From: Candidatus Sigynarchaeum calidifontis
GTDB taxonomy: Archaea > Asgardarchaeota > Lokiarchaeia > Sigyniarchaeales > Sigyniarchaeaceae
DNA length: 44,593 bases
Direction: 5' to 3'
Assembly: GCA_030587475.2 (NCBI GenBank)
Contig: JAUQYZ020000164.1
Location: 1-44,593, forward strand
Shown: piece after piece, positions 1 through 44,593 of the stretch
Position numbering within the stretch: the stretch's first letter is position 1
Layout of the letters: each line of letters begins with the position of its first letter
Program-made: the position numbers and the translations under genes
Notes under the pieces: generated by a model
Database searches by the model: none
What the model was told of the DNA's origin: nothing
What the model saw: only the letters and a program-made list of their open reading frames with translations

Positions 1-2
1 TC

Positions 3-188
3 GTCGATGCGCTGTTCAAGGCGGCACATGACGTGACGAGTGAGGTCGCCGGCAACGCCATCATTGCCATAGGCAAGGTCGGCGACAAGAGCTGCCTGGA
101 ACGACTGTTCGCGATGCTGGAACAAGAGCCACGATTACCCGCCGTGCTCGAGGCCGCGGTGAACGATGCCATCAAGATGATAAAGTAA
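3..188 (+). CDS. HEAT/PBS-lyase repeat protein, 3' fragment (runs off window start)
   Basis: Frame 3 reads VDALFKAAHDVTSEVAGNAIIAIGKVGDKSCLERLFAML...KMIK* (TAA 186-188); typical HEAT_2 pattern (D...VR..A..ALG.IGD). Confidence 0.7.
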   Translation, partial: VDALFKAAHDVTSEVAGNAIIAIGKVGDKSCLERLFAMLEQEPRLPAVLEAAVNDAIKMIK

Positions 189-458
189 ATGAATACCCTA
201 AAGGTGGATCTCGCCGTGAAATTAAAGAAGGACGAGAAAGAGAAGGAAAAAGAGCCGGAGCCTAAAAAAGAAGAGAAACCAGAAGCAAAAAAGAGCGACT
301 CCGACAAGTTCGACCTGATCACGATCGTTTCCTCCGTCGAGATGGATATACCGGAGAAAGAACCGCCGTATAGCGATATCCTCTATGACTTCATTCCCGA
401 AAGCGAGCAGCGTGTCATTGCCAACAAGGACGACCACGTTTCAAAAAAGGCCACGTGA
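189..458 (+). CDS. Small acidic/Lys-Glu-rich hypothetical protein
   Basis: 89-aa ORF abutting the upstream stop; alternative GTG start near 216 after GGTGGA. Confidence 0.55.
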   Translation: MNTLKVDLAVKLKKDEKEKEKEPEPKKEEKPEAKKSDSDKFDLITIVSSVEMDIPEKEPPYSDILYDFIPESEQRVIANKDDHVSKKAT

Positions 459-586
459 ACCAGCCACGACGGGCTGCATTACCAGCTGTTCTTGGGACTC
501 CGGTCATGGTTTCTTATAAATACTCGAGCCGTGGCAATGTTTAACGCTGTACATCGATTCGATCGATACACCGGAGGATAATAAAC

Positions 587-2164
587 GTGGCAAATCCCGT
601 TTTCGTGTTAGCTTTCGATAATGGCACGAGCGGAACAAAGGTATGCTTGACGAAAATCACCGACAAGATCGAGATCGTGGGCTCCCATCTCGCGGAATAC
701 GGCGTGATCTACCCGGATGGTATCCCGCATGCTTGCGAGCAAGACCCGCGCGAGTGGTGGCGGGCCATTTGCGAGGGCACGAAGCACGTCATCAAGCAAG
801 CCGGGATAACGCCGGATCAAGTGAACGGCATCACTTTTTCGTGCCAAACCCAGTGCTCGCTGTTCGTGGACGAGAAAGGCGTGCCCCTCGATAATGCCTA
901 CATCTGGATCGACGGACGGGCAACCGAGGAATTCGAGAAGGGGATCAAGGGCGGGCTCGTGATCTCGGGGTATAACGTCGGGAAGATCCTCAAGTGGATA
1001 AAATATGCGGGTGGGGGGCCCGCGTCGGCAAAAGACCAGGTCTGGAAGTACAAGTGGTTCCAGAACCACAAGCCCGACCAGTTCAAGAAGCTCTACAAGA
1101 TGCTCGACTGCAAGGATTACCTTGTCTTCAAGTGCACGGGCAACATGCTAACGTCCGTGGACTCGGCAGCCATCGTCTGGCTCCTGGACACGCGCCCCGG
1201 GAAGTTCGTGTGGTCGAAGCAACTCTGCGAAACGGCCAAGGTCGACATCGAACACCTGCCCGACGTGAAGCTATCAACCGACAGCGCGGGCGGGCTCACG
1301 GCCGCCGCGGCCGACGAGATGGGGCTCGTTCCTGGCATACCCGTTTTCCTCGGAGGGGTCGACGCGTCGTGCATTCCCGTGGGATCGGGTGCATTTCATC
1401 TCAACGACACGCATATATACGTCGGCACGAGCGGCTGGATCATCACGGCCGTCAAGAAGCGAATCACGAACATCGCGGATTACGAGGGAAGCGTTCCCAG
1501 TGCTATACCGGGCGTGTACAATTTCGTCGGCATCATGGAAACGGCGGGCGCGTGCCTCGCGTGGGCGAAGGATCACCTCGCCGACCTGGAGGTGGAGCAT
1601 GCAAAGCAGCAAGGCATCTCCGTGTTCAAATTGCTCGACGCGATGGTCAGCCAGACGCCCCCCGGGGCGAATGAGGTGATCTTCACGCCGTGGCTCTATG
1701 GCAACAGGTGTCCGAGGGAAGACACGCACGTGCGCGGTTCGTTCTTCAACATCAACCTGAAAACAAGACGCCGGGAAATGTTCCGGGCCATACTCGAGGG
1801 CGTGTCCCTCCACACCAAGTGGATGATGGACAAGTTCGAGAAAAAAAACGTGCCGGTAACCGAACCCATAAGGTATGTCGGAGGCGGTGCCAAGTCCGAC
1901 GTGTGGTGCCAGATCATGGCCGACGTGCTTGGCAAGCAGATCCAGCCCGTCAAGTTCGCCCAGGACGGCGGGGCGGTCGGCGCGACGCTCATCGCCGGGG
2001 TCGGGCTCGGCGCGACATCGTGGAACGATGCCAAGGCTCTCGTGCCGGTCGGGGAGATATACAAGCCGAACCCCGCGAACCGAGCTATTTACGACAAGCT
2101 CTACGATGCCCTCGTCCAGTTTCACGCGAACAACCAAAAACTCTACCATTTCTTGAACCCGTGA
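587..2164 (+). CDS. FGGY-family carbohydrate kinase (xylulokinase-like)
   Basis: AFDNGTSGTK phosphate-1 motif, EQDPREWW, IWIDGRA, YVGTSGW, FTPWLYGNRCP, VGGGAKSDVWCQIMADVLG; GGAGGA RBS before GTG. Confidence 0.92.
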   Translation: MANPVFVLAFDNGTSGTKVCLTKITDKIEIVGSHLAEYGVIYPDGIPHACEQDPREWWRAICEGTKHVIKQAGITPDQVNGITFSCQTQCSLFVDEKGVPLDNAYIWIDGRATEEFEKGIKGGLVISGYNVGKILKWIKYAGGGPASAKDQVWKYKWFQNHKPDQFKKLYKMLDCKDYLVFKCTGNMLTSVDSAAIVWLLDTRPGKFVWSKQLCETAKVDIEHLPDVKLSTDSAGGLTAAAADEMGLVPGIPVFLGGVDASCIPVGSGAFHLNDTHIYVGTSGWIITAVKKRITNIADYEGSVPSAIPGVYNFVGIMETAGACLAWAKDHLADLEVEHAKQQGISVFKLLDAMVSQTPPGANEVIFTPWLYGNRCPREDTHVRGSFFNINLKTRRREMFRAILEGVSLHTKWMMDKFEKKNVPVTEPIRYVGGGAKSDVWCQIMADVLGKQIQPVKFAQDGGAVGATLIAGVGLGATSWNDAKALVPVGEIYKPNPANRAIYDKLYDALVQFHANNQKLYHFLNP

Positions 2165-2285
2165 ACGAGGGCCTGCTTACTCTTATCAATTGCCACTTTT
2201 TTTGAAATAGAAGGAGGAGTATAACAAAAGCGGAAAGAGGCTGGGAGATGATAGTGAAGGAAATTCCCATGCTGCCGCGTGACCG

Positions 2286-2963
2286 TCACGTATCACGACG
2301 TAATTTGCCCGAAACACCCTTCTCGGTTGCCTCGTAGCCCCATATGACACGCCTGACGAGACCGAGTTCCACGAGTGCCGCCACCTTGGCTTCGATGCAC
2401 TCGCGAGGGATCCCGGTCATCACGTGCAATGAATCGACGTCACCTGGGAATGCACGTATCGCTTTCAAAAGTCTCGCCTCTTCATAACCCAGCACAGCGT
2501 CAAGGTCAACCGGATCTTGATCGGTGGCTACCGAGCCACGGTCATCGTCGCGACGCAGCGACACGATGCCAGCGGCGGCGATGGCTGCATCGATTTCGTC
2601 CATCGTGAATGGCTTGGCGATGTACCCGTCCACCCCGCTCTGCTCGGCGAGCCGTGCCAGATCCTCTCTCGGCATGGCCGAAAGATAGTAGACTTTCGTA
2701 CCCCCAAGGGCCAGTTCGTTCTTGATGGCATTGTACAGGTCGGATCCACTAAGCGTCGGCATGATCACGTCCAGCAATATCAAGCGCGGCTGGTCACGCG
2801 CGAGCACGTCGATGAGATCCTTCCCGCTCGTCATACCCTTTACGTGGATACCCCTCGTCGCGAGGCACGAGATCAAGAGGTAGACGATGTCCTCGTCATC
2901 GTCGATCACGAGGACATCGCACGCTGAGTCGCAGATGCTATCCTTGGTAACGATCATACCCAC
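2286..2963 (-). CDS. Response regulator: receiver domain plus C-terminal winged helix
   Basis: VLVIDDD, ILLDVIMP (phospho-Asp), LSA, YIAKPF; C-terminal HTH-like LHVMTGIPRECIEAKVAALVELGLV..YEATEKG. Confidence 0.85.
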   Translation of the reverse strand: MGMIVTKDSICDSACDVLVIDDDEDIVYLLISCLATRGIHVKGMTSGKDLIDVLARDQPRLILLDVIMPTLSGSDLYNAIKNELALGGTKVYYLSAMPREDLARLAEQSGVDGYIAKPFTMDEIDAAIAAAGIVSLRRDDDRGSVATDQDPVDLDAVLGYEEARLLKAIRAFPGDVDSLHVMTGIPRECIEAKVAALVELGLVRRVIWGYEATEKGVSGKLRRDT

Positions 2964-3118
2964 TATGCCCGCTAAACATCATGATAACTCGGTATATAAT
3001 CGTATCCGAAGCAGTACAGAAGTGGTAAAAAAAACATACAATACTTCGTTGACGTTTAGATCCTCGAATTAATTTGCATAAAACCTTGGAGAAAAAAATC
3101 TAAAAGAGAAATGATATT

Positions 3119-5657
3119 TTACGCAGAAATAGCTGCTTGTCGGTTGTAAATCGTGGGGTGTGTCTTGCGCCAGTAAATCTTGATGAACTCCTCGCTCCAG
3201 ATGCGTGGTGACGCGATGATGACCACCATTAACCAATCCAAGCCATCGAGAGGCGTGATGCGAAACACGTTGTTAGCGGGCTCGAAATATATGACGAATA
3301 GATTGCATGCCAGCGAGATGCTCACGGCCAACAGCAAGAACCAGTTATCCGATATCTTCTTCTTGAAGATGGATATCGATTCACTGCGACAATTATACGC
3401 GTTCATCAGCTCGGCGACGACGAGCGAGGTAAAGGCAAGCGTGCGTGGATATTCGAGCAAAGGCCCTTTCTTGTCATCAATGGCACGGCTAAGCGCGCCT
3501 CGGATGGCATATTCAATTTCGCTGGTGCTCACGATCCCCTTTGAATTCAAGAATGCCGTCATCTCGGTTGTTAACCTGCCAGTGAGATGGTCTGATTCAT
3601 AAAAGGCTTCGTAACAATTGGACGTGGTAGGCAATACATAATCGAACGGATTCGATGACGGCCCCACGAGCCTGAACGTCACCGGATGCACATGTTCTAA
3701 TCCATAATAAAACGTGACGAGACACGCGACCCCGATGACGATGCCCGACGATACGTAGCTCAACCAGTTCCGCTTGGTGATGATCGGCTCGTCGACTGGC
3801 CGTGGTGGTTTTAGCATGACGTCCGCATCGGCCTTCTCGAAACCCATCGCGAGTGCAGGCACTCCATCCGTGAGCAAGTTGACCCACAAGAGGTGGATTG
3901 CTTGAAGCGGGGCTGGCAATCCAAAAAGAGCGGCGAGAAAAACGACCAAAATTTCACCAAGATTGCAAGAGATAAGAAAATTAATGAATCGTTTCATGTT
4001 GTCATAAATGCCACGACCTTCCTCGACCGCCGCGACGATCGAAGCAAAATTATCATCGGCAAGGATGATGTCGGCCGCTCCTTTTGCCACGTCTGTACCA
4101 GTAATCCCCATCGCCACGCCAGCATTTGCTTTCTTCAGCGCGGGTGCGTCATTCACGCCATCGCCGGTCATTGACACGATGTTGTTCGCGTCTTGTAGCG
4201 CTTTCACGATGCGCATCTTGTGCTCTGGAGCGACGCGAGCGAAGACATTGCATTCCGTGAGATCCTTGTCCGAGAGCTTGTCGATCTCCATGCCGTGAAT
4301 GATACGATGCGTGCCGGTATTTTGTGCACCGGAATTATTTTCCAGGATGCCAAGTTCCAGCGCGATAGCCTTGGCCGTCGCTGCATGGTCTCCCGGAATC
4401 ATGACGACCTTGATGCCCGCGTTTTTACACTTGGCCACGGCGACCTTCGCCTCGGGACGGGGGGATCGATCATGCCCACGAGGCCGATAAGGATGAGATC
4501 CTTTTCGATCAGGTCATGCTCGGTGCTCATCTCCGATTTGTTCCAAAGCTTGTACGCGCACGCGAGCACCCGTAGCACATTGCTTGACATCTCTTCTTGT
4601 GCCTTCGTGAAGTCTTCGATATCAGCTTGGGTAAGCTTGCGCACCTCGCCGTTCACGAGCACGTAAGAAAGGTTCGGAAGCATTGGCTCGAGACCACCTT
4701 TCATGGAGATCATGTACGACCCGCTCTTGATGTCCATGTCGACCGTCGACATTTTTTTGCGCTCTGATGAGAAGAACACTTCTACCTCGCGCTTGTACTG
4801 CTTTGAGAGGCTCTCGCTGGTCATCTTCAACTTCCCACCGAGTGTCAAGAAAGCTGCCTCCGTGGGATCGCCGATGATGTTCCATTTCTTGGTCTCCCCG
4901 TCGAACCGCAAAGAAGCGTTGTTACAAAGCATTCCTACCTTTGCGAGCAAGATGAGGCCGTTCACGTTACTCGGGTCGATGTTCTTTCCATATTGCTTGA
5001 AATCCCCGGTTGGGTCATATCCACTCCCACCCACTTCTATGAACTTCTTGTCCACGTACACGCGTCTAATGGTCATCTCGTTCTTGGTGAGCGTGCCGGT
5101 TTTATCCGAGCAAATAACCGTGGTGCAACCGAGGGTCTCTACGGACGGTAATTTTCGAACGATCGCGTTCCTCTTGGCCATGCGTTGAACTCCAAGCGCC
5201 AAGTGTGTCGTGACGATCGCGGGAAGACCTTCGGGGATGGCCGCGACGGCGAGCGCAACCGCGACGAGAACAGCACTCAAGATGGGTTGGACTACATCAG
5301 TGAAGCCTAACCGGTCATAGTTAAGGAAGTTCTGCACGAGGTACATGACGAAGGATATGGCATACACTATCAAGATCAAGTATCCAAGTTTCTTGCCGAA
5401 AGCATCGATTTTTTTCGCAAGAGGCGTCTCTTCGTCCTCTGTTTCAGAGATGGAGGTTGCAATCTTGCCTATTTCCGTGTTCATACCGATGGCGGTCACC
5501 ACGGCACGGCCTCGACCGTATGTGACGATCGTAGACGAGAAGACAAGGTTGACCCTGTCGCCTACGCTACTTTCCTTGTCAAGAACCTTCGTCTCCTTTT
5601 TAATATTTCAAGAACCTCTTCTACGGGCTTAAGATAAAAAGGGGTCTTTTGAATCAT
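3119..5657 (-). pseudogene. Degraded paralogue of P2A (Ca2+) P-type ATPase
   Basis: ATG at 5657 (MIQKTPFYLKPVEEVL, matching IQKEKWYLKSIEETL of the intact copy) joins directly to KKETK..GDRVN, so about 160 codons incl. TM1-2 and TGES are deleted; -1 frameshift in a G6 run at 4459-4464 (DPP/R); hinge TGD changed to PGD; DKTGT and GDGVND retained. Confidence 0.85.
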
Positions 5658-5874
5658 GATATCATTCGAGATCATTCGGATCACGTGGTCTCTTTTTTGA
5701 ATCCTCCAATATAGCACCAATGTTGTTAGTTAATAAGCATACAATTTTGATCAAGGCATAGCCGCGAATGACCCGGATATTTCTGGATGCAAGAAATGGT
5801 TTTTCATCTTGGTAGACGAAATTACAAATGTTGTCTAACAAGCATTGGATATATTGCAAGGAATAACAGTCCTA

Positions 5875-5904
5875 TTATAACCGGTGCATCAAAAACTGAT
5901 GCTC
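5875..5904 (-). promoter_or_regulatory. TATA box plus palindromic operator GTGCATC-N7-GATGCTC (paralogue copy)
   Basis: TTATAA 5875-5880, 3 nt from a near-perfect 7-7-7 palindrome; same layout at 9212-9241. Confidence 0.6.
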
Positions 5905-6007
5905 GATGATACTCTATGGGAAAATGTAGTAAATTGGCTTGTTATGCCATCAAGCTATTTCCGGACAGGATTCGGTAATGACAAGTCTATCTATATCATG
6001 GAGCTAT

Positions 6008-6035
6008 CCTAGTGTTGTTTCCCTAGTGTTGTTTC
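6008..6035. repeat. Perfect 14-bp tandem duplication CCTAGTGTTGTTTC x2
   Basis: Seen directly, between the intact ATPase 3' end and the duplicated upstream block. Confidence 0.85.
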
Positions 6036-6128
6036 ATCACCAACCTCCGCACGTAAGACAAAAACTATCAATAAAAAAGACCGTGGTTAAAAAAAATTAA
6101 AAAGAGGATGTTAAACGAGACAAGCTCA

Positions 6129-9074
6129 TCATTCAATCGTTCTCTCGACGTAATGGATAGTATGGGTCTTTTTCCAGTAAATCTTGACGATCTCCTCGCC
6201 GGCGATGATGATGAGGTTAAGCAAGACGATCATCAGCCAATTGTCCCAATAAATCTCGGTCAGACGGAAGATGCTCGCCGCCGGCGGCATGTATATCACA
6301 GCTATGTTGATTCCAATCGACAAGAAAATCGCACCGAGTAGGTACCAATTGTCCTGCCATTTCTTCTGGAACACGGACTTCGTCTCTGATCGGCAGTTGA
6401 TTGCCATGTACATCTCGCCGATGATCATACACGTGAACACGAGCGTGCGCGGGAACTCGATGACCAACTCCTTGAGCAACGCTTCGGCTGCAATTAAATC
6501 ACCAGGTGCGATGCCGGCCGAGGTGAGTAAACCTTGTATGGTGGCCTCGTCCATCCTGGAGAGCAGCCTCCAACTCACGTCGTGGATCGTCACGTTGTTG
6601 AAAGCGGTCAAGTGCACGTCGTGAACTATCTCGAGGCCGAGGAGATAGGTGAAGACGCATGCGAACGTGATCGTGCCCGTGGAGATGATGTAGCTGATGG
6701 CGTTGCGCTTTGTAATTACAGGTTCGGTTGGTGGTCGTGGCGGCCGGATCATGATGTCGTCATCGGCCTTTTCGAAGCCCATCGCGAGCGCGGGAAGTCC
6801 ATCCGTGAGCAGATTAACCCAGAGCAGGTGGATTGCTTCGAGCGGGACCGGCAGCATGAACAATGCACACACGAACATGATGCCGATCTCTGCAAAGTTA
6901 CAGCCGAGCAAGAAGTTGATGAACCGCTTCATGTTGGCGTAGATGGCACGGCCCTCCTCGACTGCCGCCACGATGGATGCAAAATTATCGTCGGCGAGCA
7001 CGATGTTCGCGGCACCCTTGGCGACGTCGGTACCCGTGATGCCCATCGCGACGCCAGCATCCGCTTTTTTCAAGGCAGGGGCATCGTTGACACCATCGCC
7101 GGTCATGGAAACGATGTTCCCATCTTGCTGCAGCGCCTTGACGATGCGCATCTTGTGCTCCGGGGAGACACGCGCGAACACGTTGACCTCGCAGATCTCC
7201 TTGTCGGAGACCTTGTCGATCTCGCTACCTTGGATGATGTGGCGATGACCATCGTTTATATTGGATGGAAGCATGCCCAACTCTTGTGCAATGGCACCGG
7301 CGGTGATTGCGTGGTCGCCGGTGATCATGACGGCTTTGATCCCTGCATTCTTGCACACTCTAACGGCATCCTTTACCTCGGCACGTGGCGGGTCGATCAT
7401 GCCTACGAGACCGACGAGGATCAAGTCCTTTTCCACCTTTTCGGGATCGAGATCGACCTCCTCCTTTTTCCATTCCTTGTACGCGCAACCGAGCACGCGC
7501 AGCGCTTGGGCGGACATTGCGTCTTGAGCCTTGGTAAACTTGTCGATGTCTGCCTGGGTGATCTTGCGAATCTTGCCATTTTCAATGATGAAGGAGATGT
7601 TCGGAAGCATTGGATCGAAACCCCCCTTCATGCAGACTATATATTTATCGTTTTCACGATCCAGATCGACGGTACTCATTTTCTTGCGTTCTGACGAGAA
7701 AAATACCTCGGAAACTCGACGATGGGTTTTCCCGAGCGATTCACGTGTCATGCCAAGCTTCCCGCCGAGGGTGAGAAATGCAGCCTCGGTCGGATCGCCC
7801 GTGATGACCCATCGAGCCTTGTCGTCCTTTCGAAGCGTGGCATTGTTGCAGAGAATCCCGATGCGCGCGAGCAAGCCGAGGCTCCCGTCCGTCTTGGCTT
7901 CGATCTTGTTGCCGCCTTTGGAGAACTCGCCGTAAGGTTCATAGCCAGTACCCGACACGTCGATGGTTTCGCCATCGACAAATACCTTTCGGATCGTCAT
8001 CTCGTTTTTCGTGAGCGTGCCGGTCTTATCAGAACAGATGACAGTGGTGCAACCCAATGTCTCCACGGCGGGCAATTTCCGGACGATCGCGTTTCGCTTC
8101 GCCATGCGTTTAACACCAAGTGCCAACGCTGTCGTGGTGATTGCAGGCAAGCCTTCAGGGATGGCGGCAACTGCCAATGCAACTGCGGCCATAATCGATT
8201 GTATCACGATATCAAACGGGTTATTCCATCTTGATTCTATTCCCTTCTGGTATAACACCAAGACGAAAGTTATACCACAGATGATCAGGATAAGTTTTCC
8301 AAGGATCTTGCCGAATTTATCGATCTTTTTAGTGAGAGGCGTTTTCTCTTGTTCCGTTTCGCTGAGGGCAGTCGCGATCTTCCCGACTTCCGTGTTCATT
8401 CCAGTCGCCACGACAACGCCCTTACCTCTTCCGTAGGTGATCACCGTGGACGAGAAGGCCATGTTGACCCGATCACCGACAGTGCATTCCTTGTCTAGGG
8501 TCTTGGTTTCTTTCTTGACCGGCATCGATTCCCCTGTGAGACTGGCCTCGTCAGCTTTGAGTTCGTTTGATTCGATAATACGGAGGTCGGCCGGGACTTG
8601 ATCACCCGTTTCCAAAGCGACCACGTCACCAGGAACGAGATCGCTCGCGAAAATCTCGATCAGGTCTTGACCACGAACGACGCGCGCCTTCTGGGCGCTC
8701 ATCTTCTTCAATGCTTCTAGCGCAGCTTCTGCCTGACGGTCTTGCAAGAACCCGATGGTGGCGTTCAACAACAAGATCGCAGCAATAACGATGGCATCAA
8801 CCGGCGGCTCCGCAAGGATGATGGATTCAATGGAAGCGAAAATCGCCGCGCCGATGAGGATCCAGACCAAGAAATCGTTGAACTCGGCTAAAAACTTCTT
8901 CCAAGCGGGCTCGGGTTCGGGTTCCTTGAGCTTGTTTTCCCCGTGCACCTCGCGCCGCTTTTTGCTTTCCTCCTCGGTGATGCCCTCGATGGAGGTTTTC
9001 AGCAGGCTCAGCGTCTCCTCGATAGATTTCAGGTACCATTTTTCCTTCTGGATAGATTGTTCGTAAACAGACAT
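6129..9074 (-). CDS. P-type IIA cation (Ca2+)-transporting ATPase, SERCA/PMR1-like
   Basis: Cation_ATPase_N (HGENKL), VPADLR, LTGES, AAIPEGL, CSDKTGTLT, MITGDH, MTGDGVNDAPALKKA, LWVNLLTDGLPALA. Confidence 0.96.
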   Translation of the reverse strand: MSVYEQSIQKEKWYLKSIEETLSLLKTSIEGITEEESKKRREVHGENKLKEPEPEPAWKKFLAEFNDFLVWILIGAAIFASIESIILAEPPVDAIVIAAILLLNATIGFLQDRQAEAALEALKKMSAQKARVVRGQDLIEIFASDLVPGDVVALETGDQVPADLRIIESNELKADEASLTGESMPVKKETKTLDKECTVGDRVNMAFSSTVITYGRGKGVVVATGMNTEVGKIATALSETEQEKTPLTKKIDKFGKILGKLILIICGITFVLVLYQKGIESRWNNPFDIVIQSIMAAVALAVAAIPEGLPAITTTALALGVKRMAKRNAIVRKLPAVETLGCTTVICSDKTGTLTKNEMTIRKVFVDGETIDVSGTGYEPYGEFSKGGNKIEAKTDGSLGLLARIGILCNNATLRKDDKARWVITGDPTEAAFLTLGGKLGMTRESLGKTHRRVSEVFFSSERKKMSTVDLDRENDKYIVCMKGGFDPMLPNISFIIENGKIRKITQADIDKFTKAQDAMSAQALRVLGCAYKEWKKEEVDLDPEKVEKDLILVGLVGMIDPPRAEVKDAVRVCKNAGIKAVMITGDHAITAGAIAQELGMLPSNINDGHRHIIQGSEIDKVSDKEICEVNVFARVSPEHKMRIVKALQQDGNIVSMTGDGVNDAPALKKADAGVAMGITGTDVAKGAANIVLADDNFASIVAAVEEGRAIYANMKRFINFLLGCNFAEIGIMFVCALFMLPVPLEAIHLLWVNLLTDGLPALAMGFEKADDDIMIRPPRPPTEPVITKRNAISYIISTGTITFACVFTYLLGLEIVHDVHLTAFNNVTIHDVSWRLLSRMDEATIQGLLTSAGIAPGDLIAAEALLKELVIEFPRTLVFTCMIIGEMYMAINCRSETKSVFQKKWQDNWYLLGAIFLSIGINIAVIYMPPAASIFRLTEIYWDNWLMIVLLNLIIIAGEEIVKIYWKKTHTIHYVERTIE

Positions 9075-9211
9075 GTTTCATCAGCTGGATTTGATTACGA
9101 GAAGTGAAGGACGACCTGGATGCAAGAAATGGATCTCCTTCAACTCGACACGCGAATCCACGAATATTATCTAACATGGATTGGGATGTGTTGTAAAGAA
9201 ATGGGTCTCTC

Positions 9212-9241
9212 TTATAATCGGTGCATCAAAAACAGATGCAC
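9212..9241 (-). promoter_or_regulatory. TATA box plus perfect palindromic operator GTGCATC-AAAAACA-GATGCAC upstream of the Ca-ATPase
   Basis: TTATAA 9212-9217; palindrome 9221-9241 covers the BRE position on the minus strand; conserved in the paralogue promoter. Confidence 0.7.
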
Positions 9242-9290
9242 GATGGCACCCATTAGGGAAATGTAGGAGATGTAGTTAATTGTTACACCA

Positions 9291-9587
9291 TCAAGCGGTT
9301 TCCGCGGGCGCCTCGTCGATGGTGATGAACACCACGTTGTCGCCTCGTAATATGATGGAATCGAGCTCGTTCTCTAGTTTCACGACGGCAGCCTTCTCCT
9401 TATCGTAGTGATGCGTGATCTCCACGGATTCCTCTAAAAACAAGTTCAGGTGGTCGTCATAGCTTTTGAGCACTGCCTTGATGGCACGCTTGCCCTTTAA
9501 CTTGATGAGGATCCGCTTGCCAAGGGCCCGGTCTATCTTGGAGATGGGTGATGCTTGTGTCTGTGGCGAGGGACGCGCGTCGGACAT
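9291..9587 (-). CDS. Sm-like archaeal protein (Lsm/SmAP)
   Basis: Sm1 ALGKRILIKLKG..LKSYDDHLNLFLEE and Sm2 IILRGDNVVFI. Confidence 0.93.
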   Translation of the reverse strand: MSDARPSPQTQASPISKIDRALGKRILIKLKGKRAIKAVLKSYDDHLNLFLEESVEITHHYDKEKAAVVKLENELDSIILRGDNVVFITIDEAPAETA

Positions 9588-9694
9588 GGTGGTTCAACTT
9601 CTACGTTGCCGGGTAAAAAAGCACGTTATAATTGGTCATTAGCACGTGGGGAATAAAAACCATCGCGATGGTTTGTCCTCGCATCCAGAACATC

Positions 9695-12600
9695 CTACTG
9701 CAACGGGTTGTGTTCTATGCTGATGGCCGAGAAGACCGTGAAACCGGCCAACATGCCCGCGGCCGCAAGCACGAGGAAAATCCCGGCCACGATCAGCAAG
9801 CTGCTCATGTACGACAGCTTGAGGCCCGCCTCGCTCGACCCGGCACGCCGTGCAAGGGCACCGGGAACTTTAAGAGCCAGCACGTGCAGCACCATCGACC
9901 CGCCCGCGATGGCCAGGAGCCAGGGTAACGTATCCGCCAGCAAGCCGGCGATCAAGATACCGATGGTGATGTTGTTGCCCGAATCCACCTGGGCAGAGTG
10001 GAGAGCCGCGAGGAACCTTGGCAGCAAATAAAAGGCAACCCAGGCCGAAGACGCGGCGACGGCTGGCCACTGGAGCATCCACGCCTTGCCCACGACCCCG
10101 CGGGTCTCCGCCCATGTTAATCCCGCGGAGGACGCCGGGGCGCGGAATGCGAGGGAGTGGCTCGTGGTGATGAGCTCGCTCGCGAGCCACGACACGAGGA
10201 TGGTCAACGGGATGGTCAAAATTTTCACGAGAGGGCCTATCTCATCGAGCATGCTCACGAGCGACAATGACAAGTTGATGTAATGGATGTTGAAGAGCGT
10301 GTAATCCGCGAGGCTCAAGATGAAATAAATCATGCCTGGAGCGAAGATCATCGCGAGAAGAAATGGCTGGAGGATGCTGATGACGCGCGACTGGTAATCC
10401 AACGCCTCGATCGTTCCCGCATCGAAGCGGAACATGCCGGAAAGCGAGGCCCTAGCTTCTCTACTTTTTCCAGCATGCTCGATTTCCGCAGCAGTTTGCG
10501 ATGCTTTCTTGCCACCCGTTCCATGTCCACGCCGTGCATTGACCAAGACGATTGTGCCGGCCGCGAAAAAGCACGCCGCAGCGGCGATCACGACGACCAT
10601 GAACGTGGGGTTGGAGAACGGGAAGTAGGGGCTCTTGTATGCCTTGCGCGAGGGAGATTCGATGAGGTCGATCGCCCCGTTCTGGATGGCCGCGGCAAAC
10701 CCGTCAGACGTCACGTCGAGCTGCCCCTGGCCGTTGATCAAGGCAGTGTTGGATCCTTCGGTCGAGATCGTGTAGTCGTGGCCTGGCCTGCCCCAGTGCG
10801 GGTAGCCGGGGTTCGTGAGGAACTTCTTGCCGAGCGCGTAGACCTCGATCGAGTTCTCGTCGAGGTGCACGTGGCTCTGCGGGAAATACTTGTTGGAAAT
10901 GACGAGATACGTGGAATCGCGACCCCAGCCGCTCCGGAAACAAGCGAGGCCGCTGTCGAAGTATGCGAAGCCGCCGTTGGAACCCACGACAGGTTGACTC
11001 GGCGTGATGGGCGCTTCGTAGGCCACGAGGCGGTAAACGTCGGCCGCCGAGTTCTCGCTCCCGAGGGCAAACGGGAAGTACCAGCGGAGGTTGGAGGCGA
11101 GGACCGGGTTGGTCGCGTTGACCGGGAACGCGGCGATGCTGGCCATGGCACCGAGGCTCCCGTTGACCCCGCAATCCTCGAACACGGGCGTGTATCCCAG
11201 CGGGGTTACCGATGAGACCGTGTAGTTTAGGAACGCGAGGAATCGCGGGTTCGTGAAGTAATCGTACCCGCCGCAATGCCGCAAGGCGAGGTAGAACTTG
11301 ATCGCGTTCTCGAACGTGTAGCGGCCATAGATGTCCCCCTCGTAGCACGGCCCGTTCGGCCGGACGCGGTTTGCAAGGTAGGCATCGTTCGCGTTCTGCG
11401 TGAGCTGGATCCAAGTCGTGTTCTTGAAGAGAAGGCCGCCGATGCCGAGCGCGACGCTGCCCACGACGGCATGGTTGTTCGTCGGGACGGCGCCCGATGC
11501 CGCCGCATCCGCGAGCGCGAGCAGCTTCGGCATGAGCTTCTGCTCGATGGCCGTGCGGTTGGCGGTGCTCATGTTGTTATAAATCATGTCATAGGCAATC
11601 AAGTAAGGATACAAGGTCGTCGACCGCGAGATGAATTGGGCGGTGTCCCATGTCAAGCCTTCTGGTTGAACCGCATCGATGTCCAGCATCGCTTGCACGG
11701 CGCTGTCGATCAAGGCTTGATCCTTGTTGATGAGCCCCTTGAAAGCGTTAACCAGGACACTTTCACCCCAAAGGCTGCTGTACCATGCCTGCCAAGGCCC
11801 AGGGGTGGTCCCGTTGCACTTGGCACGGAGGGCTTCGAGGTCGCTTCCATCGAACAAGAGGTAGGGGTGCGGGCGGGCGGCGAGGGATGCAACGTTGAAG
11901 GGTGTCGACGCGACGACGGGCGCGGGGGAACCCTGCCCGCGGCCCGCTTGAACGAGGTTAGCGCTGGTCGCGTTGTAGAAGCCAGATGTCGATTGCCCTG
12001 AATACACCGTCGAAGCACCGAAGCGGGCAACCGTCGTGTCATCGAAGAGGAACCACTGGAGGTCGTTCGTCGCGTTCAAGCGATACCCGCAATAATTGCC
12101 GGAGATCGTCGCGTTGCCGTCGCTCACCTCGTGAGGCGCCGCTTGATCCGCTGCCTGGAAGAGGAAATGATCGGTGCCGTTCACCGTGATGGCAAGATGG
12201 CCGCCGGGAATGGCTTTGATCGAGACGGGGAGGTGGGGCACGGTCGCGTTGCCGAAGGTCATGACCGTGACGAGGCGGCGGGCAGCCGTGCTTGCCGGGC
12301 GCACCTTGATGTACTCGACGGCGTCGTGGACGTGGTAGTTGTACACGTTGCCGACATGGTTGGTAATCGTGACAGGCGTTCCCGCGAACCGCAGCCGCAT
12401 GCTCGTGCCTGATTGGTCGAAAATCGCCTCCCCGGCCGTGGCGTTGAAGGAAAGCGCGCCATAACTGTGAAAAACGAGATCGATGTTCCTACCTGGCTCG
12501 AACTCGTCGATGATGAGGAAGTAACCTGGATCATCGCTGCCGTCGGGAGGCCGGATGTAGATCACGTTGCGCGTGAAGCCGCCGTTGTCTGGATAGAGAT

Positions 12601-12700
12601 AATTACCAATCAAAACGGGCACGACGCCGGCCGCGCACGCGATCGCGAGCAGCACGGTTCCGGCGGCGATGCCCTTTCTCGATGCGGTTTGGAATGCCAT
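9695..12700 (-). CDS. Membrane-anchored heparinase II/III-family (PL15/17/21-like) polysaccharide lyase with multi-TM C-terminus
   Basis: HPYLLF toroid start, TNNH, YEGDIYGRY, FRSGW, SHVHLDENSIEVYALGKKFLTNPGY, NTALINGQGQ; many N-x-S/T sequons; N-terminal TM and about 6 C-terminal TMs. Confidence 0.8.
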   Translation of the reverse strand: MAFQTASRKGIAAGTVLLAIACAAGVVPVLIGNYLYPDNGGFTRNVIYIRPPDGSDDPGYFLIIDEFEPGRNIDLVFHSYGALSFNATAGEAIFDQSGTSMRLRFAGTPVTITNHVGNVYNYHVHDAVEYIKVRPASTAARRLVTVMTFGNATVPHLPVSIKAIPGGHLAITVNGTDHFLFQAADQAAPHEVSDGNATISGNYCGYRLNATNDLQWFLFDDTTVARFGASTVYSGQSTSGFYNATSANLVQAGRGQGSPAPVVASTPFNVASLAARPHPYLLFDGSDLEALRAKCNGTTPGPWQAWYSSLWGESVLVNAFKGLINKDQALIDSAVQAMLDIDAVQPEGLTWDTAQFISRSTTLYPYLIAYDMIYNNMSTANRTAIEQKLMPKLLALADAAASGAVPTNNHAVVGSVALGIGGLLFKNTTWIQLTQNANDAYLANRVRPNGPCYEGDIYGRYTFENAIKFYLALRHCGGYDYFTNPRFLAFLNYTVSSVTPLGYTPVFEDCGVNGSLGAMASIAAFPVNATNPVLASNLRWYFPFALGSENSAADVYRLVAYEAPITPSQPVVGSNGGFAYFDSGLACFRSGWGRDSTYLVISNKYFPQSHVHLDENSIEVYALGKKFLTNPGYPHWGRPGHDYTISTEGSNTALINGQGQLDVTSDGFAAAIQNGAIDLIESPSRKAYKSPYFPFSNPTFMVVVIAAAACFFAAGTIVLVNARRGHGTGGKKASQTAAEIEHAGKSREARASLSGMFRFDAGTIEALDYQSRVISILQPFLLAMIFAPGMIYFILSLADYTLFNIHYINLSLSLVSMLDEIGPLVKILTIPLTILVSWLASELITTSHSLAFRAPASSAGLTWAETRGVVGKAWMLQWPAVAASSAWVAFYLLPRFLAALHSAQVDSGNNITIGILIAGLLADTLPWLLAIAGGSMVLHVLALKVPGALARRAGSSEAGLKLSYMSSLLIVAGIFLVLAAAGMLAGFTVFSAISIEHNPLQ

Positions 12701-12802
12701 GGTGTTACCTTCGGGGTGTGTCTACCTCGATCCATCCACCCGGGGGGCATAAAGCTTGATCCATCCCCCCGGAGCCAAGGTGGGAAAATTATATACCTTG
12801 AA

Positions 12803-12924
12803 CAAGTACATTCATCTAAAGTACAACGATCTATCGCCATGAAGGATCATTGATCTTGTACTAGACTAATGCAAGTACATTCATCTTGCACTACGCTAAC
12901 GCAAACATGTTGATCTTGTATAAA
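12803..12924. repeat. Array of ~15-nt motifs (consensus near CAAGTACATTSATCT) with 30-bp periodic units in the divergent lyase/Ubl promoter
   Basis: Motif copies at 12803, 12818, 12842, 12872, 12902; 30-bp units start 12851, 12881, 12911; last copy abuts TGTATAAA (12917-12924). Confidence 0.75.
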
Positions 12925-12948
12925 TCTGGCGGAATTAAGTGAACAATT

Positions 12949-13209
12949 ATGATGATTCAAGTTGAAGATTCCCGGACAGGGAAATTAATCAAATTAGACG
13001 TAAAAGAGCATCACAAGATAGAGAGGATAGTTGACATCATTTTAAAGCACATGGGCCTGCTCCAGGAGAACCGATCGTACACGCTCGTTCTCGATGGGAA
13101 GGAACTCAACCCGCAACTCACGATCGAAGACTGCATTCATAAGATGGGCTTGAAGGAGAACGACAAGCTCACGCTCTGGGCCCGGGTCGTCGGCGGTAGC
13201 GCTTTTTAA
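12949..13209 (+). CDS. Ubiquitin-like protein (beta-grasp), precursor with GG followed by SAF
   Basis: IQVEDSRTGKLIKLDV...LVLDGKEL...TIED..GLKENDKLTLWARVVGG-SAF parallels the ubiquitin pattern. Confidence 0.88.
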   Translation: MMIQVEDSRTGKLIKLDVKEHHKIERIVDIILKHMGLLQENRSYTLVLDGKELNPQLTIEDCIHKMGLKENDKLTLWARVVGGSAF

Positions 13210-13279
13210 GTAGTTGTAATGCTCCGCGCATTCTCGCTATCCTTTTTTGGTTCCGTATCGGAAGAAGGTTAGGAAAAAA

Positions 13280-16200
13280 TTACGAGTAGATATGCTGGCT
13301 ATACGGCCAGAGGTCTTCGAGAAGGGCTGCGAGATCGGTCCTGAAGGACACCAGCTGGCCGTAATCGTGATTGATGAATTGTGGCCGCTCGCCAACGAGC
13401 TGGTTCAAGCGAACCTCCATCGCGGCGACCCGCCCGAGGAGGCTCGATGGAATCGGCCCGGTCACGTTCTGGTAGGCGACCGTCGTGCGCATGAGCCAGA
13501 TGTACTCGAAATCCTCGACCCCGGCGCTGAAGCTGAGCAGCCGGAGGGAAGGCAAGGGGCGGCTCGTGCGCGGGTCACGGAAGCAGAGCTGCCCGTCGCC
13601 GTTGCCGTCGAACCCGGCGCGGTACGTGTCGTTGCTCGCCGTCATGGACCAGTAAAGGAACCCGTCTGCATTGAACCTGGCGCAGATGTACGGCAGCAGG
13701 CGCGGGTCGTGCCCCGCCTCCCAGAGCTGCATGTTCGGGTACGGGGCGGTCGGGCCGACGCACACGTAGAACCAGTATTCTTGCCCTGCCGCGTGGCGGT
13801 TGGTCACCGCGCTTGGTTCGAAATTGCCGATGACGGGGCACCAGATGTCGACGACGTCGTGGAGGATCGGGTACTCGGCGCGGTACTCTTCGGTCAGCAG
13901 CGTCCGCAGCTTCGAGGTGCCCGAGTGGTAGAGCGCGTTCACGTCGTGGATGTGCTGGTACCGCTCCACGGGCGGCTCGTCCGTCCAGTAATTGTACGGG
14001 AGCTCGACCCACGAGTGAACCCGCCCGATCTGGTCGGTCCACGTCCTGCTCTCGAGGTGCGCGCTCACCGCCTGGACGAAATCCGCCTGGATCTGCCGCC
14101 ACAGCGTGTCGTTCGTGATCGAGGCGGGCCTCGAGGGGAAATACCCCTGGCGAACGCCCGTGAAACCTCGGTCTAGCTGCGCCTGGAACGCGGCATCGTA
14201 GGCGGCCCAATTGAACTCGAACGCGGTCCCGTTCCACCAGTACTGCACCCCGCTGGTGAACGGTATGCCCATGTCGTACTGCGAGATGCGGAGGTAGGAC
14301 AGCTCGTCGAACCATGACGGGGTCGTCCAGCCGCCGCCAAACGCGGTGCGCAGGTGGTTGTCTTGCGGGAGCGTGAAGTTGAAGACGGTCAAGGCAACGG
14401 GCACCGAGTAGGACTTCCCGCTCACGATCAACGTGATCGTGCTGGTGTAACTACCGGCCGACGCGTTCACCGGGACCCGAACGCGCCAAAACAAGTCGAC
14501 GTGCTCGCCACCGGCTCGGGTGATCGCCGGGGGGATCTCCAGCAGTTGATCCGGCTGCTCGTCGACGAGATACGCGACGAGGAACGATTCGACCAGGCCG
14601 TGATCGATGCTCGTGGGAAGCGTGGCATGCACGAAATCGCTGCAGTTCACGCTGGTCACCACGATGGTGCGGCCCTCGCGTGGCGAGACGAGCACGTGCC
14701 ATCCCTCCCACTCGCCCCTCGCGGCCGAGATCTCGATGCGCTGCGCGGCCGGCGCGCTGGCCGACAGGTCGATGCGGAACGACCGCTCGACCTTCACGGT
14801 GGCTTCCACCGACCAGATCCCGAGCACGTCGTCCTTGACGAGCAGCGGCCGCACGCGCGCCGGGTAGACGACCGTGCCCTGGACGATGGCGAACGACGCG
14901 CCGAGGGCGGCGATCATGGCGATGGCAATGATCTTTTGTCTTGCGGGCGGGAGCTTGTTGCGCACGATACCGGCGATCTTGCTCGTCACGGGAAAAAGAG
15001 GCTTTCTCGGGCGAGGCGCTGGCAAGTTACTCGCCAGGAGGGGCTTTCGCGGGTACCGCCACCTGAACACGCGGTACCCGAGATCGACCAGCCAGAAGAC
15101 GATCGTCACGCCGGGGATGATCGTGCTGGCTGTCATGAAGACCAGCTCGAGAAGGACCATCACCTCCGTGATCGGTTCCTGGACCATCTGGCCGTCGTGC
15201 TGGAACCGGTCGACGAAACAGACGAGCAGGAACACGCCGGTGAACGCGAGCGAGAGGAAAATCGTCAAGAAGTAGTTCCGCTCGATGTCGTGCGCCCGGT
15301 ACATGTAAAAATGCGTGGCAAGCGTCGCAGCGATCCAGAACCCGAGCAAGAGGCCGGCGACGATCACGAAGCTCTCCGAGAACGGCAGGGAATAATCGGC
15401 GAGAAACGCGTCGTATTGCTCGAAGATGAAAAAGAACGTCGGGAGCATAAATAGCGATGGCTCCGGTACGATGCTCATCGTGAACAAGCCGAGCAGCATC
15501 CCGAGCAGCATCCACGGGAGCAGCACGAACGCGCGCTCGAAGACCCACTCGTCGGGGACGGTCATGAAGGCGATCGCGGCGATCATGGCGGTCGTCCCCG
15601 CGGTGAACGCCCCGTTCAACACGTTTCGCACCCGTCGCCATGCCAGGTTGCGCGGGTTCACCATCCATGCCCGCTGCATGTCGTGGATCGTGCCGGCCTT
15701 GTCGGCCACCTCGCTGCGGGAGAAGAGCGTGAGCTGGAACAGATTCTTCGCGAGGAACACCCGCCGCTTCCGCAGCACGAGGGAGAACGGTCGCTTCGCC
15801 AGGCTGGCCATGGCGAGCGCGCCCAAGCCGGAGCATGCCGCCGACACCAGCGCCGCGTTCGCGTCGCCGGTTCCGAGGATCAAGGCCCCGTTCAACGTGA
15901 GCACGCCGGTGACGGTTCCTACCAACAAGAACAACCGCAACCGCCACGCGTTGCTGACGAAAAACCACTGCCGCCACCACGAGAGGCTTGCCACCTCCAC
16001 GCGGGGCCCGGGGGCGGGCACCTCCTGGGCAACGAGCAGCCACGTCCCCACGAGTCCCAGCGCGAGCGCGACGCACAGGAGAATGGTGGAGACCCATGGC
16101 TGCATCAAGATGGTCCAGCCAACTGGCCCCTGCCGGTTGCCCGCGAAGAAGGCTTGTATCTCCCCGTAGGCGACCGAGAACCACGCGACGAGCACCGACC

Positions 16201-16525
16201 CCGCGACGAGCATGACGATGGTGAAAGGCCTCGCCCGCGCGGGACTCAAGAAAAACGCGACGATGGCGGCGGTTATCACGAAGAAAACCGCGTAGTAGAC
16301 GATTTGCGGCAGGATGATCTCCCCCATTGGCTCCATGGGCACCTTCGCGAACCGGTCGTCCCACAGCGTGAACGCGAGGTCGTAGGCGCTCTTGCCCTCG
16401 AGAAAGAGGCACGTGATGGCGGCCCAGAAGTTCAACAGCAGCGCTGAAAACACGGAATTCACGAGAAACGACTTGCCTTGCTCCGCCGGGCTCGTGCTGC
16501 CCGGCTCCGTGACCCTTGTGCTCAT
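13280..16525 (-). CDS. Multi-TM membrane domain fused to GH123-like/DUF4091 glycoside hydrolase
   Basis: About 13 hydrophobic segments in the first ~550 aa; ARGEWEG, VFNFTLP, WTDEP, WFYVCVGP..PYPN, GFLYW, GDGQL..PSLRL..GVEDFEY. Confidence 0.8.
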   Translation of the reverse strand: MSTRVTEPGSTSPAEQGKSFLVNSVFSALLLNFWAAITCLFLEGKSAYDLAFTLWDDRFAKVPMEPMGEIILPQIVYYAVFFVITAAIVAFFLSPARARPFTIVMLVAGSVLVAWFSVAYGEIQAFFAGNRQGPVGWTILMQPWVSTILLCVALALGLVGTWLLVAQEVPAPGPRVEVASLSWWRQWFFVSNAWRLRLFLLVGTVTGVLTLNGALILGTGDANAALVSAACSGLGALAMASLAKRPFSLVLRKRRVFLAKNLFQLTLFSRSEVADKAGTIHDMQRAWMVNPRNLAWRRVRNVLNGAFTAGTTAMIAAIAFMTVPDEWVFERAFVLLPWMLLGMLLGLFTMSIVPEPSLFMLPTFFFIFEQYDAFLADYSLPFSESFVIVAGLLLGFWIAATLATHFYMYRAHDIERNYFLTIFLSLAFTGVFLLVCFVDRFQHDGQMVQEPITEVMVLLELVFMTASTIIPGVTIVFWLVDLGYRVFRWRYPRKPLLASNLPAPRPRKPLFPVTSKIAGIVRNKLPPARQKIIAIAMIAALGASFAIVQGTVVYPARVRPLLVKDDVLGIWSVEATVKVERSFRIDLSASAPAAQRIEISAARGEWEGWHVLVSPREGRTIVVTSVNCSDFVHATLPTSIDHGLVESFLVAYLVDEQPDQLLEIPPAITRAGGEHVDLFWRVRVPVNASAGSYTSTITLIVSGKSYSVPVALTVFNFTLPQDNHLRTAFGGGWTTPSWFDELSYLRISQYDMGIPFTSGVQYWWNGTAFEFNWAAYDAAFQAQLDRGFTGVRQGYFPSRPASITNDTLWRQIQADFVQAVSAHLESRTWTDQIGRVHSWVELPYNYWTDEPPVERYQHIHDVNALYHSGTSKLRTLLTEEYRAEYPILHDVVDIWCPVIGNFEPSAVTNRHAAGQEYWFYVCVGPTAPYPNMQLWEAGHDPRLLPYICARFNADGFLYWSMTASNDTYRAGFDGNGDGQLCFRDPRTSRPLPSLRLLSFSAGVEDFEYIWLMRTTVAYQNVTGPIPSSLLGRVAAMEVRLNQLVGERPQFINHDYGQLVSFRTDLAALLEDLWPYSQHIYS

Positions 16526-16670
16526 GATGATCGCATATTTCCCCGGGCGCGGTTAAAAGAATTGCAATGCATCCCGCGGAACCGGTCGGCGGGCGGTTTT
16601 TTGTTGCACGCCGCACCTCGCGCCCGCCGTGTGCCGCCGTGGTGCCATGCCACCGTGCCACCGTGTTGGC

Positions 16671-17099
16671 CTAGAGCCCTTGCACGAGTACCGCGACCGT
16701 GCGCTGCCTGGGGCCGTCGAACTCGCACAGCATGATGCCTTGCCATGTCCCGAGGACGAGGCGTCCCTGGTCGACGATGGCCGTGACCGACGGGCCGACG
16801 ACGCTGGCCTTGATGTGCGCGTCCGAATTGCCCTCGGCATGGCGATATGCGTCGCCGCGCGGGTAGGAACGGGCGAGGCCTTTCAAGAGGTCGTCTTTCA
16901 CGTCCGGATCGGCGTTTTCATTTATCGTGATGGCGCACGTCGTGTGCGTGGCAAAGACCACGCAAGTGCCCGAGGTGATGCCCGATTTTTGCACCACGGC
17001 CTCAACCTGGCTCGTGATGTTCACGATCGACTCCCGTTCTGCCGTTCGTACCTGGAGGCGCTCGACGTGGGTCTTCATGATTTTCTGGCTCCTTGCCAT
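16671..17099 (-). CDS. yjbQ: YjbQ/UPF0047 family protein
   Basis: HTTCAITINENADPDV, YRHAEGNSDAHIK, LGTWQGIMLCEFDGPR. Confidence 0.93.
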   Translation of the reverse strand: MARSQKIMKTHVERLQVRTAERESIVNITSQVEAVVQKSGITSGTCVVFATHTTCAITINENADPDVKDDLLKGLARSYPRGDAYRHAEGNSDAHIKASVVGPSVTAIVDQGRLVLGTWQGIMLCEFDGPRQRTVAVLVQGL

Positions 17100-17165
17100 G
17101 ACTCTCGATGAGATGATATCGAATCATTTCATTCCAGATGGTACTGGTTTGGAAAAAGAGAAGGA

Positions 17166-18983
17166 TTACTTGAGTTTTGTGCCGCATTTGTTGCAAAATC
17201 GCATCCGGTTCGACACGGTATAGCCACAGCCAGGGCACTTGATGATGTCCGAGGTTGCTGCAGCTGCGGCTCCACCAGCACCCGCCTTGACTTCAGACTT
17301 TTTCTTCTGCTTTTTCATGTGCAGCAAATCCTCGGGAATGGATGTCTGGAAGAAAATGCTCATACCGCTGGGCCTGGCAGCCGCGCCGCCGCTGCTGACG
17401 GTTTTCTTTGCCGTGAAACCAGCCGAGAACGGGACGGCGCCACCTCCACTACCACCCGCCGGGGTCGCCGCGTGTGATTTGGCCGTGAGCGCGGCGAGGA
17501 AACTGGCCGTCGACGAGCTGCCGGCGGGTTGCGCTGCTGCTGGCTGCGGTGCGGCCTTGGCCGGTGAAGCAGCCGGTGCAGCAGCCGCTGGCTGCTTGGC
17601 TGCCGGCTGCTTGGAGAAGACGACTGGCCCGCTTGCTGTTGCCTTGGCCGCTGGCTTCGCGGCGGCGGGTACCGGGGCAACTTCCTCGATCTCGGGCAGC
17701 GCCTCCTCGACCCTGGGCTGCGCCACGGGGATCGGCTTTGCCTGGCGTGCCGGCACAGCGGGCCTCGTCGGCGGCAGCTCGGGCATCTCGACCGGCGGCT
17801 CCTCGGCCATCTCCTCGGCTGCCGAGAAGAGTGCCGCGGAACTGGCTGCTTTCGGCGCGGGGGCGGGCACGGGTGCCACGGGAGTTGCCACGGGCTTGGG
17901 CTTCACTGCCGGCTGTGCCCTGGGTTGCGGCTGCGCCGCGGGCACGCTCAACGCGATCGGCGTCGGCTTCGGGAGGGGCTGCACCGAGGGAACTGCTGGC
18001 CGGGAAACGGGCTGCACCGCTGGCCGAGCTGGCTGCTGCGCCGGGGTTGCAGGCCGGGCAGCAGGCTGAACTGCTGGCTGTGTCGCGGGCCGGGGCGCGG
18101 GTGCCGCTGCCGGCTTCGGGGGGCTTGTTGCCGCGGGCTTGGGAACGGGCGCGGCGACCGGCTTCGGGAGAGACGCCACTGCTGGTTTCGGTGGGGCTAC
18201 CGCCGCGGGCCTCGGGAGCGGTTGGACCGCGGGCACGGCGGCCGGCCTCGGCGCGGGCGCTGGCGCGGGTGCCGGCGCGGGAACCTCCACGTCGGCATAC
18301 TCGTCAGCGCCGCCGAACTCGTCCGCGACCGGGATCGCCGCGGGCGCTGGCGCGGCTTGCACCTGCGGGATGGCCAGCTGTGGCCTCGCCGCCGCGGCAG
18401 CGGGCGCGGCTGCTGCCATGCCGGGCACCACGCCAAGCTGCTTCATGACGTTCGGGTATTCCTCGGGAGGCATCTTGATGTTCATCATGGCGTAGGCGAG
18501 CCCGTGAAAGCAGTCGCCGACCGATTCGCCGGTCTTGGCCGAGGTCTCGTAGTAGTAGGGGATGCCCATCTGCTTGCAGAACGCCCAAGCCTCCTCCGCC
18601 GACACGACACGTGGCAGGTCGATCTTGTTGCCGACGAGCACGTAGGGCACCTTGCCCGCGTTGGACTCGAGTTCCTCGACCCAGTTCGCCAGGTGGTCGA
18701 ACGATTCCCTGTTCGTGACATCGAACACGAGCAGCGCGCCCATGGCACCGCGATAATAAAGGGGACGCACGAAACTGAACCTTTCTTGACCGCCCGTGTC
18801 CCATATTTGGAGCTTCGCACGCTTCTGCGCTACTTCCAGCAATTTGACAGAGAAATCGACACCGACGGTCATCTTGTACGATTCCTGGAAGTATCCTTGC
18901 GAGAACCGGACGGTCAACGCCGTCTTGCCACAGCCACCATCACCGAGCACGATGCACTTGAATAGGAAGTCATATTCTTCCAT
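17166..18983 (-). CDS. Rab-like small GTPase with long Pro/Ala-rich tail and C-terminal zinc ribbon
   Basis: GDGGCGKT, TVGVDF, KLQIWDTGGQERF, YYRGA, LVFDVT, GNKID, ETSAK; tail ends CPGC..FCNKCG. Confidence 0.93.
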   Translation of the reverse strand: MEEYDFLFKCIVLGDGGCGKTALTVRFSQGYFQESYKMTVGVDFSVKLLEVAQKRAKLQIWDTGGQERFSFVRPLYYRGAMGALLVFDVTNRESFDHLANWVEELESNAGKVPYVLVGNKIDLPRVVSAEEAWAFCKQMGIPYYYETSAKTGESVGDCFHGLAYAMMNIKMPPEEYPNVMKQLGVVPGMAAAAPAAAAARPQLAIPQVQAAPAPAAIPVADEFGGADEYADVEVPAPAPAPAPAPRPAAVPAVQPLPRPAAVAPPKPAVASLPKPVAAPVPKPAATSPPKPAAAPAPRPATQPAVQPAARPATPAQQPARPAVQPVSRPAVPSVQPLPKPTPIALSVPAAQPQPRAQPAVKPKPVATPVAPVPAPAPKAASSAALFSAAEEMAEEPPVEMPELPPTRPAVPARQAKPIPVAQPRVEEALPEIEEVAPVPAAAKPAAKATASGPVVFSKQPAAKQPAAAAPAASPAKAAPQPAAAQPAGSSSTASFLAALTAKSHAATPAGGSGGGAVPFSAGFTAKKTVSSGGAAARPSGMSIFFQTSIPEDLLHMKKQKKKSEVKAGAGGAAAAATSDIIKCPGCGYTVSNRMRFCNKCGTKLK

Positions 18984-19602
18984 GGTTTCCCGATCTCGTT
19001 TTTTCTTGAAATGAATTTCCCGATCTCTTCACCGGTTGAAGTGCGCCGCACGCGCAATTGTTTACCCGTTGAGAGTGCCTAATATACTAGAGTTACTCTC
19101 TGTTGGTAATTAAAATTAATCACCCGTGGATTCAACCAAATCCCCGCCGCGAACGCGAACGTGCCATCGCGGGCGATGTTACGGCGGTTCTGGCCGCGTT
19201 CAACAATGGCATGGCCATGCTCGCCCGGAGCGTGGCATTAAACGCGAGATCCACGAGCGATCGAACACGTACATGGGCGCGGAAAGAAATAACCATTCAA
19301 TTGCGCGCCCAGCCAGCGCCGAGCCGTCATGGCAGGGCATTACGGCTCGAGAGATTCGAGGATCTCTCGTGGATTCTCGACAAGTGGCAAGCACCGCTCG
19401 CAAAATCCTCCGCTGTCGCCATGGTTCCCGTTACAGATCAAGCGAGCGATGGCTCTTGCGATCCGCTCCTCACGAACCGTCGCTCGTGGCCAAGAACGCG
19501 CCTTGTCTAGAAAAACACACCATCCCGGAGCCACACGTGTAGCGCTCCGCAAGAGGTGAGCCCCTCAACCCGGGCGACAACCCGGCCAGCCGGCGTGCCA
19601 CG

Positions 19603-19752
19603 ATGATGGCATTCGCCATCGGATTCGCCGCTAGCGTCGTCGCCGGCGTGGCGAGCATGGTGCTCGTGCACGAGTACTACCCGGCCGCCAAGCACAAGCT
19701 GGCCGCCGCGCGCCAAGCCCGGCGCGCCAAGCGCGCCGTGCGCGCCGAGTGA
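19603..19752 (+). CDS. Putative 49-aa single-TM small protein with basic tail (not in ORF track)
   Basis: MMAFAIGFAASVVAGVASMVLVHEYYPAAKHKLAAARQARRAKRAVRAE*; strong GC3 codon bias. Confidence 0.5.
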   Translation: MMAFAIGFAASVVAGVASMVLVHEYYPAAKHKLAAARQARRAKRAVRAE

Positions 19753-19810
19753 GCCGGGCGAGCGCCATGCGACGCGTGCGCGTCGCTGCCGCAAGGCCGG
19801 GGGCGAGCCG

Positions 19811-20086
19811 GTGCCCGTGAGTTTCACCTTCGACGCGGGCGCGGCGATCGTCCTCGTGTCCCCCGTCGAGATGCAAGTGTGCAGCAAGGAGCGCTGGCTC
19901 ACCATCCCCTTCAAGCAAGTCGCCTCGGTCGAGCTGGATTCACGGAGGAAGGCGATCATCGTGGTGGGCAAGCCGCCGGGTAGGGCGGGAGCCACGCGGC
20001 GAGAGTTGCAGCTCGATGTCTCCGACCCCGTGCTCGACGCGGCGACCATCGCCCGGCGGCTGAAGCTGCACGCCGAGCGAGGATAA
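19811..20086 (+). CDS. Hypothetical protein, possibly PH-like fold
   Basis: beta-rich LTIPFKQVASVEL pattern followed by a C-terminal helix; coding-like codon usage. Confidence 0.5.
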   Translation: MPVSFTFDAGAAIVLVSPVEMQVCSKERWLTIPFKQVASVELDSRRKAIIVVGKPPGRAGATRRELQLDVSDPVLDAATIARRLKLHAERG

Positions 20087-20380
20087 CATAGCTACGCCTC
20101 ACTTCACGACGTGTCGCTGGCTCGCTCGTGCCCGGCGATCACGACCCCGTATCGCTTGGCACGCGCGACGCACAGCACGCCGGGAACGTGCCCTTGCTTT
20201 ACCCGCGCGAGCACCTTGGCCGTGTCGTCGCGGAGGCGCACCCGCTCGGCCGGAGATCCAAGCGGTCATCATCACCAGCATCGGCACCGCATTCCGTACA
20301 CGTCGACGATCCTGGCATTTCTATCTGGCAATACACCCGCGCAAAGCACCCATATATCCAACGTCGGCGAAAGCGGATCC

Positions 20381-21097
20381 ATGGATCGATTGGCTGTTCT
20401 GCGTGTATTGCGGGGGAAATTCACCGAGCGCACGTTGCGTACCTTCCTCGCGATCATTCTGGCCGCTATCGCCGTGTTACTCGGTATTTCATGGGCCTTA
20501 CACGAGCTATCAAATCCCGGCAAGCCATACAACATCCTCGCGGACCAGATCTCCACCCTCGGTAATCCGAAACAGAATCCAAATGGGTATTACTTGTTCT
20601 CGGTGGCATTGTGGGTGCTATCCTTCGCCGCTGTCCCCTTGCTCCGGTTCTACCGCCGCGCGCTCCCGCCGCTCCAGGCCAGGGTCACGGGCGTCTTCGT
20701 GGTGTTCTTTGCGATCGGCATCCCCGGCACGGCGCTGGTCGGTTTTTTCCCGTCATCGCTGGACTCGACCGTGCACCTCGTCGTGGCGGCCCTCGCGTTC
20801 GGCGGCATCGGCCTCGCGTTTTTTCTCTCCGGGTTCGGCATCATCACGAGTAAAATCCGCCATCGAAACGACAGCATCCCCATTGCCCTCGTGGTTCCAT
20901 TTGTCGTTTTCAATTGCTTCGTCATGTTCGGCATCGCGGTGGTGGGATACACGGCCGCCGCGGGCATCTTCAACGACGTCGAGGGCACGTGGCTCTCGTT
21001 CTCGCTCTGGGAATGGTTATTGCTCGTTGCTATATGCGCGATGTGCGTGGCGACGGGTCTCCCGCTCGCCCGGATGGAGGCGAACGCGCGCGTTTGA
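20381..21097 (+). CDS. DUF998-like membrane protein
   Basis: Likely start MDRLAV at 20381; YNILADQISTLG, GFFP...H, EW motifs; about 6 TMs. Confidence 0.72.
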   Translation: MDRLAVLRVLRGKFTERTLRTFLAIILAAIAVLLGISWALHELSNPGKPYNILADQISTLGNPKQNPNGYYLFSVALWVLSFAAVPLLRFYRRALPPLQARVTGVFVVFFAIGIPGTALVGFFPSSLDSTVHLVVAALAFGGIGLAFFLSGFGIITSKIRHRNDSIPIALVVPFVVFNCFVMFGIAVVGYTAAAGIFNDVEGTWLSFSLWEWLLLVAICAMCVATGLPLARMEANARV

Positions 21098-21140
21098 ATG
21101 AAAAAGGAGACGATGGACTACGAGGCATGCAGGAGGTGCC

Positions 21141-21524
21141 TCAATCGTTCCCGGGGTCCTCGCCAGCCTCTTCTGCAGCAGGCTTGGCGTTCTTCAAGAT
21201 CTCCGACGTGAGCGGGAATGACTTGTCATCGACGACCGCCCACGTCCCGGCCTTGCCGAGGGAGAGCTGGGGCTTGTTGTTCCATTCCTTGACCCAGCCG
21301 TCCGTGATCTCGATGACCCGGCCGATATTTTTTTCCATGGCCGAGACATCCTTCCCGAAGGCGGAATATTCGATAGTCCCGGTCTCGTCGCCGACCAGGA
21401 AGCTACAGACGTAGAGCGGGTATCCTTTCTTCGATTGAACCTTTCGTGGAGGTCCTTGGCTGCACACGCGCACGCGCAAGCTCGCGTTCGTGTTCGGCAC
21501 GAGATCCTTGACTTTCACCGGCAT
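21141..21524 (-). CDS. Single OB-fold ssDNA-binding protein (SSB/RPA)
   Basis: KVKDL, LVGDETGTI, GWVKEWNNKPQLSLG; acidic tail. Confidence 0.85.
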   Translation of the reverse strand: MPVKVKDLVPNTNASLRVRVCSQGPPRKVQSKKGYPLYVCSFLVGDETGTIEYSAFGKDVSAMEKNIGRVIEITDGWVKEWNNKPQLSLGKAGTWAVVDDKSFPLTSEILKNAKPAAEEAGEDPGND

Positions 21525-21610
21525 GGCTTTTCAGCTCGTGTATAACGAGTAATCACGGCGCATCACGGCACATCATGGCCCGTGGCGGCACACGAGGCCG
21601 CCCCGATCAT

Positions 21611-22156
21611 TCAAGGGTTGTTGGCGAGCATCTGCTTGACCAGGTCCATGAAGACCGTTTCCACGTTCTCCCCGGTCTTCGATGATATCTCGTGGTACGA
21701 GCTGATGCCGTGTTTCTTCATGAACGCGTCGATGCTTTCTTTTTTTATTAGGCGCGCGTCACCCTTGCAGAGGTCCTTCTTTGTGCCGGCGAGCACGACG
21801 GGGATCGGTTTCTTTGTCCCGAGCTTGTCGCTCTCGCCCGTGTTGGCGCGGACGATTTCCATCCACTCGTCGAGTCCCTTGAAGCTGTCGGGCCGGTTGA
21901 GGTCGAACAAGAGGATCGCGCCGGCCGAGCCGATGCAGAACGGGCCGAGCAGGGTGCGGAACCGCTCCTCGCCCGCGAAATCCCATATCTGGAGGCGTAT
22001 CTTGCCTTGATCCTCTGTCTGGACATCTTTAATGGCGAACGCGACGCCGATGGTACTTTTCGTCTCCATGAACTTGTTTTCGGTAAAACGTAAGACCAGG
22101 CACGTCTTGCCAACGGATGCCTCGCCGCAGATGGGCACCTTGAATTTGACTTGCAA
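21611..22156 (-). CDS. Rab-like small GTPase
   Basis: GEASVGKT, STIGVAF, RLQIWDFAGEERF, LLFDL, GTKKDL, EISSKTGENV; TTG start after GGGGTTGA. Confidence 0.9.
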   Translation of the reverse strand: MQVKFKVPICGEASVGKTCLVLRFTENKFMETKSTIGVAFAIKDVQTEDQGKIRLQIWDFAGEERFRTLLGPFCIGSAGAILLFDLNRPDSFKGLDEWMEIVRANTGESDKLGTKKPIPVVLAGTKKDLCKGDARLIKKESIDAFMKKHGISSYHEISSKTGENVETVFMDLVKQMLANNP

Positions 22157-22322
22157 CGTGATGCATCAACCCCGCGTTTTTTAATCGCCGGCCGCTCGAG
22201 CGCAGCTCGCGCCGTGGATGCTAGGATCATGCCATGGCTGGCTAATAAAGTAAGCCGCGGGAACCTTATTAACTCACAACTGATCATAACAAATAACGAT
22301 AACGAGTGGCGAAAAGAGAATC

Positions 22323-23867
22323 ATGCAGTTTCACATCGGCTTTGACGAGTCTCACAAGGAACGCGGGAAGCTCGGCAGCAATTACCGCACGCTCCGCCAG
22401 CTTCTCGAAAGCGAGGGCTTCGGATGCTGGGAATTCTCATCCTTTCCCATCACGCGACAGTCCCTCCAGAATTATGACATCCTGGTCTTTGCATGCACCG
22501 ATTCTAGCAAGTTTTCCGCCGAGGAGATCGAGGCGATAGCCACCTGGGTCAAGGAGGATGGCGGGGGGATCCTCATGCTCTCCCACGCGGGCGGCGATCG
22601 CGGCCGGCGCACGAACATGACCGAGCTGGCGACCCAGTTCGGCATGCTCTTCGAGAATGACCAGGTCCTGGACGACATGAACAACTACGGCATCGACAAC
22701 ATGCCCAACATAAAGACCTTCCCCAACCCGCACCCCATCATCGAGGGAATCACGTCGATCTGCTACCGTGCAGGCTGCAGCGTGTCGATCGTGGGCATGG
22801 CGCAGTCGATCGCGCTCACGAACCCGAGCTCGATCCCGGGCAACGTCACGATCATCGCCGCGTCGGAACCGGGCGAGGGCAAGGCCGTCTGCATCGGGTC
22901 GTACGAGATATTCCGCGACGAGATCAACGGCGGGATCACCAACCCGGCATCGCACGCGCAACTTGCCAAGAACATCTTCTCGTGGCTCGTGACACCCAAG
23001 CGGGTCATGCTGCGCGAGGGCGGGGCGGTGCCCGCGTCGGGCCCGGGCGCGGCGAGCACGCCGCCTGCCAGCTCCGGGGCATTCGATCCCTACGGCGTCA
23101 TGAAGCCGCAAGGGGTGCCTTCACAAGATCACGGCGGAAAACTCGTCCAGATCACGTCCATCCACGATCTATTCCTCGAGATGCAGAACATCGTAAAGGA
23201 AATCGACATGATCCGTGCCCGGGTCATGAACGTGTTCGGCGTCGTCTCGGCTCTCGATAGCGGGGAAGGGAGCGCTCCCACGGCACCGCATGCAACGGCT
23301 CCTGCTCCCGCCCCGGTGGCGGCACCGGCGAAGAAAGCGGAAGCGCCCACCAAGAAAAGCGAGGAACCTCCCGCGGGGCCTCCCCCGAGCAAGGATGACT
23401 TGCTGGCCATGATCGCGGGGATAAAGGGGAAAAAAACCGAGCCGGGTGCAATTTCCCCCGCAGAGACCGCACCAAGCGGCGTCTCGATGTCCAGTCTTCT
23501 CTCCGAGCTCAAGGCCGAGGGCAAAAAGAAGGAACTCAGCCCCGAGGACTTGAAGGCCCTCGAGGTTTCGCAGCCTGGCCTCGGGAAGGTCGCCGAGGAG
23601 AGTCCACCCGCCCCATCCGCTCCAAAAGAATACGAGCTCACGTCCACCGACAAGCGCAAGAGCAAGGCCGATCTCGAGGACGAGATCGACAAGCTTGAAG
23701 CCAAGATCAAGTCGACCGAGAACCTCAAGGCCTTCATCGACAAGCTGTTCAAGGATGGCAAGAAGTCCAAGGATGACTACGAGCGCGAGGCGAAGCGGCT
23801 GGCTTCCGACATCGAGAACGCGAAGGCGAAGATGGAAGCTTATAAAAAGCTCGCCGCGTCGAAGTAG
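22323..23867 (+). CDS. GIFT (GldG/IFT52)-domain protein with Pro-rich linker and C-terminal helical hairpin/coiled coil
   Basis: FDESHKE, KFSAEEIEAIATWVKEDGGGILML..GGD...TN, FGM.FEND, GKAVCIGSYEIF.D, NIFSWL; no signal peptide. Confidence 0.75.
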   Translation: MQFHIGFDESHKERGKLGSNYRTLRQLLESEGFGCWEFSSFPITRQSLQNYDILVFACTDSSKFSAEEIEAIATWVKEDGGGILMLSHAGGDRGRRTNMTELATQFGMLFENDQVLDDMNNYGIDNMPNIKTFPNPHPIIEGITSICYRAGCSVSIVGMAQSIALTNPSSIPGNVTIIAASEPGEGKAVCIGSYEIFRDEINGGITNPASHAQLAKNIFSWLVTPKRVMLREGGAVPASGPGAASTPPASSGAFDPYGVMKPQGVPSQDHGGKLVQITSIHDLFLEMQNIVKEIDMIRARVMNVFGVVSALDSGEGSAPTAPHATAPAPAPVAAPAKKAEAPTKKSEEPPAGPPPSKDDLLAMIAGIKGKKTEPGAISPAETAPSGVSMSSLLSELKAEGKKKELSPEDLKALEVSQPGLGKVAEESPPAPSAPKEYELTSTDKRKSKADLEDEIDKLEAKIKSTENLKAFIDKLFKDGKKSKDDYEREAKRLASDIENAKAKMEAYKKLAASK

Positions 23868-23923
23868 CCATTTCCCTTCCCCTAGAGTTTTTGTACCGCC
23901 TACCTTTTTTTTCCGTGATTCCC

Positions 23924-25012
23924 ATGCAAAGCAAGGGTGGAAAAATAGCGAGAATCGCGGTCGTCGAAGGCGACGGTATCGGGCCCGAGATCATCCGAGA
24001 GGCCAAGAAGATCCTCGGCGTGGTGCAAGATTACACGTCGATGCAATTCGAGTTCACGGACGCGCCCGCTGGAGGCGAGGAGTACAAGAAGACCGGCTCG
24101 TCCTTGCCCGATACTTCCTTGAAAGCCATGGAAGCATCCGATGCCATCCTCTACGGCGCGATCGGCTTGCCGGATCTCCCGCAAGGCGTCGCCGAGTTGG
24201 CACTCCTCAAGATCCGCCAGCACTTCGACGAGTACGTCAACTTGCGCCCCGTGAAGCTGTTCGAGTCTGTGCGGGACATGTGCCCGCTCAAGGACCAGTA
24301 CGTGGGCAAGGGCATCGACATGGTCATCGTCCGCGAGAACACGGAAAGCCTCTATGCCAAGATCGGCGGACAAGTGCGCGACGACACTGCCGTCAACCTC
24401 ATGGTTTACACGAAAACCGGCGTCGACCGCGTCATCAAGTACGCGTTCGAGCTCGCGAAGAACAGTAAATCATATAAAAAAGTCACGTCGGTGGACAAGG
24501 CGAATATCTTGTCCACATCGCAGATGTGGCGCAACAATTTCCACGAGATCGCCAAGGGTTATCCAGGCATCGCGATCGAGGATTACTACGTCGACGCGTT
24601 TTGCCAGGCCTTGATCCGCAAGCCGCATGACTACCAGGTTGTCGTGACCGAGAACATGTTCGGGGACATCGTCTCGGACGAGGCCGCGTACCTCCTCGGT
24701 TCGCTCGGGATGGCCCCGAGCGCCAACATCAACCCGAACGGCATCTCCATGTACGAGCCAATCCACGGCAGTGCCCCGGACATCGCGGGCAAGGGCATCG
24801 CCAACCCGATCGGCACGATCCTCGCCGCCAAGCTCATGCTCTCCGAGACCTTCAAGGAACACGCGACCGCAAGGGCGATCGAGGAAGCCGTCGAGGCATC
24901 GCTGCTCAAGGGCCGCACCCCGGACGTGGCGAAGCAGGGATTGCCCACGCTCACGACATCGGAGATGGGCGATCTCGTCGCCGCGGAATTAAAAAGGATA
25001 TTGAAAAAGTAG
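23924..25012 (+). CDS. leuB: 3-isopropylmalate dehydrogenase (or related beta-decarboxylating dehydrogenase)
   Basis: GDGIGPEI, NLRPVK, IVRENTE, VDKANIL, NMFGDIVSD, YEPIHGSAPDIAGKGIANP. Confidence 0.8.
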   Translation: MQSKGGKIARIAVVEGDGIGPEIIREAKKILGVVQDYTSMQFEFTDAPAGGEEYKKTGSSLPDTSLKAMEASDAILYGAIGLPDLPQGVAELALLKIRQHFDEYVNLRPVKLFESVRDMCPLKDQYVGKGIDMVIVRENTESLYAKIGGQVRDDTAVNLMVYTKTGVDRVIKYAFELAKNSKSYKKVTSVDKANILSTSQMWRNNFHEIAKGYPGIAIEDYYVDAFCQALIRKPHDYQVVVTENMFGDIVSDEAAYLLGSLGMAPSANINPNGISMYEPIHGSAPDIAGKGIANPIGTILAAKLMLSETFKEHATARAIEEAVEASLLKGRTPDVAKQGLPTLTTSEMGDLVAAELKRILKK

Positions 25013-25034
25013 GCCCGCTCTTTTTTTCCTTGCT

Positions 25035-26279
<1,245 letters not shown>

Positions 26280-26376
26280 GGTGCTTCACCGCACGGGATC
26301 GGTACCGCGAGCGGCAGAATGAAACGTCGGTAAAAAGAGGCGGTCATGGCGTGAAGGACTTGCCGGGAAAAAGCCC

Positions 26377-26754
26377 TCACTCCTTGACGAGCACGCCGTT
26401 GATGACGGCGACTTGCCCGGGCCGGCTCGTGACGCGTACCTTGCCGAGCTCGGTCTTGAGGAGGGTGTTCCGCGTGATGACCTTCCGTCGGTTTAAATCC
26501 TTGTTGGAAGGGTTCTCAATCACGTCTTGAATCTTCACGCGCTTGGTCGTGGCACCATCCGTCACGTTGACGAATTGATCGTGGTAAAGTTTGTTTTTTA
26601 TGTTTCCCCCGCGGACGCGCTGGCGCTTGACCGAGCGCTCGCCCATCGTGGTCTCGATTGGATAGCGACCCATCTCGCGCTTGTGCTTCTTGACTGACTG
26701 GTGAAGCCGGCCGCCGGAAGGCTTCTTTTTTAAACCTTTTTGCCATATGGGCAT
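26377..26754 (-). CDS. rps8e: 30S ribosomal protein S8e
   Basis: KKPSGGR, KREMGR, RVRGGNIK, NPSN..RRKVIT, VTSRPGQ. Confidence 0.96.
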   Translation of the reverse strand: MPIWQKGLKKKPSGGRLHQSVKKHKREMGRYPIETTMGERSVKRQRVRGGNIKNKLYHDQFVNVTDGATTKRVKIQDVIENPSNKDLNRRKVITRNTLLKTELGKVRVTSRPGQVAVINGVLVKE

Positions 26755-27093
26755 AGATTATTCACTTATTGAGTATATTTGAGTCAGATAGTCATCCGAC
26801 TAATAAAACGCAATCGCCGATCACCTTAGATTCGATATTCATTTTTAAACCGGTTCTGGACAATCCTTGGGCGGGTCGATCTCGGTTGTTAAGACATGGA
26901 CTAAAACCCTATTTATATGCAAGGAGCTAGCGAGCCTCCCTTTTAATGTGTCTGTTACGTCAAAATCTTCCTCTTCATTTATGAATGCAACATTCGAGTG
27001 CATCGTGTTGTCGGGAAAGCCAAGATCGACGAAATTTCCAAGTTTCAAGGAAAGGATTATGAATTGCGTGCTTGAATCTCTCTCCGGTCGCAA

Positions 27094-27468
27094 TTATCGT
27101 AATTTTCGGCCGTCCTTTAAAAACAACATAGTCACGGGAACGTCGGACCCTGGCCCGTGCCGCGCGTCGGCCTCGCGAGCCGCGGCGGTGAGCGATGCGA
27201 ACTTCCCGAGCCATCGCTCGACGAAGGCACGCGCCAGCGGGTATTCGGTGATGAGGCCATCCGATGCATCGTATGGTTCCAACACCTTATCGACGTCGGC
27301 ACGGGTGAATGACATGCCGAGCACGCCCATCTCGGCAAGTGCAGCGAGCGTGTCGACGACTTGCTGTTTCGTCGGGTAGAGCTGCGCCTCGTTTTCCCCG
27401 TCCTCATAACTCGAGTCCCAGACAAAGACCTCGTAGTACCACGCCCGCCCTGGAATGTCAAGTGCCAT
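27094..27468 (-). CDS. Hypothetical protein
   Basis: 124-aa ORF overlapping the stop of the YkgJ-family gene (translational coupling). Confidence 0.55.
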   Translation of the reverse strand: MALDIPGRAWYYEVFVWDSSYEDGENEAQLYPTKQQVVDTLAALAEMGVLGMSFTRADVDKVLEPYDASDGLITEYPLARAFVERWLGKFASLTAAAREADARHGPGSDVPVTMLFLKDGRKLR

Positions 27469-28078
27469 GTTTCTTCATCATCCTCGAAGAGGGCACAAGC
27501 ATCTCCCCCACGAGACGAACGGGCTTGAACGCCCCCGGATCGCCATCCGGCTGGCTGTTCCAGCGCCGCGCGAATGCCCGCGCCTCGTCGATCTCGGCGA
27601 GGATGAGCCGACCCGTCTCCTTGACCTTGGCCGGGTTCACGGGCTCGCCGTGGCCGACGCCGGGGCACGACGTCGTCGCGAACCTTGCGACCGAAATGGA
27701 TGGGCCTTCCCCCGCGGGCTTGAACGAGAAGGGGAAGGTCTGGCAGATGCGCGGGCGCGCCGCGTAGATCGAGCACTTGTCGCCCGCGAGGAACGTGCAC
27801 TCGCCCGCGGGACGCTTGAGCAAACCCAGGTACGCCAGGCCCCTGTGCGTCTTGAGCGGCGGGAACACCATGCGCTCCTGGATGTCCTCCTGGCTTTGAC
27901 CTTCGCCTGGCTCGATTTGATAGAAGCCCAGCACCTTGAGCATCCCATTCTCATCGACCTTCAAGTGCTTGGCGAGCACGCGCACATCACGAGGTGTGAC
28001 GTTCACGATGAGGCCGGGGTACTTGCAACAAGCACCGCACTTCGTGCAATGGAAGCGAAAGTTTTCTAAGGTCGCCAC
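27458..28078 (-). CDS. YkgJ-family CxxCxxCC (Fe-S/Zn) cysteine-cluster protein
   Basis: FHCTKCGACC, CTFL...CSIYAARPRICQTFPF, CPGVG. Confidence 0.88.
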   Translation of the reverse strand: MATLENFRFHCTKCGACCKYPGLIVNVTPRDVRVLAKHLKVDENGMLKVLGFYQIEPGEGQSQEDIQERMVFPPLKTHRGLAYLGLLKRPAGECTFLAGDKCSIYAARPRICQTFPFSFKPAGEGPSISVARFATTSCPGVGHGEPVNPAKVKETGRLILAEIDEARAFARRWNSQPDGDPGAFKPVRLVGEMLVPSSRMMKKHGT

Positions 28079-28155
28079 GAGATGATCATCAAGGGAACTT
28101 CAATAAAGTTTTTTGAAGGCGCGTATCTCAAAGGATACAGAAACACTCTACTCGT

Positions 28156-28261
28156 AGCGGGGTAGGGTATGGCTGGGGCTCTTGCCCAGCTCCCGAAGCC
28201 TGGACATCCCGCAGGGCTCATAACCCTGAGATCAGTAGTTCAAATCTACTCCCCGCTACCA
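28156..28261 (+). tRNA. Initiator tRNA-Met (CAT) with a 28-nt intron in the D-loop (about 28170-28197) and encoded CCA
   Basis: Acceptor AGCGGGG/CCCCGCT (A1-U72), anticodon arm CAGGG-CTCATAA-CCCTG with three G-C pairs, T arm AGTAG-TTCAAAT-CTACT, ACCA end; insert forms a GGCTGGG/CCCAGCT hairpin. Confidence 0.92.
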
Positions 28262-28391
28262 TTTTCACTTTTCCCAACGCTAAAACCCGGCATCACGCTC
28301 CTGAACCGAAAGGAATCGAACGTGGCCAGATCTCTTGATAAAAGGCCATGTTTCTTGTTTCGAGGGAAATAAAAGTAGTGATGGTCCTTCA

Positions 28392-29783
28392 TCACGAATT
28401 AGCTGCTTTTTTGGAGAACAAGGTGGCGATGTCTCGTTTTAATGCCAAATACCGTTCCCCGTGCAAGGGATAAAAGTAGAGCATGGCGATGGCAAGCACG
28501 ATAAAGCAGAACGGCACGAACCCGACCCCCAGGCGGATACCGAACACTGCCTGCACGGTTTGGTGGTCAGCCTCGCCGTTGTAACCGAAGATGCTCAAGA
28601 TCTGTGAAAAAATGAAGATGATAACCGATGATGCCGGGGTGCTGATCAGCGCGTTGATGCCGAAGAACATGCCCTCCCGGCGATGTCCCGTTTTCAACTG
28701 GTCCTCGTCGGCAATGTCTCCGACGATCGTGTTGGCTAGCATCCAATGTGCATTTGAGCCCAACATGACACACGTGTAGAAAATGAACATGATCCAATAA
28801 TTTTCGACAAGAGTTAGGCCAAGGAATCCCGCGAGAGTAATCACCGCGAAGATCATCAGCGTCTGTCGCACGCCGATCTTCCTGTTGACAATGCGAATGA
28901 CCGGAAACAGCGCGAGGAGAAACACCCCGCCGGCAATCCCTGGCAAAATTGCCGCGAATCCCCTGGCACCGTACATGTCCTCCATGATAAAGGGCACCAT
29001 CTGGTTGAATGCCAGGGCCACCCCGCTCATGGCAAACGAATATAGCACGAAAAACACGAAGGAACGAGACTTGAAGGTTTCTACAAGTGCTTTTTTCAAG
29101 GAAAGGGCCTCCTTTTCGTCAAACAGGTGCGATGGTTCCTTTATCTTCCAGGCGCTGATGATCATCATGACAGCGCCACCAATCCCGACGATCGTGAAGA
29201 TGATAACGACGAGATCACGGGAAAAGCTGGACGTGAGGATGAACGGCGGGATAAAGCTATAAATCGCACCCGGGATCATGTTGATGTAGGAATTGACCAT
29301 GCTCGTCGATGCTCGCTCGTCGGGGTCATCCGTGAATCCAGTAGCCAAGGCACATTGATTGAGCATGAAGATCGCAAATCCCGTGTCGAAACAGAACAGC
29401 GCGGCAAGTAAATAAATGGAGATCAATGCTTGTCCCCAATCAGGTGCGGGGTACCATATCATCATGTACCCGAGAACCATGAATGGAATTGCCCGGCGCA
29501 TCCACGGCAATCGCTTGCCGACGCCAGGAACGGGCGGTTTCCTGTCGGAATAATATCCAAACAATGGATCATCGATGGCATTCCAGATCCCGAAAAATAT
29601 ATACACGATCCCAAACAATGCTGGTTCCATCAACACGTAATCCGTGTAATACTTCAAGAGCGCGCCGTAAAGCATTCCATTTACGAAATTAGCCCCCGCA
29701 TTTGTTACTCCCAAAAGAGCTTTTTGCTTGAAGGGCACTTTATGGGAAATTAGGCTCCTTGTTGGCGTTGGGATTTCTTCCAT
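28392..29783 (-). CDS. GPH/MelB-family (MFS_2) glycoside:cation symporter
   Basis: WNAIDDPLFGYYSDR..GKRLPW, DPDERA, DIADEDQLKTGHRREGMFFG, YPL; 12 TMs. Confidence 0.92.
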   Translation of the reverse strand: MEEIPTPTRSLISHKVPFKQKALLGVTNAGANFVNGMLYGALLKYYTDYVLMEPALFGIVYIFFGIWNAIDDPLFGYYSDRKPPVPGVGKRLPWMRRAIPFMVLGYMMIWYPAPDWGQALISIYLLAALFCFDTGFAIFMLNQCALATGFTDDPDERASTSMVNSYINMIPGAIYSFIPPFILTSSFSRDLVVIIFTIVGIGGAVMMIISAWKIKEPSHLFDEKEALSLKKALVETFKSRSFVFFVLYSFAMSGVALAFNQMVPFIMEDMYGARGFAAILPGIAGGVFLLALFPVIRIVNRKIGVRQTLMIFAVITLAGFLGLTLVENYWIMFIFYTCVMLGSNAHWMLANTIVGDIADEDQLKTGHRREGMFFGINALISTPASSVIIFIFSQILSIFGYNGEADHQTVQAVFGIRLGVGFVPFCFIVLAIAMLYFYPLHGERYLALKRDIATLFSKKAANS

Positions 29784-29895
29784 AAAATAATATTTCCATG
29801 ACTATTATAAAGGGGTTTAGACAAGGCCGGATCTATCGTGGCCAAGGGAGTATTCCACCCGTTTTAAATAGGCAACAATTTCCACTGGGCATGTT

Positions 29896-30099
29896 TCAGT
29901 CGAACCGCAATAGCTTGCCGCACTTGGAGCAAGGTACCTTGCGTTCGGATAGCTTGATGGCACAACCGATGCAATACATCGTGGAGCATTCGGGGCAAAC
30001 GTATATGGTTCCCTGGATGGCCCTCTTGCACGTGGGGCACTGCGCGGTCCATCTAGCCTTGCAGCTCGGGCACTCGAGATAAAGTGATTTTTTTTCCAT
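29896..30099 (-). CDS. Small multi-CxxC zinc-finger protein, C4C4 RING-like (copy 1)
   Basis: CPSC, CPTC-x10-CPEC-x4-CIGC-x10-CSKC. Confidence 0.8.
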   Translation of the reverse strand: MEKKSLYLECPSCKARWTAQCPTCKRAIQGTIYVCPECSTMYCIGCAIKLSERKVPCSKCGKLLRFD

Positions 30100-30151
30100 G
30101 ATTTCACCGGTGTCTATGAAACGATCACCGCCGAACCCGGACGGCTCTTCA

Positions 30152-30364
30152 TCATGGCCAGGACCACAAGGGCTTGCTGCACTTGGAGCACGAATCCTTG
30201 CGTTCGGATAACATTATGGCGCATCGCATGCAGTAGAACACGACGCATTCCGGGCAAACGTGAGCCGCCATTTTGATCGTTGCCTTGCAATAGGCGCACT
30301 GCATTGGCCACTTGGCCGTGCAGCTCGGGCACTCGAAGTGGGCCGGTTTCGGTTCCATGATCAA
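30152..30364 (-). CDS. Small multi-CxxC zinc-finger protein, C4C4 RING-like (copy 2, tandem paralogue)
   Basis: CPSC, CAYC-x10-CPEC-x4-CMRC-x10-CSKC; shares ECPSC..W, LSERK and CSKC with copy 1. Confidence 0.8.
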   Translation of the reverse strand: MIMEPKPAHFECPSCTAKWPMQCAYCKATIKMAAHVCPECVVFYCMRCAIMLSERKDSCSKCSKPLWSWP

Positions 30365-30493
30365 TGGATCACGGGTAACATCCTAAAGCCGATCACCACT
30401 GAAAGTGGTGATTGTATGCGATTTTCACGGGATATTTATTGCCATCCCTCGTTCTATTGGGCATGATGCCATCTGGGCTAGGTGCTATCTAAC

Positions 30494-31270
30494 ATGGGCA
30501 CGAAAGACGACGACGCGTTCCGCGCGCTTTGCAACGAGGCCGAGCGCAACCCGTCGATCATCGGCTTGTTCCTCGGGGGCTCCCGCGGGAAGGGCCGTCC
30601 CACCACGCATTCGGATTACGACGTTTATGTCATCGTGAAAGACGGCCTGGCAGATAACGTCAAGAAATCATTGATAGGCGAGGGGTCGCCCTTCCACGAG
30701 TTCAGCAAGGGTAACGATATCATGGTGCTAGACGCCAATGGCTTGAAAGCCTACCCGCCGTGGGGCCACGGGGATGACATGGCATATGACTACTTCCGGC
30801 TGAAGACAATCATCGACAAGTTTGGCATCGTGCAATCGATCATTGACGAGAAGGCGAAAATGCACCTGAACGTGGATATCATTAACGCGAAGATCGATGC
30901 ATATGTCAACTTCTTCTACAGGTCGCTGAAATGTGTCCGTGATGGCTATTTGCTCGGTGCAAGGCTCGAGGCGAACATATCGATGGGCATCCTCATCGAC
31001 TTGCTCTTTGCATTCCACGACAGGCCGCAGCCGTATGGCAAGTACCTGGAATGGGAACTCGAGGCCTTCCCGCTGGAGAAACTCCCCATATCAAGCCGGG
31101 ACTTGTTGATCAACGTGAAGAAGGTCTGGGACAGCGCGGACGTCGAGGCCCAGCGGCTCTTGTTCGGTGTCGTGGAGCGGATGTCCCGCGACGCGGGTTG
31201 TGGTGCCCAGATCGACAGCTGGGGCGAGGAGCCGCTGCGCTTCATGCGGGAATTCAAGTTTGACAGGTAA
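30494..31270 (+). CDS. Pol-beta-superfamily nucleotidyltransferase with helical C-terminal domain
   Basis: GGSRGKG...SDYDVYVIV (GS..DxD) signature; C-terminal RPQPYGKYLEWEL. Confidence 0.82.
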   Translation: MGTKDDDAFRALCNEAERNPSIIGLFLGGSRGKGRPTTHSDYDVYVIVKDGLADNVKKSLIGEGSPFHEFSKGNDIMVLDANGLKAYPPWGHGDDMAYDYFRLKTIIDKFGIVQSIIDEKAKMHLNVDIINAKIDAYVNFFYRSLKCVRDGYLLGARLEANISMGILIDLLFAFHDRPQPYGKYLEWELEAFPLEKLPISSRDLLINVKKVWDSADVEAQRLLFGVVERMSRDAGCGAQIDSWGEEPLRFMREFKFDR

Positions 31271-31443
31271 CCCGCAGGCGCTTTTTTTTGTACGGATCCA
31301 CCCCATTGTTTCTCCCACATGCCATTGCTTCGGGCTCGAGACGAGAGCAGAAAGGGGAGGGGATGGATAACTCGCCCAGGGTCATCGCATCCTGTTCCGG
31401 ATATCTCTTCGGGGCTTAAGGCTCCATCCCCGTGGATGCTTGC

Positions 31444-32337
31444 TCATTTCTTGATGCTGCAGGCCCAACAAGACGGGTTCTTGGTCTTCTCGATGAAGGT
31501 GAAGGTGTTCCTCGTCCCGTCGTAGCGGAGCTCCTTGCCGTAGACGGGGGGCCCGACGTTCTCGTTCCAAGTGCCTTGTTTCTTGTACTGGTCAAGGCCG
31601 AGCAAGATCTTCACGATTTGCTGGGCTTGCAGCGCCCCGATGATGGACGTGGTCGTGATGATGTTGGCCATCTTCATCTCGGTGAAGCCGTCCTCCTTGG
31701 CGATCTCTTGTCCCGTGCACGAGAACTTCTTGAACATGTTATCAAGATCCTGGGACGACATGCTGCACTGGAGGCACGGGCAGTCCTTCACTTGCGGGAC
31801 CACGCAAAAAATGCTGCCGTACCAGCCATCGATGCCCGAGTCGACGAATGGTAAATCGTAGTAGTACGAGAACGAGTTGAGCTGGAGGCGGGCTTCCATG
31901 TTGTCGAGGCATGACGCGGTCGCGTTGCATTCCTTGTAGATGTCATCCTTCACGTCCTCGATCTTGCCCACGATCGGGATGATTTTCGTTCGCCCGAATT
32001 CCATGGCATTCCTTGCAACGATTTCTGCCTTGAACCGCTTCTGTTCCACGTCGGCTTCCTTGAAGAACACGCATCGGTTCAAGTTCGACCGGTCCACCGT
32101 GTCAAAATCCACGAGATAGATCTTGCCGACGCCCATCAGCGTGAGATTCTTCACGAGCTCGTTCCCGGTCGCGCCAGCGCCAACAACGAGCACCGTGCTG
32201 GCGCGAATCTTCTCCTGATCCCAGCCCTTGAGGCGTTTTTGACGGTCGAACAAGTCCTGGTTGATGTTTTCGACCCCCAGAACCGGAATATCGTCCACGG
32301 CGCATCCGGTACTTCCAGCTTCCTTTTTTTCGCTCAT
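31444..32337 (-). CDS. ThiF/E1-family ubiquitin-like activating enzyme (UBA3-like)
   Basis: FDRQ, VVGAGATGNELVKNL, DFDTVDRSNLNR, CLDNMEAR, CLQC...FSCT (putative catalytic Cys), C-terminal CWAC; start MSEKK at 32337. Confidence 0.92.
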   Translation of the reverse strand: MSEKKEAGSTGCAVDDIPVLGVENINQDLFDRQKRLKGWDQEKIRASTVLVVGAGATGNELVKNLTLMGVGKIYLVDFDTVDRSNLNRCVFFKEADVEQKRFKAEIVARNAMEFGRTKIIPIVGKIEDVKDDIYKECNATASCLDNMEARLQLNSFSYYYDLPFVDSGIDGWYGSIFCVVPQVKDCPCLQCSMSSQDLDNMFKKFSCTGQEIAKEDGFTEMKMANIITTTSIIGALQAQQIVKILLGLDQYKKQGTWNENVGPPVYGKELRYDGTRNTFTFIEKTKNPSCWACSIKK

Positions 32338-32408
32338 GGGAGGACCTCGCACGGCTGGTTCACGAGAAGCAAATCGAATCGCTTCACGCGTGTCCGAATC
32401 GAAAGAAC

Positions 32409-32888
32409 TCAACTCTTCTTTTCTCTGAGAACGGCATAGCTCACGTAGTGGTAGTGCTTTTCGTCGTCTATCTTGAAAAAAGCCCTCTCGCCACGGATGG
32501 GATCCACGACCAGGGCGACGTGGAACCCCTTGTTGAACATTTCCATGGTCTTGATGTCGACGGAACTCAAGAAAACGCCCAGGTTCGGGTGTGAATGCCA
32601 CCAGCCCGTGATGATCGAGCCCGGGTATTCCTTATCCTTCTTGGCTGACATCTCGCCGACAGCGCCGTCGATCACCTGGGTAAATATGGGTGATGTTTCG
32701 ATGAGTTCCGAGAATAAGAAACCGTTAATCATGACGTATTCTTTTCCCTTGTGCTTGTAAGCGTTGCCGACGAGCATCCCGATGATCTCGTACTTGTTGT
32801 TCTTGCAACGCGCCTCGATCTCGTCGAGAATGTGCTTCTGGATGTACACGTCATGCACGTACGCGGTCTTCTTGTCTTCGTCTGCCAT
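32409..32888 (-). CDS. JAB/MPN+ (Rpn11-like) metalloprotease/deubiquitinase
   Basis: EIIGMLVG, GWWHSHPNLGVFLSSVD (HxHx7Sx2D), ALVVDP. Confidence 0.93.
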   Translation of the reverse strand: MADEDKKTAYVHDVYIQKHILDEIEARCKNNKYEIIGMLVGNAYKHKGKEYVMINGFLFSELIETSPIFTQVIDGAVGEMSAKKDKEYPGSIITGWWHSHPNLGVFLSSVDIKTMEMFNKGFHVALVVDPIRGERAFFKIDDEKHYHYVSYAVLREKKS

Positions 32889-32899
32889 CTGGAATCACT

Positions 32900-33826
32900 T
32901 TACTGTGGCGGCTCGGTTTTATGTTCCTCGGTTTTTTGTGGTTCGCTGGTTTGTGCTTGGGACGAGAAAACATTTGACAACATCTGGCCAACGAGCGCGA
33001 AAAACTTGCCCTTGGCCTCGGGGTCTATGGCCGAGAATCCGTATGTCTTGAGCATCAAGTTCTTTTCGATCACGTCGGGCTCGAGCGCGACATCCTTCAT
33101 GTCTTGCATGTTTGCCAGGCAAACCAGCCGTCCCTTCCGGACGTTTGCCTTGAGCTTGTCGACGAACTTCCTCGTGCGGCTCACGTTCGAAACGCCGGAA
33201 CTGACGACGAGAATCACGATGTCGGCTGATTTTAACAGGTCAACATGGAGCCGGATCTCGTTGATCAGCGGTTCCAGCGTGAACTTGAAGAGATCCATCT
33301 GCTTCACGTTCTGGATGCCCTCGACAGCGACCGATTTCTTGTAGATCTCGTTGTCATTCTCGTCCAGGGAAAGGATGCCCTCGCCAGGGAAAAAATCGAA
33401 CAGCGTGGACTTGCCAACGCCTGGCTCGCCAACGATGACTATCTTGAGCGGCAAGGCGATAAGATCATCGACGATCTGGTCAAACGGGCGGAAGATGGTC
33501 ACGTTTCCGTTCCAGTTCTTGACCTGGTCGGCGAACATACGATGGAACTCGTTCTTGACCTTTTCAATGCGGCCTTGCACCTCCTCCTCCATGTCATCCT
33601 TGTCGCAACAGAAGACGAAGAGCAGGTCCGCGTCGCCGACGGAGTATATGAACCGAATGTCTTGCATGACCAGGCTTTCGATTTTCCCGCCCTTCACCTC
33701 GGAGCTGAATGAGGCCAGCGCCGTTAAAAAGCCGGAAATCAAGTCCTGGTCGACTTTTTTGTCGCCGTACTGCCTCGAATACATCAACAGCCCGCCGGTA
33801 CCAATTACCATGAAATTTCGTATCAT
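32900..33826 (-). CDS. Longin-like domain fused to a divergent small GTPase domain
   Basis: N-terminal GGLLMYS...DQDLISGFLTALASFSSE longin-like pattern; P-loop GEPGVGKST; no DxxG; G4 ANMQD; G5 FSA. Confidence 0.8.
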   Translation of the reverse strand: MIRNFMVIGTGGLLMYSRQYGDKKVDQDLISGFLTALASFSSEVKGGKIESLVMQDIRFIYSVGDADLLFVFCCDKDDMEEEVQGRIEKVKNEFHRMFADQVKNWNGNVTIFRPFDQIVDDLIALPLKIVIVGEPGVGKSTLFDFFPGEGILSLDENDNEIYKKSVAVEGIQNVKQMDLFKFTLEPLINEIRLHVDLLKSADIVILVVSSGVSNVSRTRKFVDKLKANVRKGRLVCLANMQDMKDVALEPDVIEKNLMLKTYGFSAIDPEAKGKFFALVGQMLSNVFSSQAQTSEPQKTEEHKTEPPQ

Positions 33827-33988
33827 GATACATCAATCGATGAAATTCTTCACGTCCACCCGATGATCACGCGCCACGCGCTAACGAACGTGCCACGCGC
33901 CATCATTCGCGCATTATTATCTACATACATCCTTTCATGCGTTTGAAGCAATAACATTCTTGGTTTATCAAGATATAAGATCACTCCG

Positions 33989-34645
33989 ATGAGCAGTGAT
34001 CTCCACATGAATAACCAGAAGTTGCAAAGCGAGCTGTCTAGCATAGTCAACGAATTGGTAAATGCGAAGGGAAGGCTCCAGGCCGAAATACCCACGGCGG
34101 AAGCAAGGATTTCGGAACGCGACCCTGTATCCAAGGATTTGATCCGCGCACACGAAAGATTCAAGAAATTGCTCGTTGACCTGGACTTGATCGTGCCGGA
34201 TACAAGGTCGACGGTCGAGATCGGGGTTCCCGTGGACTTGAAGATCGATCCTGGAAGGATCCTCGTCGTCACGTGCCGGAACGTGTTGAAAGAGAAGCTC
34301 GACGAGTTCCAGGATCTCATCCTCGACCAGGTCACCACCGGGGGCCCGTTGGAGGCTCGGTATTTCAAGGAAATCAACCCTAACTTGCCAGATGCTGCCA
34401 TGGTGAACATCGAGAAGAAAATAGAGAAAGTCTTTAATCAATTGCTGAAAAAGGCACAAGACAAGGATTATATCATCTTGCTGGGGATCACCGACGACAA
34501 GACGGATCAACTCCTTTTCAAGTCGACAGAACTTGTCGCATCCCGGTCGGGCAAGCGTGTCCTTGTCGTGGAGGTCGATTCCATGCAAAGGCTATCGGAA
34601 AGCGAGGTAAAAAGATTGATCGCGAGGGCGATCCCGTCCCCATGA
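33989..34645 (+). CDS. DUF2100-like conserved archaeal protein
   Basis: TGGPLEARYFKEINPNLPDAAMVNIEKK motif. Confidence 0.7.
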   Translation: MSSDLHMNNQKLQSELSSIVNELVNAKGRLQAEIPTAEARISERDPVSKDLIRAHERFKKLLVDLDLIVPDTRSTVEIGVPVDLKIDPGRILVVTCRNVLKEKLDEFQDLILDQVTTGGPLEARYFKEINPNLPDAAMVNIEKKIEKVFNQLLKKAQDKDYIILLGITDDKTDQLLFKSTELVASRSGKRVLVVEVDSMQRLSESEVKRLIARAIPSP

Positions 34646-35034
34646 AGATCGACGATCTCAAGGTGCTATTGACCCAGAACGTCGGCCTTCAAGTCGACGT
34701 CCATGACACCTTCCTCACGAGCACCTGGAAGATCAGCGACAAGTTGCACAAGCAAATCGTATTTTTCCCGGATGAGGAAACGAAGCTGCTCTATATCTCC
34801 ATCTTGTTCGAGGAACGTAGCCAGGATCCGGAGTTCTTGGCCGCACTGCTGAAGGAAAATCTCAAGCTCTCGGTCGTGAAATTTTGCATGGACAAGGACG
34901 GGGGATTCATGGTGCTCGCCGAGCTGCCGGATGACTTCGTGACCGTGGACGTGATCCGGAAAGCACTTTTCGGCCTCTTCACCGCCGCCGGGCGATTCCA
35001 GGAATTGCTGGTAGCTGCCACCAAGGCGGAATGA
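34642..35034 (+). CDS. YbjN/type III chaperone-like fold protein
   Basis: 130 aa, acidic, LAALLKENLKLSVVKFCMDKDG pattern; ATGA overlaps on both sides. Confidence 0.6.
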   Translation: MKIDDLKVLLTQNVGLQVDVHDTFLTSTWKISDKLHKQIVFFPDEETKLLYISILFEERSQDPEFLAALLKENLKLSVVKFCMDKDGGFMVLAELPDDFVTVDVIRKALFGLFTAAGRFQELLVAATKAE

Positions 35035-36380
35035 CAACATCACCCAAACATCCCGCAAGACCCGGGCGATTTTCCATGCAAGCAGCCACGTATTACCTGG
35101 AAACATACGGGTGCACCCTCAACTCGAGCGATTCGGAGCTGATCGCGGGCTTGCTGCAAGGCGCGGGTTTCATCGAGGTAAAGGAACCGGGCGATGCGGG
35201 TTTCATCATTCTCAACACGTGCGGCGTTAAAACACCCACGGAACAAAAGATGCTCCACCAGATCCGCCAGTATTCGCGTCTCGAGGGGAAAATACTCGTG
35301 ATAGCCGGTTGCTTGCCACTCATCTTTAAAAAAAATCTGGATGTCTTGCGGAACATCGCCCCCAACTTTGGCGCCATGGTCGGCCCGAAGAACTACCACG
35401 AAATCCCGACGGTTTTCAAGGCACTTCAAAAAGGGGCGAGCAACATCATCAGGCTGGATGGCACGTCAATCGAAGACAAGATGTGCCTCGAACCCAAGCG
35501 CCCGAACAAGCATGTTGCGATCCTTGCCATCGCCGAGGGGTGCGTTGGAGTGTGCACCTATTGCTGCACCCGGTTCGCGCGCGGGATTCTCGACGCCTAT
35601 CCCGCACGATTTCTTGTAGAAAGATTCACCAAGCTCATTGATGCAGGGACAAAAGAAATATTCCTGACAGCCGAGGATTGCTCTGCATACTTCGATAGTC
35701 GCGGGGATGTCATGTTGCCCGACTTGATCGACATGTTCCTCGCGAAACCCGGGGACTATCGCATCCGGCTCGGCATGATGAACCCGAGAACGCTCTTGCC
35801 CGTGCACGAGCACTTGATACGGTCGATGCACGATCCCCGCGTGTTCACGTTCATCCACGTGCCTGTCCAATCGGGTTCTGACCGCATCTTGAAGGCCATG
35901 AACCGCCAGTACAAAATCATCGATTTCGTGAACATGATGGACGCGTTCAAGGTGGCTTTTCCCGGGATCACGATCGATACGGACATCATTTGTGGCTTCC
36001 CGGGGGAGACCGACGAAGACTTCCAGCAAACCGTGTCCTTGATGGAACGGGTGCGGCCGGATATCATCAACATCTCCATGTACGGCCATCGTCCCGGTAC
36101 AGCCGCGTCCAAGCTCAAGCAAGTCCCGTCGAGCACGGTCAAGGCGCGCACGCGGCAACTAACGGCCATTCACGAGGAAATCACGAGGAAAAACAACGAG
36201 CGCTGGTTGGGCTGGGAAGGAGATGCGATCATCGAGGAATACAACGAGAAAACCAGGAACTACCTCGCGAGGAACCGGTTTTACAAGCCCATCATCGTGG
36301 ATAGCGGCAACTTGGGCGAGATCGTGCGGGTAAAAATAACGGGAACCGTCTCGCACGTCTTCACGGGCACGGTCACTTGA
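35031..36380 (+). CDS. mtaB: tRNA methylthiotransferase (MiaB family, archaeal/eukaryotic MtaB/CDKAL1 type)
   Basis: ETYGCTLNSSDSE, NTCGVK, radical-SAM CVGVCTYC, RLGMMNP, HVPVQSGSD, DIICGFPGET, C-terminal TRAM. Confidence 0.9.
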   Translation: MTTSPKHPARPGRFSMQAATYYLETYGCTLNSSDSELIAGLLQGAGFIEVKEPGDAGFIILNTCGVKTPTEQKMLHQIRQYSRLEGKILVIAGCLPLIFKKNLDVLRNIAPNFGAMVGPKNYHEIPTVFKALQKGASNIIRLDGTSIEDKMCLEPKRPNKHVAILAIAEGCVGVCTYCCTRFARGILDAYPARFLVERFTKLIDAGTKEIFLTAEDCSAYFDSRGDVMLPDLIDMFLAKPGDYRIRLGMMNPRTLLPVHEHLIRSMHDPRVFTFIHVPVQSGSDRILKAMNRQYKIIDFVNMMDAFKVAFPGITIDTDIICGFPGETDEDFQQTVSLMERVRPDIINISMYGHRPGTAASKLKQVPSSTVKARTRQLTAIHEEITRKNNERWLGWEGDAIIEEYNEKTRNYLARNRFYKPIIVDSGNLGEIVRVKITGTVSHVFTGTVT

Positions 36381-37461
36381 TCGACATGCCTAGCCTTGCA
36401 ACGAAGTCGTGCATGATGCTTCCATAGTCCTTGCCGCACAGCTTCTCGATGTAAAAGCAGGCCATGCACTGGTCGAGTGCCTTGCTTTTCGGGGCACCGC
36501 AGCGTGGACACGAGGAAATCGCCGTGGGCTCGACGGGTTCCGTCAAGAGCGGGAATATGGCATCCATGAACTTCTTGATGTTGAAGAGCGTGCCCGGGTG
36601 TTCCCCTTCGAGGCGGTTGATGATGCCTCGTGCCTCGGCGCGGAAGATGTTCTCGTGGACGTGGGGGCACGGGCTCTCCTGGAAATCCCCCCCGATATAA
36701 TACAAGTACAAGACGATGTCATGCTGGATCAAGTCTTGCAAGGGCTTGATCTTCTTCACGAACGGCGAAACATCATCTTCGAGGGCCACCGACGCGGTTC
36801 GACCCATTCGATTCATGTCACCCTTGAACAAGTTGATTAAAAATGTTTCAACCTCGTCATTCAGATTGTGGCCGGTTGCAAGCTTCGTGGCATGCACCCC
36901 GGCTGCCAAGTCATTCAAGACACGGCGCCGGAGCACGCCGCAGATGGAACACGGCTTCCCGACGACCTTGGACGCGTTTTTCAGCTGGCCGCCGGGTTGG
37001 CCCTCGCATATCGACCGGTTGAACGCCGGGCCGGCGGCGGCGACGATCATCTCGTCGAGCGAGAGGCCGAATTCTTTCTTGAACGAGAACACGATTTGCT
37101 CGATTCCCAGCTCCTTGCACGTGTTGACCGCGATGCGGATGCTCTCGTCCCTGTAGTCCGCGATGCCCTCGTCGATCGTGATCACGACGGGCGGTTTCCC
37201 TTTTTTCGCCTGCTGAGCGAGCAGTTGCCGGTGGATCGTTGTCACGACACGCAACAGGACCGTGCTATCCTTCCCGCCCGACACGGCAAAGGCCACCTTG
37301 TCGCCCGGTTCCAGCATCCTGTACCGGGACATGGTCCTCCGCACCTTGCTCTCCACCTCCCTTAAAAAACACGCCTTGCACACCTTCTCGCCGGAATGCA
37401 CCCGCTCCATCACGGGTCGGGATTTCTTGCAGCGGACGCAAGCCGGCAATTTCTCAGTCAT
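36373..37461 (-). CDS. ttuA: TtuA/NcsA/Ctu1-family tRNA 2-thiolation enzyme
   Basis: N-terminal CVRC..CKAC, PP-loop SGGKDS, CSICGVLRR, TGHNLND, CP, C-terminal CPRC..CMAC. Confidence 0.9.
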   Translation of the reverse strand: MTEKLPACVRCKKSRPVMERVHSGEKVCKACFLREVESKVRRTMSRYRMLEPGDKVAFAVSGGKDSTVLLRVVTTIHRQLLAQQAKKGKPPVVITIDEGIADYRDESIRIAVNTCKELGIEQIVFSFKKEFGLSLDEMIVAAAGPAFNRSICEGQPGGQLKNASKVVGKPCSICGVLRRRVLNDLAAGVHATKLATGHNLNDEVETFLINLFKGDMNRMGRTASVALEDDVSPFVKKIKPLQDLIQHDIVLYLYYIGGDFQESPCPHVHENIFRAEARGIINRLEGEHPGTLFNIKKFMDAIFPLLTEPVEPTAISSCPRCGAPKSKALDQCMACFYIEKLCGKDYGSIMHDFVARLGMSIK

Positions 37462-37504
37462 AGCGCAGGCACCAGGAAAACGAAAGGTGATCGGCCAGCC
37501 GAAT

Positions 37505-39109
37505 TCACCCGAAGGGCATCGTGAAGCCCATAGTGAGCCCCGACACGATGAAATTGCACAAGATGATGGCGAGTGAAAGCACGCGGATCACGTTCATGAC
37601 CACCCGCTTCTTGCCCTCAGTGGCGTCCACCTCGGCGACATATTCCACTTCGACTTGCTTTCCATCGAGGTTCCGCTCGCTCAGCTCGAACGTAACGTGG
37701 TCGATCTTGCCATCCTCGTCCGAATCCGTGACCTGGTAATCCTTGTGTTCGGCAAGCTCCACGAGCGACTTGTCCCGGTCGTCATTGTTGGGAACCATCA
37801 AGACTTTCACCACTTGCTCCGCGTTGGCCTTTCTTAACTCGCACGTCTTTTCCTCCTTGGTGAGGACGAACCGTTCCGTGATGGTCTTCTTTTCTTTGCG
37901 GGGCTTGATGAAATGGTTGAGGATCTCGTAGACACACTTGTCCCCGTCAAAAATCGGAAGAGGCATCATGTTGAAGATCGTGACGCTGATGGCAATCTGG
38001 AACAGCCAGAAGGTTTCGAGGAATAGCGTGTTCGGGGCCGTGCCACCGAGCCAGTTTCCGAGCCAGTCCTTTGGCGGCCACCATTCCTCGGACTGGATGC
38101 CGATGAAAGCAATAGATTTGTTTTTAAAATCCGAAGGGGGTATGCCTGTATACACGGTGATGTTTTGGTAGACGTTATTGCGCAAAATCAAGCAATAGAG
38201 GGTGTCATTCTGGGTAACGTTATAGTACAAGTAATACGAAAGGGCCAAGCGGACGTTTTCCACGACGGAGCCGTTGAACTTGTAATTATTGAGCGCTGTC
38301 CCGTTAATTTTCAAAAGAACATCGCCCGGATACAAGTTCCCTTGATTATGCCCGCCTTGGGATGACGGATAGACGTTGGTAATGTATAAGCCAATGGGTG
38401 CACCCCAGGAGAGCGAGACGACGGCCGTGAAGTTAACCAGGAGCAAGAGGGCAATGCCCGCGAGGATCGCATTCGAAAACGAACCCGCTGCAGCGAGGCG
38501 TGTCTTTTGCCAGCCGGAGAATTTCCCATGCTTGTATGCTTTCTCGTCGATCTCGACGAAGGCGCCAAATCCGATGATGAAGAACGCGCCCATGCCGAGC
38601 ACCCCCGTCGATTTCACGGGAATGCCATCTGAATTCGCGGCGATCGCGTGGGAAAACTCGTGCACGGTGAGCACGAATAGGATCGGGATGATGAGGTACG
38701 TGAAGGTGCTGAAATCGATCGTGAGCCCTGGCACGAGGGGCGTTATCTGGGATGATGGTTCTGGGTTCTCGATATGCGTCAATAAGGTAACCAGGTTGGA
38801 TATGAAATACCAGAAGCCGTAAACGGTAAACGAGAACGAAACGAAAATCCCCGTAGTAAATATCACCTTCCATGTTCGAGGCGATTTCTTGGCAATCTTG
38901 TATAACAGTCGATTGAGCCGGGTTGTCTTCAGCATCGCGAGGAACGGGAAGAACACCGAAAGCGCCTTCGATTTCTTGAAGCGCCCGAGAACAAGGATAA
39001 GCAGGGCTATGGCGGCCCAGAAAACGACCGCGATGATGAAGAACGGGTTCGTCACGAGGCTGGCAAGAAACATCGCGATGTCGTTCTCGGTTTGGAAAAT
39101 GGCTGACAC
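37505..39109 (-). CDS. Site-2 protease (M50) with PDZ-like domain
   Basis: VHEFSHA, GAFVE, AAAGSFSN, PGDVLLKING, FNMMPLPIFDGD. Confidence 0.92.
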   Translation of the reverse strand: MSAIFQTENDIAMFLASLVTNPFFIIAVVFWAAIALLILVLGRFKKSKALSVFFPFLAMLKTTRLNRLLYKIAKKSPRTWKVIFTTGIFVSFSFTVYGFWYFISNLVTLLTHIENPEPSSQITPLVPGLTIDFSTFTYLIIPILFVLTVHEFSHAIAANSDGIPVKSTGVLGMGAFFIIGFGAFVEIDEKAYKHGKFSGWQKTRLAAAGSFSNAILAGIALLLLVNFTAVVSLSWGAPIGLYITNVYPSSQGGHNQGNLYPGDVLLKINGTALNNYKFNGSVVENVRLALSYYLYYNVTQNDTLYCLILRNNVYQNITVYTGIPPSDFKNKSIAFIGIQSEEWWPPKDWLGNWLGGTAPNTLFLETFWLFQIAISVTIFNMMPLPIFDGDKCVYEILNHFIKPRKEKKTITERFVLTKEEKTCELRKANAEQVVKVLMVPNNDDRDKSLVELAEHKDYQVTDSDEDGKIDHVTFELSERNLDGKQVEVEYVAEVDATEGKKRVVMNVIRVLSLAIILCNFIVSGLTMGFTMPFG

Positions 39110-39241
39110 CTTTTTTAGTTCGATCCTACCGGATGAGAAGGTCTCGTCAAAATTAAAGACTCGAACTATCGACCATCAATATTATACGGATGAGACACGA
39201 TTTCTTAACTAGGTTTCCATATACCAAAAAAGGAAGCATCC

Positions 39242-39580
39242 ATGCCACTTGACGAAACGGAACTCTACGAAATGGCAGTCCCGGGGAAATTCATCGGCAA
39301 GGAAATCATAGACGCGGAAGCCAGGCGCATCGGACTCTGCCACTCGATCAAGATCAAGGCCGGATTGGACAAGAAAGGGGTTTTACACGCTGAGCTGTTC
39401 GTCGTCATCAAGGGCCTGGACATAGAGTTCGACGTCTCGTTCGACGAAATCGAGAAAATCGGGAACGTGATAAAGCTCAAGATCCCCGCACGTCAAGCCG
39501 ACGAGCTGCAAGTGAAGGACGCGATCCGCATCCAAGAAGACATTGCTGCCGAGATCAGGGCACGTGCCTCGAAAATATAG
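39242..39580 (+). CDS. PRC-barrel-like protein
   Basis: FIGKEIIDAEARRIG...VSFDEIEKIGNVIKLK. Confidence 0.7.
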   Translation: MPLDETELYEMAVPGKFIGKEIIDAEARRIGLCHSIKIKAGLDKKGVLHAELFVVIKGLDIEFDVSFDEIEKIGNVIKLKIPARQADELQVKDAIRIQEDIAAEIRARASKI

Positions 39581-39601
39581 CTCAGAAAGGATAGCACTTT
39601 T

Positions 39602-40705
39602 TTATGAAACGTTATGCCGGACCACGTCGACCACGCGCTTCAACAATAGCTGAGCGAGCTCCGGGGGTGCCCACGAGCTTAACCCACAATCAGGGCCAAC
39701 GTACGCGATGTTTTCCACGCCGTAATGGGCGATCGCCCTCTCGAGAGCGGCCTGGATCTTCTCCTCGCTATCGACCAGCAAGAGCTGCTCCTCGTAACCC
39801 GTGCCCACCGCGCGCCCCTCCTCGATCATCTTCCCGATGATGGCGTTGTAATTTGTCCGGCATATCCCTACCCGCATTTTCTTGCGGTGCTGCTCGAGGA
39901 GCTTTCGCTCGATCGTGTTCGTCGGGTTCGAAGCGAATTCACACGTGAGCACGTCGATGTTCTTTGCTTGGAGCGGGATGCGAGCGTCCGCGAGAGAATG
40001 CAAGTGGATCTGCTTCACCACGTCGTCGGGGAGACCGGAAAGGGCTATATCGAGGCATTCGACAAGATCGGCCTCGTCAATGTTGAATAAATCGATAAAT
40101 CCGAGAGAAGGCTCGTCAATAGATATGATTTTCGTCTTGATACGCGGGTCGTTGATGATCGAATTCCTCGCGAACGCGTTGACCGTCCTCGCGAAGTTGG
40201 CAAGGATCTCCTTGTAGACCGTGAACCCCATCTCGCTGTGCACGTACAGCTCGATCGGCCCCGTGATGCAGATCTTGAGCTGGACTTGATCTTTCGACGC
40301 TGAGAATTCTGGTATGCCGAGTTTTTCCAAAGGCGTGCTATTCACGAAGTGTTGCAGGATGGGAACCTCGGGAACAATAGCTTTTCGCTCGTCTATCAAG
40401 TATGGAGCCATGTCGTTCGTCGGGGAAGGATAGGCTGCAAGTGGCCTGAAAAACTGCCCGTACATGCTGAAATGCTGCGGGTAATTGACGACATCGAGCC
40501 CCGTTCGTAGTTTTTTCTCGAAACTATACACGACCGGATCGTAAACCGCGTTCTTCAAGCCACGATGTTCCAGCAAGACGGACGCATCCCCGTCACTTTC
40601 GACCAGCTTGTCGTATGCTTTGAGGTAGTTCTGGTCGAACGCATCCCGCTTGCCTTCGAGCAAGGGGAAACTACCCACGTCATCGACGAGGATTTTCCTT
40701 GCCAT
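39602..40705 (-). CDS. Single-domain cobalamin-independent methionine synthase-like (MetE core) protein
   Basis: Start MARKILVDDVGSFP; ICITGPIEL, ISIDEPSLG, QIHLH, VGPDCGL. Confidence 0.82.
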   Translation of the reverse strand: MARKILVDDVGSFPLLEGKRDAFDQNYLKAYDKLVESDGDASVLLEHRGLKNAVYDPVVYSFEKKLRTGLDVVNYPQHFSMYGQFFRPLAAYPSPTNDMAPYLIDERKAIVPEVPILQHFVNSTPLEKLGIPEFSASKDQVQLKICITGPIELYVHSEMGFTVYKEILANFARTVNAFARNSIINDPRIKTKIISIDEPSLGFIDLFNIDEADLVECLDIALSGLPDDVVKQIHLHSLADARIPLQAKNIDVLTCEFASNPTNTIERKLLEQHRKKMRVGICRTNYNAIIGKMIEEGRAVGTGYEEQLLLVDSEEKIQAALERAIAHYGVENIAYVGPDCGLSSWAPPELAQLLLKRVVDVVRHNVS

Positions 40706-40841
40706 GAGATATAAATCGCGCGCTGGCATATCAAGATTTTTCCCCATGTAGAACTTGTAGAACCCGCCCGCAAGGTATAAGTCCTCGTTTTTCCACCAGG
40801 AGCAATGTACACGGAACCGATAGGGCACGGAAGGGGAAAAA

Positions 40842-42536
40842 ATGGTCGAACTCACCGCCATCGCGCGCATGGTGCTCGAGGACAGGTATTTGCTAAAAAA
40901 CGAGAGAGGTGAGATCATAGAATCGTTCGAGGACATGATCGAAAGGGTCGCGACGAGCGTGTGTGAGGCGGACGTGAAACGAATGCGAACAAGTGATGCG
41001 GCATCGTGCAAGCAAGAAGTCCACGACATGATGGCGAATCTCGAATTTTTACCCAATTCGCCCACCTTGATGAATGCGGGCACGGCCATGGGCCAGCTTT
41101 CTGCGTGTTTCGTGCTTCCTGTTCATGATTCAATAGAGGGGATCTTTGATGCCGTCAAGAACATGGCTCAAATCCACAAGAGCGGTGGCGGGACGGGTTT
41201 CTCGTTTTCAGAGCTCCGTCCGAAGGGAGACATCATCCACTCGACCATGGGCGCCTCGTCTGGACCGATCTCCTTCATGAATGTGTTCGACGCCACGACG
41301 AATGCGATCACCCAAGGCGGGCGGAGGCGTGGCGCGAACATGGGTATCCTCGACGTGAACCATCCAGACATAGAGGAATTCATCGAGGCGAAGGCCAAAG
41401 GTGATATTCTCAAGAACTTCAACTTGTCCGTCGCGGTCACGGACGAGTTCATTCAGGCGGTGAAGGATAACTTGGATTTCCCCCTGATAAACCCGAGGAC
41501 GCTTAAAACCGTTCGGAAAGTTCCCGCGTCTGGATTGTTCGACTTGATCGCGCGTTCTGCATGGAAATCCGGCGACCCCGGCTTGATATTCATCGACGAG
41601 ATCAACCGCAAGAACCCGACGCCGCAGCTCGGCTTCATCAAGAGCACCAACCCGTGCGGCGAGGTGCCCCTCTATTCGTTCGAATCGTGCAACCTGGGTT
41701 CGATCAACCTTACTAAAATTGTGCGTGATGGTAAAATCGACTGGGACAAGCTGCGCTCCCTCGTGCGTGCCGGGATCCGATTCCTCGATAACGTCATCGA
41801 CGCGAACAAGTACCCCCTCGCGGACATTGATATCGCGACCAAGGCCAACCGCAAGATCGGCCTCGGGGTCATGGGATTTGCCGACATGTTGATCTTGCTG
41901 GGCATAAAGTATACCGATAAAAAGGCTCTTGACATTGCGGGTCAAGTCATGAAATTCATCCAAGATGAAGCGGATGCCACCTCGATCCAGCTCGGTCTCG
42001 ATCGGGGCTCGTTCCCCAATTTCATCTATTCCATATACAAGGGGCGCGTTCCCGCCATGAGAAACGCGACCCGCACGGCCATCGCCCCGACCGGCACGAT
42101 CAGCCTCATCGCGGGCGTGTCGAGCGGCATCGAGCCCGTATTCTCCGTCTATCACGAGCGCGAGATTGGAGGACGAGGACGTGTTGAGTACATCCACCCG
42201 TTGTTCTTGCGCCAGATTGCCGATCGCGGCCTTGATGTCAAGAAGATCCAGCAATCCATCATCGAAAACAAGCACATAAACGTTCCTGGTATCCCGGATG
42301 ACCTCAAGCAACTCTACATCACGGCATTTGATGTCGACCCGGATTGGCACATCGCCATCCAAGCAGCATTCCAGCAATACGTCGATAACTCGGTGAGCAA
42401 GACCATCAACCTGCCCGAATCCGCCACGGTCGATGACGTGAAGCGCTGCTTCTTGAAAGCACACGAGATGAAGACGAAAGGAATCACGGTATATCGGTAC
42501 AATTCGGTCGCGGGAAATTTACTGCAATTGGATTGA
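40842..42536 (+). CDS. nrdJ: Class II (AdoCbl) ribonucleotide reductase, NrdJ/NrdJa
   Basis: FLPNSPTLMNAG, QLSACFV, GGGTG, RRGANMG, TNPCGEVPL, SCNLGS, IAPTGTIS, SKTIN, KGITVYR. Confidence 0.95.
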   Translation: MVELTAIARMVLEDRYLLKNERGEIIESFEDMIERVATSVCEADVKRMRTSDAASCKQEVHDMMANLEFLPNSPTLMNAGTAMGQLSACFVLPVHDSIEGIFDAVKNMAQIHKSGGGTGFSFSELRPKGDIIHSTMGASSGPISFMNVFDATTNAITQGGRRRGANMGILDVNHPDIEEFIEAKAKGDILKNFNLSVAVTDEFIQAVKDNLDFPLINPRTLKTVRKVPASGLFDLIARSAWKSGDPGLIFIDEINRKNPTPQLGFIKSTNPCGEVPLYSFESCNLGSINLTKIVRDGKIDWDKLRSLVRAGIRFLDNVIDANKYPLADIDIATKANRKIGLGVMGFADMLILLGIKYTDKKALDIAGQVMKFIQDEADATSIQLGLDRGSFPNFIYSIYKGRVPAMRNATRTAIAPTGTISLIAGVSSGIEPVFSVYHEREIGGRGRVEYIHPLFLRQIADRGLDVKKIQQSIIENKHINVPGIPDDLKQLYITAFDVDPDWHIAIQAAFQQYVDNSVSKTINLPESATVDDVKRCFLKAHEMKTKGITVYRYNSVAGNLLQLD

Positions 42537-42582
42537 ACTGGTTCTGATAAATTCCATCCGTAATCTCTCATCTTCTATGCCA

Positions 42583-42858
42583 GTTGCAACACCTTTTTGA
42601 GAAAGCGGGATCACTCGGTTCTACGGGCAACTCTCTGGTATCGTCGAGCCATTCGCCTCTATTGTCGGAGCGCTCGCCGTGATCACGATGGTGAATATTC
42701 TTCCATATGCCCTCGCTTTCGCGGCGGGCGCGATGATCTTCGTGGTCGCGGAGGAGCTGATCCCCGAACCAGTGCTGGAAGGAAACACGCACGTCGCGAC
42801 GCTCGGTTTGATGATAGGATTCGCGATAATGATGGTTCTCGACGTGGCTCTGTCGTGA
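42583..42858 (+). pseudogene. 3' remnant of ZIP (ZupT/GufA) metal transporter
   Basis: Frame from 42601: [18 protein letters not shown]...[43 protein letters not shown]; in-frame TGA at 42598 and 5' two-thirds missing. Confidence 0.85.
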
Positions 42859-43043
42859 TGGCTATCGTTAATACACGACGAGCCGTTCCGGTTCATGATC
42901 GGGCCAGGCAAAAAACCACGAGATCGCGTCTGAATCGAGGGATAAACCTTAAAATTATCATCCCGCATTGGAATAACAAGTAATTTTTTTATTCGGAACG
43001 CATAGAAAACATCTGTCATGAAGGACGAAACAAGGCCGATTCT

Positions 43044-44333
43044 ATGACGGCGGGCATCTGCGTTGGAACCTGGGACGACACCATCGGATTGAAGGTTCAC
43101 GCTGAATACCCCAATTTATTTAGGAAAGAGAACAAGATACAAGATTCACAACTCTTGAACATCTTCAACGAGAGAATCGTTCACGATGTTTCTGGATTCG
43201 CCGTTTTTGAAAGCGAGACCCGGCAGATCGCGACGTATTATACCCCACTCTCCAAAAGCGAGGAATACGATGATGACGAGGAGGAGAAACCAGTGGGGCA
43301 CGGCATCGTGTTCCTTTTCCTCGATAAAGACAAGAAGATCGAGGCGATCAAGGAACAATTCATAGAATTTAGCATTTTCATTCTAAAACTCATTAATAAT
43401 AATGATTTCCCCGAACTATTTTTCAACATCATCGACAACTTTTCGTTCCTGGAACCGCTCACGGATGAACAGCGGGTCGCAGCGCTGTACAACAGCGAGG
43501 CACGCGGTTTCATCCTGCAAAAGCTCGCGGAGCGGCCGTGTTCCCGAAATGAATTGGAGGTCTGGCTCAGGGATGAATTTAACATCACGGCGATGGATCT
43601 CCAAGGCTTGCTCGTGCCATTCGTCAAGTTAGGGATAATCAAGCAATCCTACGAGGCATCCAGAGGAAAGAAACGGAAGGAATTGTATTATTTTCTCGTC
43701 AAGGACGTCTACTTGTTCCGCATCCCGCCGAAGAAAATCATCGACTCGGTTAAGAAAGGCAAGATCGAGCATTTGGACGGGGGATACTACGACGAGGTGA
43801 AGGATTTCTTCGAGGAGTACGAGCTCACCCCCGGCGAGATCAACAAGCTCGGCATCCTCCTCGCCATCCCGAACTTGTACAAGATTGTGACGCTGCTTCG
43901 TGAGCAAGTGTACGAGGTGGACGAGCTACGCATCGATTTCCTCGAGCAGTTCAACTACATGCCGTCGAACTTCGCCTATCTCCTGAAATTGCTCGAGAAG
44001 AGCGACATCGTCAAGATATACAAGAAAGGGAGCGGAAACAAGAAGATCATCGTGCTCAAGTCGGACATCCAGTTCCAGTTCTTTTTCCCCGAGTACCTCG
44101 TCGACAACATCCGCAAAGCCTGGCGCGAGAACGTGATCGACAAGAACATCGCGCTCAAGCACCTCACGCTATTGCGAGACGAGTACCTCGAGAACTTCAT
44201 GAAGCTCAACGGGAACGACAAGGAAAAACTGCGCCTGTCTCTCGACGTGGGATCCGGCGAGGCAAGAGAAGAGACGGGAGGCCGCACCAATGTCTTGAGA
44301 AAGATGGAGATGTTACTCAAGATTCCCTTGTAA
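43044..44333 (+). CDS. Asgard-type protein with N-terminal uDENN/longin-like domain and winged-helix-like repeats
   Basis: GICVGTWDDTIGLKVHAEYP; two wHTH-like segments (CSRNELEVWL..LVPFVKLGIIKQ; YEVDEL..LLKLLEKSDIVKI). Confidence 0.6.
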   Translation: MTAGICVGTWDDTIGLKVHAEYPNLFRKENKIQDSQLLNIFNERIVHDVSGFAVFESETRQIATYYTPLSKSEEYDDDEEEKPVGHGIVFLFLDKDKKIEAIKEQFIEFSIFILKLINNNDFPELFFNIIDNFSFLEPLTDEQRVAALYNSEARGFILQKLAERPCSRNELEVWLRDEFNITAMDLQGLLVPFVKLGIIKQSYEASRGKKRKELYYFLVKDVYLFRIPPKKIIDSVKKGKIEHLDGGYYDEVKDFFEEYELTPGEINKLGILLAIPNLYKIVTLLREQVYEVDELRIDFLEQFNYMPSNFAYLLKLLEKSDIVKIYKKGSGNKKIIVLKSDIQFQFFFPEYLVDNIRKAWRENVIDKNIALKHLTLLRDEYLENFMKLNGNDKEKLRLSLDVGSGEAREETGGRTNVLRKMEMLLKIPL

Positions 44334-44361
44334 ACAGCCAGATCGACACCGTTCCTTGCCA

Positions 44362-44592
44362 TTATTTCATCTTTTTCACGAGTGCCTTCGCGTACGGCAC
44401 GAGACCCCCGGCCTTGATGATTTCTTGCAAGAACGGGGGCATTTTTTGGATGAAATATCGCTTTCCCGAAGTCATTTCCTCGATGAACCCCCCGTCCGCA
44501 TCGAGCTTGAGCGCGTCGCCAGGCTTCACGGCCTTGTAAAATGCCGGATCCTTGCACTCGAAGATCGCGAGGCCCGTGTTGATGGCGTTGCG
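44362..44592 (-). CDS. leuD: 3-isopropylmalate/homoaconitate dehydratase small subunit, 3' part (runs off window end)
   Basis: RNAINTGLAIFEC...PGD...MPPFLQEIIKAGGLVPYAK*. Confidence 0.88.
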   Translation of the reverse strand, partial: RNAINTGLAIFECKDPAFYKAVKPGDALKLDADGGFIEEMTSGKRYFIQKMPPFLQEIIKAGGLVPYAKALVKKMK

Positions 44593-44593
44593 C

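Follow-up and report, generated by a model that had tools for sequence, protein, structure and literature searches.

The window, a stretch of 44,593 nucleotides from a Sigynarchaeum-like Lokiarchaeon whose genome is 89% complete, carries on its forward strand at 22323..23867 a gene (ORF call and Pfam) for a soluble protein of 514 aa (P0001, the GIFT protein), which belongs to a pan-Asgard, near single-copy family; its orthologue in P. syntrophicum is DSAG12_01155, and that in Ca. L. ossiferum is NEF87_003477. Divergent to it on the reverse strand lies a gene for a Rab-like small GTPase of 181 aa (21611..22156; Pfam Ras, E 1.6e-37) with a TTG start and no prenylation site. Downstream of the Rab and on the same strand is an OB-fold (SSB/RPA-like) gene (21141..21524; weak Pfam Ssb-like_OB match, E 0.004), and a second Rab-like gene of 605 aa (17166..18983, reverse strand), with a Ras domain (Pfam Ras, E 6e-53) and a C-terminal zinc ribbon, comes from another Rab clade than the neighbour of the GIFT gene; both are kept in the related genomes G002 and G003. 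On the other side the GIFT gene is directly followed, on its own strand, by an isopropylmalate/homoisocitrate dehydrogenase-like gene (23891..25012; Pfam Iso_dh) and then by icd (25035-26279) and rps8e (26377-26754), both on the reverse strand.

The spacer between the divergent genes (22157..22322, from the ORF positions) measures 166 bp, and a scan found TATA-like boxes, which may serve as promoter elements, on the GIFT side (22265-22272, forward) and on the Rab side (22185-22179, reverse). The sequence-only reading had taken this spacer as a shared promoter region. The divergent arrangement and the length are confirmed, and the sharing is not, as the spacer varies among three genomes (166, 407 and 128 bp), has a TATA-like box at each end, and is conserved between the host and G002 only over the GIFT-proximal ∼120 bp and not on the Rab side.

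The GIFT protein and its likeness to IFT52

In keeping with the claim of the same reading, the 514-aa protein shows neither a signal peptide nor a TM helix (hydropathy over 19 residues peaks at 1.29, and the N-terminal score is 0.2). In the model an IFT52-type GIFT head leads, through flexible linkers with a short helix between them, to a helical hairpin at the C-terminus. The head (aa 1-228, 22323..23006, forward; pLDDT 88-98, Foldseek and fold comparison) has a class I glutamine-amidotransferase-like fold. The central helix (aa 280-312, 23160..23258, forward), judged from DSSP, model pLDDT and composition, probably forms a short coiled coil and is flanked on both sides by low-confidence Pro/Ala/Gly/Ser-rich linkers, the second of which is a long disordered Pro/Ala/Lys/Glu-rich segment (aa 313-440, 23259..23642, forward; pLDDT 42-56; Pro 16%, Ala 17%). 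The protein ends in a two-helix hairpin of steadiness-box/SHOCT-like type (aa 441-514, 23643..23864, forward; model pLDDT 90). PTAP/PSAP motifs in the linker (aa 319 and 431) were considered as UEV ligands and rejected, as they occur in 2 of 54 family rows against 1.6 expected and are missing from an 89%-identical orthologue.

Homology of the head to GIFT domains (Beatson and Ponting 2004, as cited in PMC4818760) is practically certain. The Pfam model IFT52_GIFT (PF23355) matches it with E 2.5e-12 (46.9 bits versus a cut-off of 27.2) and matches 54 of 54 family members, while among solved structures the IFT52 N-domain matches best (profile E 1e-28), IFT52 chains being the only PDB matches below E 0.8. 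Foldseek with the GIFT domain model returned 5FMR at E 5e-18 (TM 0.81-0.92 by target), and fold comparison (VIA) gave 5FMS at Z 28.6 (rmsd 1.9 over 214 aa) versus 19.9 for OST48 and 18.3 for a site-1 protease domain, both of which have the fold in common with the family; ThuA-like proteins and STM3548 follow further down the list. IFT52 is the nearest solved relative of the head in both kinds of search, and the motif columns align with those of 14 eukaryotic IFT52s, which bears out the earlier claim of IFT52 motifs in the first ∼225 aa.

The likeness to IFT52 (OSM-6/BLD1; PF23355; PDB 5FMR, 5FMS) comprises the fold at 22-26% identity, the motifs GG[DE]..TN, P.N.P and GS...F.D, and a soluble layout in which the GIFT domain stands at the N-terminus and a linker rich in Pro leads on to a small helical tail. 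Residues G90-G91-D/E92, N98, P172, S193 and F197 are common to the family and IFT52 and rare in exported GIFT proteins; mean identity to IFT52 is nearly equal between the groups (25.8 versus 23.5%). An IFT52 profile run on Asgard proteins returned mostly members of the GIFT family as its top matches, over the GIFT domain only, and some exported GIFT proteins equal the Asgard family on it (82-87 bits). The models for GldG/ABC_transp_aux (PF09822), DUF4350 (PF14258) and OST48/Wbp1 match the family weakly (38, 28 and 6 of 54 rows); the family differs from these proteins and from site-1 protease in having no signal peptide or TM helix and a far better IFT52 score. That prokaryotic GIFT/GldG proteins are usually exported, as had been supposed, is only partly true: the host genome holds at least three other soluble-looking GIFT genes, and there are bacterial clusters of short, stand-alone GIFT proteins. 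Three paralogues in the host genome outscore the gene at 22323-23867 on the IFT52 Pfam model.

K130 and R204 of IFT52 are required for IFT-B2 binding (PMC4818760). In the family all 37 rows have a gap in place of the HPKE insert that bears K130, and the R204 column is Arg in 2 of 37 (Val175 in P0001). The central and C-terminal domains of IFT52 are also missing, with the two-helix hairpin as the tail instead: Pfam PF23352 and PF21178 (the central IFT88/IFT70-binding and C-terminal IFT46-binding domains) were seen neither in P0001 nor in the family, and a profile of the IFT52 C-terminal half gave at most 7 bits on every family member and found nothing in the host genome, with IFT52 controls at up to 260 bits or more, which rules out the tail as an IFT52 C-domain. 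Judged by its sequence the protein is not an IFT52, lacking K130 and R204 as well as the central and C-terminal parts.

Distribution and phylogeny

Of 400 Asgard genomes 290 match the family (E ≤ 1e-20), nearly always with one copy; it is near single-copy across most Asgard lineages and lacks the IFT-specific parts. Asgard families f8-f12 and f14-f17 gave no match at comparable scores. In an unrooted tree of 101 rows (LG+C20) IFT52 groups with soluble Asgard GIFT proteins (support 91/88), its sister being drawn from these in 927 of 1000 bootstrap trees and including the mostly exported group in 0 of 1000. A second unrooted tree (72 rows, long branches taken out, different aligner, mixture model) joins IFT52 to the GIFT family itself at 94/87, and the family stands apart from other GIFT proteins as an Asgard clade of its own (95-96 SH-aLRT). 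No branch that places IFT52 in either tree reaches the 95/80 mark, the IFT52 stem is long (1.75), and the AU test (LG+F+G4) retains all placements, the exported-GIFT one included (p 0.28-0.58). Both trees leave aside bacterial stand-alone GIFTs and the OST48, site-1 protease, TCAF and GldG outgroups, and their prokaryotic rows were found via an Asgard query, so that the sampling is biased. When the cluster neighbours of IFT52 are ranked, stand-alone GIFT clusters of bacteria and Thermoplasmatota score the same as an Asgard cluster (0.92-0.93), and an IFT52 query against plasmids gave no match. On the phylogenetic check that the sequence-only reading had proposed, IFT52 groups with soluble Asgard rather than exported proteins at moderate support, with an AU test that rejects no placement. 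We lean slightly towards the soluble Asgard GIFTs as the nearest relatives of IFT52, and either the family itself or the wider group of soluble Asgard GIFTs to which it belongs would be the best current candidate source of the IFT52 head.

The C-terminal hairpin

The hairpin is present in Asgard families f1-f5, f20, f21, f30 and f31, was not found in f6, f13, f18, f24, f26, f27, f29, f32 and f33 or in the main copies of f7, and is missing in about half of the gene-carrying families. Aligned with Asgard Vps23_core hits by hhalign the tail reaches P 95% (E 2e-8; reversed control 4%), and the tail profile gives 15-35 bits on all 13 such hits, true UEV-Vps23 proteins among them. The match is vulnerable because it rests on a short turn motif: in a block-shuffle control the maximum was 47.3 against 48.6 for the real tail, with one of 30 shuffles nearly equal. 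The cytoplasmic domain of MK-D1 OST1 (8WHN) is the top PDB match both by profile (E 0.022) and by fold (Z 10.1), where its score is level with that of Vps23 (2F66_A, Z 9.2) and with those of many hairpins. Pfam Vps23_core (PF09454) matched none of 7 tails, with one weak VPS28 match (E 5e-4), and UEV-Vps23 was not found in the 89%-complete host genome. The family resembles OST1 and the Asgard steadiness-box multidomain and UEV-Vps23 proteins (PMC10936438) in ending with a helical hairpin that has the same pattern at its turn and, for Vps23, in the layout of head, linker, coil and hairpin; it differs from UEV-Vps23 in having a GIFT head in place of the UEV and in staying below the Pfam Vps23_core pass. 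From these alignments, homology of the tail to the steadiness box seems marginally the better bet. The multidomain steadiness-box proteins are proposed to be ESCRT-I-linked adaptors (PMC10936438); the accessible text and supplements of that paper do not mention a GIFT/IFT52 fusion. No ESCRT genes were seen among the annotated conserved neighbours of the GIFT gene.

The neighbouring Rab

The Rab at 21611-22156 has the motifs G1 GEASVGKT, G3 DFAGEE and G4 GTKKD. It agrees with the definition of archaeal Rab-like GTPases (PMC4915359) in its Rab-type G1-G5 motifs, its Rab-type best hits and a short C-terminus that lacks prenylation cysteines, and differs from them as part of a Lokiarchaeia subfamily with Glu for the catalytic Gln and Thr/Ser/Ala for the G4 Asn. 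It had been called atypical; the motifs are real, but they are a trait of this subfamily, as [GA]TKxD occurs in 13 of the 41 Rab-likes of the host genome (about 41 Rab-like and 71 small-GTPase-like ORFs) and Glu stands at the catalytic Gln position in 16 of 16 aligned relatives. The best 60 of 774 PDB hits are of Rab2/14/11/32 type, with IFT22 and IFT27 absent among them, and a Thorarchaeota Rab is among the best hits. The gene belongs to an orthologous clade across families f1-f3 (support 89).

If the two genes formed a conserved pair, they should stay together across Asgard genomes. The Rab adjoins the GIFT gene only in three genomes of family f1 (G000, G002 and G003), there together with the OB gene, the second Rab, leuB, icd and rps8e as one syntenic block; a Rab within 1.5 kb upstream was found in 0 of 59 other genomes (three loci being cut upstream by contig ends), G001 standing outside this count with a GIFT gene broken at a GC shift. 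In complete genomes the Rab orthologue lies far off, 2.7 Mb from the GIFT gene in G146 and 1.55 Mb in G138. The Iso_dh-like gene accompanies the GIFT gene more widely than the Rab does, being close to it in families f1 and f3. A predicted complex of the whole GIFT protein with the Rab (GTP, Mg) scored 0.00, which gives no verdict and is counted neither way. We consider it very likely that the Rab is an ordinary Lokiarchaeia Rab-like paralogue, held there incidentally by local conservation of gene order.

Discussion

The explanation that we prefer, with its proposed mechanism as a whole at about even chances, is that the family consists of vertically inherited soluble Asgard adaptor or scaffold proteins. 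The head would be non-catalytic and, like that of IFT52, would bind another protein, IFT52N being itself a non-catalytic interaction domain (PMC4818760); a non-catalytic adaptor is fairly probable. The hairpin may dock on hairpin-bearing proteins, either ESCRT-I-type steadiness-box proteins or itself, in which case the protein would tether a client to a membrane-sorting assembly, and the order of head, Pro-rich linker, coil and hairpin would parallel that of Vps23.

Three other functions have to be weighed against this. The head could belong to the amidotransferase/ThuA-like superfamily as a metabolic enzyme or as a sensor of ligands, with a likeness to IFT52 that reflects shared ancestry only, and the conserved polar residues that mark the family and are lacking in IFT52 (E13-R14-G15, C58-P-D60, C152 and Y194), the often metabolic neighbours in Lokiarchaeia (leuB-like, leuA-like, nucleotidyl transferase) and the ThuA-like and STM3548 folds that come next in the fold list speak for it. 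However, position 88, which we take to be the nucleophile elbow from alignment and knowledge of the fold rather than from coordinates, has no Cys, which a catalytic class I amidotransferase would carry there together with a His-Glu dyad, and varies among His (17), Asn (10) and Asp (4) in a column census of 37 rows, the gene neighbours vary between classes, and a long linker, coil and hairpin would suit a tether better than an enzyme, which makes this reading unlikely. Less probable still is the module of the sequence-only reading, in which the GIFT protein and its head-to-head Rab are functionally paired as a co-regulated proto-IFT-B, as IFT52 is with IFT22/IFT27. The divergent arrangement does recur in three genomes of two genera with Rab identities of 49-83%, but it is the whole block and not the pair alone that is conserved, the genes are unlinked in all other genomes examined, Rab orthologues included, and the variable spacer, the absence of IFT22/27 from the 60 best PDB hits of the Rab and the lack of the IFT52 central and C-terminal regions and of K130/R204 all argue against it. 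IFT46, IFT57, IFT38 and IFT81 gave nothing above cut-off in five genomes (four single-contig; the search covered these four subunits and had no positive control genome), and in IFT-B the IFT52 head acts with IFT88 on IFT57/38, while IFT22/27 belong to the IFT81/74 subcomplex (PMC4818760). A looser link, in which the family serves small GTPases generally, as effector or scaffold, and the partner varies by lineage, is suggested by a GIFT duplicate in a sister lineage that is fused to a Rab and by recurrent Rag-type neighbours. The in-frame fusion occurs in 5 protein clusters (64-78% identity; one on 3 independent contigs), its head is nested within the Lokiarchaeia main clade, and G133 carries, besides the ordinary gene, a head of the fusion type that is 84% identical to it; in genus g10 (the complete genome G146 included) a gene for a Rag-type GTPase is found on the same strand 36-57 bp upstream, in family f5 one lies divergent to the GIFT gene, the P. 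syntrophicum orthologue too has one upstream, and a Rab lies 128 bp after a paralogue in G131. Yet the fused Rab comes from another clade than the neighbour (97* split), which rules out the fusion P0145 as a Rosetta stone for the latter; many host Rab-likes have long extensions, so that Rab fusions are common; 4-6.5% of host genes have a small GTPase no more than 0.7-1.5 kb away as background, compared with 3 of ∼25 main-copy contexts (p 0.09-0.22) or, post hoc with paralogues and the fusion, 5 of ∼33 (p 0.01-0.06); and such neighbours were unseen at the loci examined outside class Lokiarchaeia. We regard this looser link as rather unlikely, if worth keeping in mind.

Compatible with any function of the family is the possibility, not far short of even, that IFT52 descends from some other GIFT lineage of prokaryotes, either exported or stand-alone bacterial, with the Asgard family one branch among many. 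The AU test does not reject it, bacterial clusters are neighbours of IFT52 at equal score, some exported GIFT proteins match the IFT52 profile as well as the Asgard family does, and several Asgard families have no comparable match; against it stand the bootstrap trees, none of which has the mostly exported group in the sister, and the signature residues common to the Asgard family and IFT52. The strongest version of our preferred reading, in which the family is the direct sister of IFT52 and also acts in membrane sorting as an adaptor between small GTPases or cargo and hairpin proteins of ESCRT-I type, is improbable; if true, a core ciliary-transport scaffold would have been recruited from an archaeal trafficking adaptor.

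A literature search returned no paper that names IFT52 together with Asgard archaea, and neither IFT52 nor GIFT is mentioned in the accessible text and supplements of PMC10307638, 10.1101/2024.07.03.601958 and PMC10936438. In UniRef the P. syntrophicum and L. ossiferum orthologues already carry the automatic label of IFT52 GIFT domain protein. Where a genome holds some 70 small GTPases an adjacent Rab says little, and a tempting false lead is removed. From which prokaryotes the non-coatomer parts of intraflagellar transport came is an open problem, and an Asgard family that is soluble, near single-copy and placed next to IFT52 in trees makes it testable in two cultured species.

An IFT52-type head on a soluble protein

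The GIFT gene (22323-23867, +) encodes 514 amino acids and lies 166 bp from the gene of a 181-residue Rab-like GTPase on the opposite strand (21611-22156, -), as in the sequence-only reading, and the GIFT protein is soluble as was claimed there, with neither a signal peptide nor a transmembrane helix. An orthologue from Ca. Sigynarchaeum springense is 89% identical to it, and the host is a Lokiarchaeon near that species. The head (residues 1-228) matches the Pfam model IFT52_GIFT above its cut-off, and a profile built on 54 relatives matched, among solved GIFT structures, the IFT52 chains alone (E 1e-28 to 4e-23). The predicted model of the domain (pLDDT 88-98) aligns with the N-terminal GIFT domain of mouse IFT52 (IFT52N) at Z 28.6 and rmsd 1.9 over 214 residues, with lower scores for OST48 (Z 19.9), STM3548 (Z 18.4) and site-1 protease (Z 18.3), and Foldseek agrees that IFT52N is the top fold match. 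As Pfam, profile and fold matches all point to IFT52, the IFT52 motifs were correctly recognized in the head. Score alone cannot single out this gene, because three further GIFT genes of the same genome exceed the cut-off and each slightly outscores it on the IFT52 Pfam model.

This GIFT domain has a match at E ≤ 1e-20, almost always a single one, in 290/400 Asgard genomes from about 20 families. The main orthologue group (the GIFT family) takes in orthologues of both cultured Asgard species; families f8-f12 and f14-f17 have weaker and more distant matches only. Two genomes of family f4 carry a second stand-alone GIFT gene directly 3' of the main gene (L030:3013-3681, L045:2967-3665), and on contig C93 a GIFT paralogue has directly 5' of it an ORF of 851 aa (L311:109-2661) that weakly matches MIT and TPR models. 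Families f20 and f21 keep a gene upstream of the GIFT gene (L057:156-920; also L052, L054, L055 and L056) whose product passes the cut-off of the Pfam model ARPC4, Arp2/3 complex subunit 4, at E 3e-7.

Relation to eukaryotic IFT52

Eukaryotic IFT52 sequences came from a protein search and from scanning metagenomes with a short motif. When 268 Asgard genomes were searched with an IFT52 profile, the top matches were mostly GIFT family proteins and were confined to the head. In a 101-row LG+C20 tree IFT52 groups with the soluble Asgard GIFTs (the GIFT family plus Lokiarchaeia paralogues) at 91/88; over 1000 bootstraps its sister came from these proteins in 927 and included the mostly exported group of GIFT proteins in 0. 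A 72-row tree, made with a different aligner after long branches were taken out, places IFT52 sister to the GIFT family at 94/87. An Asgard source of the IFT52 head is favoured, and only favoured, because neither branch reaches 95/80, the IFT52 stem is long, every placement survives an AU test under LG+F+G4 (p 0.28-0.58), the prokaryotic rows were collected with an Asgard query, and from the IFT52 side bacterial and Thermoplasmatota stand-alone GIFT clusters score equal to one Asgard cluster.

IFT52 needs K130 and R204 to bind IFT-B2 (PMC4818760). The K130-bearing insert is absent in 37/37 GIFT family rows, and the R204 column holds Arg in only 2/37. No match to the central and C-terminal regions of IFT52 was seen in the GIFT family or the host genome; searches of five genomes, run without a positive control, turned up no IFT46, IFT57, IFT38 or IFT81. 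The GIFT protein is not an IFT52. Of the proposed IFT52-like scaffold the soluble IFT52-type head stands, with trees leaning towards an Asgard origin, and the IFT-specific parts are absent.

The tail ends in a helical hairpin

Behind the head the chain runs through a linker and a helix (280-312) into a long disordered linker rich in Pro, Ala and Lys, and it closes with a two-helix hairpin (441-514). The hairpin profile scored 13/13 Asgard Vps23_core matches at 15-35 bits, the two annotated members of which are true UEV-Vps23 proteins, and hhalign gave 95% for the same comparison. We call the hairpin only steadiness-box/SHOCT-like because a short turn motif carries the signal and 1/30 block shuffles nearly equalled it. 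Profile and fold searches of the PDB with the hairpin both rank the cytoplasmic domain of P. syntrophicum OST1 first, and the hairpin profile also weakly matches ribophorin I of the host genome. Lokiarchaeia have the hairpin, as do four further families; about half of the families lack it. Multidomain Asgard proteins bearing a steadiness-box hairpin are proposed ESCRT-I-linked adaptors (PMC10936438).

At least six other host proteins, including ribophorin I, end in a similar hairpin (L309:2026-3867, L310:2060-4210; contigs C53, C12, C63 and C207). Several are very large and unannotated (1339-2591 aa), and all are candidate partners.

The neighbouring Rab and small GTPases

The neighbouring Rab, one of ~41 Rab-like proteins in the genome, is typical of such archaeal proteins and has no prenylation site; its unusual G motifs are common to a Lokiarchaeia subfamily. 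The head-to-head pair had been read as a functional one. Among the genomes compared, the adjacency is confined to the host and two relatives of its family f1 (G002, G003), where an OB gene, a second Rab, leuB, icd and rps8e are kept with it; a fourth f1 genome breaks inside the GIFT gene. In 59 other genomes the 1.5 kb upstream of the GIFT gene contain no Rab, and in two complete genomes the Rab orthologues are 2.7 Mb and 1.55 Mb away. The spacer (128-407 bp) is conserved on the GIFT side only. The pair is block synteny, and the functional pairing is not supported.

The longer spacer of G002 contains an additional ~250 bp, rich in A and T, and an apparent remnant copy of the Rab gene 5' end (L015:4690-5000). 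A 605-aa Rab-like GTPase (17166-18983, -) has an extended C-terminal part with a zinc ribbon at its end, and its Ras domain, 87-98% identical to G002 and G003 over the compared stretch, exceeds the small Rab in conservation. The window also holds two large ORFs (9695-12700 and 13280-16525, -) whose domains are of heparinase II/III-like and GH123 glycoside hydrolase type; further genes code for a ThiF/E1-like protein (31444-32601) and an M50 peptidase (37505-39109).

A looser link of the GIFT family to small GTPases is no more than a lead. In one lineage a duplicate GIFT head is fused in frame to a Rab-like domain (L271:6001-7407, encoding P0145; also P0391-P0394, L294, L317 and L274), in five clusters, one of them on three independent contigs; the fused Rab belongs to another clade than the neighbouring one. 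In genus g10 a Gtr1/RagA-type GTPase gene precedes the GIFT gene by 36-57 bp, on the same strand (L281:7989-9140 in the complete genome G146; also L037, L040 and L044), family f5 has one in divergent orientation 0.6-1.1 kb upstream (L053:3-872, L060), and in G131 a Rab follows a GIFT paralogue. With 4-6.5% of all genes lying near a small GTPase as background, proximity of the main copies gives p 0.09-0.22, and p 0.01-0.06 when paralogues and the fusion are included post hoc. The fusion lineage is Lokiarchaeia, apparently family f2, and keeps an ordinary GIFT gene besides; in two assemblies the fusion lies between a 423-aa gene (weak JAB match in one) and DNA polymerase B.

A probable tether

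GIFT domains are already known, and databases label GIFT family proteins automatically; our literature search found no paper treating the family or tying it to IFT52. The head could conceivably act as an enzyme or sensor, since it has conserved residues specific to the family. With its domains and their distribution established, the GIFT protein is most likely a soluble tether: a presumably non-catalytic head would bind a client protein, the flexible linkers would provide reach, and coil and hairpin may dock the protein on membrane-sorting proteins that carry a hairpin, or on itself.

Follow-up and report, generated by a model that had tools for sequence, protein, structure and literature searches.

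The LG–JAB–E1 operon of Candidatus Sigynarchaeum calidifontis, which lies in the 44,593-nucleotide stretch of DNA analysed here (the window), very likely belongs to a second, dedicated pathway for a ubiquitin-like modifier (Ubl), apart from the canonical ubiquitin operon of the host. The operon is itself a fragment of a larger locus, which is found in the sister family and in which the E1 gene is followed by an E2 gene and a Ubl gene convergent on it. That the operon genes, the E2 and the Ubl constitute one linked pathway can be held with great confidence, and it is highly probable that LG, in which a longin domain is joined to a pseudo-GTPase, is a dedicated component of it.

The three genes and their products

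The preliminary description of this DNA had proposed three co-oriented genes separated by 11 and 71 bp, with neither an E2 nor a Ubl gene inside the run, and this layout stands, with all three ORFs on the minus strand (Table 1). A longer E1 ORF beginning with a GTG at 32601 was discarded, as it overlaps JAB and has no support from the orthologues. The run is bounded upstream by a divergent SepCysE-family (DUF2100) gene and downstream by a convergent nucleotidyltransferase gene. A scan of the locus for sigma-70 promoters and terminators, a method ill-suited to archaea, gave results at chance level.

Table 1. Coordinates of the LG–JAB–E1 operon and associated features in the window.
Feature	Coordinates	Strand	Description
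LG	32900..33826	-	308 aa; longin (~aa 1-123) + Arf-like pseudo-GTPase domain (~aa 124-287)
LG-JAB spacer	32889..32899		11 bp
JAB	32409..32888	-	159 aa; stand-alone JAB/JAMM metalloprotease; predicted pro-Ubl maturase and deconjugase
JAB-E1 spacer	32338..32408	-	71 bp; GAGG ribosome-binding-like motif at its end
E1	31444..32337	-	297 aa, single-domain; ATG at 32337 after GAGG
Ubl (cognate ubiquitin-fold modifier)	12949..13209	+	Precursor; C-terminus GG-SAF
Small soluble C4C4 RING-like protein, candidate E3	30152..30364	-	Family co-occurs with the module
Second small soluble C4C4 RING-like protein, candidate E3	29896..30099	-	54-57% identical to its neighbour at 30152..30364
NcsA-like tRNA thiolase gene	36373..37461		2.5 kb upstream of the operon

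The JAB protein matches the Pfam JAB family at 5.8e-8, above the curated cut-off, and its JAMM residues (E34, H98, H100, S108, and D111) leave the Zn site intact. The E1 passes the Pfam cut-off for ThiF (4.9e-46) and contains a GAGATG ATP loop, an SNLNR motif, the Zn ligands C188/C191/C290/C293, and a predicted catalytic C207 (FSCTG); of these, the ATP loop, the Zn-binding pairs and the catalytic Cys hardly vary among 56 orthologues. More generally, orthologue alignments show the catalytic residues of JAB, E1 and E2 and the GG of the Ubl to be near-invariant. The E1 lacks a C-terminal UFD, since the protein stops right past the second Zn-binding CxxC, four residues beyond the last Zn Cys, and its orthologues are of similar size (287–300 aa); only about 35 residues separate the Cys207 region from the next core helix. 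One assembly carries an E1 of 451 aa, where the extra length proved to be a low-complexity tail and not a fused E2. The E1 had been called UBA3-like. Among solved structures, however, the best sequence matches are to UBA1 (1e-26), followed by UBA7 and UBA6, then by UBA2/UBA3 (1e-17) and MoeB (7e-16), and the label was therefore dropped: judged by its sequence, this is a UFD-less, single-domain E1 rather than one of the UBA3 type.

The Ubl encoded at 12949 was modelled, and the model matches ubiquitin, NEDD8 and SUMO in a fold search (TM 0.72–0.78). In the Ubl orthologues, the GG is followed by 0–15 residues. The suggestion that this Ubl is the cognate modifier of the operon is borne out by its orthologue, which sits in the operon of relatives. 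No relative of the Ubl was found in the viral contigs searched.

The longin domain of LG is not detected by Pfam. It was recognized in an AlphaFold model (pLDDT 85, pTM 0.82), in which residues 1–126 match the longins of VAMP7, Sec22 and delta-COP (Z 13.6–14.5, rmsd ~2.5; Z 13.3–14.5 when AP small subunits are included) and the DSSP order beta-beta-alpha-beta-beta-beta-alpha-alpha is that of the longin topology, while residues 124–289 match G domains of the Arf type (Z 15–16). The model upholds the earlier reading of LG as a longin plus a P-loop GTPase fold, and the term pseudo-GTPase fits its motifs. The P-loop, GEPGVGKST, is intact (as is G1 in 73 of 77 LG-clade sequences) and the G5 region is kept in the clade, but the switch-I Thr is absent, there is no DxxG in register at G3, and G4 reads NMQD (N[FMY]QD in the clade), the Lys being lost and the Asn and Asp kept. 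In the nearest paralogue, which is of the longin-Arf-like type, the PT, WDFAGQ and NKQD motifs are all intact, and the switch-I Thr, DxxG and NKQD that are lost in the LG clade are invariant in 11 sister paralogues. Conversely, a lysine beside the position of the lost switch-I Thr, Lys164, is present in all 89 LG-clade sequences examined, including those of satellite loci (see below) with a decayed P-loop, versus none of the 11 paralogues. These changes suggest that LG probably binds guanine nucleotide without normal GTP hydrolysis, and that Lys164 may either accept the Ubl or serve as a phosphate ligand or nucleotide-binding residue. A prediction of the LG–Ubl complex in which both partners were given as alignments scored 0.27 (mark, 0.32) and was given no weight in either direction. 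A role for LG in trafficking is unsupported, the longin fold alone being no demonstration of one.

The full locus and its inheritance

In the sister family, orthologues of the E1 (~50% identity) occur in 70 of 135 genomes. Among the 52 loci of this family, JAB precedes E1 in every case, an E2 gene lies directly past E1 in 50, the Ubl gene is convergent on E2 (E1>E2><Ubl) in 49, and a gene of the LG clade lies directly upstream of JAB in 46; at 10 of these 46 loci, the LG protein also carries TPR repeats and a C-N hydrolase as fused parts. The Ubls encoded at these loci are 63–81% identical to the product of the gene at 12949. This linkage of JAB, E1, E2 and Ubl agrees with the original idea of a Ubl conjugation/deconjugation unit. 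A genome search for an E2, which had been recommended, led to a single orthologue of the sister-family operon gene, on host contig C42 (48% identity; Pfam UQ_con 3e-15), a canonical HPN-type UBC with a predicted catalytic Cys101. In the host's family, the genes of the module are dispersed, each of them at a stable chromosomal site among housekeeping genes.

Synteny of LG in relatives, a test set beforehand, is found not only at the 46 sister-family loci but also in the remaining three genomes of the host's family (one of them with a split at contig ends), and four further assemblies have LG before JAB as well. The adjacency goes beyond chance: with some 27 longin-like ORFs in the host, it is still the same LG clade that stands before JAB at 46 of the 52 loci of a family whose E1 shares only ~50% identity. 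Six loci have no intact LG before JAB. One of them ends with its contig, one has an LG fragment, and three have LG beside a Ubl gene, either nearby or on another contig; in the sixth, in a genome that is 100% complete (G032), JAB and E1 are kept and LG was not found. A scan of metagenomes added one LG locus, beside a gene for a membrane RING-like protein. Close homologues of LG carry the labels Lokiarchaeia or Sigynarchaeota. Matches to the E1 at 33–40% identity in other orders were rejected as instances of the same module, their loci being E2–E1 clusters or a JAB–E1 pair without LG.

The host also possesses a separate canonical operon (Ubl-E1-E2-JAB-RING) on contig C26. Its E1, of 409 aa, is only 27% identical to that of the LG operon, and the two differ in distribution within the order, the canonical E1 being present in 125 of 154 genomes versus 74 for the LG-operon E1.

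Across the same 154 genomes, LG, E1, E2 and Ubl are all present in 67, all missing from 75, and partly present in 12, which are mostly incomplete assemblies; the presence sets were compiled by hand from search tables with one query and one threshold per gene. LG tracks E1 in 16.5 of 17 independent pairs and never in the opposite direction. This match of profiles is not independent of synteny, because genes that are linked tend to share deletions, transfers and gaps in the assembly. There is, however, evidence beyond linkage. LG is still next to a Ubl gene after rearrangement (in genomes G262 and G236). About 15 satellite loci hold an LG-clade gene for a G-domain-TPR protein together with a Ubl gene, without E1, E2 or JAB, although these count as one or a few events because all belong to one clade. 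Finally, wherever an unlinked copy of LG was seen, the genome carried other module genes as well, and searches of the 75 genomes that lack the module genes yielded no member of the clade. The module is restricted to two families of a single Asgard order. In 400 genomes, neither the Ubl nor an orthologous E1 was found outside the order, and the module was not found in the family that we take to hold the cultured MK-D1 and Lokiarchaeum ossiferum.

Candidate ligases and the role of LG

Another family of proteins accompanies the module. At 26 of the 52 sister-family loci, the 800 bp upstream of the Ubl gene include a gene for an eight-Cys, C4C4 RING-like protein, and such a gene adjoins almost every satellite locus. 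Strong matches to this family occur in 76 of 79 module-positive versus 8 of 75 module-negative genomes, with a median of 5 versus 0 copies per genome (13.7 of 17 independent pairs), counts that are tilted towards module-positive genomes because the profile was built from module-linked copies. Most copies are situated away from the operon. At operons, the RING-like domain forms the end of proteins with 5–8 predicted membrane helices; in the host, 6 of 9 strong copies are membrane-anchored proteins of 480–2300 aa, and the two small soluble copies listed in Table 1 lie 1.1–1.5 kb past E1. The domain matches TFIIH p44 (7.5e-5) and RNF4 (1.7e-4) weakly, and folds of the C1/PHD type have scores much like these. 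Since RING, C1 and PHD models all match weakly, and since the profile was trained on the module, we infer E3 activity for this family with some caution, although it probably does act as an E3.

In the likeliest of the schemes considered, JAB would cut the pro-Ubl after its Gly-Gly, its motifs being observed and its activity presumed from that of the Caldiarchaeum Rpn11. The UFD-less E1, presumably as a homodimer, would adenylate the Ubl and then load it onto Cys207, whose presence is observed along with that of the other active residues and whose chemistry is presumed. The cognate E2 from C42, identified by orthology and linkage, would receive the Ubl on Cys101, and the C4C4 proteins, which co-occur with these enzymes and are mostly membrane-anchored, would be the E3s that couple cues from outside or from the membrane to conjugation. 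LG would be the modified target, so that the attachment or removal of Ubl, and not GTP/GDP, would set its state, with Lys164 as the first candidate site and JAB resetting it. There is a precedent for an operon-encoded substrate in the UEV-Vps23 of Helarchaeia, which is mono-ubiquitinated by its own operon (10.1101/2023.07.25.550441). The scheme as a whole, a dedicated second Ubl pathway with LG as its downstream switch, appears evenly poised between right and wrong, and the proposition that LG is a covalent substrate of the Ubl leans slightly to the doubtful side. A more specific version, in which membrane sensors with RING tails, a private Ubl, E1 and E2, and modification of LG at Lys164 make up a receptor-to-switch circuit with conjugation replacing GTP hydrolysis and JAB providing the reset, is speculative and, taken in its entirety, unlikely.

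The main rival to covalent modification leaves the pathway as it is and makes LG a non-covalent scaffold or regulator (an E2/E3 adaptor, a reader of the Ubl, or a nucleotide-gated longin membrane tether), in which case the Ubl would in reality mark the RING receptors or further membrane proteins for their turnover or sorting. A scaffold role is common among pseudo-enzymes, and strand pairing is the means by which G domains of the Ras family bind domains with a ubiquitin fold. LG is present in 2–3 tandem copies at some loci and fused to TPR repeats at some, as an adaptor might be, and in the satellites a G domain and a Ubl persist without enzymes. However, these features also fit LG as a substrate, and the clade-specific, invariant Lys164, which outlives P-loop decay in the satellites, argues against a scaffold, a role that we consider rather improbable. 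A further explanation would be that LG shares only transcription and transfer with the genes for the Ubl enzymes, with no molecular connection between the proteins. Genes for longins and GTPases are indeed abundant, as the count of longin-like ORFs in the host illustrates, one old adjacency can be inherited, and in five informative loci an intact LG is not directly upstream of JAB; but in three of these five, LG has been re-joined to the Ubl gene, the clade is missing from the module-free genomes searched, and the active-site changes of LG are conserved and specific, all of which makes mere hitch-hiking very improbable.

Another possibility is an antiviral or conflict system that resembles the bacterial Bil anti-phage systems (Chambers et al., PMC10557695; Hoer et al., 10.1101/2023.09.04.556158), with LG as a sensor or effector carrier. 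The module has in common with Bil a Ubl, an E1, an E2 and a JAB, a patchy distribution, and an E1 that, like BilD (PMC10557695), has no UFD. On a reference tree of 91 genomes, which is a three-gene proxy (canonical E1, E2 and JAB), module presence implies about 20 gains or losses, and of the 20 splits with strong support in the module tree, 13 disagree with this proxy, as lateral exchange predicts. In addition, the C-N hydrolase that is fused, along with TPR repeats, to LG at 10 loci matches the PADLOC DRT nitrilase model (5.9e-16), and the Ubl is fused to possible toxin domains in two genomes (leads only). Yet the C-N hydrolase is missing from the host's family and is found in module-free genomes, for which reason the TPR-hydrolase was rejected as a core effector. 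In the host's family, moreover, the genes lie at fixed sites among housekeeping genes, with no cassette and no defence-island context. The E1 has one adenylation domain versus the two of BilD, whose model it matches at only 2.7e-4, the E2 is a canonical HPN-type UBC, and Bil has neither the RING-like partners nor the added pseudo-GTPase. An antiviral function is, on balance, improbable. Least credible is a sulfur relay of the SAMP/Urm1 type, in which E1 and JAB would serve the NcsA-like tRNA thiolase. NcsA-like and MtaB-like genes do flank the operon throughout the host's family, but the sister-family operon includes an E2, which SAMP systems do without, and its locus has no NcsA, the modifier has a ubiquitin/NEDD8/SUMO fold with no ThiS/MoaD among the top 50 fold matches of its model, the score with the model for the SAMP E1, UbaA, is 63 bits where the cut-off is 450, and two shorter ThiF/MoeB proteins exist elsewhere in the host. 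This reading was rejected.

Relation to known systems

[quoted passage not shown] 2017, PMC5654768). The LG module shares with it a pro-Ubl with a tail after the GG, a JAMM protease, an E1 with a single adenylation domain and a Zn site, an HPN-type E2, and RING-like genes nearby. In contrast to Caldiarchaeum, the E1 of the LG operon has no C-terminal UBL/UFD, a longin pseudo-GTPase heads the operon, the Ubl gene is convergent or dispersed, the candidate E3s form a multi-copy, mostly membrane-anchored C4C4 family, and a canonical operon coexists. Going by its components, the LG module would work like the Caldiarchaeum cascade, with one defining feature, the UBL domain of the E1, missing and with the RING-like proteins as candidates for the ligase.

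The canonical ubiquitin operon of Lokiarchaeia and the Asgard Ub-ESCRT clusters have been described (Hatano et al. 2022, PMC9192718; Lu et al., 10.1101/2023.07.25.550441), and such canonical operons encode the same enzyme classes as the LG module. No ESCRT genes were seen at the LG module loci. Lu et al. (10.1101/2023.07.25.550441) also report a cluster in Hodarchaeia with a Rab-like GTPase beside ubiquitin; a longin-GTPase link is described in neither of these papers (PMC9192718; 10.1101/2023.07.25.550441). A literature search, with subscription papers and supplementary tables (e.g., asCOG neighbourhoods) outside its scope, found no description of an LG–JAB–E1 operon. Longin-fused Rag/Arf-like GTPases of Asgard archaea are known (Liu et al., 10.1101/2020.10.19.343400; Tran et al. 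2024, PMC10933270), and LG has the same architecture of a longin plus a small G domain; the LG clade stands apart from them through the loss of G2, of G3 and of the Lys of G4 and through its tie to a Ubl operon. According to Tran et al. (2024, PMC10933270), the GTPase genes of MK-D1 do not, as a rule, share operons with their regulators. Because small GTPases of Asgard archaea rarely occur in operons, regulators are difficult to assign to them, and hardly any natural targets of archaeal ubiquitin cascades are known.

In eukaryotes, the membrane RING ligase RNF152 ubiquitinates Rheb (PMC6355928). The likeness to the LG module is one of analogy only, in that tagging by a membrane RING alters the state of a small GTPase, and homology is not claimed. 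RNF152 reportedly ubiquitinates RagA as well. By this analogy, the module hints that archaea may tag small-GTPase switches as eukaryotes do. On present evidence it is not ancestral to the circuit of eukaryotes, being confined to two families of a single order; because of this confinement, and because it was not found in the presumed family of MK-D1, the module tells what Asgard parts can do rather than what eukaryotes inherited. If LG is modified, Ubl chemistry would be tied directly to a small-GTPase fold in a prokaryote, and Asgard lineages would have run several parallel Ubl pathways, each with a dedicated modifier, as eukaryotes do. The module amounts to a small, soluble set of five proteins plus candidate ligases and is open to reconstitution in vitro.

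Tandem LG genes and the tail of the cognate E2

In several loci (L084, L150-L152, L158, L163, L166, L174 and L181), the longin pseudo-GTPase gene (LG) is present before JAB in two or three tandem copies that have diverged from one another, suggesting that LG forms heterodimers. The cognate E2 of the module ends in an acidic-hydrophobic tail, which is conserved in the E2s of the sister family in a DDIIII-like form and which could serve in docking onto the Ubl or could substitute for the missing UFD.

The fused Rab-like GTPase of the window is separated from the module's Ubl gene by 4 kb, and the block upstream of LG is conserved in this position across the host's family.

Features of the window and of host contig C42
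Feature	Position	Description
Rab-like GTPase	window 17166-18983	intact motifs; about 400 further residues fused; C-terminal Zn ribbon
Block upstream of LG	window 33989-37461	SepCysE-family (DUF2100), YbjN-like, MtaB-type methylthiotransferase, convergent NcsA-like tRNA thiolase
Cognate E2	L081:536-1027 (C42)	C-terminal tail DDILVID

Canonical operon and other E1-type genes

The separate canonical ubiquitin operon of the host (L082:5350-11448, contig C26) encodes a Ubl that has a long N-terminal extension and terminates in STAG-M rather than GG. The product of a convergent gene, a VWA-like protein of 585 aa, has a copy of this Ubl at its C-terminus. Elsewhere in the host, a 985-aa frame (C61:1616-4570) has two ThiF domains in a UBA1-like layout, and this two-ThiF frame recurs, at 730-820 aa, in the three relatives that belong to the host's family.

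In genome G041, from another order, a run of co-oriented genes (L127:1428-7429), with an SMC-like ATPase as its first member and a Zn-finger gene among the others, ends in a JAB > E1 pair. This 291-aa E1 is 35-39% identical to that of the window, and no LG, E2 or Ubl was seen within the locus. The E1 of G003 (L094:8743-9084) is truncated after about 95 residues and its remainder was not found; this is probably an assembly break in a genome that is 63% complete.

Fusions of the Ubl and of LG

The module's Ubl forms the N-terminal part of two proteins that continue into long unrelated domains, which may be payloads released by JAB. One (G279, L234:4911-6539) has two Ubl-like repeats followed by a C-terminus weakly resembling EndoU/BECR RNase toxins (scores of at most 0.9, leads only); in the other (G232, L240:2-1297), the Ubl terminates in GA.

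A large group of sister-family proteins of about 1280 aa (e.g., L085:5884-8496, L088:3188-7021 and many other loci) combines TPRs with a C-N hydrolase, in which the E-K-C triad is intact, and reaches up to eight copies per genome. This family, which matches the PADLOC DRT nitrilase model, is fused to LG in some lineages.
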